Assembly (NCBI RefSeq): GCF_036971445.1
Contig: NC_091473.1
Span: 227,478,001-227,538,761, forward strand
Source: Narcine bancroftii
Lineage: Eukaryota
Direction: 5' to 3'
DNA length: 60,761 bases
The position numbers and the translations under genes are program-made. Below are positions 1 through 60,761 of this stretch, in pieces. The notes beneath the pieces are model-generated. The model had not been told where the DNA came from. It worked only from the letters and a program-made list of their open reading frames with translations, and did not search any database. How positions within the stretch are numbered: the first letter of the stretch is position 1; every line of letters starts with the position of its first letter.

Positions 1-828
1 ATAAATCAGTTTGCAATATGCTTCTGGTATCTGGATGACTTTAAATACTGTTCACTCCTAATTCTATTTAAAATTATTGATGGCAACTTGCCTCGGGTTT
101 TCTAGCTCCAGGTAAATTAATAATGCTAAGAATACACTTGGAATGATTCAGCATTTGTTGGGCTGTCCCCACATTGTAACCTGCTATCTCTGATGTCGAG
201 GTCACTCATTTACACCATCAGGGCACAGTGAGCAAATCTCCAAAGCCTGACTACAGATCAGGATTGGAATGTGCAAGGAAAACAGCTGAATTGCAATTGA
301 AATGAAATATAACGAGAAAAAAAACCCTCAACCCAATAATTAAACGTCAAAAGGAATAATGGAGAACAAAATCCGGTTTTTTGAGAAAGCGAAAATGGCA
401 ACATCACATTTACCTCGAAAATGGATCTTGCAGCAAGCTAAAATTACAAATGTTTAACTTATTATTCACTCTGGTTTTACATTCACGAAAACTTTTCAGT
501 TTTTTGTTCTGTAAAGTGTGATATTACAGATGAGCTGCAACTCCTCCACCTTTTGGCTGATCAATCTGGTGTGTTCTTGTTTGTCCAGATACTCTTTTGA
601 CATAGCTGAAGAACTGCCTTAGCAACAAACTCCATGTTGAAGTGTTGTTGGCTCTCATTAAACTATTTTTGTATCTGCCTATAAATGCTATTCATTTCCA
701 GGTTTGAATGCCTACAGCTGAGGAGGAGGTTATTCAGTCAGCAGAGCTGGGACAGACCAGATGTTCAGAAGAGAGACTACTGAACGACTGAAGTGAACGG
801 CTCATACAAACCTTCCGAGACTCTATTA

Positions 829-1030
829 CAGTAAAATCCCCATTATCTGGAATTTAAACGACCAACAAAAAAATCCTGGTTAATAAATAGGTGAAAAATG
901 CAAAAGTTTAAAATTGGCATCCCCTAGCAGTTAGTTCGCCAATCAATGCAACCCGCAATCTCAAGCAACTGGAAAATTCACTTATCCGGCAACTCCCAAT
1001 TCCCAAACCTGGATACCAGGATTTTTATTG
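829..1030. mobile_element. Short Tc1/mariner (Tigger/pogo-like) MITE
   Basis: TA then CAGTAAAATCCCC..TTATCTGG at the left end; degenerate inverted end ..GGATACCAGGATTTTTATTG at the right; related pieces near 44845 and 48360. Confidence 0.45.
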
Positions 1031-2581
1031 AATTTATTAAAGAATATTTATTTATTTTTAATATATGTAAATACGTACTGCATAAGATGTTGTTTGCATG
1101 TGTGTTACGCCTGGATGTGTGTTTTTGCACTCAGGAATGGAGAAAGCTCTTCTATCAAATTGTACTTGTATAATCGCTGATAATAAACTTGAACTTGAAG
1201 AACTTGAATTTGATATATGACCAAACCAGCTGGTACTCCCTTAGTTTTAAAAATTTGTACCTTTTTGATACTTAACTGCAATGCATTCTAAACTCTAAGT
1301 GTTTGCTGTTTAAAATCATGTTGCATTTGGTTTTTGCCCATTTTTGCCCCACATCGCCTAATCTTGACCCAATAGAGGAAGAGTTTCTATCTACTGTCTC
1401 TATTCTTCATGGTTTCAGTGTCTTTATCAGATTCCTCTGTTCCAAGGAAAGCTACCTCACCTTTTCCAGTCTATCCACATAATTTTAATTATTGAAGAGC
1501 AGAATTTATATCAAGTGCTCCCATTTGTCTTGTTTTGGATAGTATAGATGTGGATCTATGTATGAATGCTGGAATCCACACCATTTTTTTGAACAATAAA
1601 ATATTTTATTCAATCTAGCTGGGCCAGCAAGAATAGAGTTTACTGTCTAACAGCATTGAATTCCCTCTAACTTTTCATAAACAGTTTTGATTGCTCCTCA
1701 AGGTAATGTATTCCAGGCCTTGAAAATGTATTGTGTAAAAGTAATTGTATCTAGTTCTGTACATTCACCTTTTCTCTTTTGATTTCCATCTCATTCTCAT
1801 TCTTTGGATCATGATATAATGTTTCAACAATAATAAAGCAATTGATAATCATCGTGTTGATCCCAAAATCTGATTACCAATAAAATCAAGTATTTTAGCA
1901 GTCTCAGCTTTGCAATATTAATTCTTTTAATCATTTTTTTCTTGAAGAAAATTACTAATGTTGCATTGTCCCTTAAAAACATCCACATTTCCTCTTAATC
2001 TCTTAATAATCCCGGTTCATTGTTTCCATTTTTGATAGGAAATTCTTCTTCGTGGTTCTTATCAAAAAACAAGAAACCTGTTAACTCGTTAATATTAACA
2101 TATTTGTTCATCTTTTTCTTTGAACAATATGGGCAAATCATCTCCTGAATCTTTCTTGGTCAAGAATCAGACAATTACAAAGTATATCTTTCTTGCTCTC
2201 AATTAATTGAAATCCTATTCGACAGCCAAGTGCACTCTAGGGAATACCTCTAGCAGTAGCTGTTGTTTCTCTCCAATTAGGCCATCAGATCTATATTTAA
2301 CAAAATTGTAATTATTCAAAAATGAAGCAATAGACCTGAACAGCCTATTTCAAAGCTACAGGTCCAGGGAGCACAAAGCACTGATTTGCCATGTTTTTGG
2401 ATATCTTTGGAATATTATCACAACTTTGCTTTGATATATTAGATCCAGGGGGTAGTATAACCTGAAGAAAATCATTATTGAGGATCTGAGATGCAGGGAA
2501 AGGTTAAATAGGTTAAGACTTTATTTGCTGGAGTGTTGAAGAATGAGGGAAGATATATAGGTATTCAATATTATGATAGAG

Positions 2582-3174
2582 CAGAGGTTTTCAAACTGCC
2601 CCCCTAAACTCACACCGCTTTGAGCAATCCCTATGCCATTGGTAAGGGATTTCTTAAGGTGGTATGTGAGCAGATGACACATTTTTCTTGTTTATTTTTC
2701 ATTGTGTGATGACATTGTTTAATCGTTTTATTGTATTGTATATGTTGAGTGTTTACTGGTTTTGGAGGGAGGAGGGAGGGTAAGGGGGAAAAAAAGGGAG
2801 AAAATGCCACTGTGTATATTTAATGAGAAACGTTTGTATATATTTTGGTTGATATGGTTCACAGTGTGAAAAATAAAAAAATATTTTAAAAAAAGGTGGT
2901 ATGTGAGTGGGAAGGGAAGGTTGAGAATCACTGCTCCAGATCTAATTGTTACTGAAATATTTTGCTTGAGAAAAATTGTCACTGCACCATTTCCTTTGGA
3001 GTTATGAAACCGTGCACATAACGAGTCAATGAGGTACGATTAAAACGGTGGTTTTCAAACTTTTTCTTTCCACCCACATACCACCTTAAGCAATCCCTTA
3101 CTAATCACAGAGCACTTAATACTCTTAATGTGGAATGTGAGTGTGAATTTAGGGAGGCACTTTGAAAACCTCTG
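2582..3174. mobile_element. hAT (Charlie-like) MITE inserted in a CR1 fragment
   Basis: TIRs CAGAGGTTTTCAAA / TTTGAAAACCTCTG; imperfect 8-bp flanks tgatagag / agctagag; internal sequence shared with 15605-15947. Confidence 0.8.
2671..2892 (+). mobile_element. 5'-truncated L1-type 3' end inserted into the MITE
   Basis: Exact 15-bp TSD AAGGTGGTATGTGAG (2656-2670 and 2893-2907); AATAAA plus A-rich tail; TT|AA insertion site. Confidence 0.8.
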
Positions 3175-3592
3175 AGCTAGAGTAAATGCAACAGATTTTT
3201 CCAACTAATTTGTGCATGTTCTTATTCATTTTTCATCTGTGTTGTAAGAAATGTTGGTCTGAGTATAAAACTAGTTGTGCTACAAAACAAGACTTCTGAG
3301 AATTTGTTTTCCTTCTTTCCCCTTGCCCCAAACCCCCAAGCCCAGTAGTCTAGATATAATCTTTATTACTTATTCAGCAGAGATCAGCTAACAACACAAA
3401 AAATCTCAGCTCTAGATACATTGTACAGCCCCCCTCTTCCCCACCCCCCCATTATTAAATGTATTATTCAATCCTTAGACACTGTTACTAGCAGAGCCAG
3501 TAAAATTACTGCTGTCCTATCACTCTGGCAATTAGCATTCAGTCTGGTCTCCTGCTGCTATCTCTGGTATTTGCATATTATGTCTCCTTGTG

Positions 3593-3897
3593 TTCTCTGG
3601 ATGTCACAACCGTTACCCTCCCCACTACTGAGTGCATCTACAGGGAATGCTGCCGTTGGAGGCAGCAACTATCATCAAAGACCCACACCCCAGCACACAC
3701 TCTGTTCTCGCTGCTCCCATCAAGACAGAGATATAGACTCGCACCACCAGTTCAGGTGCAGCTGCTACTCCTCCGCCATCAGACTCCTTAACGACAAACT
3801 CAATCAGAGACTCATTTAAGGACTCTTACTTGTGCACTTTATTGATTTTCTCTTTTACTCTCTGTATTGCACAGTCAGTTTGTTTATATTTGTTATC
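3593..3897 (+). mobile_element. LINE 3' fragment (Rex1/Babar- or L2-like family)
   Basis: Highly similar to the reverse-oriented copies at ~4212-4525 and ~51500-51790; remnant peptide HTLFSLLPS.QRYR. Confidence 0.75.
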
Positions 3898-4065
3898 CGT
3901 TTGGTGGATACATTGGCCACTAAATTATCTCTCGTTGATGAAGAGTAGGATCTGAAGAAGAGTTGATGGGAATGTGAAGAGAATAAAATGTGATGACTCT
4001 AAACAAGTCCTTGATGGTTGATCCGACTTAGTAGAATGAAAGGGCTGTTTGGTGTACTATTACGA

Positions 4066-4905
4066 ATTTCAGACTTATTGTCAGAGAACATACATGACAT
4101 CACATACAACCCTGAGATTTTCTTTAATGCGGGCATGGCAGAATTATCACTACTTGGGAGAGCAACAAAAAACTGTATGCAATGTATACAGATAAACAAA
4201 TAAAGTGTAAACAGATAACAAATATAAACAAACTGACTGTGCAATACAGAGAATAAAAAAGAAAATCAATAAAGTGCACAAGTAAGAGTCCTTAAATGAG
4301 TCTCTGATTGAGTTTGTTGTTAAGGAGTCTGATGGCGGAGGAATAGCAGCTGCACCTGAACCTGGTGGTGCGAGTCTTATGGCACCTATATCTCTGTCCT
4401 GATGGGAGCAGCGAGAACAGAGTGGGTGCTGGGGTGTGGGTCTTTGGTGATAGTTGCTGCCTCCAACGGCAGCATTCCCTGTAGATGCACTCAATAGTGG
4501 GGAGGGTAATGCTTGTGACGTCCAGGGCTGTGTCCATTTCCTTTTGCAGGGCTTTATGCTCAGAGGCATTGGTGTCCCCATGCCAAACCATGATGCAGCT
4601 AGGTCAGCACACTTTCCACCACACCTCTGTAAAAATTTGCCAGAGTTTCCGATGTCATACCAAACCTCAGCGAACTCCTGAGGAAGTAGAGCCACTGGCA
4701 TGCTTCCTTCTTGATTCCATTGGGATGCTGATTCAAGGGAAGATCCTCCGAGATAGTGACTCCCAAGAGCATATATTTGCTTACCCTTTCTACCTCTGAC
4801 TCCCCAGTGATCATTGGATTGTATATCTCTGGCTTTCCTTTCCTGAAGCCAACAATCAGTTCCTTAGTATTGGTGACATTGAATGCAAGGTTGTTCTTGG
4901 TGCAC
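4066..4905 (-). mobile_element. Rex1/Babar-like LINE, 3' portion
   Basis: Peptides [41 protein letters not shown] and LFSLLPSGQRYR; TCTGAA-type tail. Confidence 0.8.
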
Positions 4906-5995
4906 TATTCATCAAATCTGATGACCAAACTTTGTTCGTATGGTATCAGCTCATCCCTTTGTAATTGGATTCTGGATTTCTTTACTAACAGACCTCGGTC
5001 TGTTAGGTTGGGCAATATTTTCTCCTCCAGCATCACCTTGAACACTGGAATGCCCCAGGGTTGCGTGTTGAGCCTGCTTTTATATTCCATATTTACCTCC
5101 AACTCCGTTCCTATGTACAACTCAAACTTAATTATAAAATTCACAGATGACACCATTGTGGTGGGACTGTTCACAGGGGACGATGAAACAACCTATAGGC
5201 ACCTAGCCTTGTGGGGTGCTGGTGATAACAATTTGTTATTCAATACCCAGAAGACAAAAGAAATCATTGTGGATTTTAGATGGGTGGGAAGCCACATGCA
5301 CGTCCCGATTTACATCAATGGAGCGGTGGTAGAGCAGTTACAGAGCTTCATATTCCAGGGGCTCCTCATCTCTGATGATCTCACTTGGTCTTTGAATTCA
5401 TCAACGTTGATCAAAAAGGCACAACAACATCTTGATTTTTGAGATGTATGAGGAAGTTACACCTCCGCCCCTGAGTGCTGTTGGATTTCTGTAGATGAAC
5501 TATTGAGAGTGTGCTGACATACAGTATTTTGGCTTGGTACAGTTATTGTTCTGTGCAAGATAGGAAGGCTTTCCAGCAGGTAATGAAAGCTGCCCAACAG
5601 ATTGTTGGAATGTAATTGCCTACCATCGAATCTATCTCTAGGGGATGATGTTTGGACAGGGCGAGAAATATCTTTAAAGATGCAACACACACTAACCATG
5701 AACTATTTACTCTCCTATTATCGGGCAAACTCTATAGGAGCCTTCACTCAAGAACTACTAGACTTAAAAACAACTTTTTTTTATAAAGTCCTGATAATGT
5801 TAAATGCCAATTCACTGCAGAATCAGTAACCTTTTTTAACAATTTTATTTTAGAATATTGCAGTTTTATTGTACATGGTTTATTGTGTGTTTTTGTTTTA
5901 ATTGTATGTGTCTATTGCATTGTATTCTATTTTATATTCTGGTCAATGGTAATCATGTCTCATTGGCTTGTCTAACAGCAAAATGACAATAAAGT
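4906..5995 (+). mobile_element. Rex1/Babar-like LINE, decayed RT and 3' end
   Basis: [54 protein letters not shown], with stops and frameshifts. Confidence 0.85.
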
Positions 5996-6059
5996 GTATC
6001 ACATCATTCAGCCAAGTTTTCAATTTCCATCCTGTTTACTGGCTCATCTTTACACAACT

Positions 6060-6410
6060 CACTACCATGGTATTATCATCAAATTTGTAGATGGTGTTAT
6101 TGTAAAACTGAGCCAAAGTGAGTAGAGCAAAGGGGCTAAGAACACAGCCCTGTGGTGCACTGGTACTGATGGAGATTGTGGAGGAGATGCTCACAGCAAT
6201 CTTCACTGATTATGGTCTAGTGGGGGGGGGGGGGTAAGGAAATCCATGATCCAGTTACACAATGAGGTGTTGAGTCCCAGGACGGAGTATTGAGGGGGAT
6301 GAAGGTGTTAAATGCCAAACTGTAGTCGATAAAGAGCATCCTGATGTGTGCAGGTTTGCTGTTCAGGTATTCCAGGGCTTTGTGCCGAGCCAGTGAGATA
6401 GCATCCACCG
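6060..6410 (-). mobile_element. Rex1/Babar-like RT fragment
   Basis: DAISLARHKALEYL..IRMLFIDYSLAFNT and a PQGCVLSP-like motif on the minus strand. Confidence 0.75.
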
Positions 6411-8324
6411 GTTACATGCCTGCACCTCTAAATGGGTGGCTGAGAGAACAACTTGCACAACCTTCTTCCTTAAAGATTAATGTTACTCAAAGCAGCAATG
6501 GACTTATTGGGTGCAATGAATTTTCTAGCGGTGCATATAGACTTTTTAGATATGGATGTTATATTTGCCGTTATTAAAATAAACTGCTTTGACAGTAACT
6601 TGATCCATATTAAAGAAAATTTTAAAGATAATTGGGACATCAAAAACAAATTGAATTATCTGAGGTTGGGGTTCTAACGTTTCATTTATAAATTCTGGAG
6701 ATGAAGCGGCCTTGGAGAATTTTGCTTCGAATGAAAACTGAGCAGTACAAGGGTACACAGCCAATGTTTTATTGTAACGCAAAGTAGGAGTGATGTATTT
6801 TGGACACTGAATATAACACAAAAGATATTTGCCACTTAACACTAGCATCCTATATAAGAAACATTTTATTATCATATTCTATATTCTAAACTTACAACTT
6901 TGTTCCTGGCTTACGGCTGTCCTCTGTTTGAAATTACATTGCAATATTAGGTAGCTTGGAACTTTATTTCCACTGGAACACACAGTAACTGGGATCTAAG
7001 AATTGAAGTTGAAGGCATTCAATAACTTGGGATGCATGATGAGGAGTGGCAGCAAATCCCTTCCTTCCAGTCCATATAAAATAGAATGAATGAGGTTAGC
7101 TTCTTCCCTGCTGTCCCACTGTGCCGTGTCGAGTTACTGAAGTATTTGGCTTTAACAGCACTCAATATTCTATAATAAAGAGAAGTATATAATTATTATG
7201 TACGTATAAACAGTTAAGGGATAATATTTTAACATGAAACACAGCAATGAACAAGTGTGGCAACGCTGCAATACCGCAATACAACCTTATCCTCAGTGAA
7301 CTGCAGGGCTAAATTGGTCTTTGTCTGCTAGCAGATTAACTTTTAAATGCACATTTGCTAAAAATTCTTGGCCAGATAGCTGCACATGGATTAGAAAGAT
7401 TACAATGGCGGCCCTATTGCAGTCACTTCTTTTCTGTTGAATAATTTGAAAAGTTTCCATCCTCATTGTTGTGTTGCCTGGATTACTCTGGTGTGTGGTG
7501 TATCATTTCCTGCACTGTCTGCCCTATAAATATTAAGACAGCTGAATTTTGTTTAAACAAATAGAAGATTCTTGTGTCATAAAACAATATAAACCAGAAT
7601 AAAGAATGATTGAATAACTCCAGCACTGGATGTCATTCAGTCTACTATATCAAACCCATACCATTCCCCTGCAGTCCCAAAAACTGTTTTCCCTCAAGTG
7701 CTTTTCCAACTCCCTTTTAGAAAGCCCTGATTCTTTCTGCTTTTTGCCCTTGTAGACAGTGAGTTCTAGTATTGAACAATGAGGTTCATGGTTTTAGTTG
7801 GGTTATCTTTCCAGTTTTGTCAAAACTCTTCTTGACTATATTCATTAACCTCCAAAACAATGAATGTCAATTCATGTCAGTAAGATGAATTATTTGATAT
7901 ATGAAGCTCCCTGGCATTTTGAGACGATTGGGAAAATCAAAACAAGAAAAAAATTGAATTATGGCCAGTCTCTATAGACAGTTTTAGACAGCTCTATTCT
8001 AGGCAAGTATTGCAAACATCTCACCTCTGTGTGAATTTGGCAGTGCTCTCTGTCTACCCTGCAGCCCTCTCTCTTCTCCATGTCAGCCGCTGCTTGTTGC
8101 TGACGTCTTTCACTTGCATTAAGCCAGGTCCCGTCAGCAACACAGGCCCCCATTCTAGTATTTCAGCCTGAGTGCACACCAACCTAATGATACTTCCAAT
8201 GACTTTGACCTACTTCAAGGTACTTTTGTGGGGGTGGGGTGGGGGCGTCAGGAGGCTGTTTTGGTGCTAGCACTCAAAGCTAATGATACAAAGCACCAAC
8301 AATGTGAAATTCAAGTTCTAGGCA

Positions 8325-8555
8325 TGTGATAGTACAGATCTATCACCAATATACATAGTGTATATAGTTACTGTATCTAGACTGTGATTGGCTGAGAGCT
8401 AAGCCACGCCTATTGTCTGGGCCTTAAAGGGTTGTGTCCCTAGCCAGGTCGGTTCATTCCGGACTGGTCAGCCACCTGTGAAGAGCTCCTGTCTTTTGCT
8501 AATAAAAGCCTTGGTTTGGATCAACAAGTCTTTGGTTCTTTCGACGAGCTCTACA
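8325..8555 (+). mobile_element. Solo LTR (231 bp)
   Basis: TG...CA termini; exact 5-bp TSD AGGCA (8320-8324 / 8556-8560); internal AATAAA; same family as 29011-29210. Confidence 0.85.
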
Positions 8556-9299
8556 AGGCAATATCGTGCATTGCTGCATTTAATATTTATTTATACTGAC
8601 ACATATATTCATTCATTTTAGGTTTGACCATTTACAACAACCATTGCTGAACAAGGATCTGATGTACTTTGGAGAATAAAGCAGATCATCTTCATAAATA
8701 TCTTATATTGAGATGAAATGCAAATTGCTGGCTTTCCCAACTGGAGATCGTGAAATGGTAACTAATCACAGGCTTTAGATTTTGCTGTTTCTCTCTGCCT
8801 GACCTTGACTCCAGTCTGGTCTGTGTATGCTCTCACTCCTCATTTCTGCTTCTGATGAGGCGGACTGCTCAAATTTACAGCGCATCACCAGAACAAATCT
8901 TCAAAAGAAGTGAGCTGCCAAAGATCTTTCACTAAGATGGCCCATGCAAATATAAAGACATAAATTTGAACCATCAGACCTCGTAACTTTGGTCTGACAG
9001 AACTACAAATCTTGCAGTGTAAAATGAAACAAAAATAGCCGCTGTTGCCAGAGACAATGCCATGGAATGAAAAGAGTGCTCAAAGGGAACAGCTGATGCT
9101 ACTTGGATCGAGTTCCAGCATATCTGATTGTGATACAGCAGGACAGAGCATTACAAGTCTCATGAACCAGGGCTTTAAATTGTCTTGATTCTAAAGATTA
9201 TCCATTTTTGCATTAACAAATGCTGATCATGTGTATTTCCAGGATTTTCTTGTGCATTGAAAGTTTTTGAAATATTCTGTTTAATGAATGTTTTAACCT

Positions 9300-10025
9300 G
9301 GCACAAGAACAGAAGGAATAGGACCAGCAGTTGGCCATCTGGCCTGGCAAATCTGCTCTGCGATTCACTAAGATCATGGCGGATCTACCTGTGGGCTCAA
9401 TTCCACCGTACCTACCTTTTCTCCAGAATCTTTCATTCTCCAAGTATGCAATAATCTATCTAAATCTGCCTTCAATGTACTTAGCAAGGCAGCCTCGACA
9501 ACTTCCTTGGAAAATACAAAGTTCCAATCCACCCAATTTCTATCACAAAAGTGAGCATGCTTTTTATAAATTATTCAAGCCAAGGAGTAGAGAAACTGAA
9601 GTGCGCCCTTTTCCACTCAATCTAGTTCCATTGTTTAATGACACATGCAAACTAATTTCACTATCCACCATACATAGAATATAGAGTGTTATGGCACAGT
9701 GCAGGCCCTTCAGTCCATGATGTTGTGTCGTGACCTATATAAATCTATTCAACAGCCTAAACCTTACCTAACTCACACCGAAAACCCTCTGTTTTTCTTG
9801 CACCCATATGCTTGTCTATGAGTCTTTTCAATGTCCCCATTGTACCAACCTCCACCACCACCCATGGCAATGCATTCCAAGCATCCATTACATTTTGGGT
9901 AAAAAAAAACATACCCCTGACATTTCCCCTAAACATTCCTTCTTATACAGATGTCCTCCGATATTTGCTACTATCGACCCAGGGAAAAAATGCTGGTCGT
10001 CCACCCATATCTATGCGTCATAATC
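9300..10025 (-). mobile_element. Decayed CR1 LINE 3' fragments
   Basis: Similar to the reverse CR1 3' ends at 22418-23630 and 59100-59450; boundaries approximate. Confidence 0.55.
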
Positions 10026-12109
10026 ATTCTCAACCATTGTCACTTAACACCATTTATTTTTAAATCACAGTGATGCAACTAAAAAAATGCCAAACTCTGT
10101 GAGAGGTCCAAACTTCTCTTAAACTTCATCCTGAAAGACCAGGTTCCTTGCTGTGCTCCTTGATGGAGTCTCCACAACCATTAAACTTGGTTTGTTTCCA
10201 TCCTGTCAGTTTCTCTTAATATCTTTAAATGCACAATCAAATCATTCTCTAATCTTTTTAAGTTCAATGGAAAATCTTCTTGTAATTTAAACATTTGAAG
10301 TCATAGTGTCATCCACTCTGCATCTCCTTGACATCTACATCATCATTCTCCAGCTAATGACATGGAAGGCAGCAGTCCACTTAGGATTTGCAATTATTTT
10401 CATGTCCCTCCCTCCATGACATATTTATGATTGATTTACCTAGACTCCAAGCTTCTCTGGAATGCCACCATCTCTATTCGGAGGACCCATTGGCCTACCA
10501 TTTTCAAGGTGAATAATTTTGGACTTGCTCACATTAAAATCCAGTTGCCACAGAGTACCTATTTATTATTAGTATCTAATTATATTACTTTTTAATTTTA
10601 TGATTCCCTCCACAGCAAGAATTTACGTCATTGTGCAAAGTAGGATTCATGCTATTTTTCCATTATCTTTCATTAACAAATGTGAATAGTTGAGACAATG
10701 AAGACTTCTGAGACCCCACTGGCTGAGTCCTGCCATGAACACCTGTCCATTGTCCTCTATGCACTCTCTTCAGATCAGTAATTCACCTTCAATTCCATGA
10801 GCTTTGCCGTAACGCTTACTACTAGTGAAGGGTTTAATCCAATGATCTTCTGGAAATCCACACAAGTAATATCTGCAAAATTGGACTGAATTGTTTATTG
10901 CCATATATTTTAGGATACAGTGTTTTGCTTGCTATCCAGGCAAGTCAACCTATATACTGTGCAGCAGCTAGTTCAAGAATAAAAACAAAAGTGCAGAGGG
11001 CAGCATAACAATAAAACAGAAGTGTGGGATATAGTGATGAAGAGAAAAGTACATTCCCATGACAGAAGATATCATCTTGTACTAATTCACCAGTCTGTTA
11101 ACAGCAAAATGTCTTTGAATCTGGAGCTGAGTGTTTTCACACTCATATCTTCTGCCCAACTGGAGAGGGAAGAAGTGTGGGTGACCTGGGTGGGATGTGT
11201 CCTTTAATATGATGCCTCCTTCCCCGAGGTAGCGGGAGGTGAAGACGGAGGGGGGACTTTATGATGACATGTAGAGATTAGTTACACTTCAAGACAAACA
11301 AAATGAGATTCATAACCAACCTACATTAGGTTTCTCATTCGTTAAAACTTTCTCACCTTTTTACCTTTAATTATAGTCCAACAAAGCAAAACGGGGAAAA
11401 AGATAAGGTTGGGAAATGGGTGAGATCTGATCTCAGCAAAGTCCTTGCTGGAAGTTTCGTGACTGGGAGAGCGTAGGACCAGACACAGCTTTAAAAATTA
11501 AGATCAACATTTACCAAACATGTAACCATCATTTTAAGTGTAAAGGGGAAAAATGTTTGGAGAATTCAATATGTACAGTGGGAAAATGGGATGTTTTTGA
11601 AGAATGTTAAACAATGTGCAAAATATATTTAGGTTGTTGCTTTATAAACCAAGAAAATAAATTGAAATGAATGAAACAATCAAAGAAATATCAAAGAATT
11701 TTTATATTCCGAGAGTGAAAAAATTTTAGATTAAATGACAGACTGATTATTTGAAGGGACTGTGTGGAATATTTCAAGTGCTGATAAACATGGAGGGGAA
11801 GTTTTACAATGCCAAAGACGTCATCTTTAATGAGAAAGATGACCTTCCCTGGCTAGACTGGTGTCATAGTTTAAAATAGCTGCTATATTCATGTTTATGT
11901 TGTCATAAGTTACAAATTTAAATTTAAATAGTATTTTGTATATGGAGACAGGGAGGTTTGGGTTGCAAATTCAACATGCCATTTTGCTCTGTTTGCACAA
12001 TAAATTTTATTAATGAATTAGTCAATGTGACACTAAGGCATCAAAGTCTTTTTTTTCCAGAGTTTCAAAAATTTTCACAGCTTCCTAATCGATGAGGGCA
12101 GAAAAATCA

Positions 12110-13030
12110 CAAGATAAAGGAACAGAAGTAGGCATGTTTCTACGAGATCTCCTCTCATTCTTCTGCATTCCAACTAGTATAGTCCAAGAGCCTCTAAACA
12201 TTCCTCACATGTTAGCCTCTGCATTCCAGGAACCATCATGATAAATCTTCTCCAATATCATTATATCCTTTCTAAGATAAGAGACCCAAAACTGCAAACA
12301 GTTCTCCAAATGAGGTCTCACCAGTGCCCCATAGAGCCTCATCAACACCTCTTTAGTCTTCTACCCTATTCCTCTTGAAATAAATCGCAACCTAGCATTC
12401 GCTTTTTTTTTAACTACCAATACAATCTGGTGGTTAATTTTAAGGCCCCCAAGTCCCTTTACGCTTCTGAATTTTGAATTTTCTCCTCATCCAAATTATA
12501 ATCTGCCTGTTTATTTCCTCTTTCAAAATGTACAACCATATATTTCTCAACATTTGCCATTTCTTTTCCCACTCTGCCCAGCTGACCAAGTCTCTCTGCA
12601 ACCTTTCGGTTTCTTCAACCTTTTCTACTCCACCATCTATCTTGATGTCATCTGCAAACTTAGCCAAAAAAAAATCAATCTATAATCGAAATCATCAATA
12701 TCAATATATAGATATATACTGTAAAAAGAAGTGGCCCCAACACCGACCCCTGCAGACCACCACTAGTAACTGGCAACCAACCAGAGCACGATCCTTTTAT
12801 CCCCACCCTTTGCTTCCTGCCTATCAACCAATGCTCCACCCAATCAGCTTTCCTGTAATTCCATGGGCTTTCATCTTATTAACCAGCCTCTTATGCGGCA
12901 CCTTATCGAAGGCCCTTTGAAAATCCAAATACACAACATCCGCAGCCTCTGCTTTGTCCATCCTACTTGAGATTTCCAATAGGTTGGTCAGGCATAATCT
13001 TTCCTTCATGAACCCATGCTCGCTGAAGCC
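12110..13030 (-). mobile_element. CR1 LINE RT fragment, internally deleted
   Basis: LCLTNLLE..VVYLDFQRAFDKVPHKRLV and AKFADDIKIDG peptides. Confidence 0.85.
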
Positions 13031-13185
13031 TCTTGATCCAAAGCTTCAAGCTCCATCCCTTTACTAGGCCTCTCGAGTCAAAGCCTCAAGATTCACTAGG
13101 GCATTCCTTTAGCTACCCCTCCTTTTATTGGTCCCTGCCAATTAACACAATTAACCAATTAATCAACACTCAGCCTTTACCCTCT

Positions 13186-13416
13186 GCGTCCTTTTTAAAC
13201 AGTCCCACCAACACTTGTACTCACCTGTCATCCTGAGCACCTCCAACGGAAAATGCACTGAGCAGGCTCAAGTCCCCTTCCGCGTCCTTTTTAAACAGTC
13301 CCACCAACTCTCGTACTCACCGGTCACTCGCAGAACTTCCGACTGCAAATGCACTGAACAGGCTCAAGTCCATTATCACACCCTTTTTTTTTAAACAGTC
13401 CCACCAACGCTCGTTT
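13186..13416. repeat. ~96-bp tandem repeat (2 full units plus 1 partial), probably a CR1 5' region
   Basis: Repeated TTTTTAAACAGTCCCACCAAC..GTACTCACC..AAATGCACTGA.CAGGCTCAAGTCCC next to the CR1 fragment. Confidence 0.75.
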
Positions 13417-13486
13417 GTGTGTTTATATTTTTCACAAAATTTTGCCACTCTGTAATATTCAATAACTTTTCAGAGAGGATATTTAC

Positions 13487-13669
13487 CTCAGCAGAGGATC
13501 TGCCTTCTCTTAGTTCCCTCCCATACAAGTACTCAGCTTCTGCTTCACTGAGCTGGAGCACAAGGCGGAGTATCGGGAAGATGCTCTCAAAACAGTTATG
13601 AACATCTCTGATGCTGTAACAAAATTATAATATCCCCTGCAAAAATATGCACAGTGGGGCGTTTTCAGC
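13487..13669 (-). other. Candidate non-coding 3' exon of APOBEC2
   Basis: Acceptor ttttttctctaacAG and donor GAG|GTAAAT; lies downstream of the APOBEC2 post-stop donor; no transcript evidence. Confidence 0.3.
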
Positions 13670-14439
13670 CTGTTAGAGAAAAAAATCACACTTAAGTCAA
13701 TGCATTTTAATTTCCTTCAATATGTTGGCTAAAGATGCCTTCAATCCATCATATTTGCACCTGTGATAAAATCATGACTTCACTCTGCGTATACGACACA
13801 AAGGGCTTTGAATTCTTGTAGGACAAATCAGTAATAGAACTACTGTGTATTTTCACAATGCAAATAGCCATAACATATATTAAAAATCTTGTCTGCACAC
13901 ACTTTCTTTCCAAAAACTCAAACTTGCTGGGCTAATACTTTGGTCACACTTTCAGTATCAACTATTCGCCATTATAAATTTTTACTTTTACATCGGCATG
14001 CATAAACTCGTGTCACCGTTACACCTTCCCACCGGTGGCAATTCTGTAGTGCTGACATTTTACAATCCAAGTCTCAGCCATCACGACTTGTGTAAAATTC
14101 TCAACAGTAAATAAAAATGAAAGGATGCTCTTTGATCTGATTTGTTAACACTTTCTCTTTTCCCCGATGCAGCCTGACCTGAACATTATGTGTCTCAGGC
14201 CTTGCAATGGCACTCTAATAACACATTATTGTTTATGAAAATAAATACAAGTATAAACTTAAAATAGTGATTAATTTGTTCCAGTTCTCCGTAACCTATC
14301 AACCTGATGTCAATGGTGGATTGTACAGCAGTGAGGTGAATTATATGAGATTCTCAGTTATGCCCTTTGCTGTCTCTCATAATACCCTGTGGTGATCATT
14401 AAGTAATATCAGCATAAATGATAGGTTTAGTAACCTGTT

Positions 14440-15172
14440 ATTTGTTTGCTTCATGATTAGGACAGACAACTCCAAACTGATCACAAATATAATTTCAGAT
14501 TTGCTGTATCACGTAGGAAGTTAAGAAACATTAACTTCTATTGAATTTAGTACGCTTAATCACATAATGATGCTGGCACAAGCTCTCGCGTTGCACAACA
14601 AATGTGAGGAGCCCAGGGGTTTGTCTTCGTCAACAATTTTACAACCTACGTAGAGTGCATAGGCTTTCTTAATAAGTGTAGTCTTGCTTTGTCTTTGAGC
14701 CTTAAGCATATACTCACCACAAGTGCAACAGCATATATCGCAGGTGTTGCAACATTGACAAGACATTTTTACTGAATTGAATCCTCCTGAAGACAATAAA
14801 TGCTATTGCCTGAAGAATATGTACATCACTAAGTATTCAATCTATATCAATGTAATGCAAGCATCAGTAGATGTGATCTGCTTTTATAGCCTGTCTGCAT
14901 CTTTCCTGACTAAGCATGCCCAGGTCTAAGACAACATTTACATAGCACCTGCACTGAGTGTATGCCCAGGCATGTTTGGACTGATCTAAACCGCTTGCTT
15001 TGTGGGCAACATACTAGTAGGCTTACAATATGACAGGAAATCACAAAAATAGGTTATATCTAAAAAACGGTACATGACAGGAAAATTATAAGATGGTTTT
15101 CGTGATCAGAAGCCCAAAATTCATAAAATACATCCAAAAGTGTTCAGGAAGCAGCATCTTCATGCTCCAGTG
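14440..15172 (-). mobile_element. Internally deleted Chapaev3-like (CMC) DNA transposon
   Basis: CACTGG terminus; N-terminal peptide C.TCGEYMLKAQRQS..LIKKAYALYVGCKIVDEDK fused to 3' sequence homologous to 36100-36220; left boundary approximate. Confidence 0.6.
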
Positions 15173-15604
15173 CTATCAGAGTTGTGTTCCAATTCTGAAA
15201 GTTCTCCCTGTTAGCCTCTCTGTTGACATAAACCATTTGTTTTGAGTAACAATGGTCGAGGGCATGGGTAGTGGAACTTGACAAGCACATCACCATACGA
15301 TGCCAAAATCACTACAGGATATTTTCTATCAGATCTGATTTTAACACTACCTATTTAACATTGGCTATTTGATGGAAATTGTTATAATTTTGCCATGAAA
15401 CAAAAGATTACTTTATTTCTCTTTCGTTCCCTTTGTTTGTATCTTTACATCATTCCCTCAGAAAATATTGAAAGGATTTGCAGACCAACTTCTGGTCTGG
15501 CAGACCACAAAGTGAACACCATCTCCATAGCTGTAAATTTCCTTGTTCCAGCTTCCACTCTTCCACATAAGAAAATGTCATGGAATCCAACAAATTGTAT
15601 AGAG

Positions 15605-15947
15605 CAGTGGTTCTCAACCTTTGTCTTCCCACTCACATACCACTTTAAGTAATCCATATGCCATCGGTGCTCTGTGATTAGTAAGGGATTGCTTAAGGTA
15701 AGATGAGTGGGAAAGGAAGGTTGAGAATCACTGCTCTAGACCCAATTGTTACTGAAATATTTTGCTTGAGAAAAATTGTCATTGGCCCATTTCCTTTGGA
15801 GTTATGAAACCATGCACATAATGAGTCAATTAGGTACGATTAAAACAGTGGTTTTCAAACTTTTTCTTTCCACTCACATACCACCTTAAGCAAACCCAAA
15901 GGTTTAAAGTGGTATGTGAGTGGAAAGAAAATGGTAGAGAATCACTG
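15605..15947. mobile_element. hAT (Charlie-like) composite MITE
   Basis: Starts CAGTGGTTCTCAACC and ends GAGAATCACTG; internal repeated termini; same family as 2582-3174. Confidence 0.75.
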
Positions 15948-16275
15948 CTGTAGACAGAGGTGGGATACCCCCACACACTTGGCTTCGACCACTGTTGGAG
16001 TTCCGGTCTCCACTCATAGAGACTGTCTAGAATAACTTTCAAACCCTAAATCATTTGATTCAGAGGGAGGATTTTTATCAGAAGGGCTCATTTCCTCTAA
16101 CCCTCAAATTTTAATGGCACAAAAAATTAAAATGTTAAGCAATATTGCTCTCAGCTTTCCTTTCCCTGTGAAAACAAATGATAGTGGTCACAGCAAACAT
16201 ACACTGGGGGGAAAAATAAAGCACTAGTCTGTGATAAGCCCAACATTTGGGTACATGTTAGAATGCCTCACCCTT

Positions 16276-16810
16276 CTAGGCAGGTTGTAGAATTTCATTT
16301 AGAATCCCTTCATAAGACAAGGTGCTGGTTTGTAGGTCTTCCCAGGGTACGAAGGATTCCCCCTCATTTTCGACAAAGGTGCACCAACAGTGATTGTAAT
16401 CAGGATCCTTCATGATCTTCAAATGGCAGCCAGCAGACTTCAGTAACCGCAAACCTTGCTGGATCTCAGGCTCTTCCCACATAAACAAGCGGGCCATGAA
16501 GATGGTAAGGTGGACGTTGCGGTTCTTCTTCAGATACTCTGCGATTTTGGAAGCACAGGCAGCGCAGGGGCTGGAGGACACATGCCAAACGATGGAGTAC
16601 TTCAGATTGCCTTTGCACTCCTTGAAGACCTCTGTAAAGAAGGCCTCTTCTGCATGCATGCTTGTGTGCTCGTCCTCCACGTATCCTTGCAGCTTCGGGC
16701 ATTCGGCACCTTGCTGTTCCACTGAGTAGCACAAAAACGTTTTATTCCTTCCAGAAGAATATTCAACATTTTTGAATTGGAACTTGAAGAAAAAGGGACT
16801 CATCAGCTGT
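16276..16810 (-). CDS. APOBEC2: APOBEC2, coding exon 2 (cytidine deaminase domain)
   Basis: FFFKFQFKNVEYSSGRNKTFLCY, HAEEAFF (HxE), SSSPCAAC (PCxxC) and RLFMWEEPEIQ motifs; acceptor ttttccAG at 16811-16812 in phase 2; TAG stop at 16278-16276. Confidence 0.97.
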
Positions 16811-17919
16811 CTGGAAAATAAAAGAAGCAGATGTTAGCAGGCTATCAAGCTCAGGGAATTTTTTTTAACATCATACTGCTCTGAAACAGGCCTGTAAAGT
16901 TGACTCTGTAATTTCTCAATATCTTCAGCAGTTTTTCTTCATATGTTATATTTTCTCTTTGATATTTTAACTTCAAAAATCTTCTGAGAAGATACAGTGT
17001 CTCTACCATCAGCAAAGATCAGTGTTTCCACAAAATACTCTACCCTTGAAAAACATTCATGCAACAACCAACATTCCCAATGCAGGCGGATCTGTCTCAA
17101 TGCTGGTTATGAGGTAGGGGTGAGAGATGGCTATTGACAAAGTATCGGATTACATAACAATCAGTACCCTCTGACGGGATTTACAAATGGCTCACTTTAA
17201 GATATTGTGCAGAAAAAAATGAAATTTATACAAGTTATTTGTTTTTAATACAACAAATAATTCCCATTATCCTCAGTGTGAACTGAGGAAGGTGATGTGA
17301 ATTTATTGTCATACACATAAGTACAATCTACAGATGCAATAACATTCTTGCTTCCTGCAGCTACACAGGTACATAAAACAAGGAGTATAAATTAACACAA
17401 TATACCATGAGGGTATATTACAGTTTATACAAAAAAAGTGTTGGCTCAATTTGTGCAGACAGCTCTTTTCCTGTGGAGCAGAGCTGTGTTTAGGGTGGTA
17501 TAGGGAGATTGAAGAGCCAGATAGCAGGTGGGAAAAGAAGCTAGAGGTACCAGCAGGAAATAAATTTTCTGAAACAAATGACAGCTTTGAAGTCCTTAGT
17601 CCAGGTGAGATTGGTGTGATACTCACCTCACAATACTGCTCTTATTAACAGCTTGAGAGCAATGTACTTTTTTTTCGGATCTCCACACATCCCCACATCA
17701 TTTTCCAGTGAAGCCTGAGACTGGTTCTCTTATGCCAACAGCATGAAAACGAGTGTCAAGCGTATTTTTAACACTCCTTATCTCATCAGAGAGCTGCCAC
17801 TGGTATCACCCTTCATCGCCTGACCCAGTCCTGGAAGAAAGGCAGATTTAAAGGGGAAATAGGCCTATCGTGTTCTTTCTCACACAGACTATGGGGTGAT
17901 TTCATTGAACACTGACTGC

Positions 17920-18400
17920 TGCCACAGCAAGGACTTCCCAGTGGCCAAACATTTTAATTCCACACCCTACTGCAACACTGGCATGGCCTCGTGCACTGCC
18001 AGTCCAAGGCCACCATAAATTGGAGGAACAACAATTTATATTTTGTCTGGGGACTCTCAAACCAAATAGCATTAACATTGTCTTCTTCAGTTTCCATTAA
18101 TGCCCTCCCTCGTGTCTCGCTCTTTCTCCATCACTCTACATCCTTTCCTCCAGTTCTTCACCTCCTTCCTTTTCTTCTCCATTCAGAAAGTTACCCTCAC
18201 CCAATCACTTAGCTTTTTTTCTTTTTCTACTCTCCCACCTGCATCACCCTATTACCTCTGCTCCTCCCCTCCTTCCTCCTCCCACATCTTTTTTTCCCAA
18301 AGACATCTACCTGCTTTTTTTTTCTTATTCCTGTCGAAGGTCCCAGGCCCAAAATATTGGTTACCCTTGATGATGAGATTTTCCAGAACGTTTGTCTCTT
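17920..18400 (+). mobile_element. Penelope-like element remnant
   Basis: PVAKHFNS-type remnant followed by a pyrimidine-rich tail, similar to 49340-49950. Confidence 0.55.
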
Positions 18401-19685
18401 GCTTTCTCACACAGCGCAAGCTCAAAGGAAAGTGACCTTTTGGCCCAGTTCAGCTCTTCATAGGTGTCTGTCAGCACCTGCAAAGAGTTAGCTGGGTTCC
18501 GGTGGGCCAGAGGATATTTTGTTCGAAGCCCTTCCCTCCACCCCCAATACTACACTGACAGCCAGAGAAATTGTTCAATCCTGAACGAGCCTCATGCAGT
18601 AAGGAACTCCTTCTCACACACACTGCATGGGTCAAGGCCATCTGAGGTCAGCTTCTTGCATAGAATATATAGGAAACAAATAACACACAAGCAAGTACCA
18701 ATTCTTTAGACACTTAGCTCTTGTGCAACATTAAATAACTATTTCATAAATTCAATGTGGCAATTTTCTCCTAAATATATGGTCCTGCCATGAGTTTCTC
18801 CAATTAACAGCATCTATCACGACACGGCAGATGTGATTGATGTCCATCATGATCGGTTGAATTCAGAAGCAGAATGCCTAAAATTTCCTCGTAAGAGCTT
18901 TTGGCAGACAAAGCTGTGTGCTAGCCATGCATACTCAAACTTATGCCAATACTTAGAAAGTAATAATCTGTTCAGAAGTTCCAAAACACAGACATATGAC
19001 GATACTTTGAGGTTGGTGCTATTGGTGAATTGGTTACTAACCATACTGAAATGGAAGGTAAACTGGACTGTTGTTAAAATTCACTCATGAATATCATTTA
19101 AATACAGTAGCTGTCAATATACCTGGGCTTGTGATGCTTCAGTTAAGTATGTGTATCGCTCACTCTCTGGAACTTTTTTTCTGACTGTCACTTCTTAATC
19201 TTACATCAGAGCTTTCTCTCTGTGTCTAGAACATAGATGAATGGTACAGTGGCACAGCTTAGTAGAGAAACTGCCTCACAGCTCCAGTAACCTCTAGTGC
19301 TGCCTCTGTGGAATTTTACATATTTGCCCCATGACTTTGCATTTCCTCAGAGTGCCCTCCTTCTTCCCCAAACCATGCAGGTCTGTTGATTAGTTAGCCA
19401 CCGCTGATTGCCTCCAGTGCATAGATGAGTGTCGAATCCTGGGTGGGGTGGGCTGGGGAGCTGATGGGAATGTGTGGAGAATAAAGTGAGATTAATGTAA
19501 CTTGCTACTGGTGATGGGGCTTTTCGTTGTCCAGTGTGAACTGACGACTGCATCAACAATCTCTTGTTCACATTTTCTCAGAAAATGAGAAAGTGCAGTG
19601 ACCGTCATCGAACCTTCAGCTATCCTTGTCAAATTTGCATCCAAGTTTTCCTTCTCATTACCACAGAAACAAGTTTGACACTCAC

Positions 19686-19798
19686 CCGATGATTATTTCA
19701 AACGGCCCCAGGTCAGCGGCATCTACATTTTCTTTGCCCTCTGCCTTGTCCTCATTGTTAACTTTCTTGGCTACGTCTTCAGTCTCCTTTTCAGCCAT
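19686..19798 (-). CDS. APOBEC2: APOBEC2, coding exon 1
   Basis: ATG in context gcaATGG; MAEKETEDVAKK..DLGPFEIIIG; donor GG|GTGAGT in phase 2 joins exon 2 in frame (113+535=648 nt, 215 aa). Confidence 0.93.
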
Positions 19799-19868
19799 TG
19801 CCTGACGATGTCAGTGTGGTGTGCACCGTCTGGTGGCTCTGCACTGGGTGAGGGAGCCATCCCCGTCA

Positions 19869-19897
19869 CTTTAAAATGTCACAAGCACCAAATAAGG
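19869..19897 (-). promoter_or_regulatory. Putative APOBEC2 proximal promoter: CArG box plus TATA-like element
   Basis: Perfect CC(A/T)6GG, CCAAATAAGG, at 19888-19897; TTTTAAAG at ~19869-19876 on the minus strand; 70-100 nt upstream of the ATG. Confidence 0.55.
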
Positions 19898-20389
19898 GAG
19901 CAAGGGAGGAGAGGACTTCCAGCCCAAAATAAACCCCAGCTAGGTCATCAATCATAGACGCCTCTCTTTAACCCTATCTTTCTACACCACTCAACTGCCT
20001 CTCTTCCAGTAGATTAAGGGGCAGTTTCTGAAGCAAACTGTTCTCTTCATAACAAATCTTTGCTTTAACTTCCCCTCTCCTTTCCTGAAGTTACTGATTC
20101 TGTTTGGAGCTTGCAAGGATTGGTGATGTGGGCCAACAGGAAGGTGTATCATAAAAAGGTACTGCATCTCTTCACCAGCCTTGCACTCACTCAGAGGAGC
20201 ATCAGGAACAGGGGACGGAGTTCTTTTTAATCCGTTCTGCCCTGCGGATGCTGAGGCTCATTCCCCTCATTGATAAAACTCTTACTCTCGGCTTGTTTCC
20301 CAACCACCAACTTCAGACTCAGACACATGGGGTGGATTCATTTCAATGATGGTCATAACCAAATAGGAATGGCAGATTTCCTTCCCTGA

Positions 20390-20775
20390 GGGAGCAACAC
20401 CCGATATTCCGTCTAGACACTCTCCAACTAGACAGCATTCAAATGGACTTCTCCAGTTTCCATTAAACCCTTCCCCGAATCTCTCCCTCTCCTTCTGTTT
20501 TCGTTCCTCCATCTCCTCACCCCCTGCTTTTTCTTCTCCATTCAGAGCCCACCCCTTCCCCATCACCTCAGCTTTTGTCTCTTCACTTTTATCCAACGTG
20601 ACCTCTGACCTGCAACCTGTACTCCTCCCCCTTCCCCTTCCATCCTCTTCTCCTCACCTCCCCCCACCTTTTTTTGCATGTTTTGTGCTCATACATTGAG
20701 GAGGGGCTCAAATACTTTCAACTCCTATGGATGCCACATGACCTTCTGAGTTTCTTCAGAACTTTAGTGTATTGA
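20390..20775 (+). mobile_element. Penelope-like element 3' remnant
   Basis: GAGCAACAC..ATATTCCGTCT core and pyrimidine-rich tail shared with the 17920 and 49340 copies. Confidence 0.5.
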
Positions 20776-21371
20776 ATTTCTGACCCCAATGTGTCTTCAT
20801 GAGAAAGTGATAACTCCATAGTCAACATTACTGGATCTGGCATTGCTTTAGAAAAAGAATTCAGATGTACTGAATCACTTGAGCTTAAATTCCCCAGCTG
20901 TCATGGACTCAAGGCCCGAAATGAATGGTGCAGAACTCTCTGCTCTAGGCCTGTAATTAAACTTCAATGCTAGCCCCTGAATTATTTTGAAAGCCTTTAT
21001 ATCTACTCTCTGTAGATATCATCTATAGTATTGTTCCATCCCCTCTCTGTTAACCCCGTATGTCCTTAGATACAGCCAAACAAATACATTTTTGTTACTT
21101 GCTTGTTGGATTTTTAATCCACTGACAGCTGCAAGCTCTGCACAAAACCCAACTAGTAAATCAAGATGGGTATTTCAGGCATTGATTAATTAATCCTAAC
21201 TTTAATGTGTAACTAATAAGCCGGTTTACTCTAGCACAGTACATCCAGTGCTGTATCGCAGCCCAGGAGCTTCTCCACGTCATGTGGCTCATTCTGATGC
21301 TGTTGGTGTAAGTAATGAAGAGAACAAAGGCGAGGAGGCTCACAAGACAACGTTGTCAATTTGTTTGAATT

Positions 21372-21605
21372 GGCATAGTTAGCGCAGTAGTTAGCAGAAC
21401 CCTGTTAGAGCGCCAGCTTCTCGGGTTCGAATCCAGCACTGGCTGCAAATAGTTTGTACTTTCACCCTGTGACCGCATGGGTTTCCTTTGAGTGCTTCAG
21501 TTTCCACCTACCCTCCAAAGACGTATGTTAATTGACATATTTGGGCATCACAGGTTCATGTGCTAGAATGGCCTGTAACTGATCTGTATCTCTAAATTAA
21601 AAACA
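21372..21605 (+). mobile_element. tRNA-derived SINE
   Basis: A-box-like GGCATAGTTAGCGCAGTAGTTAGC and B-box GGTTCGAATCC; several related copies in the window. Confidence 0.75.
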
Positions 21606-22417
21606 AATTTCAGACTGCCTTTTCCTATTGACATGGGTGCATTTTCTTGCATCAGTGTCCAGCAGACACAATCTCTACAAGAAGCTCAGAGAAGGCACAT
21701 GTCACCATGCAAGCAACACTCTTCAGATTAACAGGGATTGTTGCTACTGAGTAAATACAAACTGTGATGTTGAGGACGCAGGGAGGGAAGTGTGTACTCC
21801 CAGGGAATCAGATAGACTTGGTTAGGTTGGAGAAGAACAGTGCCCAGAGGAGTTATGCTTTCTGCATTGAGGGCTGATGAGGCCCAGCAGGTCAGCAGTC
21901 AGGTAGTCCTGGCAGGAGGTAGACCTCTGAAAGGAAACAAGCCTTGCCTGTGAAATTCCAGTTGATTCTCTGCTTTGGTCACCTGATGGGAAAGTGGATG
22001 GGTCGCCTTTCCTTCATTATGGACTTTGGGGGTTCCACCTTCCTGGGGTAGCAGTGAATAGCGACGGGGCAGAAATCAACAGCTGCAACCTGGAATGGTC
22101 CTGAAGATAAACAATGAAGAAGAATGGGCAGGTGAGCCAGATCTCTATGGACAAGGTGCTCCAGACACATATGTGAGGGGACAGGGATTGCATACTTCAG
22201 TGAAGACAGTTTGATTCTTAAGCAGCCATGGTAATGGGATTAGTTATTTTGTGACTAGATAAGAGCTCTTGTTTGTCAGACTCATAAGATTGAAAATCTC
22301 ACTCCAAGTGAAAATTTTCATGCTGTACTATGATTGGTAACACCTGGGAGATTTGGATTCCATAAAGTAGTTGGAAATGGGGGTGGGGGGGGGGGTGAAT
22401 GATGAAATGAACGTCCC

Positions 22418-23630
22418 GTAGAACCATAGGACACTATAGCACAGAAAACAGGCCCTTCGGCCCTTTGAGTCTGTGCCAAAATATTATTCTGCCGAGTCCC
22501 ACTGACCTGCACCTAGTCCATATCCCTCCATACCTGTATTATCCATGTACCTGTCCAAATTATTCTTAAATGTTAAAATTGAGCCCACATTCTCTACTTC
22601 AGCTGGAAACTCATTCCATACTCCCACCTCTCTCTGTGTGAAGAAATACCCCTTAATGTTCACCTTCAGCATCTCCCCTTTCACCCTTAACCCATGTCCT
22701 CTGGTTTGTACCTCACCTAACCTCAGTGGAAAAAGCCTACTTGTGTTAACTCTATCTACACCCATCATAATTTTGTACACATCCATCAAATCTCCCCTCA
22801 TTCTTCTATGCCCCAGGGAATAGTCCTAATTTAAGTTTCCTTTCCCTATAATTCAGTTCCTGAAGTCCAGGCAACATCATAACCATATAACAATTACAGC
22901 AACTTGGCCCTTCTAGTCCATGCCGAATACTTTCTCTGACCTAACCCCACTGACCTACATTCAACCCGTAACCCTCCAATCCTTTCCTGTCCACATCCAT
23001 ATCCAACTTCTCCTTAAATGCTAATATCGAGCCTGCCTCCTCCACTTCATCTGGAAGCTCGTTCCACATACCCACCATTCCCTGACTAAAGAAATCCCTT
23101 GCATGTTTCCTCTAAACTTTTGCCCCCTAACTCTCAACTCATGTCTTCTCATTTGAATCTCCCCCTTTCTTAAAGGAAAACCCCTCTCCATGTTAACTCA
23201 ATCTATATCCCTAATCATTTTAAATATCTCAATCAAATCCCCTCTCAACCTTCTATGCTCCAAAGAATAAGGACCTAACTTATTTAACAATTCATGTAAC
23301 CCCGACAACATTCTAGTAAATCTTCTTTGCACTCTCTCCAATTTGTTGATACCTTTCCTATACTTCGGTGACCAAAACTGTTATCAATAATCCAAGTTTG
23401 GCCTCACCAATGCCTTGTACAATTTTAACATAACATCCCTGCTCCTATACTCAATGCTCTGATTTATAAAGGTCAACATACCATAAGCTTTCTTCACCAC
23501 CCTATTCACATGTGGAATCCGAGATTCCACTGTTCTATTGCACTCCTCAGTGCCCTACCATTTACCTTACATGTCCTACCATTGTTTGTCCTTCCAAAAT
23601 GTAAACATGTCTGAATTAAATTCCATCTGC
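22418..23630 (-). mobile_element. Two stacked CR1 LINE 3' fragments
   Basis: MRGDLMDVYKIM..TRGHGLRVKG..FFTQREVGVWNE peptide; two separate TTCTATG/ATATGG-type 3' tails. Confidence 0.85.
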
Positions 23631-25599
23631 TAAGGTTTTAAGATCACAAAATTGCTCTATCCTGGGTTAACCTAACTTTCAACCATAGGATACTGTTATT
23701 TGGAGTTTTGCAAATATTTATTTTTGCTCGACCTAATTCTCATTTTGTTGCTGTCTGTACATATACTTTAACAGGCATTTAATATTTGACCACAATATAT
23801 TAACATTTAGAGATCCAGCTGAAATTGTTAGGTACAATCCATTAACCGAGCAAAAGTTTGGGATTCCTGATTGCAAGATGTGTCGCCTATTGTTCCAGTT
23901 AAGTGTGGCTCTTACTTGTGGTGTTACAGACTTCTCCAGGTTTCCTAGCTGATCCAGCACCAGGTTATCACAGGAGAACTACTCAGAATCCATTTAAATG
24001 ATTGGGAAGAAATAGTACTGCAGGAGAAGAGAGATTAGACCTCTTTGATTTTATACCATGAATTTAATATTGCTTTAGAGAGAGAGAGTGGATTTATACA
24101 TGCATGCTTGTTTTAATGTTTTGATTTTTATGATTTAGTATTCTCTTAGATGTTTTTGAAAGGTTGTAAAGTTATCAGACACCACAAACATTCAATGCAA
24201 ATGCTGACTTGCACAGCCAATGAACTGCTGAGGACTGGTAGAGCACAGCTTCATTGATTACCTGGCTGTGCGACCAAGCTCCTGGCTGCAATGCCTCTCC
24301 GGTCCACTAGCAGCAGTCTTCCTGGAATAAGATGACACCTGGACCAGAAGGGAAAGAAATAACAAGGTCAACCAACTGGAGAGCTGCCTGAGGGGATGAT
24401 CCAGGCCCATGGATTGTGCAGCTACCAAAGTTTGGCCCCAGATTTGCCTCTGGTCAGGGGCTGAGGGGGTATTTCAGCAATGGGGACCTCCACATTACAC
24501 CAGGCAAAGCCCATTCTTCGCCCAGAACAGGCTGCTGGATTTCGGGTCTGAAGGCCAGTGAAATCTAGCCCTGATTAGTTTGACTCCTTCAGGGGTACAG
24601 GGACTGTAGGAGGCAAATAAAAGTTTCCACATTGGTCCATGTAAACAGGTTATTCCAACGCTGCCTGGTAACTTTGATGAGAGTATCCTGATCTCTCAAT
24701 TAGTCATTTTTATGCCCCTTCTACCAAATTATGATCACCATTTTAGGTCCCATCTCTAATTTTAGTAAGCCTGATTGCATCCCTTGGCAAAGGGACTGAC
24801 TAGTACTGTGAACTTTCATCACCAGTGAAACTCTATCAAGGTTCGTCTCTGATCTGCTTCATCACTGAAATGTGAGTTCACTTTGGCAAGTCTAATCCGG
24901 GATTCCATCAAAGGGCAATGAGTTGGATTTCCCCAATATAATAATCATTGAATCTCATTGAGGTCTTAAGTTTAGCACTAATTCTGTGCCAAAGAAGGAA
25001 CCAGTTATCATTATGGTGCTGAGAGTCTCCTGAGTTAGGAAGGAGTCAAACTAACCAGGGTTCCAACTTCTGATCCAATTACCCCTTTGGTAAAGTTTTT
25101 GCTTACACAAGCCTGGTAACAGGGCTGAAAAGCCCAAAAGAAGGAGCTGCAAATTAAAGGGAATAACTTTCCAGGGAAATGGAACAAACTAGGCTCTTTC
25201 TTCTACAAAAGACCAAGAGGTTAGACAGACGGACGCTCGACAGCCGTGGCAGGTCTCGTACACCCTTCGCATCACATAAGGCGAAACAAGGCAGAGTCAT
25301 GAACTACAATACATCCCTTCTGGATGAACTAAATGCCTTCTCTGTTCAGGGAACCTCTCCTGGATCCAGCATATTAATGCAACCGTACTCTATTGAACTG
25401 TTACAGGTGCACGGTGGAAAGCAGAGTGGCCGGTTCCATCACAGTGTGGGTTAGTAGTTTGAGTGCCCAGAAACTGAGAAGGCGGCAGAGCCAGGCATTG
25501 AAGCATTGACTGAAGAAGGCAGCCAAAATCATAAAGAACTCCCATTAACTTGGTCACAACCTCTTCAGGTACAGAAACCTGAAAATCAGCACATTTAGG

Positions 25600-25839
25600 T
25601 GTGGTGATACTACTGTGATGCTGTTATGCCATTTGTACTGTATCCCTTTGTATGGCTGGCCTGCTTCCTCCCTGTAACTACACTCCCTGGAATTCCCCAA
25701 TAAAGGTGATTACACCTAAGATTCTCCTTCAGTACAAATCTTGGAATCAGGCCAGCAACAGGAGCATATAACCAATCTTATGGTAATAAAACCTTGTTGT
25801 CTAGTAACTCCAGTCTTTTGGCGTTATGATAGAGTATCA
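25600..25839 (+). repeat. Gypsy 5' LTR
   Basis: TGTGGTGATAC...GTATCA; direct repeat of 31144-31384, roughly 80% identical by eye. Confidence 0.9.
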
Positions 25840-26791
25840 ATTTTATTACCATAAAGGTTTTTTTAACTGCATCTCACCAGCCAGGGTCGCAGGCACCACC
25901 TTACCGGTCTGAATCCGACAACGACTCCGACAATGACTGGGTACTGGCATCGATTGTTCTTGACCAGCACAGCCCCCACCAGCTCGCTCGTTCAATGATG
26001 GTGGTCCAGGTAAATGATAATCTCATTAACTGCCTATTCGATTGTAGGAGCACAGAGAGCTTTGTGCATCCCAACACCGTGCAGGACTACTCTCTCGCGG
26101 TGAGCCCAGTGAATTGTAAGATTTGTGGCTACTGCATGGTGACTCTGACTGTATGTGGCACAACTTATGAAAATGTTAAACTATTACTAATGCCTTAGCT
26201 CTGCGTGCCTATGATACTGGGATTGAACTTCCAGTGTCACCTGAAGAGAATTACTATGGAATTCAACAAACCCTATCCCCCCCTCATGGTTTGCAACCAT
26301 CAGTTTTTAAACTGGCCGCCCTCCCCTCTGCATGTGACCAAGCGGCATACCACAACCCACCCACCACATCCCACCTGCGGGCTGTCCACTCTCCAGATAC
26401 CCACGCCCCTGTTCGCCAATCTCACCCCGACTGTAAGCCGGTTGCTACAGCATTGAGGATAGGGCATTCATTAGGTCAGAGGTGCAATGGCTTCTGGCTG
26501 ACGGGGTCATTAAACCAAGTCCTAGCTCCTGGAGAGCCCACAACGTGGTAATCAAAAATGAGGAAAAACTCCACATAGTGATCGATTACAGTCAAACCAT
26601 CAATTGTTTCACGCAGCTGGATGCATATCCTCTCCCTCATATTGCCAATATGGTGAACCAGATTGCTCAGTACTGGGTTTTCACCACCGTAGATTTAAAA
26701 TCGGCATATCGCTAGCTTCCCATCTGCCTAGAGGATTGACGGCCACCTCAACTACCCTCTACGGGTGCCCATTAGAGCCAGCAACAATGTC

Positions 26792-28598
26792 AAGAGGAAA
26801 AGATTGGTGAAATCCAGAGTAGGTCCTTTGCAGTTGGAATCAGGGGAATATATAATGTGGAATAAGGAAATGGCAGACCAATTAAATTCTTACTTTAGTT
26901 CTGTTTTTACAAGAGAGGATACAAATAACCTCCCAAGGATGTTGGGAAACATAGAGACTAATGCAAGGGAGGAACTGAAAGAAATCAGTATCTCTAAGGA
27001 CATGGTCTTGGGGAAATTGATGGGATTGAAGGCAGATAAATCCCAAGGGCCTGATAATCTACATCCTAGGGTACTCAAGGAAATGCCCATTCAGATAGCA
27101 GATGCTTTAAGAATTCTTTTCCAGAACTCGATAGACTCAGGATCAGTACCCATGGATTGGAGGGTAGCTAATGTTACCCCACTATTTAAAAAGGGGGGTA
27201 GAGAAAAAGCAGGGAATTATCGGCCGGTAAGCCTTACATCAGTAGTGGGCAAAATGATGGAATCCATTATTAAGGATGTAATAGCGGAGCATATGACTAG
27301 CAGAGAAGGGATTGGACAGAGTCAACATGGATTTACAAAAGGTAAATTATGCTTGACAAATCTATTGGAATTCTTTGAGATGGTGACAGGTAAAATAGAT
27401 GGGGGAGAGCCAGTGGATATGGTATACCTGGACTTCCAAAAGGCCTTCGATAAGGTCCCGCATAAACGACTGGCTTCCAAAATCAAGGCTCATGGGATTG
27501 GGGGCAAAGTATTGATGTGGATTGAGAACTGGTTGGCAGGTAGAAGACAGAGAGTTGGGATAAATGGTTCGTTTTCTGAGTGGCAGGCGGTGACCAGTGG
27601 GGTGCCACAGGGATCTGTACTGGGACCCCAGCTGTTCACAATTTACATTAATGATCTGGATGAGGGGATTGGATGTAATATCTCCAAATTTGCAGATGAC
27701 ACTAAGCTAGGAGGGGTTGTGTGCACGGAAGAGGGGGACAGGAAGCTCCAGTGTGATTTGGATAAATTGAGGGACTGGGCAGATACATGGCAAATGCACT
27801 ATAATACAAACCGGAGGGCAGATTACTATTTGAATGGCAATAGATTAAGAGATGGGGAAGTGCAGAGAGACCTAGGGGTACTTGTACACCAGTCTCTGAA
27901 GGCGAGCATGCAGGTACAGGCAGCAGGCGGTTAAAAAGACAAATGGTATGTTGGCCTTCATATCAAGAGGGTTTGAGTATAGGAACAAGGATACCTTACT
28001 GGAGCTGTACAGGGCCTTGGTGAGACCCTACCTGGAGTATTGTGTGCAGTTTTGGTCACCTTATCTAAGGAAGGATGTTCTTGCAATGGAGGGAGTGCAG
28101 AGGCGATTCACCAGGCTGATACCTGGAATGGCAGGAATGACTTATGAGGAAAGATTGCGCAAATTGGGATTGTACTCGCTGGAGTTTAGAAGATTGAGAG
28201 GGGATCTCATAGAGACCTATAAAATTCTGGCAGGACTGGACAGAATGGATGCAGATGGGATGTTTCCAATGATGGGAAAATCCAGAACCCGGGGCCATGG
28301 TTTGAGGATAATAGGCAAACCATTTAGGACTGAGATGAGGAGGAATTTCTTTACCCAGAGGGTGGTGAATCTGTGGAATTCATTGCCACAGAGGGCAGTA
28401 GAGGCAGGTTCATTAAATGTATTTAAGAGGGAATTAGATCTATTTCTTCAGTATAAGGGTATTAAAGGTTACGGAGAGAAGGCGGGGACGGGGTACTGAA
28501 CTTTAAGATCAGCCATGATCTTGTTGAATGGCGGAGCAGGCTTGAAGGGTCAAATGACCTACTCCTGCTCCTATCTTCTATGTTTCTATGTTTTTTCT
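26792..28598 (+). mobile_element. Young 5'-truncated CR1 LINE inserted into Gypsy RT
   Basis: Long RT ORFs (NYRPVSLTS, YLDFQKAFDKVPH, GVPQGSVLGP, KFADD); (TTCTATG)n tail; host frame VPIRASNNV / SVFQRE resumes on both sides; ATGTC is repeated at the junctions. Confidence 0.93.
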
Positions 28599-29010
28599 AT
28601 GTCTCCGTTTTTCAGAGAGAAATAGACCAAATGGTGGACAAGCGCGGGCTCAAGGCCATGTTCCCCTATTTGGATAATGTCACCATCTGCAGCCATGATC
28701 CATAGGACCACTACGCAAACTTAGAAAAATTTCTCCAAACAGTCAAGGCACTCAATCTCATAATAAAAATAAATGTGTGTTCCGCACATCACGTCTGACC
28801 ATCCTTGGTTGAGTCGTGGAACATGACGTCATCAGTCCTGACGCCAACCCCGCTAATGGAGCTCCCACTCCCTCACAGCTAAACGGCCCTGAAGAGGTGC
28901 CTGGAATTCTTCTCATACTATACCCAATGGATCCCCAATTACGTGAACATGGCCCGGCCCCTCATGGAAGACACCTCTTTCTCCCTGTTGGCGGAAGCTC
29001 GGGTGCCCTT

Positions 29011-29210
29011 TGTAGCGCATCGAATGACTCAAAGACTTGTTGACAAACCAAGGCTTTTATTAACAAAAGACTGGAGCGTAGTACATCGAGGTTGACCACC
29101 ATCATTTATGACCTGCCAGTAGGCGTGGCTACGGCTCTCAGCCAATCACTACCACATAATATAAAAATATACAAATATATACATTGGTGATAGTATCCTG
29201 TACTATCACA
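29011..29210 (-). mobile_element. Solo LTR nested in Gypsy pol
   Basis: TG...CA termini; exact 5-bp TSD CCCTT (29006-29010 / 29211-29215); reverse-complement similarity to 8325-8555. Confidence 0.85.
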
Positions 29211-30531
29211 CCCTTCACCCCGCATCAAAGGAGACATCACCAAGGCCGTGGACGAATCCATCCCATTCCAGGTGGAGAGTGATGCCTCCAACTTTGCCGT
29301 ATTCACCACTCTTAACCAAACGAGCAGACCTGTGGCATTTTTCTTCTGCAACCTCTGTGGCCCTAAGTTCGGCACTCCTCTATCGAGAAGGAGGCTCAGA
29401 CAATCATTGAATCAGTATGACACTGGAGGCACTACCTGGCCAGCAAATGATTTACCTTTCTGATTGATCAACATGCAGTCACTTTTATGTTTAATAATAA
29501 GCAGCGGGATAAAATCAAAAATTATAAGATTCTGAAATGGAGAGTAGAACTCTCTACTGAGAACTATGCCACCTTGTACCGGCCTGGGAAGCTGAACGAA
29601 CCTTCAGATGCCCTGTCCCAGGGGACATGTGCCAGTGTGCAGTCTGACCGACTCTAGGCCCTGCACAATTACCTCTGTCACTCTGGGGTCACCAGGCTTT
29701 TTCACTTCACCAAAGCCAGAAACCTTCCCTATTCCATTGATGACATCAGAAAGCTGACCAGAAATTGGTGGGTCTGTGCTGAATGCAAGCCCCGCTTCTA
29801 AAAGCCTGACAAGTCACACCTGATCAAAGACACCCGCCGCTTTGAATGCCTGAGCATGGATTTCAAGGGGCCCCTGCCCTCCTCCAACAGAAACCTGTAC
29901 TTCCTCAAGGTCGCTGATGAGTACTCCTGAGTCCCCTTTGTTATTCCCTTCCTGGACATGACCAAGGCCACGCTCATAAAGGCACTGTGCAGCATCTTAA
30001 CCCTATTTGGGTACCCAAACTACTTCTACAGTGATCGGGATTCTCTTTTATGAGCGACGAGCTGCGTCAGAACATTTTGGTGCAGGGCATCACCACCAGT
30101 AGAACCACTAACTATATCTTCCTGGAGGAACGGCCAGATGGAAATGGAGAATGCCACCATTTAGAAGGCAATCCTCCTAGCATAGAAACCGAGAGGTCTA
30201 CCCATCTCCCATAGGCAGGAGGTCCTCCCCGAGGCACTCCATGTGATTAGATCCATCCTGAGTACAACCACTAACACCATGCCACAAGAACGACTGTTTT
30301 TCTTCCCCAGGAAGTCTGCGTCAGGAACAACGCTACCATCCTGGCTGACATCCCCAGGACCGATCCTGCTCCAGAGGGATGTACTGGTCGTAAGGTCAAC
30401 CCACTGGTTGAGAAGGTCTACCTCCTCAACGCCAACCCCCAATAAGCCTTCATGGCGTACCTTGATGTGCACAAAGATACCATCCCTGTCCAGGATCTGG
30501 CATGTACAGACTGCCACCAATCCAGTGAGAC

Positions 30532-30843
30532 CTTCTTTGGCCTGGCTTCGCGGATGAAGATTTATGGAGGGATATGTCCACGTCTGCTGCAGGCTCGTTG
30601 GTGACTGACAAGTCCGATGCGGGACAGGCAGGCACGGTTGCAGCGGTTGCAAGGGAAAATTGGTGGGTTGGGGTTGGGTGTTGGGTTTTTCCTCCTTTGT
30701 CTTTTGTCATAGGTCTTCTTCAAAGGAGGTGCTGCCCGCCGAACTGTGAGGTGCTGAGATGCACGGTTGGAAGCGATATCAGCCCACTGGCGGTGGTCAA
30801 TGTGGCAGGCACCAAGAGATTTCTTTAAGCAGTCCTTGTATCT
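30532..30843 (-). mobile_element. RTE-clade LINE 3' end nested in Gypsy
   Basis: RYKDCLKKSL..FPCNRCNRACLSRIGLVSHQRAC; close match to 59461-59800. Confidence 0.88.
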
Positions 30844-31143
30844 CAACCACCATTAACCATTACATACACGGACACCCTACCCTGACCCATGCGCCTGATG
30901 CTCCGATCACCACGGCCAACCCCCAGCAGCCTGCCTCGACCCCCACCCCCTGCTGCACCTGTCCCTCCCCAGTCATTGGGTACACCCACTGCCAACCTGC
31001 CCCAAATTGACCAGGAACTGGCAGTGGCACCGCAGCCAGCACCACACGGTCCCTGAGACACAGAAGACCACCAGACCATCTGAACTTGTAATGGACACTA
31101 AACCCACTCCACCCTGCCGGACTTTGTTAAAAAGAGGGGTGAA

Positions 31144-31384
31144 TGTGGTGATACCCCTGTGGTTCTGTTATGCCATTAGTACTGTATCCATGTGTATGGC
31201 TGGCCCGCCTCCTCCTTGTAACTCCTCCCCCTGGAATTCCCTAATAAAGGTAATTACACCCGAGTCATTCCCTCAGTATGAATCCTGGAATCGGGTCAGC
31301 AACAGGAATATGTGTCCAGTCTTTTGGTAATAAAAGCCTGTCGTCTAGTAACTCCAGACCTTTGGCATTATTAATAGTCTATCT
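31144..31384 (+). repeat. Gypsy 3' LTR
   Basis: Follows the polypurine tract; direct repeat of the 5' LTR. Confidence 0.9.
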
Positions 31385-34300
31385 CTAGGTTTGAAAACAG
31401 TTTCTTTCCAACACCTATCAGGCTCTTGATCTCTTCTTTTTCCACTAATCAGTGATTACTTTGACACCACAAAAACACTTACTCTACTACTGTTTCTCCT
31501 GCATTAGGATAATTGTGAATATTTATCATCTATCTTTTTATTGTTTTTATTATTCCTTTGCCATGTAATTTAAGGTTTTCTATCGTAGTTTCTTATGAAG
31601 TTCCAGTTCGGTTGCAGCAAGAATTTTGCTGCATAATAAACTCATCATTATTATTATTATCATTTCCTGAAGCAACCTATTCTTTCACATAAAGATGGGT
31701 CCCACCTACATGACCCTCCCCATCGTCCAGAGGTGGTTCAAGTGCACACTGGAAGACAGGTTTCACAATGAACCATTATTATTATATATCACGTGTGGAT
31801 TCAATTAAGCCCAAGATTTCTTAGTGAGTCCACACTAAAGTAATTCCAGATGTTAAAGCAAAATTCTGCCGACTCCTTGGTTGAAAGAAAAACACATTGC
31901 GATAGGAACTCGGCAGGTCAAACAGTGTACTTTATAGAGCAAAGATAAAGATACATAACCAACGTTTTGGGCTTCATCAAGGTACAATCAAGGAGCATCT
32001 CCAGCATTGTGAGATACTTCCCTCAGCAGGATTGGAACTTTCCACTACATCGAGTAATGAAGATTTAAGGGGACACCATTTACATACAAGAGAAAGAACA
32101 GAATGCATTAGGATCGACTGGGAGGATATTAACTTGGAGCACATACAATAGGTTTAGGGGGACTGATGGGTTGGAATATTTTGGTTCTGCACTCTGAAAG
32201 TCTATTTAATTTTTTTAATATAGAATGAGTTGTACTTTTGCCTACCCTATCCTCATCTCTGCCATCAGGATCAAATAACCTTCTAATGCTTTCTCGTGAG
32301 GAACAGTCATGCAGTATCTCCTCACCAGGACCTGTCCTGTCAGCAGAGGTTTGGAGGAAGCTGGGGGTGTGGTGGGGGGGGGGGGGGGGGGGGAAGGAAG
32401 TTTGCACTACTACCTGAATTAAAGTAATGGAATCTTTCAGTTGCTTTCCACTGAAGCCCACAGTTCAAAGGGCAGATTTCACTGAAGTAAACCATTCCAG
32501 AATGAGAAAGGGTCCCTGCAACTGGCAAGGAATTCCCCTAGTGCCCCCTTCTCCCACCCCACAGCTCCTGCTGTGACAACTTGGCGGTCTGAGTGAATCT
32601 CAACCTACTGCCACATTTTGGCCTCAGGAATCCCAGCAACTGTCACTTCATTTTAGTGGAAAGAGTGTGTGCCCAGCCTAGTAAATGGTGCAGTAACCAT
32701 TTATACTGTCCTGATGCCCAAAGGTGAATCATTGAACAAAAATGTTAATAACCCATGAGACAGTGGCATAGCTGCAAGTATCAGCTCTGTCTCGAGCACT
32801 TTCATGCCAACCATGCCTCAGCCAGTTTCCAATTGATCCACAGACTCTAAAAATATACATTATCAACATCCCTGACATAGCTCTGCAACAAGATTTGCTT
32901 CTCTACAAAACCTTGAGTTCTTTTGGGGAATTTGTTTATATCCCATTAAGCTGGAACGGGATGTGTGCAATAATAAGATTGTGTGCATAGTTAAAAATCA
33001 ACCATAATTATGGCTTATCAGGAATGATCTTTGTACTTAGCCATGTAAGGTATGCATTTTACAAGGTCACAGATTATTTTATTGCAGGTCAGATGGAGAA
33101 GCAGCAGTAGGTTTAGGTGGTTAAATCAGTAGGATTGTGATGTTATCAGGTCAGCATGGAAGGACTATGGTATCACGCAGTGCTTCTGGATTTTCCATTC
33201 TGCTTCTGTGGGATGTGAGGTCAGCCAGAGACCCTTGCATTGATGGGGTGAGTGGGAGATGGGGACCAGTGGGCAGACGGTTTGTCCATCTGTCGCTAAC
33301 ACAAGCCTCCCATTTCATGGCCCCAGGTACCTCAGCGCCATCCAGAATACCCCTTTTCCATGTGGCATGGTCATAGGACAGTCAGTCCCAGAAGTCAGTG
33401 TGGATATGTCCATTTCTTCTAGGAGACTTTGAGTATATCCTTCAATCTTCTTCTCTGCAGCCCTGGCTGTTTTTACTCTTGACAGAGCTCACCATAAAGT
33501 GCCTGGTTTGAGAGACTGGTGATGGACATGCAGCCAGTGACCATTCCCACTGAACAACAGAGCAAGTCCTAATGAGACCAGGATCCCACCAAAATAACCG
33601 TCAGATGCAAATAAGGTGTTTTTATTCGATCCTATGGACCTTCATTCGGACAAAATCTAACTACTCCCCACATCCTGCGCACCAGACAATTCACCCAGTC
33701 CACGTTTGCAAGTAACTTCCAACCGGCAGATGAGCTAGTTCTTGGCACTTTTGGGATTTCTGCATCAATACTGTGGCATCCGTTTACGACTGCAGGCGAA
33801 CTCTTCCATGATTCCTCTCCCCATACCCTCACTCTGACCTTTTGCAAAGTCTCAACGCGGTGAATCATCCTGTTGTGCCGAGTATCATATCTTACAAGTT
33901 ATTCCAAACTCAACAGTGTTTGGCTCAGGGATCAATAGAACTGAAAAGGTTATCTCTTGACATTGAAATGGAGCACAGTGGGGATGCATTATGTTAAATT
34001 ATTTATAACCAGTCTCCCCTCTTATAAATATCCATCTCCACTGTCACTTCCATGTTTCTGGTTGCTAGACAGCGGGATACATTGTGCTTTTATTGACCTA
34101 CAGTTGGTGTGTGTCTAAGCATTTTCATGCAACAGCTGAGAATGAAGCAGCAAGGATCTTACAGGGTGCTGGAGTTTACCAGCAGGGCAGTATATTGGGC
34201 CAGAACCCAACACAGCTGGAAATCTGACTACAAAATTAACATGTATGCTGGAAATATTCTCCAGGTTTCCAGACAAAATAGAAATCAGTCAATGTGTAGA

Positions 34301-35064
34301 CCTCCTTTTCTCGGTTCAGACCTGGGGTATAACTTCAGACCTGACAAACTTCAAATCATACACCCTTTATTCACAAGCTTCCTTTGCTCAATTGATATAC
34401 AGAGTCTTGCTCATGAAGCTTAGATATCTGTAACCAAGTGAGCCCTGAACAAGACTGATTCTTGTATATTTTGGCCAAACATCATTGATTAGGGGTTCAC
34501 AGCTATCTCATGCTGCAGGCATGTCCTGTATCGGTCTTGAGCACCTCATCCTTGATCAGCCCAGCAGGTAGTAATCAGGACGGCGCCATCAGTTCCTCTA
34601 CAGCCATTATACTCATAATTCATGTCCATTGTACACAACCAGAAACGTCGACAATTGATGCTGTTGGACCCACCAAGTTCCTTTAGCAGTTTGTTTCCAG
34701 ATTCCAGCATGCAATCTCCTGTGTGTGTCTCTAATACTTCAGGTGTTGATCTTATCAATTAGAATGATCACTAGTCATTGATTGTATTTAAGGTGGAGAT
34801 TGATAGGTTCCTAATTAGCCGGGGCATCAAAGGTTATGGGGATAAACCCAGGCAGTGGGGGTGAGTGGGAAAATGGATCAGCTCAGCTCATGATTGAATG
34901 ACGAGGCAGACTCGATGGGCTGAATATTCCTGCTCCTATGTCTTATGGTCTCATATAGTAAAGTTCCTAATCAGGAACTTTAAGTCAGTTCCTCTGCAGC
35001 CATTGTACACATAAGTTGTGACCATTATGCACATAATAAGGTTATTTAAGCTGTTGAGGTAGTT

Positions 35065-35556
35065 CAGGGGTGGCCAAACTACGACCCCCTCTGGGCCAAC
35101 TGCAGCCCATTACCCATTTTTAAGTAGCTCATTCCAACATAGTGTCCAACAATAAATCACATTGTATTAACATTGCACCTCTTAGTTTCAACACTAGATG
35201 TCACTGCCATTTTCTGTTCTTATTTTGCACCCAACTTTTGATTTTGCACTGCTTTTTGAATGAGAGTTTTAGAGTTTTATTGTATTCATTTAACTTAAAT
35301 TCAAGAGCAGCAGATATAGAAATTCCTACTGTAATAAGTGAGCACATCGATAAACCAATGTAATGTCTACAGTTAAACTTTTCAGTCGTGTTGTATAGTT
35401 ATTTTGATAAACAATGAATATTCGATGGGCATGGGGATTTTATGATCTAAAAACATCATTTTCCTTGCAATGTAATTGGATGGAACATTCCAGACTTAAT
35501 ATTGTTTGGCCCGTGACTCCTTATATTTCTTTGTCTAAAAGGTTTGGCCACTCCTG
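35065..35556. mobile_element. hAT MITE (492 bp)
   Basis: TIRs CAGGGGTGGCCAAAC / GTTTGGCCACTCCTG; exact 8-bp TSD AGGTAGTT. Confidence 0.88.
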
Positions 35557-35874
35557 AGGTAGTTCAAGGCTGTGATCAAGTTTAATCATATCCCAATCCC
35601 TCCTGTCTATTTACAGAATTTCTCAAACTTGTGAGTCCTTCAAGCCTGGACAAGGAGATACCCCAAAAAGAAAGAGGGATGAGAAAGCAAGGGGAGAGGG
35701 AACTGGTTGTGTGCGTTACCAAATTGAAATTTGAACTTGCACCTATACTGGCTATTCTCTCTTCCCTCTGAATGGTTTACAGCAGATGTCCCTCACCATC
35801 GCTGATCACACCTTCACTTTCTGCACCTCGGTCTCCAACATCATTCAATCCAGACCTGTAGCAGGTAAACCTCG

Positions 35875-36266
35875 CGCTGCATTTGGACGTCTTCCCTTCT
35901 GATCTTGGGGCAGTCAGTGACAAACATGGTGAAAGGGTTCACCAGCACACCGCAATCATGGAAAAGCAGAATCAGGGCAACTGGAATCCATCAATGCTGG
36001 CCAACTATTGTTGGGCACTGAGAGGAGAGGCATCAGATGCCGAGTACAAAGAAAAATCAGCAGTAAAACATTTTTAGGTCAGTTGAACAAACGCAATGTC
36101 TCAGCTTCGTCATGCTAAATTTAATAAAAGTTCATTTAATGTTTCTCTAATGTCCTATGTGATACAGCAAATCTGAAATATCTTTGTGTTCAGCTTGAAG
36201 TTGTCTATCATAATCCCCAATTTTTTTTCAGGAAGCAAACCTTTTGAAAACATTTGTTGTCCAGTG
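35875..36266 (+). mobile_element. Chapaev3-like transposase C-terminus and right end
   Basis: LDVFPSDLGAVSDKHGERVHQ..MEKQNQGNWNPSMLANYCW peptide; ends in CCAGTG. Confidence 0.65.
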
Positions 36267-36777
36267 TGTCAAACACTCCAACAGTCAGCATTGCAAATCC
36301 TTGAAATTAAAAAAAAATCTTTCACCTTTGTATCTCATCAGGTGTATTCTTCCATGATATTTCCGACTCAACATCCCCACTGGGTGAATCACCTTCCCAA
36401 GTACTGTATTGCAATTTTACAACAGCCTTGGTTCCACACAAATGAGTCTTTTAGCACTCTCTGCTACTGCACTTTCTTTCCCAGTCATATTTTTGGCAAA
36501 TTGTGGAATGTAGATGACCAATTTTTCCTCATCTCCTGCTGGAGTTACAGAAGTAAGAACTGATGTGGGCATGTGGCCATGCTCTACATATCTTGAGTCC
36601 AGCTGACCAGTGGTTTTGTGGGGCATGGTAAGTGCCAACCCCAGTTTGAGTGGGTCCAGAATCTGCACTGTCCCCACAATCCAGTGGTTCAATTCAATCA
36701 ACGCTCCTGATTGTAGGGACACAGATCTGGCTCATCGCCATAACAAATATCTCGACCCACCTCTTATCAACAATCTA

Positions 36778-37108
36778 CAGCGCCCTCCATAATGTTTGGG
36801 ACAAAGACTCTTTTTTCTTTTATTTGCCGAGTTTTAAATTTGTAATCAAACAATTCACATGTAATTAAAGTGCACATTGCAAATTTTATTCATTTGGTTA
36901 TTGTAATACATTTTGGTTTGACCATGTAGAAATGATAGCACTTTCAGGTCATCATAACGTTTGGCACATTTGGCTTCCCATGTTTGTGAGTACTCGTGTA
37001 TCAATTGCTTCATTGGTGCAGGGGGATTACAAATGTAAAACTGCAGAACACAGAAGTAAATAAAGGAATAAAAATGTCTTTTTCCCCCAAACATTATGGA
37101 GGGCACAG
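36778..37108. mobile_element. Tc1/mariner non-autonomous element
   Basis: TA flanks; ~23-bp TIRs CAGCGCCCTCCATAATGTTTGGG / CCCAAACATTATGGAGGGCACAG. Confidence 0.85.
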
Positions 37109-37156
37109 TATATTCCCCAGAACCTGGACAGTCCTTCCCGACAGAAATACATTACA

Positions 37157-39670
37157 GGGGGGGCGTGGCAAGATGGCGTAGGGAACAGACGTGCCTTCCA
37201 GACCTCTCCTGTCTCTGATTTATTGTTTTGTCTTTAAGTGCCTGTTAAAGTTCTTTTAAAAGTTTATAAATAATAAGAGGTGTTGGATTAGTGCTTAATG
37301 GTTTATATGCAAAAAAAAAGGTAAAAGAAAACATCAACAGACTGTTAAAAAACTATATTTTCCGAAATTGTCTGAGCCTACTTGTTTACAAGAAGCCAGG
37401 ACTCAACGAAGAATGGATCCAGAGGAAGACGTACAGAGTTCGGCATTGAAACTCCGTTTTAAGCCGGTGAGGCTCTTTGAAGGTCGTATTCAACAGCTTT
37501 CAGACCAAAGAGCTGGAGGGGTGCCAGTATTTCACACAACGGCTACTGTGAGTGCTGTTACTCAGACTTTGACAGTTCAATCAGCTGGGGCGCCACCAGC
37601 TGGAGAGTTAAAGAGCTGTCATTCGACTGCTACAGTGGTGGCGCTGCAAAATGCATCTTCAATTACAATGGTTTTTCCAGACATCGATTCAGTGAAGATG
37701 ATTAAAGAGATTTGGCTTAAAGATAACTCTGATCTTCAGTCTCCTGGCATTGCTGGGGGGACTTTGAGAGGGATTTTTATATGAAATCAAACTTCTAGAA
37801 AAGATACTAAATTAAGGGAAGGGACAGAAGATCCTGTGGTCTCTAAGGAACAGCAAGACCCCATTATGCCTGAATCTACTTCTGTTGAAATGTCTGTTAA
37901 GGATCTTGAAGATAAGATATATTCTGTATCGAGTCACTTAGCTAATTTTGTGAACCTGTTTATTTCCAAGATTAATGCGATGGCGGAAGTCATTAATGGA
38001 GCTTTTAAGCTTGAAACCATTGAAAGATTTGAAATGTGTGATCAAGGTTTAGTCGATGCACAGGATCAACTGCAAGATGAAAATAGAATAATTGAAACAT
38101 TGCAGATCCAAGATAAAAATTTAGCAAAAAAGGTTCATGATTTGGAGAATCAATCTAGACGGAACAACGTGAAAATTGTTGGTTTGCCAGAAGGCATAGA
38201 AGGACCAGATCCAAGAAAATTTTTTACTGAATGGATTCCACGAGTGTTAGGACAGGATAAATTCCCTGAAGGTTTAATACTGGAATGTGCTTATAGAGTT
38301 TTAAGAAGAAAATCTTTTTCAGGACAGAATCCAAGATCTGTTTTGATCCGTTGTTTAAACAATTGTGACAGAGAGACAATTTTACGTACGGCTATTAGAA
38401 ATGCTCAGCAAAATAGATCTCCTTTGATGGTTCAGAATAATCCTGTTTTCTTCTATCAAGATTTGAGTCAAGAAATTATGCTTCAATGACGCGAATTTAA
38501 TTCTGTGAAAGAACGGTTGTGGATAAAAAGACATAAGGCAACATTCAGGTATTCTGCGGTACTGAAGATTTTTTAGGATGGAAATTAGCCAAAGTTCTTT
38601 GACAATCCTAGAGAGGTTATGGACTTTGCTCAGTCTCTACCAATCATGCAGTTTCAGGAACGATGTAGTCCTTTAAGGTCTCCAAAGAGAGTAGAGATAT
38701 AAGGTGGGATCCAGATTTTTAAAAGAAATGGAAGCAATGGTGACCGAAGTGGTAATGTTGATTTAAAAAAATAAATCTTTTATCTTTTTTTTTGAGATAG
38801 TTTAAATAATGATGATAGTTTAATGAAATGGGAGTTGGGAGAGGGAACTGGGTGGGCACTAGTTTCCAGAAGTCATCAGCTACCTGTGAGTTATCTCACA
38901 CCCAATATTTTGGGGGAGTTACTGCTTTGGGCGGTTTAAACAGGAGGAGGTAGTTGTGACCTCCGACCTGTTTTTTTTTTCTTTTTAATTTTTGGGTTAA
39001 GAAGTGAAGGTTTTTTTTATTATTTTTTTAAAATAAATATTTTTTTTTATTTTTAACTCTTTTTGTTTTCTGGTTGTAATTGAGAGGGAATTAGGAGGTT
39101 TTTTTTCTCTCCTTTTTTTTCTTTTTTTTGGGGGGGTTTCTCTTTTTTCTTTCTTTTTTAAGAGGATGATGTCACAGAAGATAATAAGTCAAAAATTGAG
39201 GATGTTGAATTAGATGAAGAGGAAGATGAGGGGAAAGGTGATAAGAAGAAAAAGAAGAAAATTAAGTACAAATACATTGAGGGAGAAGAGTTTAATAAAA
39301 TTAAGTTAATTTCGATAGAGAATTTTGAAGATGTTATAAATGAAGAATATGGAGAATTTTATAAGAGTTTGAACTTTTTTTTCTTTTTTTATATAAGGGG
39401 AGGGGAAGGGAATAAAAAGTTTATCTGATTGTTTTTCTAAGGGATGTTTTTGTTCTCTCGATGAATTATAAAGGAAACTTGGTATTAATGGAAATTCTGT
39501 ATTTATGTATTATTAATTATGATTTTTTGTATAACAGATATGTGGTTGATATATGATTTTAATCTTTGAACTTAGTTTTAAAGTGGATTTCATTTGTTAA
39601 ATACATGTATAATGTTTGATTTAAATATATGTTTAAGGGTATTATTTTAGTATTGATTTTTTTTTGTGCC
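37157..39670 (+). mobile_element. L1-clade element with disrupted ORF1 and no recognisable ORF2 (HAL1-like)
   Basis: 5' end GGGGGGGCGTGGCAAGATGGCG; ORF1p motifs DLENQSRRNNVKIVGLPEGIEG, FFYQDLS and FRYSAVLKI; ORF1 spans ~37298-38774 with one A-run slip and 5 in-frame stops; 3' boundary approximate. Confidence 0.85.
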
Positions 39671-40514
39671 TTAGGTGATTGTGAAATTATTTCACCAATG
39701 TTAGTTCTTCACGTGTACTTTTCATAATGCATGGCCTACAACCAATTCACTCAACGCAATGAAAAGGTTGAAGAACAACATGACAATCACTTTACTCTAA
39801 CCAACAATACTGAGTGAAATCCAAGGTGGAATGAAGCAAAGATGTGGTTTTTTATTTTACAGCAAATCAGTCACAAAAACATTTCGTGGAAATAGCCCCC
39901 TCCTATGACATAATGTGTGCACTGCAAGGGGATCACAGTTCACAACAATTCCACATTTAACCTATTACAGATCATCGTCAGTCCAGCTTCCCCAAATTGT
40001 CCCACCCACACTCATTCCATTGTATTTGTCCCACATCCCTCTAAACTCATCCTAACCATGGATTTGTCCAATTTTATTCTTAGATATTGCAACGGTACCT
40101 GCTTCAACCACCTTCTCCTTCTTCGCCCGTCGTCTCTCCACTCCCTGTCTCCTTTCGCGCAGACATGATAAATTCTCCCTAGTCCCTTATCACATCCAAT
40201 GAACACCTTCTATTGGTCTGGATTCCTTCCCCATTGTTTGAATTCTGAGACTTTCTGATCTATCCTGCTTCCGCCTTTTCTGATTTTTTTCCTTGAGGAA
40301 GGGTCAGGCCTGAGATGCCGGCACTGTATCTTTGTCTTCTATAGATGCTGAAAAGACCAACTGAGTTCCTCCAGCATTTTGGTGTGTTTACTCCAATCAC
40401 AGCGTCTGCAGCCTATAGTGTTTTGCTCACCGAGAGGCTGTTCCATACCCTCACTACCCTCAGTGTAAAAAGGTTATCCTCAGGTTCCTGTCAAGTCTTT
40501 TGCCCCTCACTTAG

Positions 40515-40760
40515 TTTTTTTTAAATTTAGACATACAACACAGTAACAGGCCCTTCCGGTCCATGAGCGCATGCCGCCCAATTACACCCGATTGACCTAC
40601 ACCCCAAGTATGTTGTGAATGGTGGGAGGAAACCAGAACATCTCGAGGAAATTCACGCAGTGTGGAGAATGTACAAACTCCTTACAGACTACTCCAGATT
40701 CGAACCCGAGTCACTGGCACTGTAACAGCATGGTGCTAAGTACTACACTAACCATGCCAC
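40515..40760 (-). mobile_element. tRNA-derived SINE inside a reverse CR1 fragment (~40430-41040)
   Basis: Reverse-complement B-box GATTCGAACCC and A-box; same family as 21372. Confidence 0.7.
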
Positions 40761-42064
40761 ACCTTAAACCTATGCCTTCCAGTTAGCGATTTCCCCTACT
40801 CTGGGAAAATGATTCTCTGCGTTCACCTGATCCATTCCTCTCGTGATTTGTGTGATCACCCCTTATCCTCTTGCGCACCAAGAAATAAAGCCCTAGCCTG
40901 CTCAACCTCTCCTATAATTCCTGCCCACCATCACCCCCCCCCCCCACCCCCCAACCACCACAGCAAGCCTTGGCCACATCCTTGTAAATCTTCTCTGCAC
41001 CCTCAGCAGCTGGACAACATCTTGCCTGCAGCACGGTGACCAAAACTATCTTGGGCTTCCAGAAAATTGACATCCCAGTCACTATAGGATCGCAATATAG
41101 GCATTGCCCATAAAGGCCACCCAGAAACCAATGTCAAGGGAATGATGTCAATCTTCAAGATATTGGAATCACCCAAAGACACATGGGTTATCATTGGTCT
41201 TGATATTAGGTCCCCCATGGTAGAAGATATCAGTTCTCTGACTATAAAAATTAGCATCCCAAAGCATCCTTGCATTTTTTGATGAGGAAGAGACCTTCAG
41301 CAGAGATTGGCTTAGCTTTCATACATCAAAAGATCCATCTCATTGATTCATTAGTAGATTTTAGTGTCTAAGAACAGTTCCTGGCAAAGAAAACAGTCCA
41401 AACAACAATTTCAGTTTGATTTGGACATCACGTTCAGTGCAGACACATCGGTTGAAAGGCCTGTCCTTGTGCTGTACTCTCTATGTTCCAAAACATGGAA
41501 GTGTGGAGTGACACCGTATTCAGTGGCCAGAAGACCACTAGCTCCACCCAGTTTTGTGCACCCTATATCTACACAGATACCCCACAGGATAGATGAAATG
41601 CAAAAGCTAATGTGGTGAAACACCAGCAATTTGGATTTATAACAATACAGCCAGGGAGACAGTTCCTGCAAAACATCAAAACCACATTGGAGAGCAAGCA
41701 TTTCCATACGAGACGTTCCCTTCCAAAGTCACCCTCAGGATAAAATGCGTGGTCGTGGCATGGATACGTCCACAGAGCCAACAAACTTGATAAACTCAAA
41801 ATGAAAGTAGAAAAGCAGTTTTCAGTTTTCATTTTAGAAACTGGGCAGGACCACTTCACTCCACCAACACTCTCACATTTGGAAATTATCAAGTGTTAGC
41901 CATTGCACAAGCTTAAACCTTCCTCCGAACTCAAAGGCCTTGCATCGAAACAATACTAAGATGAAGAAAACCAAAATGTTTCGTTTAGGAAAGGAAGTGG
42001 TGTGGTTATGTTGTTACAAAGCTGTGTAAGAACATTTTGTAAAGAATATTAAGTCATTTTTAAT

Positions 42065-42292
42065 TTAATCCTTTTAAAAATTTAGCCATATAGTACAAAA
42101 ACAGGCGGGCCCATGAGCCCGTGCAGCCTAATTACACCCAATTAACCTACAACCCCCATTTTTGAACGGTGGGAGATAAACCAGGGCCACTGGAGGAAAT
42201 CCAGGGAGACATACAAAATCCTTACAGCCACCCCATCCCGATTGCTGGCGCTGTAACGTCATTGTGCTAACCGCTTCGCTAACTGTGCCGTC
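42065..42292 (-). mobile_element. tRNA-derived SINE, internally deleted
   Basis: Similar to 40515-40760. Confidence 0.65.
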
Positions 42293-43077
42293 CTGCATAC
42301 TCTGCTTACTTCCTTTGCATTATCAGTCACGAATAGATTTGCAGTTTACAGAGTGAGGTGAGGGTTTATAATTACTAGGGGCAAAATAAAGGTCCCCTTC
42401 AATAAACTATCAGCAAATAAGAGGATATCCAAGATGCTGAGAAACTAGAAAAAAATAAACGATAGTCGATGTTTTGGCCTGAAACTCTTTATCTGGAGTA
42501 ACATCAATGATCTTTTATAAGATATTTATAAGACAAAGGAGATGATAATTGGCTTCAAGAGAGGGAGCAAAATAGACACCCTTGTCCACAGTAAAGGCAG
42601 TGAAGTTGAAAGAGTACACACCAACTGGTTAAAGGCAGTTTCATCACGGCAGCCATCAGGCTCCTGGATGAACAAAACAAATGCTCTTATGCTTACCTTG
42701 TTTGGTGCTGTTACACACTCTTTTAATTATGTTTGGGACAAAAGGGTTTTTGTTATCCTCAATGATGGGGTGCAGGGAGGGGCTGTTGATCCTGTTCATC
42801 CTGCACATTTCCAGCCAGCTGTCATTAATGGCTGTGGCGGTTGGCCAATGTGACCGCCTCCTCTCTGTAAGGAAGGCGGTTCCTCGTGGGCATCAGCGCT
42901 GAAATAAATGTCCTTTCCTCCCACGGTCTACGACACCTGGAACACCACGACACCCGCGTTGTGCCCTGACAATTTGCAGGCCATCGATTGAAGTGGACTT
43001 TTACTGTTGCGGCAGTTAGCTTGGAACAGCTAACTGAAACTAATGGTAAAGTGTTCAACACACTGAGAGGGAGTGGG

Positions 43078-43080
<3 letters not shown>

Positions 43081-43115
<35 letters not shown>
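43081..43115. repeat. (AG)n microsatellite, ~17 units
   Basis: Read directly from the sequence. Confidence 0.95.
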
Positions 43116-43118
<3 letters not shown>

Positions 43119-43510
43119 CACAGATGCTACAATTTGTCTGTAATTTCCCTTTACATAGGTCTCCCCATTTTCTAATCCTTTGTTGACTCTATTCTTAAAA
43201 GTGCGGATTTTCACCATGACACAGTTCCTGGAATACCAGGCATCCTCCATTTTCTGACCCAAGTGATCAGATTAGATACAGTATCTCGCTCAACAGGCAG
43301 TTTCAAATAATTAAGTTGACTACAGGAGATGAGGCTACTCCACCTTGGAGCTAAGACTCGATTTGTTCCTGCAGTCAAAGTGATTATGCTATCATGAAAG
43401 ACATGGGTTCATATAATTATCTTGAAATAACACGGTGCCGCTGAATAACACACAAAGTGGCCCATCTGTTTATTCACACTTCTTGTATGATGCTATCTTA
43501 ATTTCTATGG

Positions 43511-44699
43511 CAGGGGTGTCAAACTCAAATTCATGGAGGGCCAAAATTAAAAACTTGGACTAAGTCGAGGGCCGAACTAAATATTTATTGAAAATTTTCA
43601 ACAACATCTGCATGTTTTCTCTTCTTTCAACATATGTAATGTTAAACTTTAGGATATAACTTTAGGAGGATAATGTTACAGGTCAGGAGTAGGTAGCTCA
43701 AGTTCACCCTTTGCTTGACCTGAGGGAAACCTATTTGGTCCCTGTGGAGATGTAGTCAGCATTCACAGGCTGTGTCCATTTTGGCCTGCATCAGGACTCA
43801 GCATTTCCTGCTCACTCCTCAGGCTCTAGGCCTCTATTCACCCTCGACCCACCATCCCTCTACCTGACCAGTCCTTTACCCAACCTCTACTCACCTCTCA
43901 CTCCACTCGCTCTGCCTCTACCCACCCCATCCTATACACGCCCCTCTACTGCCTCTCCCCTCAACCTGTTCCTCCCTCTACCCGTCTCTCACTCTCTAAT
44001 CACCCCTCCCCTACTCGCCCTGGCCCTCCCCTTTTACCTCTTCCCTATCCACCCCTCCTTCTACTCATTCCTCCCTCTAACTGCCCCTCGCACCACCATA
44101 ACTTCCCCTGCCCATTACTCCTCACCTACACCCTCTGCCCACCCCTGCTGACCCACCCACTCAGGCCCAGCCTTTGCCGATCAGCCTTTGCGGACAGCCA
44201 CCATCTCTCTCTTCACGTGCAGGGTCGAACCAGCCGTCCCTGGGGTCCGCGCGGGTGCAAGCGCTGAAGGCCGTGGCGACCAGGAGAAGTGCGCTCGCGC
44301 TGTGGAAGGGCCGTCCGGTGCCAGTCGCGCAGGGCTCGCGCTGCCCGGGGGCCGTGCACAGCCTGCCATGCCCGTCGCGCCGACAGGAAATCACAGGCGC
44401 TCGCCCATCCGCCGCACCGCTCGACAGGTGGGAGAAGTGACTGGTTGTGCGGGGAGCCTTCCAACCAGCTTGCCGGCTGATGACATCGACAGACTTCTCG
44501 TGTTACAATTTCTCGTGTTACAATGGGGAAGGATGTGCAATGAAGGGGGAGGATGGTGGGGATGACATTACCAAAAAACAGCATCGGCTCTCGCTGCAGG
44601 GCGGGCCACCTTTAATACATTTTTGAAATGATCTTGCAGGCCAAATATAATTATATCGCGGGCCAAATTTGGCCCGGGGGCCAGAGTTTGACATGTGTG
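43511..44699. mobile_element. Non-autonomous hAT element (1189 bp) with a GC-rich internal segment
   Basis: Termini CAGGGGTGTCAAACTC / GAGTTTGACATGTGTG; exact 8-bp TSD TTCTATGG (43503-43510 / 44700-44707). Confidence 0.88.
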
Positions 44700-46164
44700 T
44701 TCTATGGTGATACAATTGGCAAGGATGTTCCTTGGAAAATAATTGAATTTCAGTCATGAGTATTCTGCAGAATACTTTCAAGGTTTGAAAGTATATGTAG
44801 GTATGAACATCAATGCAATTGAATTCTTAAAAGGTCAATACAATTAAACTCTAATAATCTGGCATCTCTGGGACTTAGCTCATTTTCCATCTGCAACAAA
44901 AGTTTAAATTGGTTGTCAGATTTTTCAGACCATTGGATGTTGCTCTGATCGATACCCCAGCACAGTTCAAAGGGATCCCAATGAGATTAAAGAGAACATG
45001 GGTCCAGATCTGATTGACTTAAAACCATGGAACCATAAAACTCTATAGTACAGAAAACAGGCCATTTGGCCCTTTTAGTCTGTGCTAAAACATCTGCACC
45101 TAGAGTGGGGGAGCTCATTCCCTTTGATTAACCACCTTGCATGCTTGTACTTGCCTTACAATGAGATGTCTACTGGTCTGCTCGCAAAACAACCACAAGC
45201 GATGCAACTTCAATACGTGGTATTGAACTTGAACTTTATTGCTGAGATCAGGCTTCTATAGAAACCTGGTCATTGTGGCGGTAGGTGACTCCCAGAGGAG
45301 ATGATGCCCCAGTATCACTCAGCTTCCTGAACACTCTTGTGAGTTAGGCACGTAGCTCTCGAAAATGATAAGGCAATGAGGGCATCCTGTACTGATAAAA
45401 CACAGAGCAACTTCTTGTTAGACAGGATGGATGAGGCTTTGGACAGGGTGCAGAAAAGGTTCATCTGAATGTTGCCTGGATTGGAGTGGGTTAGTTACAG
45501 AGAGGTTGGACAAGCTTGAACTGCTTTGGCTGAAGCATCGAAGGTTGAGGGGCCAAACAGATATAGGTAAATAAAATTATGAGAAGCTTAAATAGGGTAG
45601 CCAGTCTTTATTCCATTGTGGAAATGTCATATCCTAGAAAACCAAGGTTTAATATAAGCAAGTAAGAACTTAAAAAAGGAGTCTTGCCTTGCACACCTTT
45701 AAGAGACTAAATTGATGCCTGGAACACACCAGTACAGGTGGTGGTAGAAGCAGATGCAATAGCATCAATTAAGAGGCATTTAGTAGTAAGTAAATTATTG
45801 GAAGGTGTTCCTAGAGATTGGATATACAGATGCTCCTCTACTTAGGATGTCTTGACTTGCGATTTTTTGAGGTTACAATGGTACGATAGTAATACTCAAT
45901 CTAATGAAACTACTGAACCTGTAGTACAGTCACTTATCACTGTGGCTTCACAATTCACTTGCATGTTGGTGTAGATGTGACTGTCCTTTATTGGTTATTG
46001 TGCAACAGCTAACGAATGCTTTGGCTAGTGCTATATTTTATGATTAAAAATTGTTTATTTTCAGTGTGGAATAAAAGATAATCAACATTTAATTATAAAA
46101 AATAGGGTTTGTTTTAGAAAAATTTGCCCAGCTGTAGGCTATGGTAAGTGGTTTTCAAAGAAGG

Positions 46165-46980
46165 TTTTCAAAGCTTACAGAGGGATCTCAACCAGCTGGG
46201 AAAATGGCTGAAAAGTGGCAGATGAAATTTAATGCAGAGAAGTGTGAGGTGCTGCATTTTGAAAGGACAAACCAAGAAAGGACCTACACGGTGAATGGTC
46301 GGGCACTGAGGAGTGCGGTAGAACAGAGGGATATGACAATACAGATACATAGTTCCCTCAAAGTGGCATCACAGGTGGATAGGGTTGAAAAGAGAGCTTT
46401 TGGCATATTGGCCTTCATAAATCAAAGTATTGAGTATAGGAGTTGTAATGTTATGGTAAAGTTGTATAAGACATTAGTGAGGCCAAATGTGGAGTATTAT
46501 GTGCAGTTTTGCTCACCGAACTAAAGATATCAATAAGAAAGAAAGAATACAGAGAAAATTTACTGGGATGTTGCCTGGCTTTCAGGAATTGAGTTACAGG
46601 GAAAGGTCAAACAGGTTAGGACTTTATTACCTGGAGCATAGATTTGATAGAGGTATTTAAAATTATGTGGGGGGAATAGACAGAATAAATGTAGGTAGGC
46701 TTTTTCCACTGAGGTTAGGTGAGGTACTAACCAGAGGACATGGGTTGAGTGAAAGTGGAAAAGTTTAAGGGGAAAATGAGGAGGATTTTCTTCACACAGA
46801 GAGTGGTGGGAGTGTGAAATGAGCTGCCAGCTGACGTTGTGAATGCAGGCTCAATTTCACCATTTAAGAATAATTTGGACAGATACATAGATTGGTGCAG
46901 GTCAGTGGGACAAAGAAAAAAAAATTGACGCAGACTGAAAAGGCCGAAGGAGCCTGCTTCTGTGCTGCAGTGTTCTATGG
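46165..46980 (+). mobile_element. CR1 LINE 3' fragment
   Basis: AEKWQMKFNAEKCEVLHF..LYKTLVRPNVEYYVQF peptide; TTCTATG tail. Confidence 0.85.
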
Positions 46981-48074
46981 CTAGATAGACACATGAATAT
47001 GCAGGTTTAGAGAGAGCCAAACCACATGCAGGTAGATGGGATTAATTTGGCACCATGGTCAGGGCAGACATGATGGGCCATAGAGCCTGTACATACAACC
47101 CCGAGATTCCTTTCTTCTAGTGGGCGCGGCAGAATTACCACTAATTGGTAGTGCAAAAAAGTAAACTGTACACAGCGTGAACTTCCCACGGGCAGTGAGA
47201 ACGCTGAACAGTCAAAGAAACTGCTCAAACTAACCACCCAAGACTCATATTTATGAAACTATACTTATTTATATACATGACTACTTGTCCTGCATATGTA
47301 TTGTTTGTATGTGTGTTATATCTGGTTGTGTGTCTGCGTGTTTTGCACCAAGGACCAGAGAACACTCTTTCGTCAAGTTGTACAATCACACGAGAAGAAG
47401 CTTGACTAGACTTTCAGCAAAAGATAAAGTGGGGAAGCAGGAGATGCAAGAGATGGTTTGAGCTGGTCTTTTAGGCAGGCTGTCACAAATCTTTGTCGAA
47501 AAACAAAGCAGTGGTCCGACTCAATGCCTTGGGAATTGCATAAATTAAGTCGGAGGACAATAATTACAGTTTCAGTCTTAGCTTTAAGGTAGAGAAAACC
47601 TGGATGTTGGACAAGAACTCTGATCACAGAGGCAATGGATCAGACAGGAGATGTTGAAGAGGGAGAGCTGCTTATCATTCTTCCTGTGATAATGGCTCTT
47701 ATTTCTGCAATGTTTTAAGATTGTCTGAGGGTTCGTGTACTTTTTTTCATTAATAAATACAATATGTTTTACCTCCATATTAAGATGAACTTTTTGGCTT
47801 GATAATAAAATATTTTTTTTTAAATCTTGCACTTGCCTGCTGTGGTATTATACTGGATACATACTCATCATTAACAGTAGCACCGTTATGTAATTAATCT
47901 AATGTTGATATTGAATGCCATCCAATGGTAATACCAGAACATGTCTGTAGGAATTTCTCTAGGAAGCATTACAGGTTCTATGTTGCAAGAATACAACAGA
48001 TTGTCTGATTGAGTTGCAACATTCCAAAGGGTCACAATGCCCAAATCCAAGTCTAAGCTAATATATTGTCAGGC

Positions 48075-49275
48075 CATAAAACCTTGAAGTAGAATTAGGC
48101 CATTCAATCCATTGAGTCTTCTCTGCCATTCAAATAACGACTGATGCATCTCTCTTTTCAACCCCATTCTCCTGTCTTCTCCCCATAATCTTTGACACCC
48201 TTACTAATCAAGAATGTACCAACTTCTGCTTTAAATATTCCCAATCACTTGGTCTCCACAGCTGTCTGTGGCAATGAGTTCCGCCCATACTCCACCCTCT
48301 CACTGAAGAAACTTCCTCATTTCTGTTCGAAGAGGGCATCCTTCTATCGAGGCAATTATAGCCTCTGATTATCTGGCATCCTTGGGACTTTGCTCATTTC
48401 CCCCAACATTCACACCAATATTTGAAGCATTTCAATGAGATTGTCCGCTCATGCTTCTAAACTGCACCAAGTGCAGGCCCAGAGGCATTAAACACTCCTC
48501 ATGTTAACTCTCCCATCCCTGGCACCATTCTTGCAAACCTCCTCTGGAACTTCCAGCTCATCCTTCCTTAGATATGGGGCTCAAAACTGCTCACAATATT
48601 CTAAATGTGGTCCAACACCTTATAAAACCTCAGTATTACCTCCTTGCTTTTATATTCAAGTCCTCTCAAAATGAACACTAACATTGCATTTACCTTCCTT
48701 ACTAATAACTCAACCTGACCTTTAGGAAATCATGGATGGGACATTCCACATCCATTAGGGCAGCATGGTGACCATAGCGGTTAGCAGAATGCTGTTACAG
48801 CGCCAGTGATCGAGACCAGGGTTCTAATCCCACGCTGTCTGTTTGTACATTCCTCCTGTGTCTGCATGGGTTTTCCCACTGTTTGAAATGTACCACGGGC
48901 TGTAAGCTAATTCAATGTAATTGGGAGGCATGGGCTTGTGGGGAAAAAGGGACTGCAGGTCTAAATAAAAATTCCATTTTCTGAATTCTCTTCCCATTTA
49001 GAAGCTAGGCCATGCCTTTATTTCTTCTGCCAAGGTGCTTGGCCATGCACTTTGTTAAGCTGTATTCCATCTGCCACTTCTCCACTCATTTTCCCAACCT
49101 ATCCATGTCTTTATGCAGGCTCCCTACTCTCTCAACATGACCCAACCCTCCACCTATCTTCATATCATCTGCCAACTTGCCCAAAAGCAATCAATTCCAT
49201 CATCTAAATCGTTTTCCTGCTTCGAGAAAAGTTGCAGACACATCAAACCCTGCAGACCACCACAAGTCACGGGCA
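48075..49275 (-). mobile_element. Decayed CR1 fragment interrupted by a SINE (~48758-48972, + strand)
   Basis: Similar to the reverse CR1 at 12110-13030; SINE A/B boxes inside; boundaries approximate. Confidence 0.65.
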
Positions 49276-49339
49276 GCCAATCAACCAATCTTCGATCCAT
49301 GACACATTCAATAACTAAACTGGTTTGATCCTTCCAAAT

Positions 49340-49950
49340 GAAGCAACACTTCTGAATGAATCTGCAGGAGTCGTCGACTGCGCCCAGTGCTCCTGTTGTG
49401 GCCTTCTCTACCTTGGGGAGTCTGGACACAGACTGGGAGATCGCTTCGCTGAGAGCCTTCACTCCGTCCACATCAACAACAGGAATCTCCCAGTCACCAC
49501 CATTTCAATTCTATGCCCCACTCCCTTGCTGACACATCTGACCATGGCATCCTGCACTGCCAAACCGAGGCCACCACAACATAGAGCAATGCCTAATATT
49601 CCATCTGGGCACTGGATGGCATTAACATCGACTTCTCTGGTTTCTCCTAGACCACTCCCCATTTACGGTCTCTTCACTATCCCATTGTCTCCTTCCCTCC
49701 AGCTCTCCACCTGCTTCCCTCTCCATTCACAGAATCCTTCCCTAATTTACTGGTGTGCCCTCCCTCCCTTATCCATTTGTTACTTCATGCCCCTGGGCCT
49801 GTGCTTCTCCCTCCCCTCCCCCACCAATATTTTATTCAGGCATTTACCTACCTTGATGGAACACTCAGGCCCAAAACGTTGGTTATGCTTCTTTATCTTT
49901 GCTATGTAAAGTACGGTGTTTGACCAGAGTTTCTCCAGCATTGTGTTTTT
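49340..49950 (+). mobile_element. Penelope-like element, GIY-YIG endonuclease remnant
   Basis: GVVDCAQCSCCGLLYLGESGHRLGDRFAE matches the GIY-YIG pattern YCI.C..C..LYIGET.R.L..RF.EH. Confidence 0.8.
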
Positions 49951-50165
49951 ATCATTTCCATTCTCAGATTGTATTCCATTCCTCATCATGAGCATGAACC
50001 AAAGGTTAATGAGTTGAAGGTTGCAGTATACTGACAACAGAAATGATTGGTTGAATTATGGCTGGAATATCTATACGTGTCCAGACAATTGAAGCTTAAA
50101 CTCCTCCATTATTACATGTTCATGCATCTGTATCAAACACATCTCACTGTGATATCATGCCAACC

Positions 50166-50171
50166 TTTATT
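50166..50171 (-). terminator. Candidate polyadenylation signal of the TSPO-family gene
   Basis: AATAAA on the minus strand ~460 nt after the stop codon. Confidence 0.4.
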
Positions 50172-50627
50172 TGTTCAAATGGTGTTCTTGTTACAAGTTT
50201 AAGAGATTTTATGGTTTAATTGATTCAAGATAACACTAATGACAGCACATCACTTAAAATCTGAGACATTGGGGATGTTGTTGCAGTGAGGGAATTGGCC
50301 CATTGAAAGAATGGACCATAAAGCTACTTGGCCAATTTAATGTTTGTCCCTTGGAATCTCTGCACTTCTAATACTGTACTAGAAGTAGTAAAGGGGCAAG
50401 TTTCAAGTGTTCTGTGGCCTTTTTTTGTGTTGTTCGTCTACATTTCTTACATACACACATTAACCTGGCGAAGATGTTCATCAATGATAAGCCTGTAATC
50501 TGTTACCATTACAAAGAAAAAAAGGACACAGCAAGGTTGAATTTCCTCCTGCGGTCTGTCCTTTGTGGTGGTAGACGAGATGGGAAGGACCACTAAAGGC
50601 AGGCACCCCATCCACTGATGTGCCCCC

Positions 50628-50801
50628 TCACTCGGTTTTCTTATCGGGGTTGTCCCTCCATATACAATAGGCAAGAGTCGTGGCAAGAGTCAGCCAAGCA
50701 AGGTAGGGCGCCATAAGTAATGTAGCTGTCCTGTTGATAGGGTACCAGGAAACCACTGTCGCCACCACAGTTCCATACAGACAAAGAATATTGGCCAAAG
50801 C
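50628..50801 (-). CDS. TSPO2: Translocator protein (TspO/MBR family), last coding exon
   Basis: Acceptor gatttcttAG; ALANILCLYGTVVATVVSWYPINRTATLLMAPYLAWLTLATTLAYCIWRDNPDKKTE*; CRAC-type L..Y...R motif; this frame is absent from the ORF track. The symbol TSPO2 rests on synteny only. Confidence 0.92.
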   Translation of the reverse strand, partial: ALANILCLYGTVVATVVSWYPINRTATLLMAPYLAWLTLATTLAYCIWRDNPDKKTE

Positions 50802-51334
50802 CTAAGAAATCAAAACATAGAAAATGAGTGAGGAAGACTCAGAATTACTGAATATAAATTAATTGAATTTTAAAAGCATGGAGATTCTGCTGCAACTATG
50901 TGGGTATTAATGAGCACTGTGTGTAGTTCTGGTCTCCTTTGGGTTGGCACAGACAGTGTAGGAGTTAGCACAAAGTTATTACAGCGTCAATTACCTGGGT
51001 TTAAATCTGGCACCGTCTGTCAGGATTTTGTGCACTCTCCCTTTGTCTGCGTGGGGGGTGGTAGGTGGGGAGCAGGAGTAAGCCCAAGGATAGATTGTCA
51101 CCTGAGACTAAATTTTCTGGAATTTAGAATAGGAAACAATGGGAGCAATTCTTATGGAAACATACAAAATGTTAAAGAAATAGGCAAGATGTTTTCCTCT
51201 GATAAATGAAACTAGAACTAGGGGATACAGCCTCAATATTCAGGGAAGTGGATTTAAGGCAGAGACAAGGAGACTCATAAATCTGTGTAATTCTCTGCCC
51301 AAGGAAGCTGTAGAGGAGGCCTCATTAAATATAT

Positions 51335-51800
51335 TTCAGATTCAGATTTCTTGTCAGAATACATACATAACATCAGACACCCTGAGATTCCTTTTACCTG
51401 CAGGCATGGCAGAATTACCACTAATTGGTAGTCCAAAAAATAAACTGCACACAGCATAAACATGTAGACAAAGAGCTGTAAACAAATAATGAATGTAAAC
51501 AAACTGACTGTGCAATACAGAGAGAACAAAAAGAACATCAATAAAGTGCAGAAGAGTCCTTAAATGAGTCTCTGATTAAGTTTATCATTGAGGAGTCAAA
51601 TTGAGAAGGGGTAACAGCTGTTCCTGAACCTGGTGTGAGTCTTGTGACACCTAGACCTCTTTCCTGATGGCAGCAGTGAGAACAGAGCATGTGCTGGGTG
51701 CTGAGGGTCTTTGATGATTGCACTGCTCTCCGACAGCAGCATTCTCTGTAGATGTACTCAGTGGTGGGGAGGGTTTTGCCTGTGATGTCCTGGACTGTTA
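51335..51800 (-). mobile_element. Rex1/Babar- or L2-like LINE 3' end in a TSPO intron
   Basis: Same family as 4066-4525; TCTGAA tail repeats. Confidence 0.75.
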
Positions 51801-52059
51801 CAATTAGGTTTTTGTTTGCACAGTAGTGGAATTAAGGGCCCACAGGCAACTTGTTGAAAGGTAGAGCAGGTTTTAATGGGCCAGATGACCTACTCTTGCT
51901 CCCTTTCCTTTTGTTGTGATGTACTCAACATTTACCGCATGTTCTTAGAGCCAACATAATCATGATACACTGATCTGGCTCAGCAGAGAACCGAAAATAC
52001 TTTAAGTTTGAAATTCATATCCTCCAATCTATCCATAGCACTACCTACAAAAGAGAAAC

Positions 52060-52560
52060 GCAAAAACTATAGATCCTGGAATCCTGAGTAAACAATGAGA
52101 TGCTGGAGGAACTCAGTGGGTCAGGCAGCATCCGTGGGTAGAAATGGTCAGTCAACATTTCAGGTTGAGGCTCTTTATGAGACAAATGTAAAAAAAAAGG
52201 GTGATATTACATATGTGAAGGTGGAAGAAGCAGGGGAGGAGCCTCGGGGTGTTAGGATATTGGACAGAAGGTGTGAGAGGTGGAGAGACAAGGAGATGGA
52301 AAGACTGCTGGGAAGGGGTGGGGAGTCAGACAGAAAAGAATGAGTAGGTAAAGACGAGAAAGAAATAGTGAACCATGTGGAGGTGGAAGTGATCCAAAAT
52401 TAGAAAAATTCATGTTCATTACATTTAAGGCCGTCCAAGGGAAATATGATACGTTTTTCCTCCACTTTACATTTAGCTCACCCTTACAATGGATGAGGTC
52501 AAGGACAGACATAGCTTTGCAGGAACAGTTGCGAGAATTGAAATGATCGGCTACAGGAAG
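52060..52560 (-). mobile_element. Penelope-like remnant
   Basis: TGCTGGAGGAACTCAG end motif and purine-rich block; reverse of the 49340-type elements. Confidence 0.5.
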
Positions 52561-53015
52561 TCAAAGCTTCGAACCACAAGCAATGCAGAGGAATTCGGCC
52601 ACAAACAGACAGAGGAAATGCTGATTATAGGCTTTATCGATGAGATTAAGGGGGATTTTTTTGAAGCCCTATAATGGAAGTCCTCATCCTCTGAACAGAT
52701 ACTGCAAGGAGAAAGGAATCACGTTATCACAAGATACAATACAGCTAACTGTGGGAGCCAGAAATAAAATGTTAATCATTAATATTGAAGAAAGAAACAT
52801 CAGGATAGTTGAGAAAATTTGAAAGCAGCTGGTTATTTTTTGTAATCTTGCAAGTTGGATAAATTTCCAAAGTAGGTATTTCATTAAAATTAATTGATTA
52901 GGCAGAAAGAATGATATAATCCTCTCAGGGAACAATGTTTTTTCTGTAAAATTTGCAAGACATGGGATATTTAACTTTGCTCATGAATATGTCAAGGATA
53001 TGGAGTGAACCGTGT

Positions 53016-53250
53016 TGGCACGGTTAGCACAACCTTGTTACAGAATCAGCGAATGGGGTTCGAATCCAGTGCTGTCTATAGGAGTCCGTATGACCTCCCT
53101 GTATCTGCGCAAGTTTCCTCCGGGTGATCTGGCTTCCTCCCACCCTTCAAAAGGTACCAGGGTTGTAGGTCAATTAGTTGTAATTGGATGGGGTGGGCTT
53201 GTGGGACAAAAGAGCCTGTCACTGTGCTGTATGTATAATTTTTTTTAAAT
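53016..53250 (+). mobile_element. tRNA-derived SINE
   Basis: TGGCACGGTTAGC A-box and GGTTCGAATCC B-box. Confidence 0.75.
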
Positions 53251-54506
53251 ACAGGCAAATTATATTGGTGCAGGAGGGCGCAAGGATAAGAATGGGTTGA
53301 AGGCTTGCTTCTGCAAGGTATAATTCTACCACTATATAATTCTAGAACTCACTCAGTAATAATTAGTTAAGATACAAATGTAGCAACCATTGATATTATT
53401 TCCTCATATTCTTTGTAGAAATCAATTAACACTACACATCCGGTCTGTTGAGAAATGTCCTGCCTGAGAGTTTGAAAAAGTGGAAGTGATGGATGCTACT
53501 GACAAGATCCTGAACTTGCAACAGTTTGTTTTAAACTGTTACTTGTGTTTCTACTTGAAACAGTTATGGCTCTGAGCTCCCCATCAGGCTATTTTCCTGA
53601 TGCAGAACTGAGACGGTATTCTATAATTGGGGAGCCAGCATCAGAATGTATCACATTGAACATGTCATCAAATTCGTTTTTTTGTAGCAGCATTGGAAAT
53701 GCAAAAATTGCTTTAAATTACATTTTTTTTAAAATAAATAAATTAGTGCAAAAGAAGAGAAAATGTGAGGTAGTGTCTGTGGTTCATTGTCCATTCAGAA
53801 ATTTGATGGCAGAGGGGAAAGAAGCTGTTTTTGTGCCATTGGGTGTTTGTCTGCTTTTGTGCTTCCCGTGCCATTTAATGAAATTAAAGACATTTCCCAA
53901 TGTCTTGCCCAACATTACCTCTTCAACTGATGGCATTTAGAATTTTGCCACTTCTGGTGGCAAAGCACAATGAACGTTCCACTTAAAGCATTAGAGAGCA
54001 GCGCAGAATGATGCCAGGGCTAAAAACATGATATGAAAAAAAAAACACAGCTTGATATTATTGAGGTATTCACAATAACCGAAGGATCTGGTAAGAGACC
54101 GAGGAAGTATTTGCCCTCAGTGGGGGTATCGAGAGCAAGAATGTATTATCTTAGAATCAGATTTAATTGTAGGCTGTTCTAGGAGAGGGTTGAAGAAAAT
54201 GTCAAAAAGGAATTAGGCTCCATGGCCCATCGCCTGATGCAAGCTCATTATTTTTCTTTTATTACTAATCTTTCTCCAAATTTTGGGCAAAACTGAATTA
54301 ACCCACAGAAACACCATGGGCAGCACACTGACAAAAGGTGACACCTGGATAATCTAATGGCAGTACTGGACTAAGAGTTGGTTGGATTGTGGCAATGACA
54401 ACAGTATGTGAACACGTTAAGTGATAATAGCCCTTGTAACAGAAGAGACGAACGTGAATGAGAGCACCTTTACAAGAAGATGGGAAAAAAAGACACCAAT
54501 GCATAC

Positions 54507-54645
54507 CAGGTCTAGTCTGTGTGCCCCAAAAAATACTGGAGTCCAGGTCCAATTTAGAGCCAGTTGGGTCCCATACAGCCCCAGAGGGACAAGTGCTTCA
54601 CTTGTGAAACCTCCAACGTCTTTCCACACTAAGTAGGAGCCATAA
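54507..54645 (-). CDS. TSPO2: Translocator protein (TspO/MBR family), middle coding exon
   Basis: 139 nt; acceptor ttttcccAG and donor CTG|GTATGC; [35 protein letters not shown] (WxPxF motif). Confidence 0.94.
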
Positions 54646-55747
54646 CTGGGAAAACACAAAGTGACAATTTAGCAGCTTCTTGCAAAATCACTTCAGCAAG
54701 AAAAAATAATTGGGATTCAATATATTGATGAAACCACCCATCAGCATCCTTGCCTGCAGCTAGGATTTTATTTCACATACAAACGTCTGTACACACAAGA
54801 CTCCATTCCCATCACACCTCCTTGTTTGAAGCCGGAGAGTGATGCATTTACCTCATTCATTAATGCTTGCTTTCATTCCATGTCTGGCACATACGATGCA
54901 AATTTTTTTTTTTAAAAGCAGCAGCTTGTGATTGGCTTTGCAATTTATATGCACTCCTGGTTACGGACAGGGGAAAGTCTTATAATCCTCAACTGGCACA
55001 CACTAAGCACAACACATTCAATCCTTTCCTCATACATTAATCTTAACATGACCAACATCCCATTTCTTCCTCTTTGTCCTCTTTTACTCTTTAATTTCTT
55101 TTCATTATGATCTCACATGTCAGCTCCCTCTAATAATGCTGTATTCTATCTTTTATTTTTAAATCCTGGTGAGCCCAGATTTTATATCAACTAACATAAA
55201 AGAGTAATAATTTCATTTAAGTCTGATTTTTCCATAAGCACTGATAAAATGCAACCCCAGCACAGTTACAAGAAGCAAAATCTAATCACATTCATTCCAG
55301 TTACATTACTTTTCGTTTGCTCTAATCCGAACAACTGAAATGCTAAGGGTAAACCTACCCTGGACTAGGTAGTGAAATTACAATATTAACCCAATAATTT
55401 GGGGGACCACAGTTCACAGAAAGTTAAAAGCAGCAACCAAATAAAACATGGTTAGCACAACACTATAACAACTCCAGCTAGGTTCATCCAACGCTGACTA
55501 AAAGGAATTTATAGTTCTCCTTGTGACCGCGTGGGTTTCTTCAGTGTATTCACATGTTCTAAAGATGCAAAGGGTTAGTAGTTTTAATTGGTAATGTGGG
55601 TGTATTTGGGTGGTGCTGGCTTGTGGGCCGGAAAGGCATGTTACTATCTTATATCTCCATCAACAAATCAATTTACCAGGGAAGTGCATAATATTCTACA
55701 TGGCTCACATTTTATTTTTACAATGAATTCTATAGAACTGCACTTAC

Positions 55748-55929
55748 CCCATTCCAGTGTACAGTGCAGTCCATGCTAGAGGGAACATCTTGTTAGGAGG
55801 GCGCCATGCCGGTTTTTTCAGGTTCTCATACCATGTATGGACATGTGACCTTGTAAAGTACCATCCAAAAAATCCTCCAACGTGAGGAAATGTGGCAAAT
55901 CCAGCAATCTGGGCCCATACAGGTGCCAT
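55748..55929 (-). CDS. TSPO2: Translocator protein (TspO/MBR family), first coding exon
   Basis: 182 coding nt; MAPVWAQIAGFATFPHVGG..WYENLKKPAWRPP..WTALYTGMG; donor GG|GTAAGT; an acceptor 3 nt before the ATG implies an upstream non-coding exon; total 495 nt = 164 aa. Confidence 0.94.
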
Positions 55930-56032
55930 GCTCTGCAAAATCACACACAAAAAAAACAAATCTTCAGTTTCCCTGAGTCAAATAGAGTAAGATGTTTGAG
56001 TGTTGATCTCAAAATATTGTGAGCAAGGTGTA

Positions 56033-56035
<3 letters not shown>

Positions 56036-56112
<77 letters not shown>
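56036..56112. repeat. (AG)n microsatellite, ~38 units
   Basis: Read directly from the sequence. Confidence 0.97.
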
Positions 56113-56115
<3 letters not shown>

Positions 56116-59099
56116 TATAATCGAAAAAGGCCAGTCTGCCCAATTGAGGATTAAAATGCTTCTCACAAAGGCCCATAAAGCTGCACTTAATTGTTATATA
56201 TTTCTTCGCCAAAGTACCTTCCACCACAGATAAAAATGAAGCAATTTACTTGAATAACTTTTTTTCCCCCTCTGTGCCTTTTACACAAGGACCTACAGCT
56301 TGATGTAGGAAGAACCATAAAATAATTAATATCCAGAACATCATGAGAACTCTTCTCAGTTACCATTGGGCAGAAGGTACAGAAGCCCTGAAGACCAGGA
56401 GATCCACATTTTTAAGAATAGGTTCTTTCCAATGGCTATCAGGCTCTTGAACCTCCCCCTGTTACACTAATCATAGACTGCTCAGACTGTAATGTCCACG
56501 TTTTTTCCTTGCTTTATGGTAACTGAATATTTTCAACCTATATTTTATATTTATTATCTCTTTTTAATTTAATACACTGTCATTTTTTTTAAATTCAGCT
56601 GCAGCAAGAATTTTGGTGAATTTATACATCGTACAATGTATGTGACAATAATCTTATTATTAGAATAACGCAGCACAAGAACAGGACATTTGGCCCATGA
56701 CAAATTATACAGAGAACAATAACGAATTAAACTAAATATCTGATACATATTCCTCTCTTTCATGTATACATTTAGAAGTCTCTTCAACACGATTATTGTG
56801 CCAGCTTCCACCACTGTCCCTGGCAGCCCATTCCAGGCACAATAAAACACAAAAGTATACAGATGCCTCGAGACCTGCTGAGTTCCTCCAACATTTCTGT
56901 GCATCTTGACCTGCTGTGTGCAGTATTTGATTAGTCAGGGCATCAAGAGTTACAGGTAGAAGGCCAGGGAGTGGGACTGAGTGGGTGGATGGATCAATCA
57001 GCTCATGATTAGAATGGTGGAGCAGATTTCATAAACCTAGTACTCCTCCTATATCTTGCGATCTTTAATAGAGAAAAAAAGTTGAAGTTACAAATTAACT
57101 ATCATTTCCATGGACCCATTCGCAACTTCAGGAAGATGCAAAGCATTTTTGTATGTGTGGCCACCAATTTTACACAGCAAGTTCCCACAAAGAAACAGAA
57201 ATAACTTAGCTCGTCTATGACCTTGATGCCTCTCTGCATCCACATTGCATCACTATTCACATTCCCATGTGAACCAAAAACAGTAACCCGCTGGAGGAAC
57301 TCAATGGGTTGGGCTACATTTAGGGATGCAGGGTCTCGACCCAAAATGTTGGTCATTCCTTTTCCCTTATAGATGCCTCAAACTCGCTGAGTTCCTCCAG
57401 CAGTTTGGGGGTCTGCTCCAGATTCTTACATCTAGTGTCTCAAACATAATATAAAGTTTCCCAAAGAAAATATTTTAAAAAGTTAAACTATTTTTAAAAG
57501 TAGACTGGGCTCTTAGGAATTCTTTAAATTGCTTAATTTGTTCAAGTGAAATAAGTACTAAACATAAAATTCTACTAATAACTGCTATAAGTGAATCTGA
57601 TTGCAGGTAAGCAATAGTAGCCTTTCTTTGTAAATGCATGGTTGTGAAGGAAATCTTGGGTCTGTCCAGAGATGGTTGGCAGAAATCCACAATTTATGCT
57701 CCATTCTGTGCAATCCAATGGCAAAATGATCAGTTCAATTCACTGTGTGCTGAGTAATTAATTAATTGCCAAAACCTTTGACAAGTAATAATTACAGCAG
57801 GTCTTGTGTTATTCCAAACAACCATTAAATGGGACTAAAACCACTAACGGTAAAGTTTTTTGTTGTTGTGTCCAAATTTTAAAGTAGCAATCGATAACCA
57901 GAAATTGTTAAAGCTGCAGAGAGATGCATAGGGAAAATGGTCAAGCTGCAAAGAATTAAGCCTGTGCAAAAGTTTTTAAACCAGTGTATTTAGTCAAACA
58001 ATTGTTGCTAGTTCTCCAAGTATGAATATTTACTGTATGTTTTTCTGTACTTTACAAAATTAACAGTATAATGTCAAAGCCAACTGTAGGCATTTGTAGG
58101 AGCCAAATAAAAAGCACATCAGGCTCTTACAAAGTTTATATGTAAATTTTAATTTGGGTTTTAGTACAGTGTTCTAAATATGGCTGTCAATGTTAGAAAT
58201 TTATACTGCAATACGAAAGGCGTGTACTGTTGCAAAGCTTGTAAAGCAGCATTGATGATTTGGTGAAGTTGGATTTAATTTCTAATAGATTCATGTCAAA
58301 TTAATTAAACATATAAAATTTTATCATTAAAAAACATTTTGTTTATTGTTGAACTGTTTTCAAAATGGTCTTTGAAAGCTGGGAGTACCGAGAGTTATTC
58401 GGTGTGCAAACTCCTTCAGTCAGAAGTATGTTAGTCTGCACCTCTGTTGGGAAAAAAAACTATTCACATTCCCACTTTCATCTCAGTTCTCAACAAATCT
58501 GGTGCATTCAACCTTCCTGTAGTTAGCAAAATCACCTACTTAACAAACCTTTGCTACAATATAGTTTAATTTGTCACCCAACCAAAAGAGAACACATTTT
58601 CAGATAATCTTTCAAAGTAATATTACAATCTTTCTGATAGCAAGAGTGCCGAGCACCTATTGTCTTCTACCTGGCAAATATGGCCATTCCATTAATGACT
58701 TGAAAATCTCAGCATGTCAAAACACTATAATTTTACATCCTTAGGCTACCAAGCTTATTTTTCTCACTGTCTATTAATAAGTAGTATGCCCCACACAAAA
58801 GGCTTTATACACATTTGCATAGTGAAGAGCTCTTGAGAAACCTAAAACCTTTGTTAACTGGGAGAGAGGTGTACAATCCAGCACTGAAGAGGAAATCCCA
58901 GACAGACACTGGGAACCCACCAGTCACAGCATGCCAAACTGAAGTCACATTTATGCCTAATCTTTGTTTGCTCGTGGTTAATCAACTAATATTGCAATCT
59001 TTCATATTATTTACAATTCTTTTTTCCAATTGTGGGTGCCTGGATGGTGGTGAAAGCTATTACAGTAGCAAAATTCAAGAATCTCAGATAGACACATGA

Positions 59100-60315
59100 A
59101 TACAGAACATTACAGCAGTGTACATGCCCTTTAGTCCATCATGTTATGCCAATCAACCCCCCAAACCCCAAAACATCTAAACTATTCCTACCTCATAATC
59201 CTCCATTTTTCTTTCGTCCATGGGCCTGTCTCTCTTAAAAGCCCCTATCGTTCCAGCCTTCACCACCACCCCTGGCAATGCATTCCAGGCACCCACAACT
59301 CTGTATAAAAAGACAGTCTTCCCTAAATTTTCCCCCCTTCACTTTGTACAGATATCCTCTGGTGTTTGCTGCTCCCACCCTAGGATCAAGGTGTTGGCTG
59401 TCTACTTATCTATGCCTCTCATAATCTTGCAGACCCCTATTTAGTCACCTCTTATCCTATTTCTTCTTCTTTCTTTCTTTGGCTTGGCTTCGCGGACGAA
59501 GATTTATGGAGGGGGTAAAAAGTCCACGTCAGCTGCAGGCTCATTTGTGGCTGACAAGTCCGATGCGGGACAGGCAGACACGATTGCAGCGGTTGCAAGG
59601 GAAAATTTGTTGGTTGGGGTTGGGTGTTGGGTTTTTCCTCCTTTGCCTTTTGTCAGTGAGGTGGGCTCTGCAGTCTTCTTCAAAGGAGGTTGCTGCCCGC
59701 CAAACTGTGAGGCGCCAAGATGCACGGTTTGAGGCGTTATCAGCCCACTGGCGGTGGTCAATGTGGCAGGCACCAAGAGATTTCTTTAGGCAGTCCTTGT
59801 ACCTTTTCTTTGGTGTACCTCTGTCACGGTGGCCAGTGGAGAGCTCGCCATATAACACGATCTTGGGAAGGCGATGGTCCTCCATTCTGGAGACGTGACC
59901 CATCCAGCGCAGCTGGATCTTCAGCAGCGTGGACTCGATGCTGTCGACCTCTGCCATCTCGAGTACTTCGACGTTAGGGGTATAAGCGCTCCAATGGATG
60001 TTGAGGATGGAGCGGAGACAACGCTGGTGGAAGCATTCTAGGAGCCGTAGGTGGTGCCGGTAGAGGACCCATGATTCGGAGCCGAACAGGAGTGTGGGTA
60101 TGACAACGGCTCTGTATACGCTTATCTTATCCTATACTCCAAAAAGAAAAGCCCTTGTTCTGCTAATCCTATCTCACAAGACACATTTCCCAATCCAGGC
60201 AACATCCTGGTAAATCTCCACTACACCTTCCCCATAGCTTCTGCATCCTTCCTGTAATGAGGTGACCAGAATGGAACACAATATTCTAACTGTGGTCTCA
60301 CCAGAGATTTATAGA
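59100..60315 (-). mobile_element. Decayed CR1 3' fragment split by an RTE insertion
   Basis: CR1-like sequence on both sides of the RTE TSD. Confidence 0.7.
59461..60124 (-). mobile_element. Young 5'-truncated RTE-clade LINE
   Basis: Long open frame ..QLRWMGHVSRMEDHRLPKIVLYGEL..CNRCNRVCLSRIGLVSH; (AAG/AAAG)n tail; 11-bp TSD TCTTATCCTAT (59450-59460 / 60125-60135). Confidence 0.92.
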
Positions 60316-60761
60316 GGTCCATGTAAGAAAACTAGGGAAGGATTAGATTGTTGTTGAGTAGGTTTACATGGGTCGGCACCACATCGTGGGCTGAAGAGCC
60401 TGTACTATGTTGTGATGGGTTTACGTTCTTGCCTTCAGATAAGGCAAACACACCCACCCCCGTTACTCGTAAACCCAGTTGCATCTGCTCAGCCATATTG
60501 TTATTTTTATTAGCGAGTTGAAACCATATTCTTTATTATAGGTTCCAAATTGCCAAAGCCAGATTAGTTTTCCTTATTTTATTATTCCAGCCTTTCTTAA
60601 ATACTGTGGCCACATGGCAATTCCAAAACCTGCAGCATTTTGCAAGTAGATAACCAGACCAGCCACCATCTCCAGAGCCACCCCCCTGAACTTCTCCCAC
60701 AGTACTTTTGATTGGTAACACTTTGCTCGTTGACAGCGGACCCAGCATTTCTTGGAGTGCA

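Follow-up and report, generated by a model that had tools for sequence, protein, structure and literature searches.

The window, by which we mean the whole 60,761-nucleotide stretch analysed here (Narcine bancroftii, NCBI RefSeq assembly GCF_036971445.1, contig NC_091473.1, positions 227,478,001 to 227,538,761, forward strand), carries one copy of a multicopy non-LTR retrotransposon with the following features:

37157..39667, + strand: ORF1-only (half-L1-like) non-LTR retrotransposon copy, without its last ~0.25 kb (AATAAA and poly-A)
37157..37297, + strand: 5' UTR, starting GGGGG-CGTGGCAAGATGGCG
37298..38702, + strand: L1-type ORF1, inactivated in this copy by five in-frame stops and by a 9-A run that puts the ATG at 37298 out of frame
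37298..37566, + strand: clustered A>G region gained by the source lineage, ADAR-like; 19 of 22 clade-restricted A>G fall within 300 nt (p 2e-4)
37782..37784, + strand: TGA from CGA by CpG decay, at the level of the copy; CGA in 22 of the 29 nearest copies
38487..38489, + strand: TGA from CGA by CpG decay, recurrent; CGA in 20 and TGA in 8 of the 29 nearest copies
38574..38588, + strand: pair of TAG stops, each derived from CAG at a TpC and already present in the subfamily source (29 of the 29 nearest copies)
38700..38702, + strand: TAA, fixed in all main-lineage copies sampled (29 of 29); CAA in the older copy L333
38795..38905, + strand: segment after ORF1 predicted to pair with the 5' end through many G.U pairs (a prediction only), present also in family B
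39160..39370, + strand: 211-nt piece of a host HSP90 exon, ungapped and sense-oriented, running from the charged linker into the middle domain
39371..39667, + strand: remainder of the T-rich, C-poor 3' UTR (4.7% C, 18.2% G)

Ten long loci sharing a common end defined a family unit (family A) of ~2.8 kb, consisting of the 5' UTR, ORF1, a T-rich 3' UTR, AATAAA and poly-A; ORF2 was absent from the unit in these loci, and ORF2-bearing L1s exist in the same genome. A search with a 701-nt query retrieved at least 2,429 candidate copies; scoring covered 40 of them, and the matches listed were 98% identical over the query. Matches resembling target-site duplications (TSDs) flanked 11 of 14 copies inspected; ten of these were 15-18 bp long and the other was 10 bp. 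The hallmarks of target-primed reverse transcription, namely TSD, poly-A and many copies, are thus present and indicate that the element moved as a unit. The element is an ORF1-only L1 derivative, HAL1-like; the preliminary description's term 'L1-type element' is right in that an L1-type ORF1p is encoded, but this is not a full L1. The window copy itself breaks off inside a T-run (39640-39700) without poly-A. One other copy, L057, is a mosaic whose 5' A>G block is that of the youngest group and whose CAG..CAG is that of the older group, which suggests recombination or template switching between subfamilies.

Elsewhere in the window, CR1-like pieces are numerous, and RTE 3' pieces lie at 59475-60128 and 30533-30844 (96% and 89% identical to the family majority, respectively). 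An intact APOBEC2 deaminase exon of 164 codons is found on the minus strand at 16297-16788, ~20 kb away from the retrotransposon; it matches PF18772 at E 1.3e-57, and its best matches in PDB are APOBEC2 of mouse and human. It was the single APOBEC_N match among 11 candidates scored genome-wide, a search that may miss genes with short exons. A link between this exon and the element was considered and rejected, as we found no evidence for one. A regional strand effect was likewise rejected: neighbouring RTE and L1 pieces of the window gave C>T versus G>A of 3/144 versus 9/215, 4/69 versus 4/113 and 2/11 versus 5/69.

ORF1 matched human LINE-1 ORF1p (E 7.6e-5, residues 9-203 of 220) and the PF02994 cluster of the Atlas (score 0.93), with no match in a Pfam hmmscan. 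The length of its A-run among 43 matched loci was 8 in 18, 9 in 16, 7 in 6 and 10 in 3. The preliminary description had placed five stops in one frame, derived each from CGA, CAG or CAA by a single C>T step, and read the motif changes ERAHR to ECAYR and YPA to YSA in the same way. The stops were confirmed from the sequence at their positions, and the ancestral codons, which had only been deduced, were observed in relatives. Besides the CGA codons listed above, CAG..CAG at 38574/38586 gave 221 exact genomic matches (0 for a reversed-pattern control), C being present at both sites also in L073, L333 and family B. L333, an older copy that is 87.6% identical, has CAA at 38700, CAT at 38292 and CCC at 38553, and in family B, which is more distant, the codon at 38700 is GAA. 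At 38286, where the window copy reads TGT, 24 of the 29 nearest copies read CGT. Since these nearest copies mostly retain CGA or CGT, TGA37782, TGA38487 and TGT38286 are attributable to CpG decay. TAG38574, TAG38586, TAA38700, TCT38553 and TAT38292 occur in 27-29 of the 29 (TCT38553 in 29, TAT38292 in 27) and are therefore inherited rather than private.

We polarised changes across a set of 90 copies, which is not a random sample: 40 came from the first search and included the window copy, 30 were the first of the 221 pattern matches and 20 came from the L073 search. L073 served as the outgroup and family B (~72% identical) as a far outgroup. Changes were counted once per site, with repeat origins undercounted, and seven rows with at least 76 carriers, which reflect the root position of partial copies, were dropped from the strict counts. 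Before these rows were dropped, clade-restricted sites comprised 24 C>T (of 268 C) and 7 G>A (of 485 G), together with 23 A>G and 6 T>C (761 sites each). The strict, L073-confirmed inherited changes were 18 C>T and 5 G>A (p 3.6e-5), and 17 A>G and 6 T>C (p 0.035). Polarisation by family B gave 12 C>T and 4 G>A (p 0.002), and 16 A>G and 9 T>C, the latter difference not being significant (p 0.23); a midpoint rule gave 19 inherited C>T and 5 G>A. Singletons, on the other hand, were symmetric (C>T 0.360%, G>A 0.362% in the 90 copies), as was CpG decay (73 and 70 in the first 30 copies). The C>T/G>A ratio of all non-clade minor alleles was 1.33 (1.23 at CpG), and the context-matched C>T excess of family A after its source was 1.30 (1.09-1.55); carriers of recurrent C>T in family A were no more related on the tree than expected by chance.

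The skew accompanies the succession of subfamilies. Between the CAG group (42 copies) and the window subfamily (17 copies) lie 13 C>T, 1 G>A, 4 A>G, 3 T>C and 3 transversions. The innermost stop-bearing group is also the youngest, with a divergence of 0.95% compared with 1.32% in the CAG group (p 3e-6), which supports the direction of change. That this group is the youngest and kept multiplying argues against the LINE restriction that had been proposed for the element.

The C>T skew is therefore real, and it is a property of the source lineage of the family, not of the window copy. The claim of a sense-strand C>T excess outside CpG was borne out, both at clade-restricted sites and in the HSP90 piece described below. 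Deamination of cDNA reads as G>A on the sense strand; a G>A excess of this kind was absent, and the excess found was the opposite. Hypermutation of the window copy, in contrast, did not hold. This copy, which had been picked for the trait, was the most skewed of 88, with 13 private C>T and 2 G>A (p 0.003 taken alone), but 7 of the 13 are at CpG and skew was not significantly heterogeneous among the 88 copies (p 0.22). Copy-specific hypermutation was rejected on the further grounds that three of the five stops are inherited and two are CpG. Edit clusters private to single copies were absent among the 88, and C>T showed no clustering along the element (p 0.31). Nor did the suggested TpC context stand, as TC was found at 14 of 28 changed and 90 of 248 unchanged C (p 0.22); with the same low power, no preference was detected for WRC (7/28 versus 66/248) or CC (2/28 versus 46/248).

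Editing by ADAR leaves clustered A>G on the sense strand and prefers a 5' A or U neighbour. Only 12 fixed changes, 9 A>G and 3 C>T, separate the 19 copies of the innermost group from the 5 of its sister group, and all 9 A>G fall within 140 nt (37427-37566). A was ancestral at most alignable A>G sites, as judged by both L073 and family B, and a 5' A/U neighbour was present at 12 of 19 A>G sites versus 30 of 74. The burst has the strand and the clustering expected of ADAR and can be called ADAR-like. No hairpin was predicted under the A>G sites (z -0.48), where 10 of 21 edited and 53 of 91 unedited A were predicted to be paired; no duplex partner in cis was found for the region, and none of the 88 copies had a private A>G burst in the 5' region, in columns outside the shared ones. 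The element's first 90 nt (37159-37250) are themselves predicted to form a duplex with 38795-38905, at -68.6 to -76 kcal/mol (pairing noted for the window copy, L052 and L087). Shuffled heads averaged -56 to -60 kcal/mol, and the best shuffle equalled the real duplex in family A, such that the predicted pairing stands clearly above shuffles in family B and marginally in family A.

The part of the element that had been described as almost C-free offers an observed ancestor. The counts reported for it (4 C in 39181-39360 and 20 G in the first 60 nt of that stretch) were reproduced, and the translation of 39162-39377 proved to be a segment of HSP90 (PF00183, E 1.6e-8; human HSP90, E 2e-14). Aligned with the host exon in L322, the piece was identical at 173 of 211 positions, with no gaps. 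It differed by C>T at 20 of 23 C and by G>A at 4 of 50 G (Fisher p 3.5e-11), the remaining differences being A>G at 9 of 103, T>C at 1 of 35 and four transversions. The host piece contains no CpG, and all 20 of its altered C had become T, none of them A or G. Non-synonymous C>T was found at 11 of 13 and G>A at 3 of 37 positions, and the host residues at these positions are, at most sites, the same in the paralogue L321 and in the human HSP90 chain, which places the change in the element and not in the host gene. The piece falls inside a single exon and was presumably captured from mRNA.

The number of C>T changes in the HSP90 piece climbs stepwise from 13 in L331 to 18 in L073, 19 in L052 and 20 in the window copy, in keeping with the suggestion that the effect is compounded over rounds of retrotransposition along the active lineage. 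The preliminary description had also named a stably C-poor consensus as grounds for refuting its reading: the consensus is indeed C-poor, but not stably so, as C is still being lost along these steps. After correction for repeat hits, the piece had received ~2.0 changes per C compared with 0.08 per G, with transversions at 0.02 per site, so that C>T has been raised rather than G>A suppressed. The genome also contains short retrocopies derived from the 3' portion of this host gene (L325, L326, L328, L329 and L334-L338, 89-99% identical), several of them ending near one place. Nine HSP90 retrocopies that have undergone one round had C>T at 6 of 330 and G>A at 15 of 351 sites, which caps the C>T effect per round.

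Family B is a sister ORF1-only family with a 2.9-kb unit and an intact ORF1 of 466 codons (L081-L100 and L241-L280). It lacks the HSP90 piece, and a six-frame Pfam search of its 3' UTR revealed no captured gene. In 58 of 60 loci, the inherited changes with at least three carriers were 7 C>T and 3 G>A (p 0.04), and those with at least two carriers 9 and 6 (p 0.06); there was no A>G excess and no C>T excess after the source (ratio 1.00, 0.82-1.21). Two further comparisons, both in coding sequence, involved few inherited events and had low power. RTE copies (n = 27), which the preliminary description had named as a suitable control, showed no significant C>T skew (C>T 8/712, G>A 3/494, A>G 5, T>C 7), nor did 28 copies of an A-rich, ORF2-bearing L1 (C>T 5/233, G>A 6/318, A>G 1, T>C 7); the corresponding C>T/G>A ratios of 1.85 and 1.14 were both non-significant. 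At four-fold sites, T and C numbered 81 and 20 in family B, 13 and 20 in the L1, and 76 and 196 in RTE. RTE and the A-rich L1 likewise have an RNA stage in this germline and yet are not T-rich at these sites, which calls for an element-specific factor. CR1-like copies, being only 76-85% alike, were too old to serve as a matched control, and a T-rich L1 group with copies 68-90% alike was used for composition only. One ORF2-bearing L1 copy (L340:400-5200) is C-poor throughout its ~4.8 kb (9-14% C per 400 nt), so that the C-poor trait may extend to an autonomous clade; this copy also contains a G-rich tandem repeat inside ORF2.

The sense strand of such an element is presumably single-stranded only as RNA, or as non-template DNA during transcription. 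From the pattern of changes, the likeliest of the explanations, though in itself an evenly balanced proposition, is that deamination of the element RNA before reverse transcription, repeated over many rounds, drives the sense-strand C>T. Under this proposal, element RNA would be deaminated C>U at no more than a few tenths of a percent per C per round, and a reverse transcriptase borrowed from an intact L1 would fix the change in DNA. The agent would act without motif or clustering and, given the lack of a motif, may or may not be enzymatic: either a C-to-U enzyme of low activity or simple hydrolysis of RNA kept in a long-lived RNP. The clustered 5' A>G would be ADAR editing fixed by the same reverse-transcription route, and copies with a truncated ORF1 did keep multiplying, presumably on ORF1p supplied in trans, the outcome being erosion and not restriction. 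An RNA phase is favoured by the A>G burst, by the lack of transversions at C and by the family A excess of 1.30, which is the size expected if ~0.3% per C were added in each round. Excision of uracil leaves transversions, and the conversion of host C in the HSP90 piece to T alone gives no sign of it. The proposal is weakened by the post-source ratio of 1.00 in family B, although the inherited changes there lean the same way (7 and 3), by the cap that the HSP90 retrocopies set on the effect per round, by the lack of an APOBEC motif, by RTE and the A-rich L1 not sharing the trait, and by the lack of a private A>G burst, the lack of a hairpin and the non-significance of A>G when polarised by family B alone. 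A wider version, in which ADAR and an uncharacterised motif-free C-to-U enzyme edit the germline RNA of this L1 clade, reverse transcription writes the edits into the genome, and RNA editing is the main heritable change and sets the T-rich composition of fish-type L1s, seems to us doubtful.

In the main rival explanation, deamination acted on DNA instead, with the exposed non-template strand of heavily transcribed germline source copies gaining C>T, either spontaneously or as an off-target effect of AID/APOBEC, while silent daughter copies remain symmetric. This would directly explain why inherited changes are skewed and private ones symmetric, including the ratio of 1.00 in family B, and there are precedents for it: C>T exceeds G>A along whole transcripts in the introns of bony fish, where A>G/T>C is below one (PMC2927911), and C>T marks the non-transcribed strand of vertebrate histone genes, at a variant density 1.72- to 6.49-fold higher (10.64898/2026.06.11.731563). 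Family B and these precedents keep the explanation alive. The rise it requires, however, is ~6- to 25-fold; RTE and A-rich L1 sources are also transcribed and show no significant skew; the HSP90 piece has no C>G or C>A; and both the 9 A>G on a single step and the family A excess go unexplained. We regard it as somewhat unlikely.

Error by the reverse transcriptase of a driver L1 clade is less likely still. Here, G:T wobble in second-strand synthesis, repeated over thousands of rounds, would produce sense-strand C>T and A>G. The changes are indeed motif-free, diffuse, limited to transitions and element-specific, and the C-poor ORF2-bearing copy and the T-rich L1 group make a clade-specific enzyme conceivable. 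Such error cannot give the A>G burst, though, and it depends on a putative driver L1; wobble in the first strand would yield G>A and T>C instead, and ordinary error rates would probably demand very many rounds.

Selection on RNA structure or composition predicts both skews, since a stem survives C>U or A>G by forming G.U pairs but is disrupted by G>A or U>C; alternatively, U-rich RNA may be favoured. The G.U-rich pairing predicted for the 5' end in families A and B would fit, and selection on the base composition of non-LTR elements has been argued (PMC7140322). Purifying selection can lower G>A, but it cannot lift C>T to the ~2 hits per C (transversions: 0.02 per site) reached in the HSP90 piece, which is purine-rich and was captured recently, and this piece largely refutes selection as the sole cause; many of the changes, moreover, are damaging, three of them creating stops. 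This makes selection very improbable as the explanation. Least credible of all is that a TpC-preferring, LINE-restricting deaminase hypermutated the window copy: its pair of TAG stops, like two further adjacent pairs, is at TpC or closely spaced, and its skew of 13 to 2 is the largest, but the inherited and CpG origins of its stops refute the idea for the stops, and heterogeneity, TpC enrichment, C>T clustering and the age of the stop-bearing subfamily all speak against it.

There is no settled answer to why LINE families sharing a genome differ in base composition, a matter on which the published work available to us leans to selection on the basis of singletons only. With singletons symmetric, inherited changes skewed and a captured piece whose ancestor can be observed, a mutational cause that acts only in active sources becomes measurable. 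If RNA is the target, its edits are entering germline DNA permanently, and editing screens that take sense-strand C>T as their negative control would, in some lineages, be treating a genuine signal as background. If the reading that combines both kinds of RNA editing were true, C>T in captured gene pieces would serve as a counter of retrotransposition rounds.

Among known systems, the closest in kind is mammalian HAL1 (half-L1), described as a non-autonomous L1 derivative that encodes ORF1p only and has many full-length copies, TSD and poly-A (PMC5753468). The present element is likewise a non-autonomous L1 derivative encoding only ORF1p. It differs in being non-mammalian and likely of independent origin, in carrying a captured HSP90 piece and in having multiplied on after the truncation of ORF1; strand-specific erosion is not mentioned for HAL1 in the available part of that source. 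The base composition of non-LTR families is known to differ within one genome, with fish L1 being T-rich in ORF2, spacer and 3' UTR (PMC7140322, PMC5381506). As far as the available parts of these studies go, they rely on singletons and an argument for selection, whereas here the inherited changes and the captured piece show a mutational source.

APOBEC-edited LINE cDNA (PMC3880073, PMC9099904) also shows strand-specific change of the deamination type in a vertebrate LINE. In lizard L1, such editing appears as sense-strand G>A clusters in ~0.26% of copies, C>T clusters having been taken as the negative control (PMC3880073); the change described here is instead sense-strand C>T that is diffuse, inherited by the lineage and motif-free. 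With transcription-associated asymmetry the element shares a C>T excess on the non-template strand and a coding strand rich in G+T, but its effect is larger (~6- to 25-fold), is not seen in silent copies and is accompanied by a local A>G burst. With ADAR A-to-I hyper-editing of repeat RNA it shares clustered sense-strand A>G leaning to a 5' A or U neighbour; in the element, however, they have become fixed genomic differences by which subfamilies are told apart, and no duplex partner was found in cis. Searches of the openly accessible literature retrieved no inherited sense-strand C>T and no fixed ADAR-type bursts in a LINE lineage. The half-L1-like element is thus of a known kind, and what is new is the motif-free loss of sense-strand C at the level of a lineage, measured against an observed ancestor and accompanied by ADAR-like bursts.
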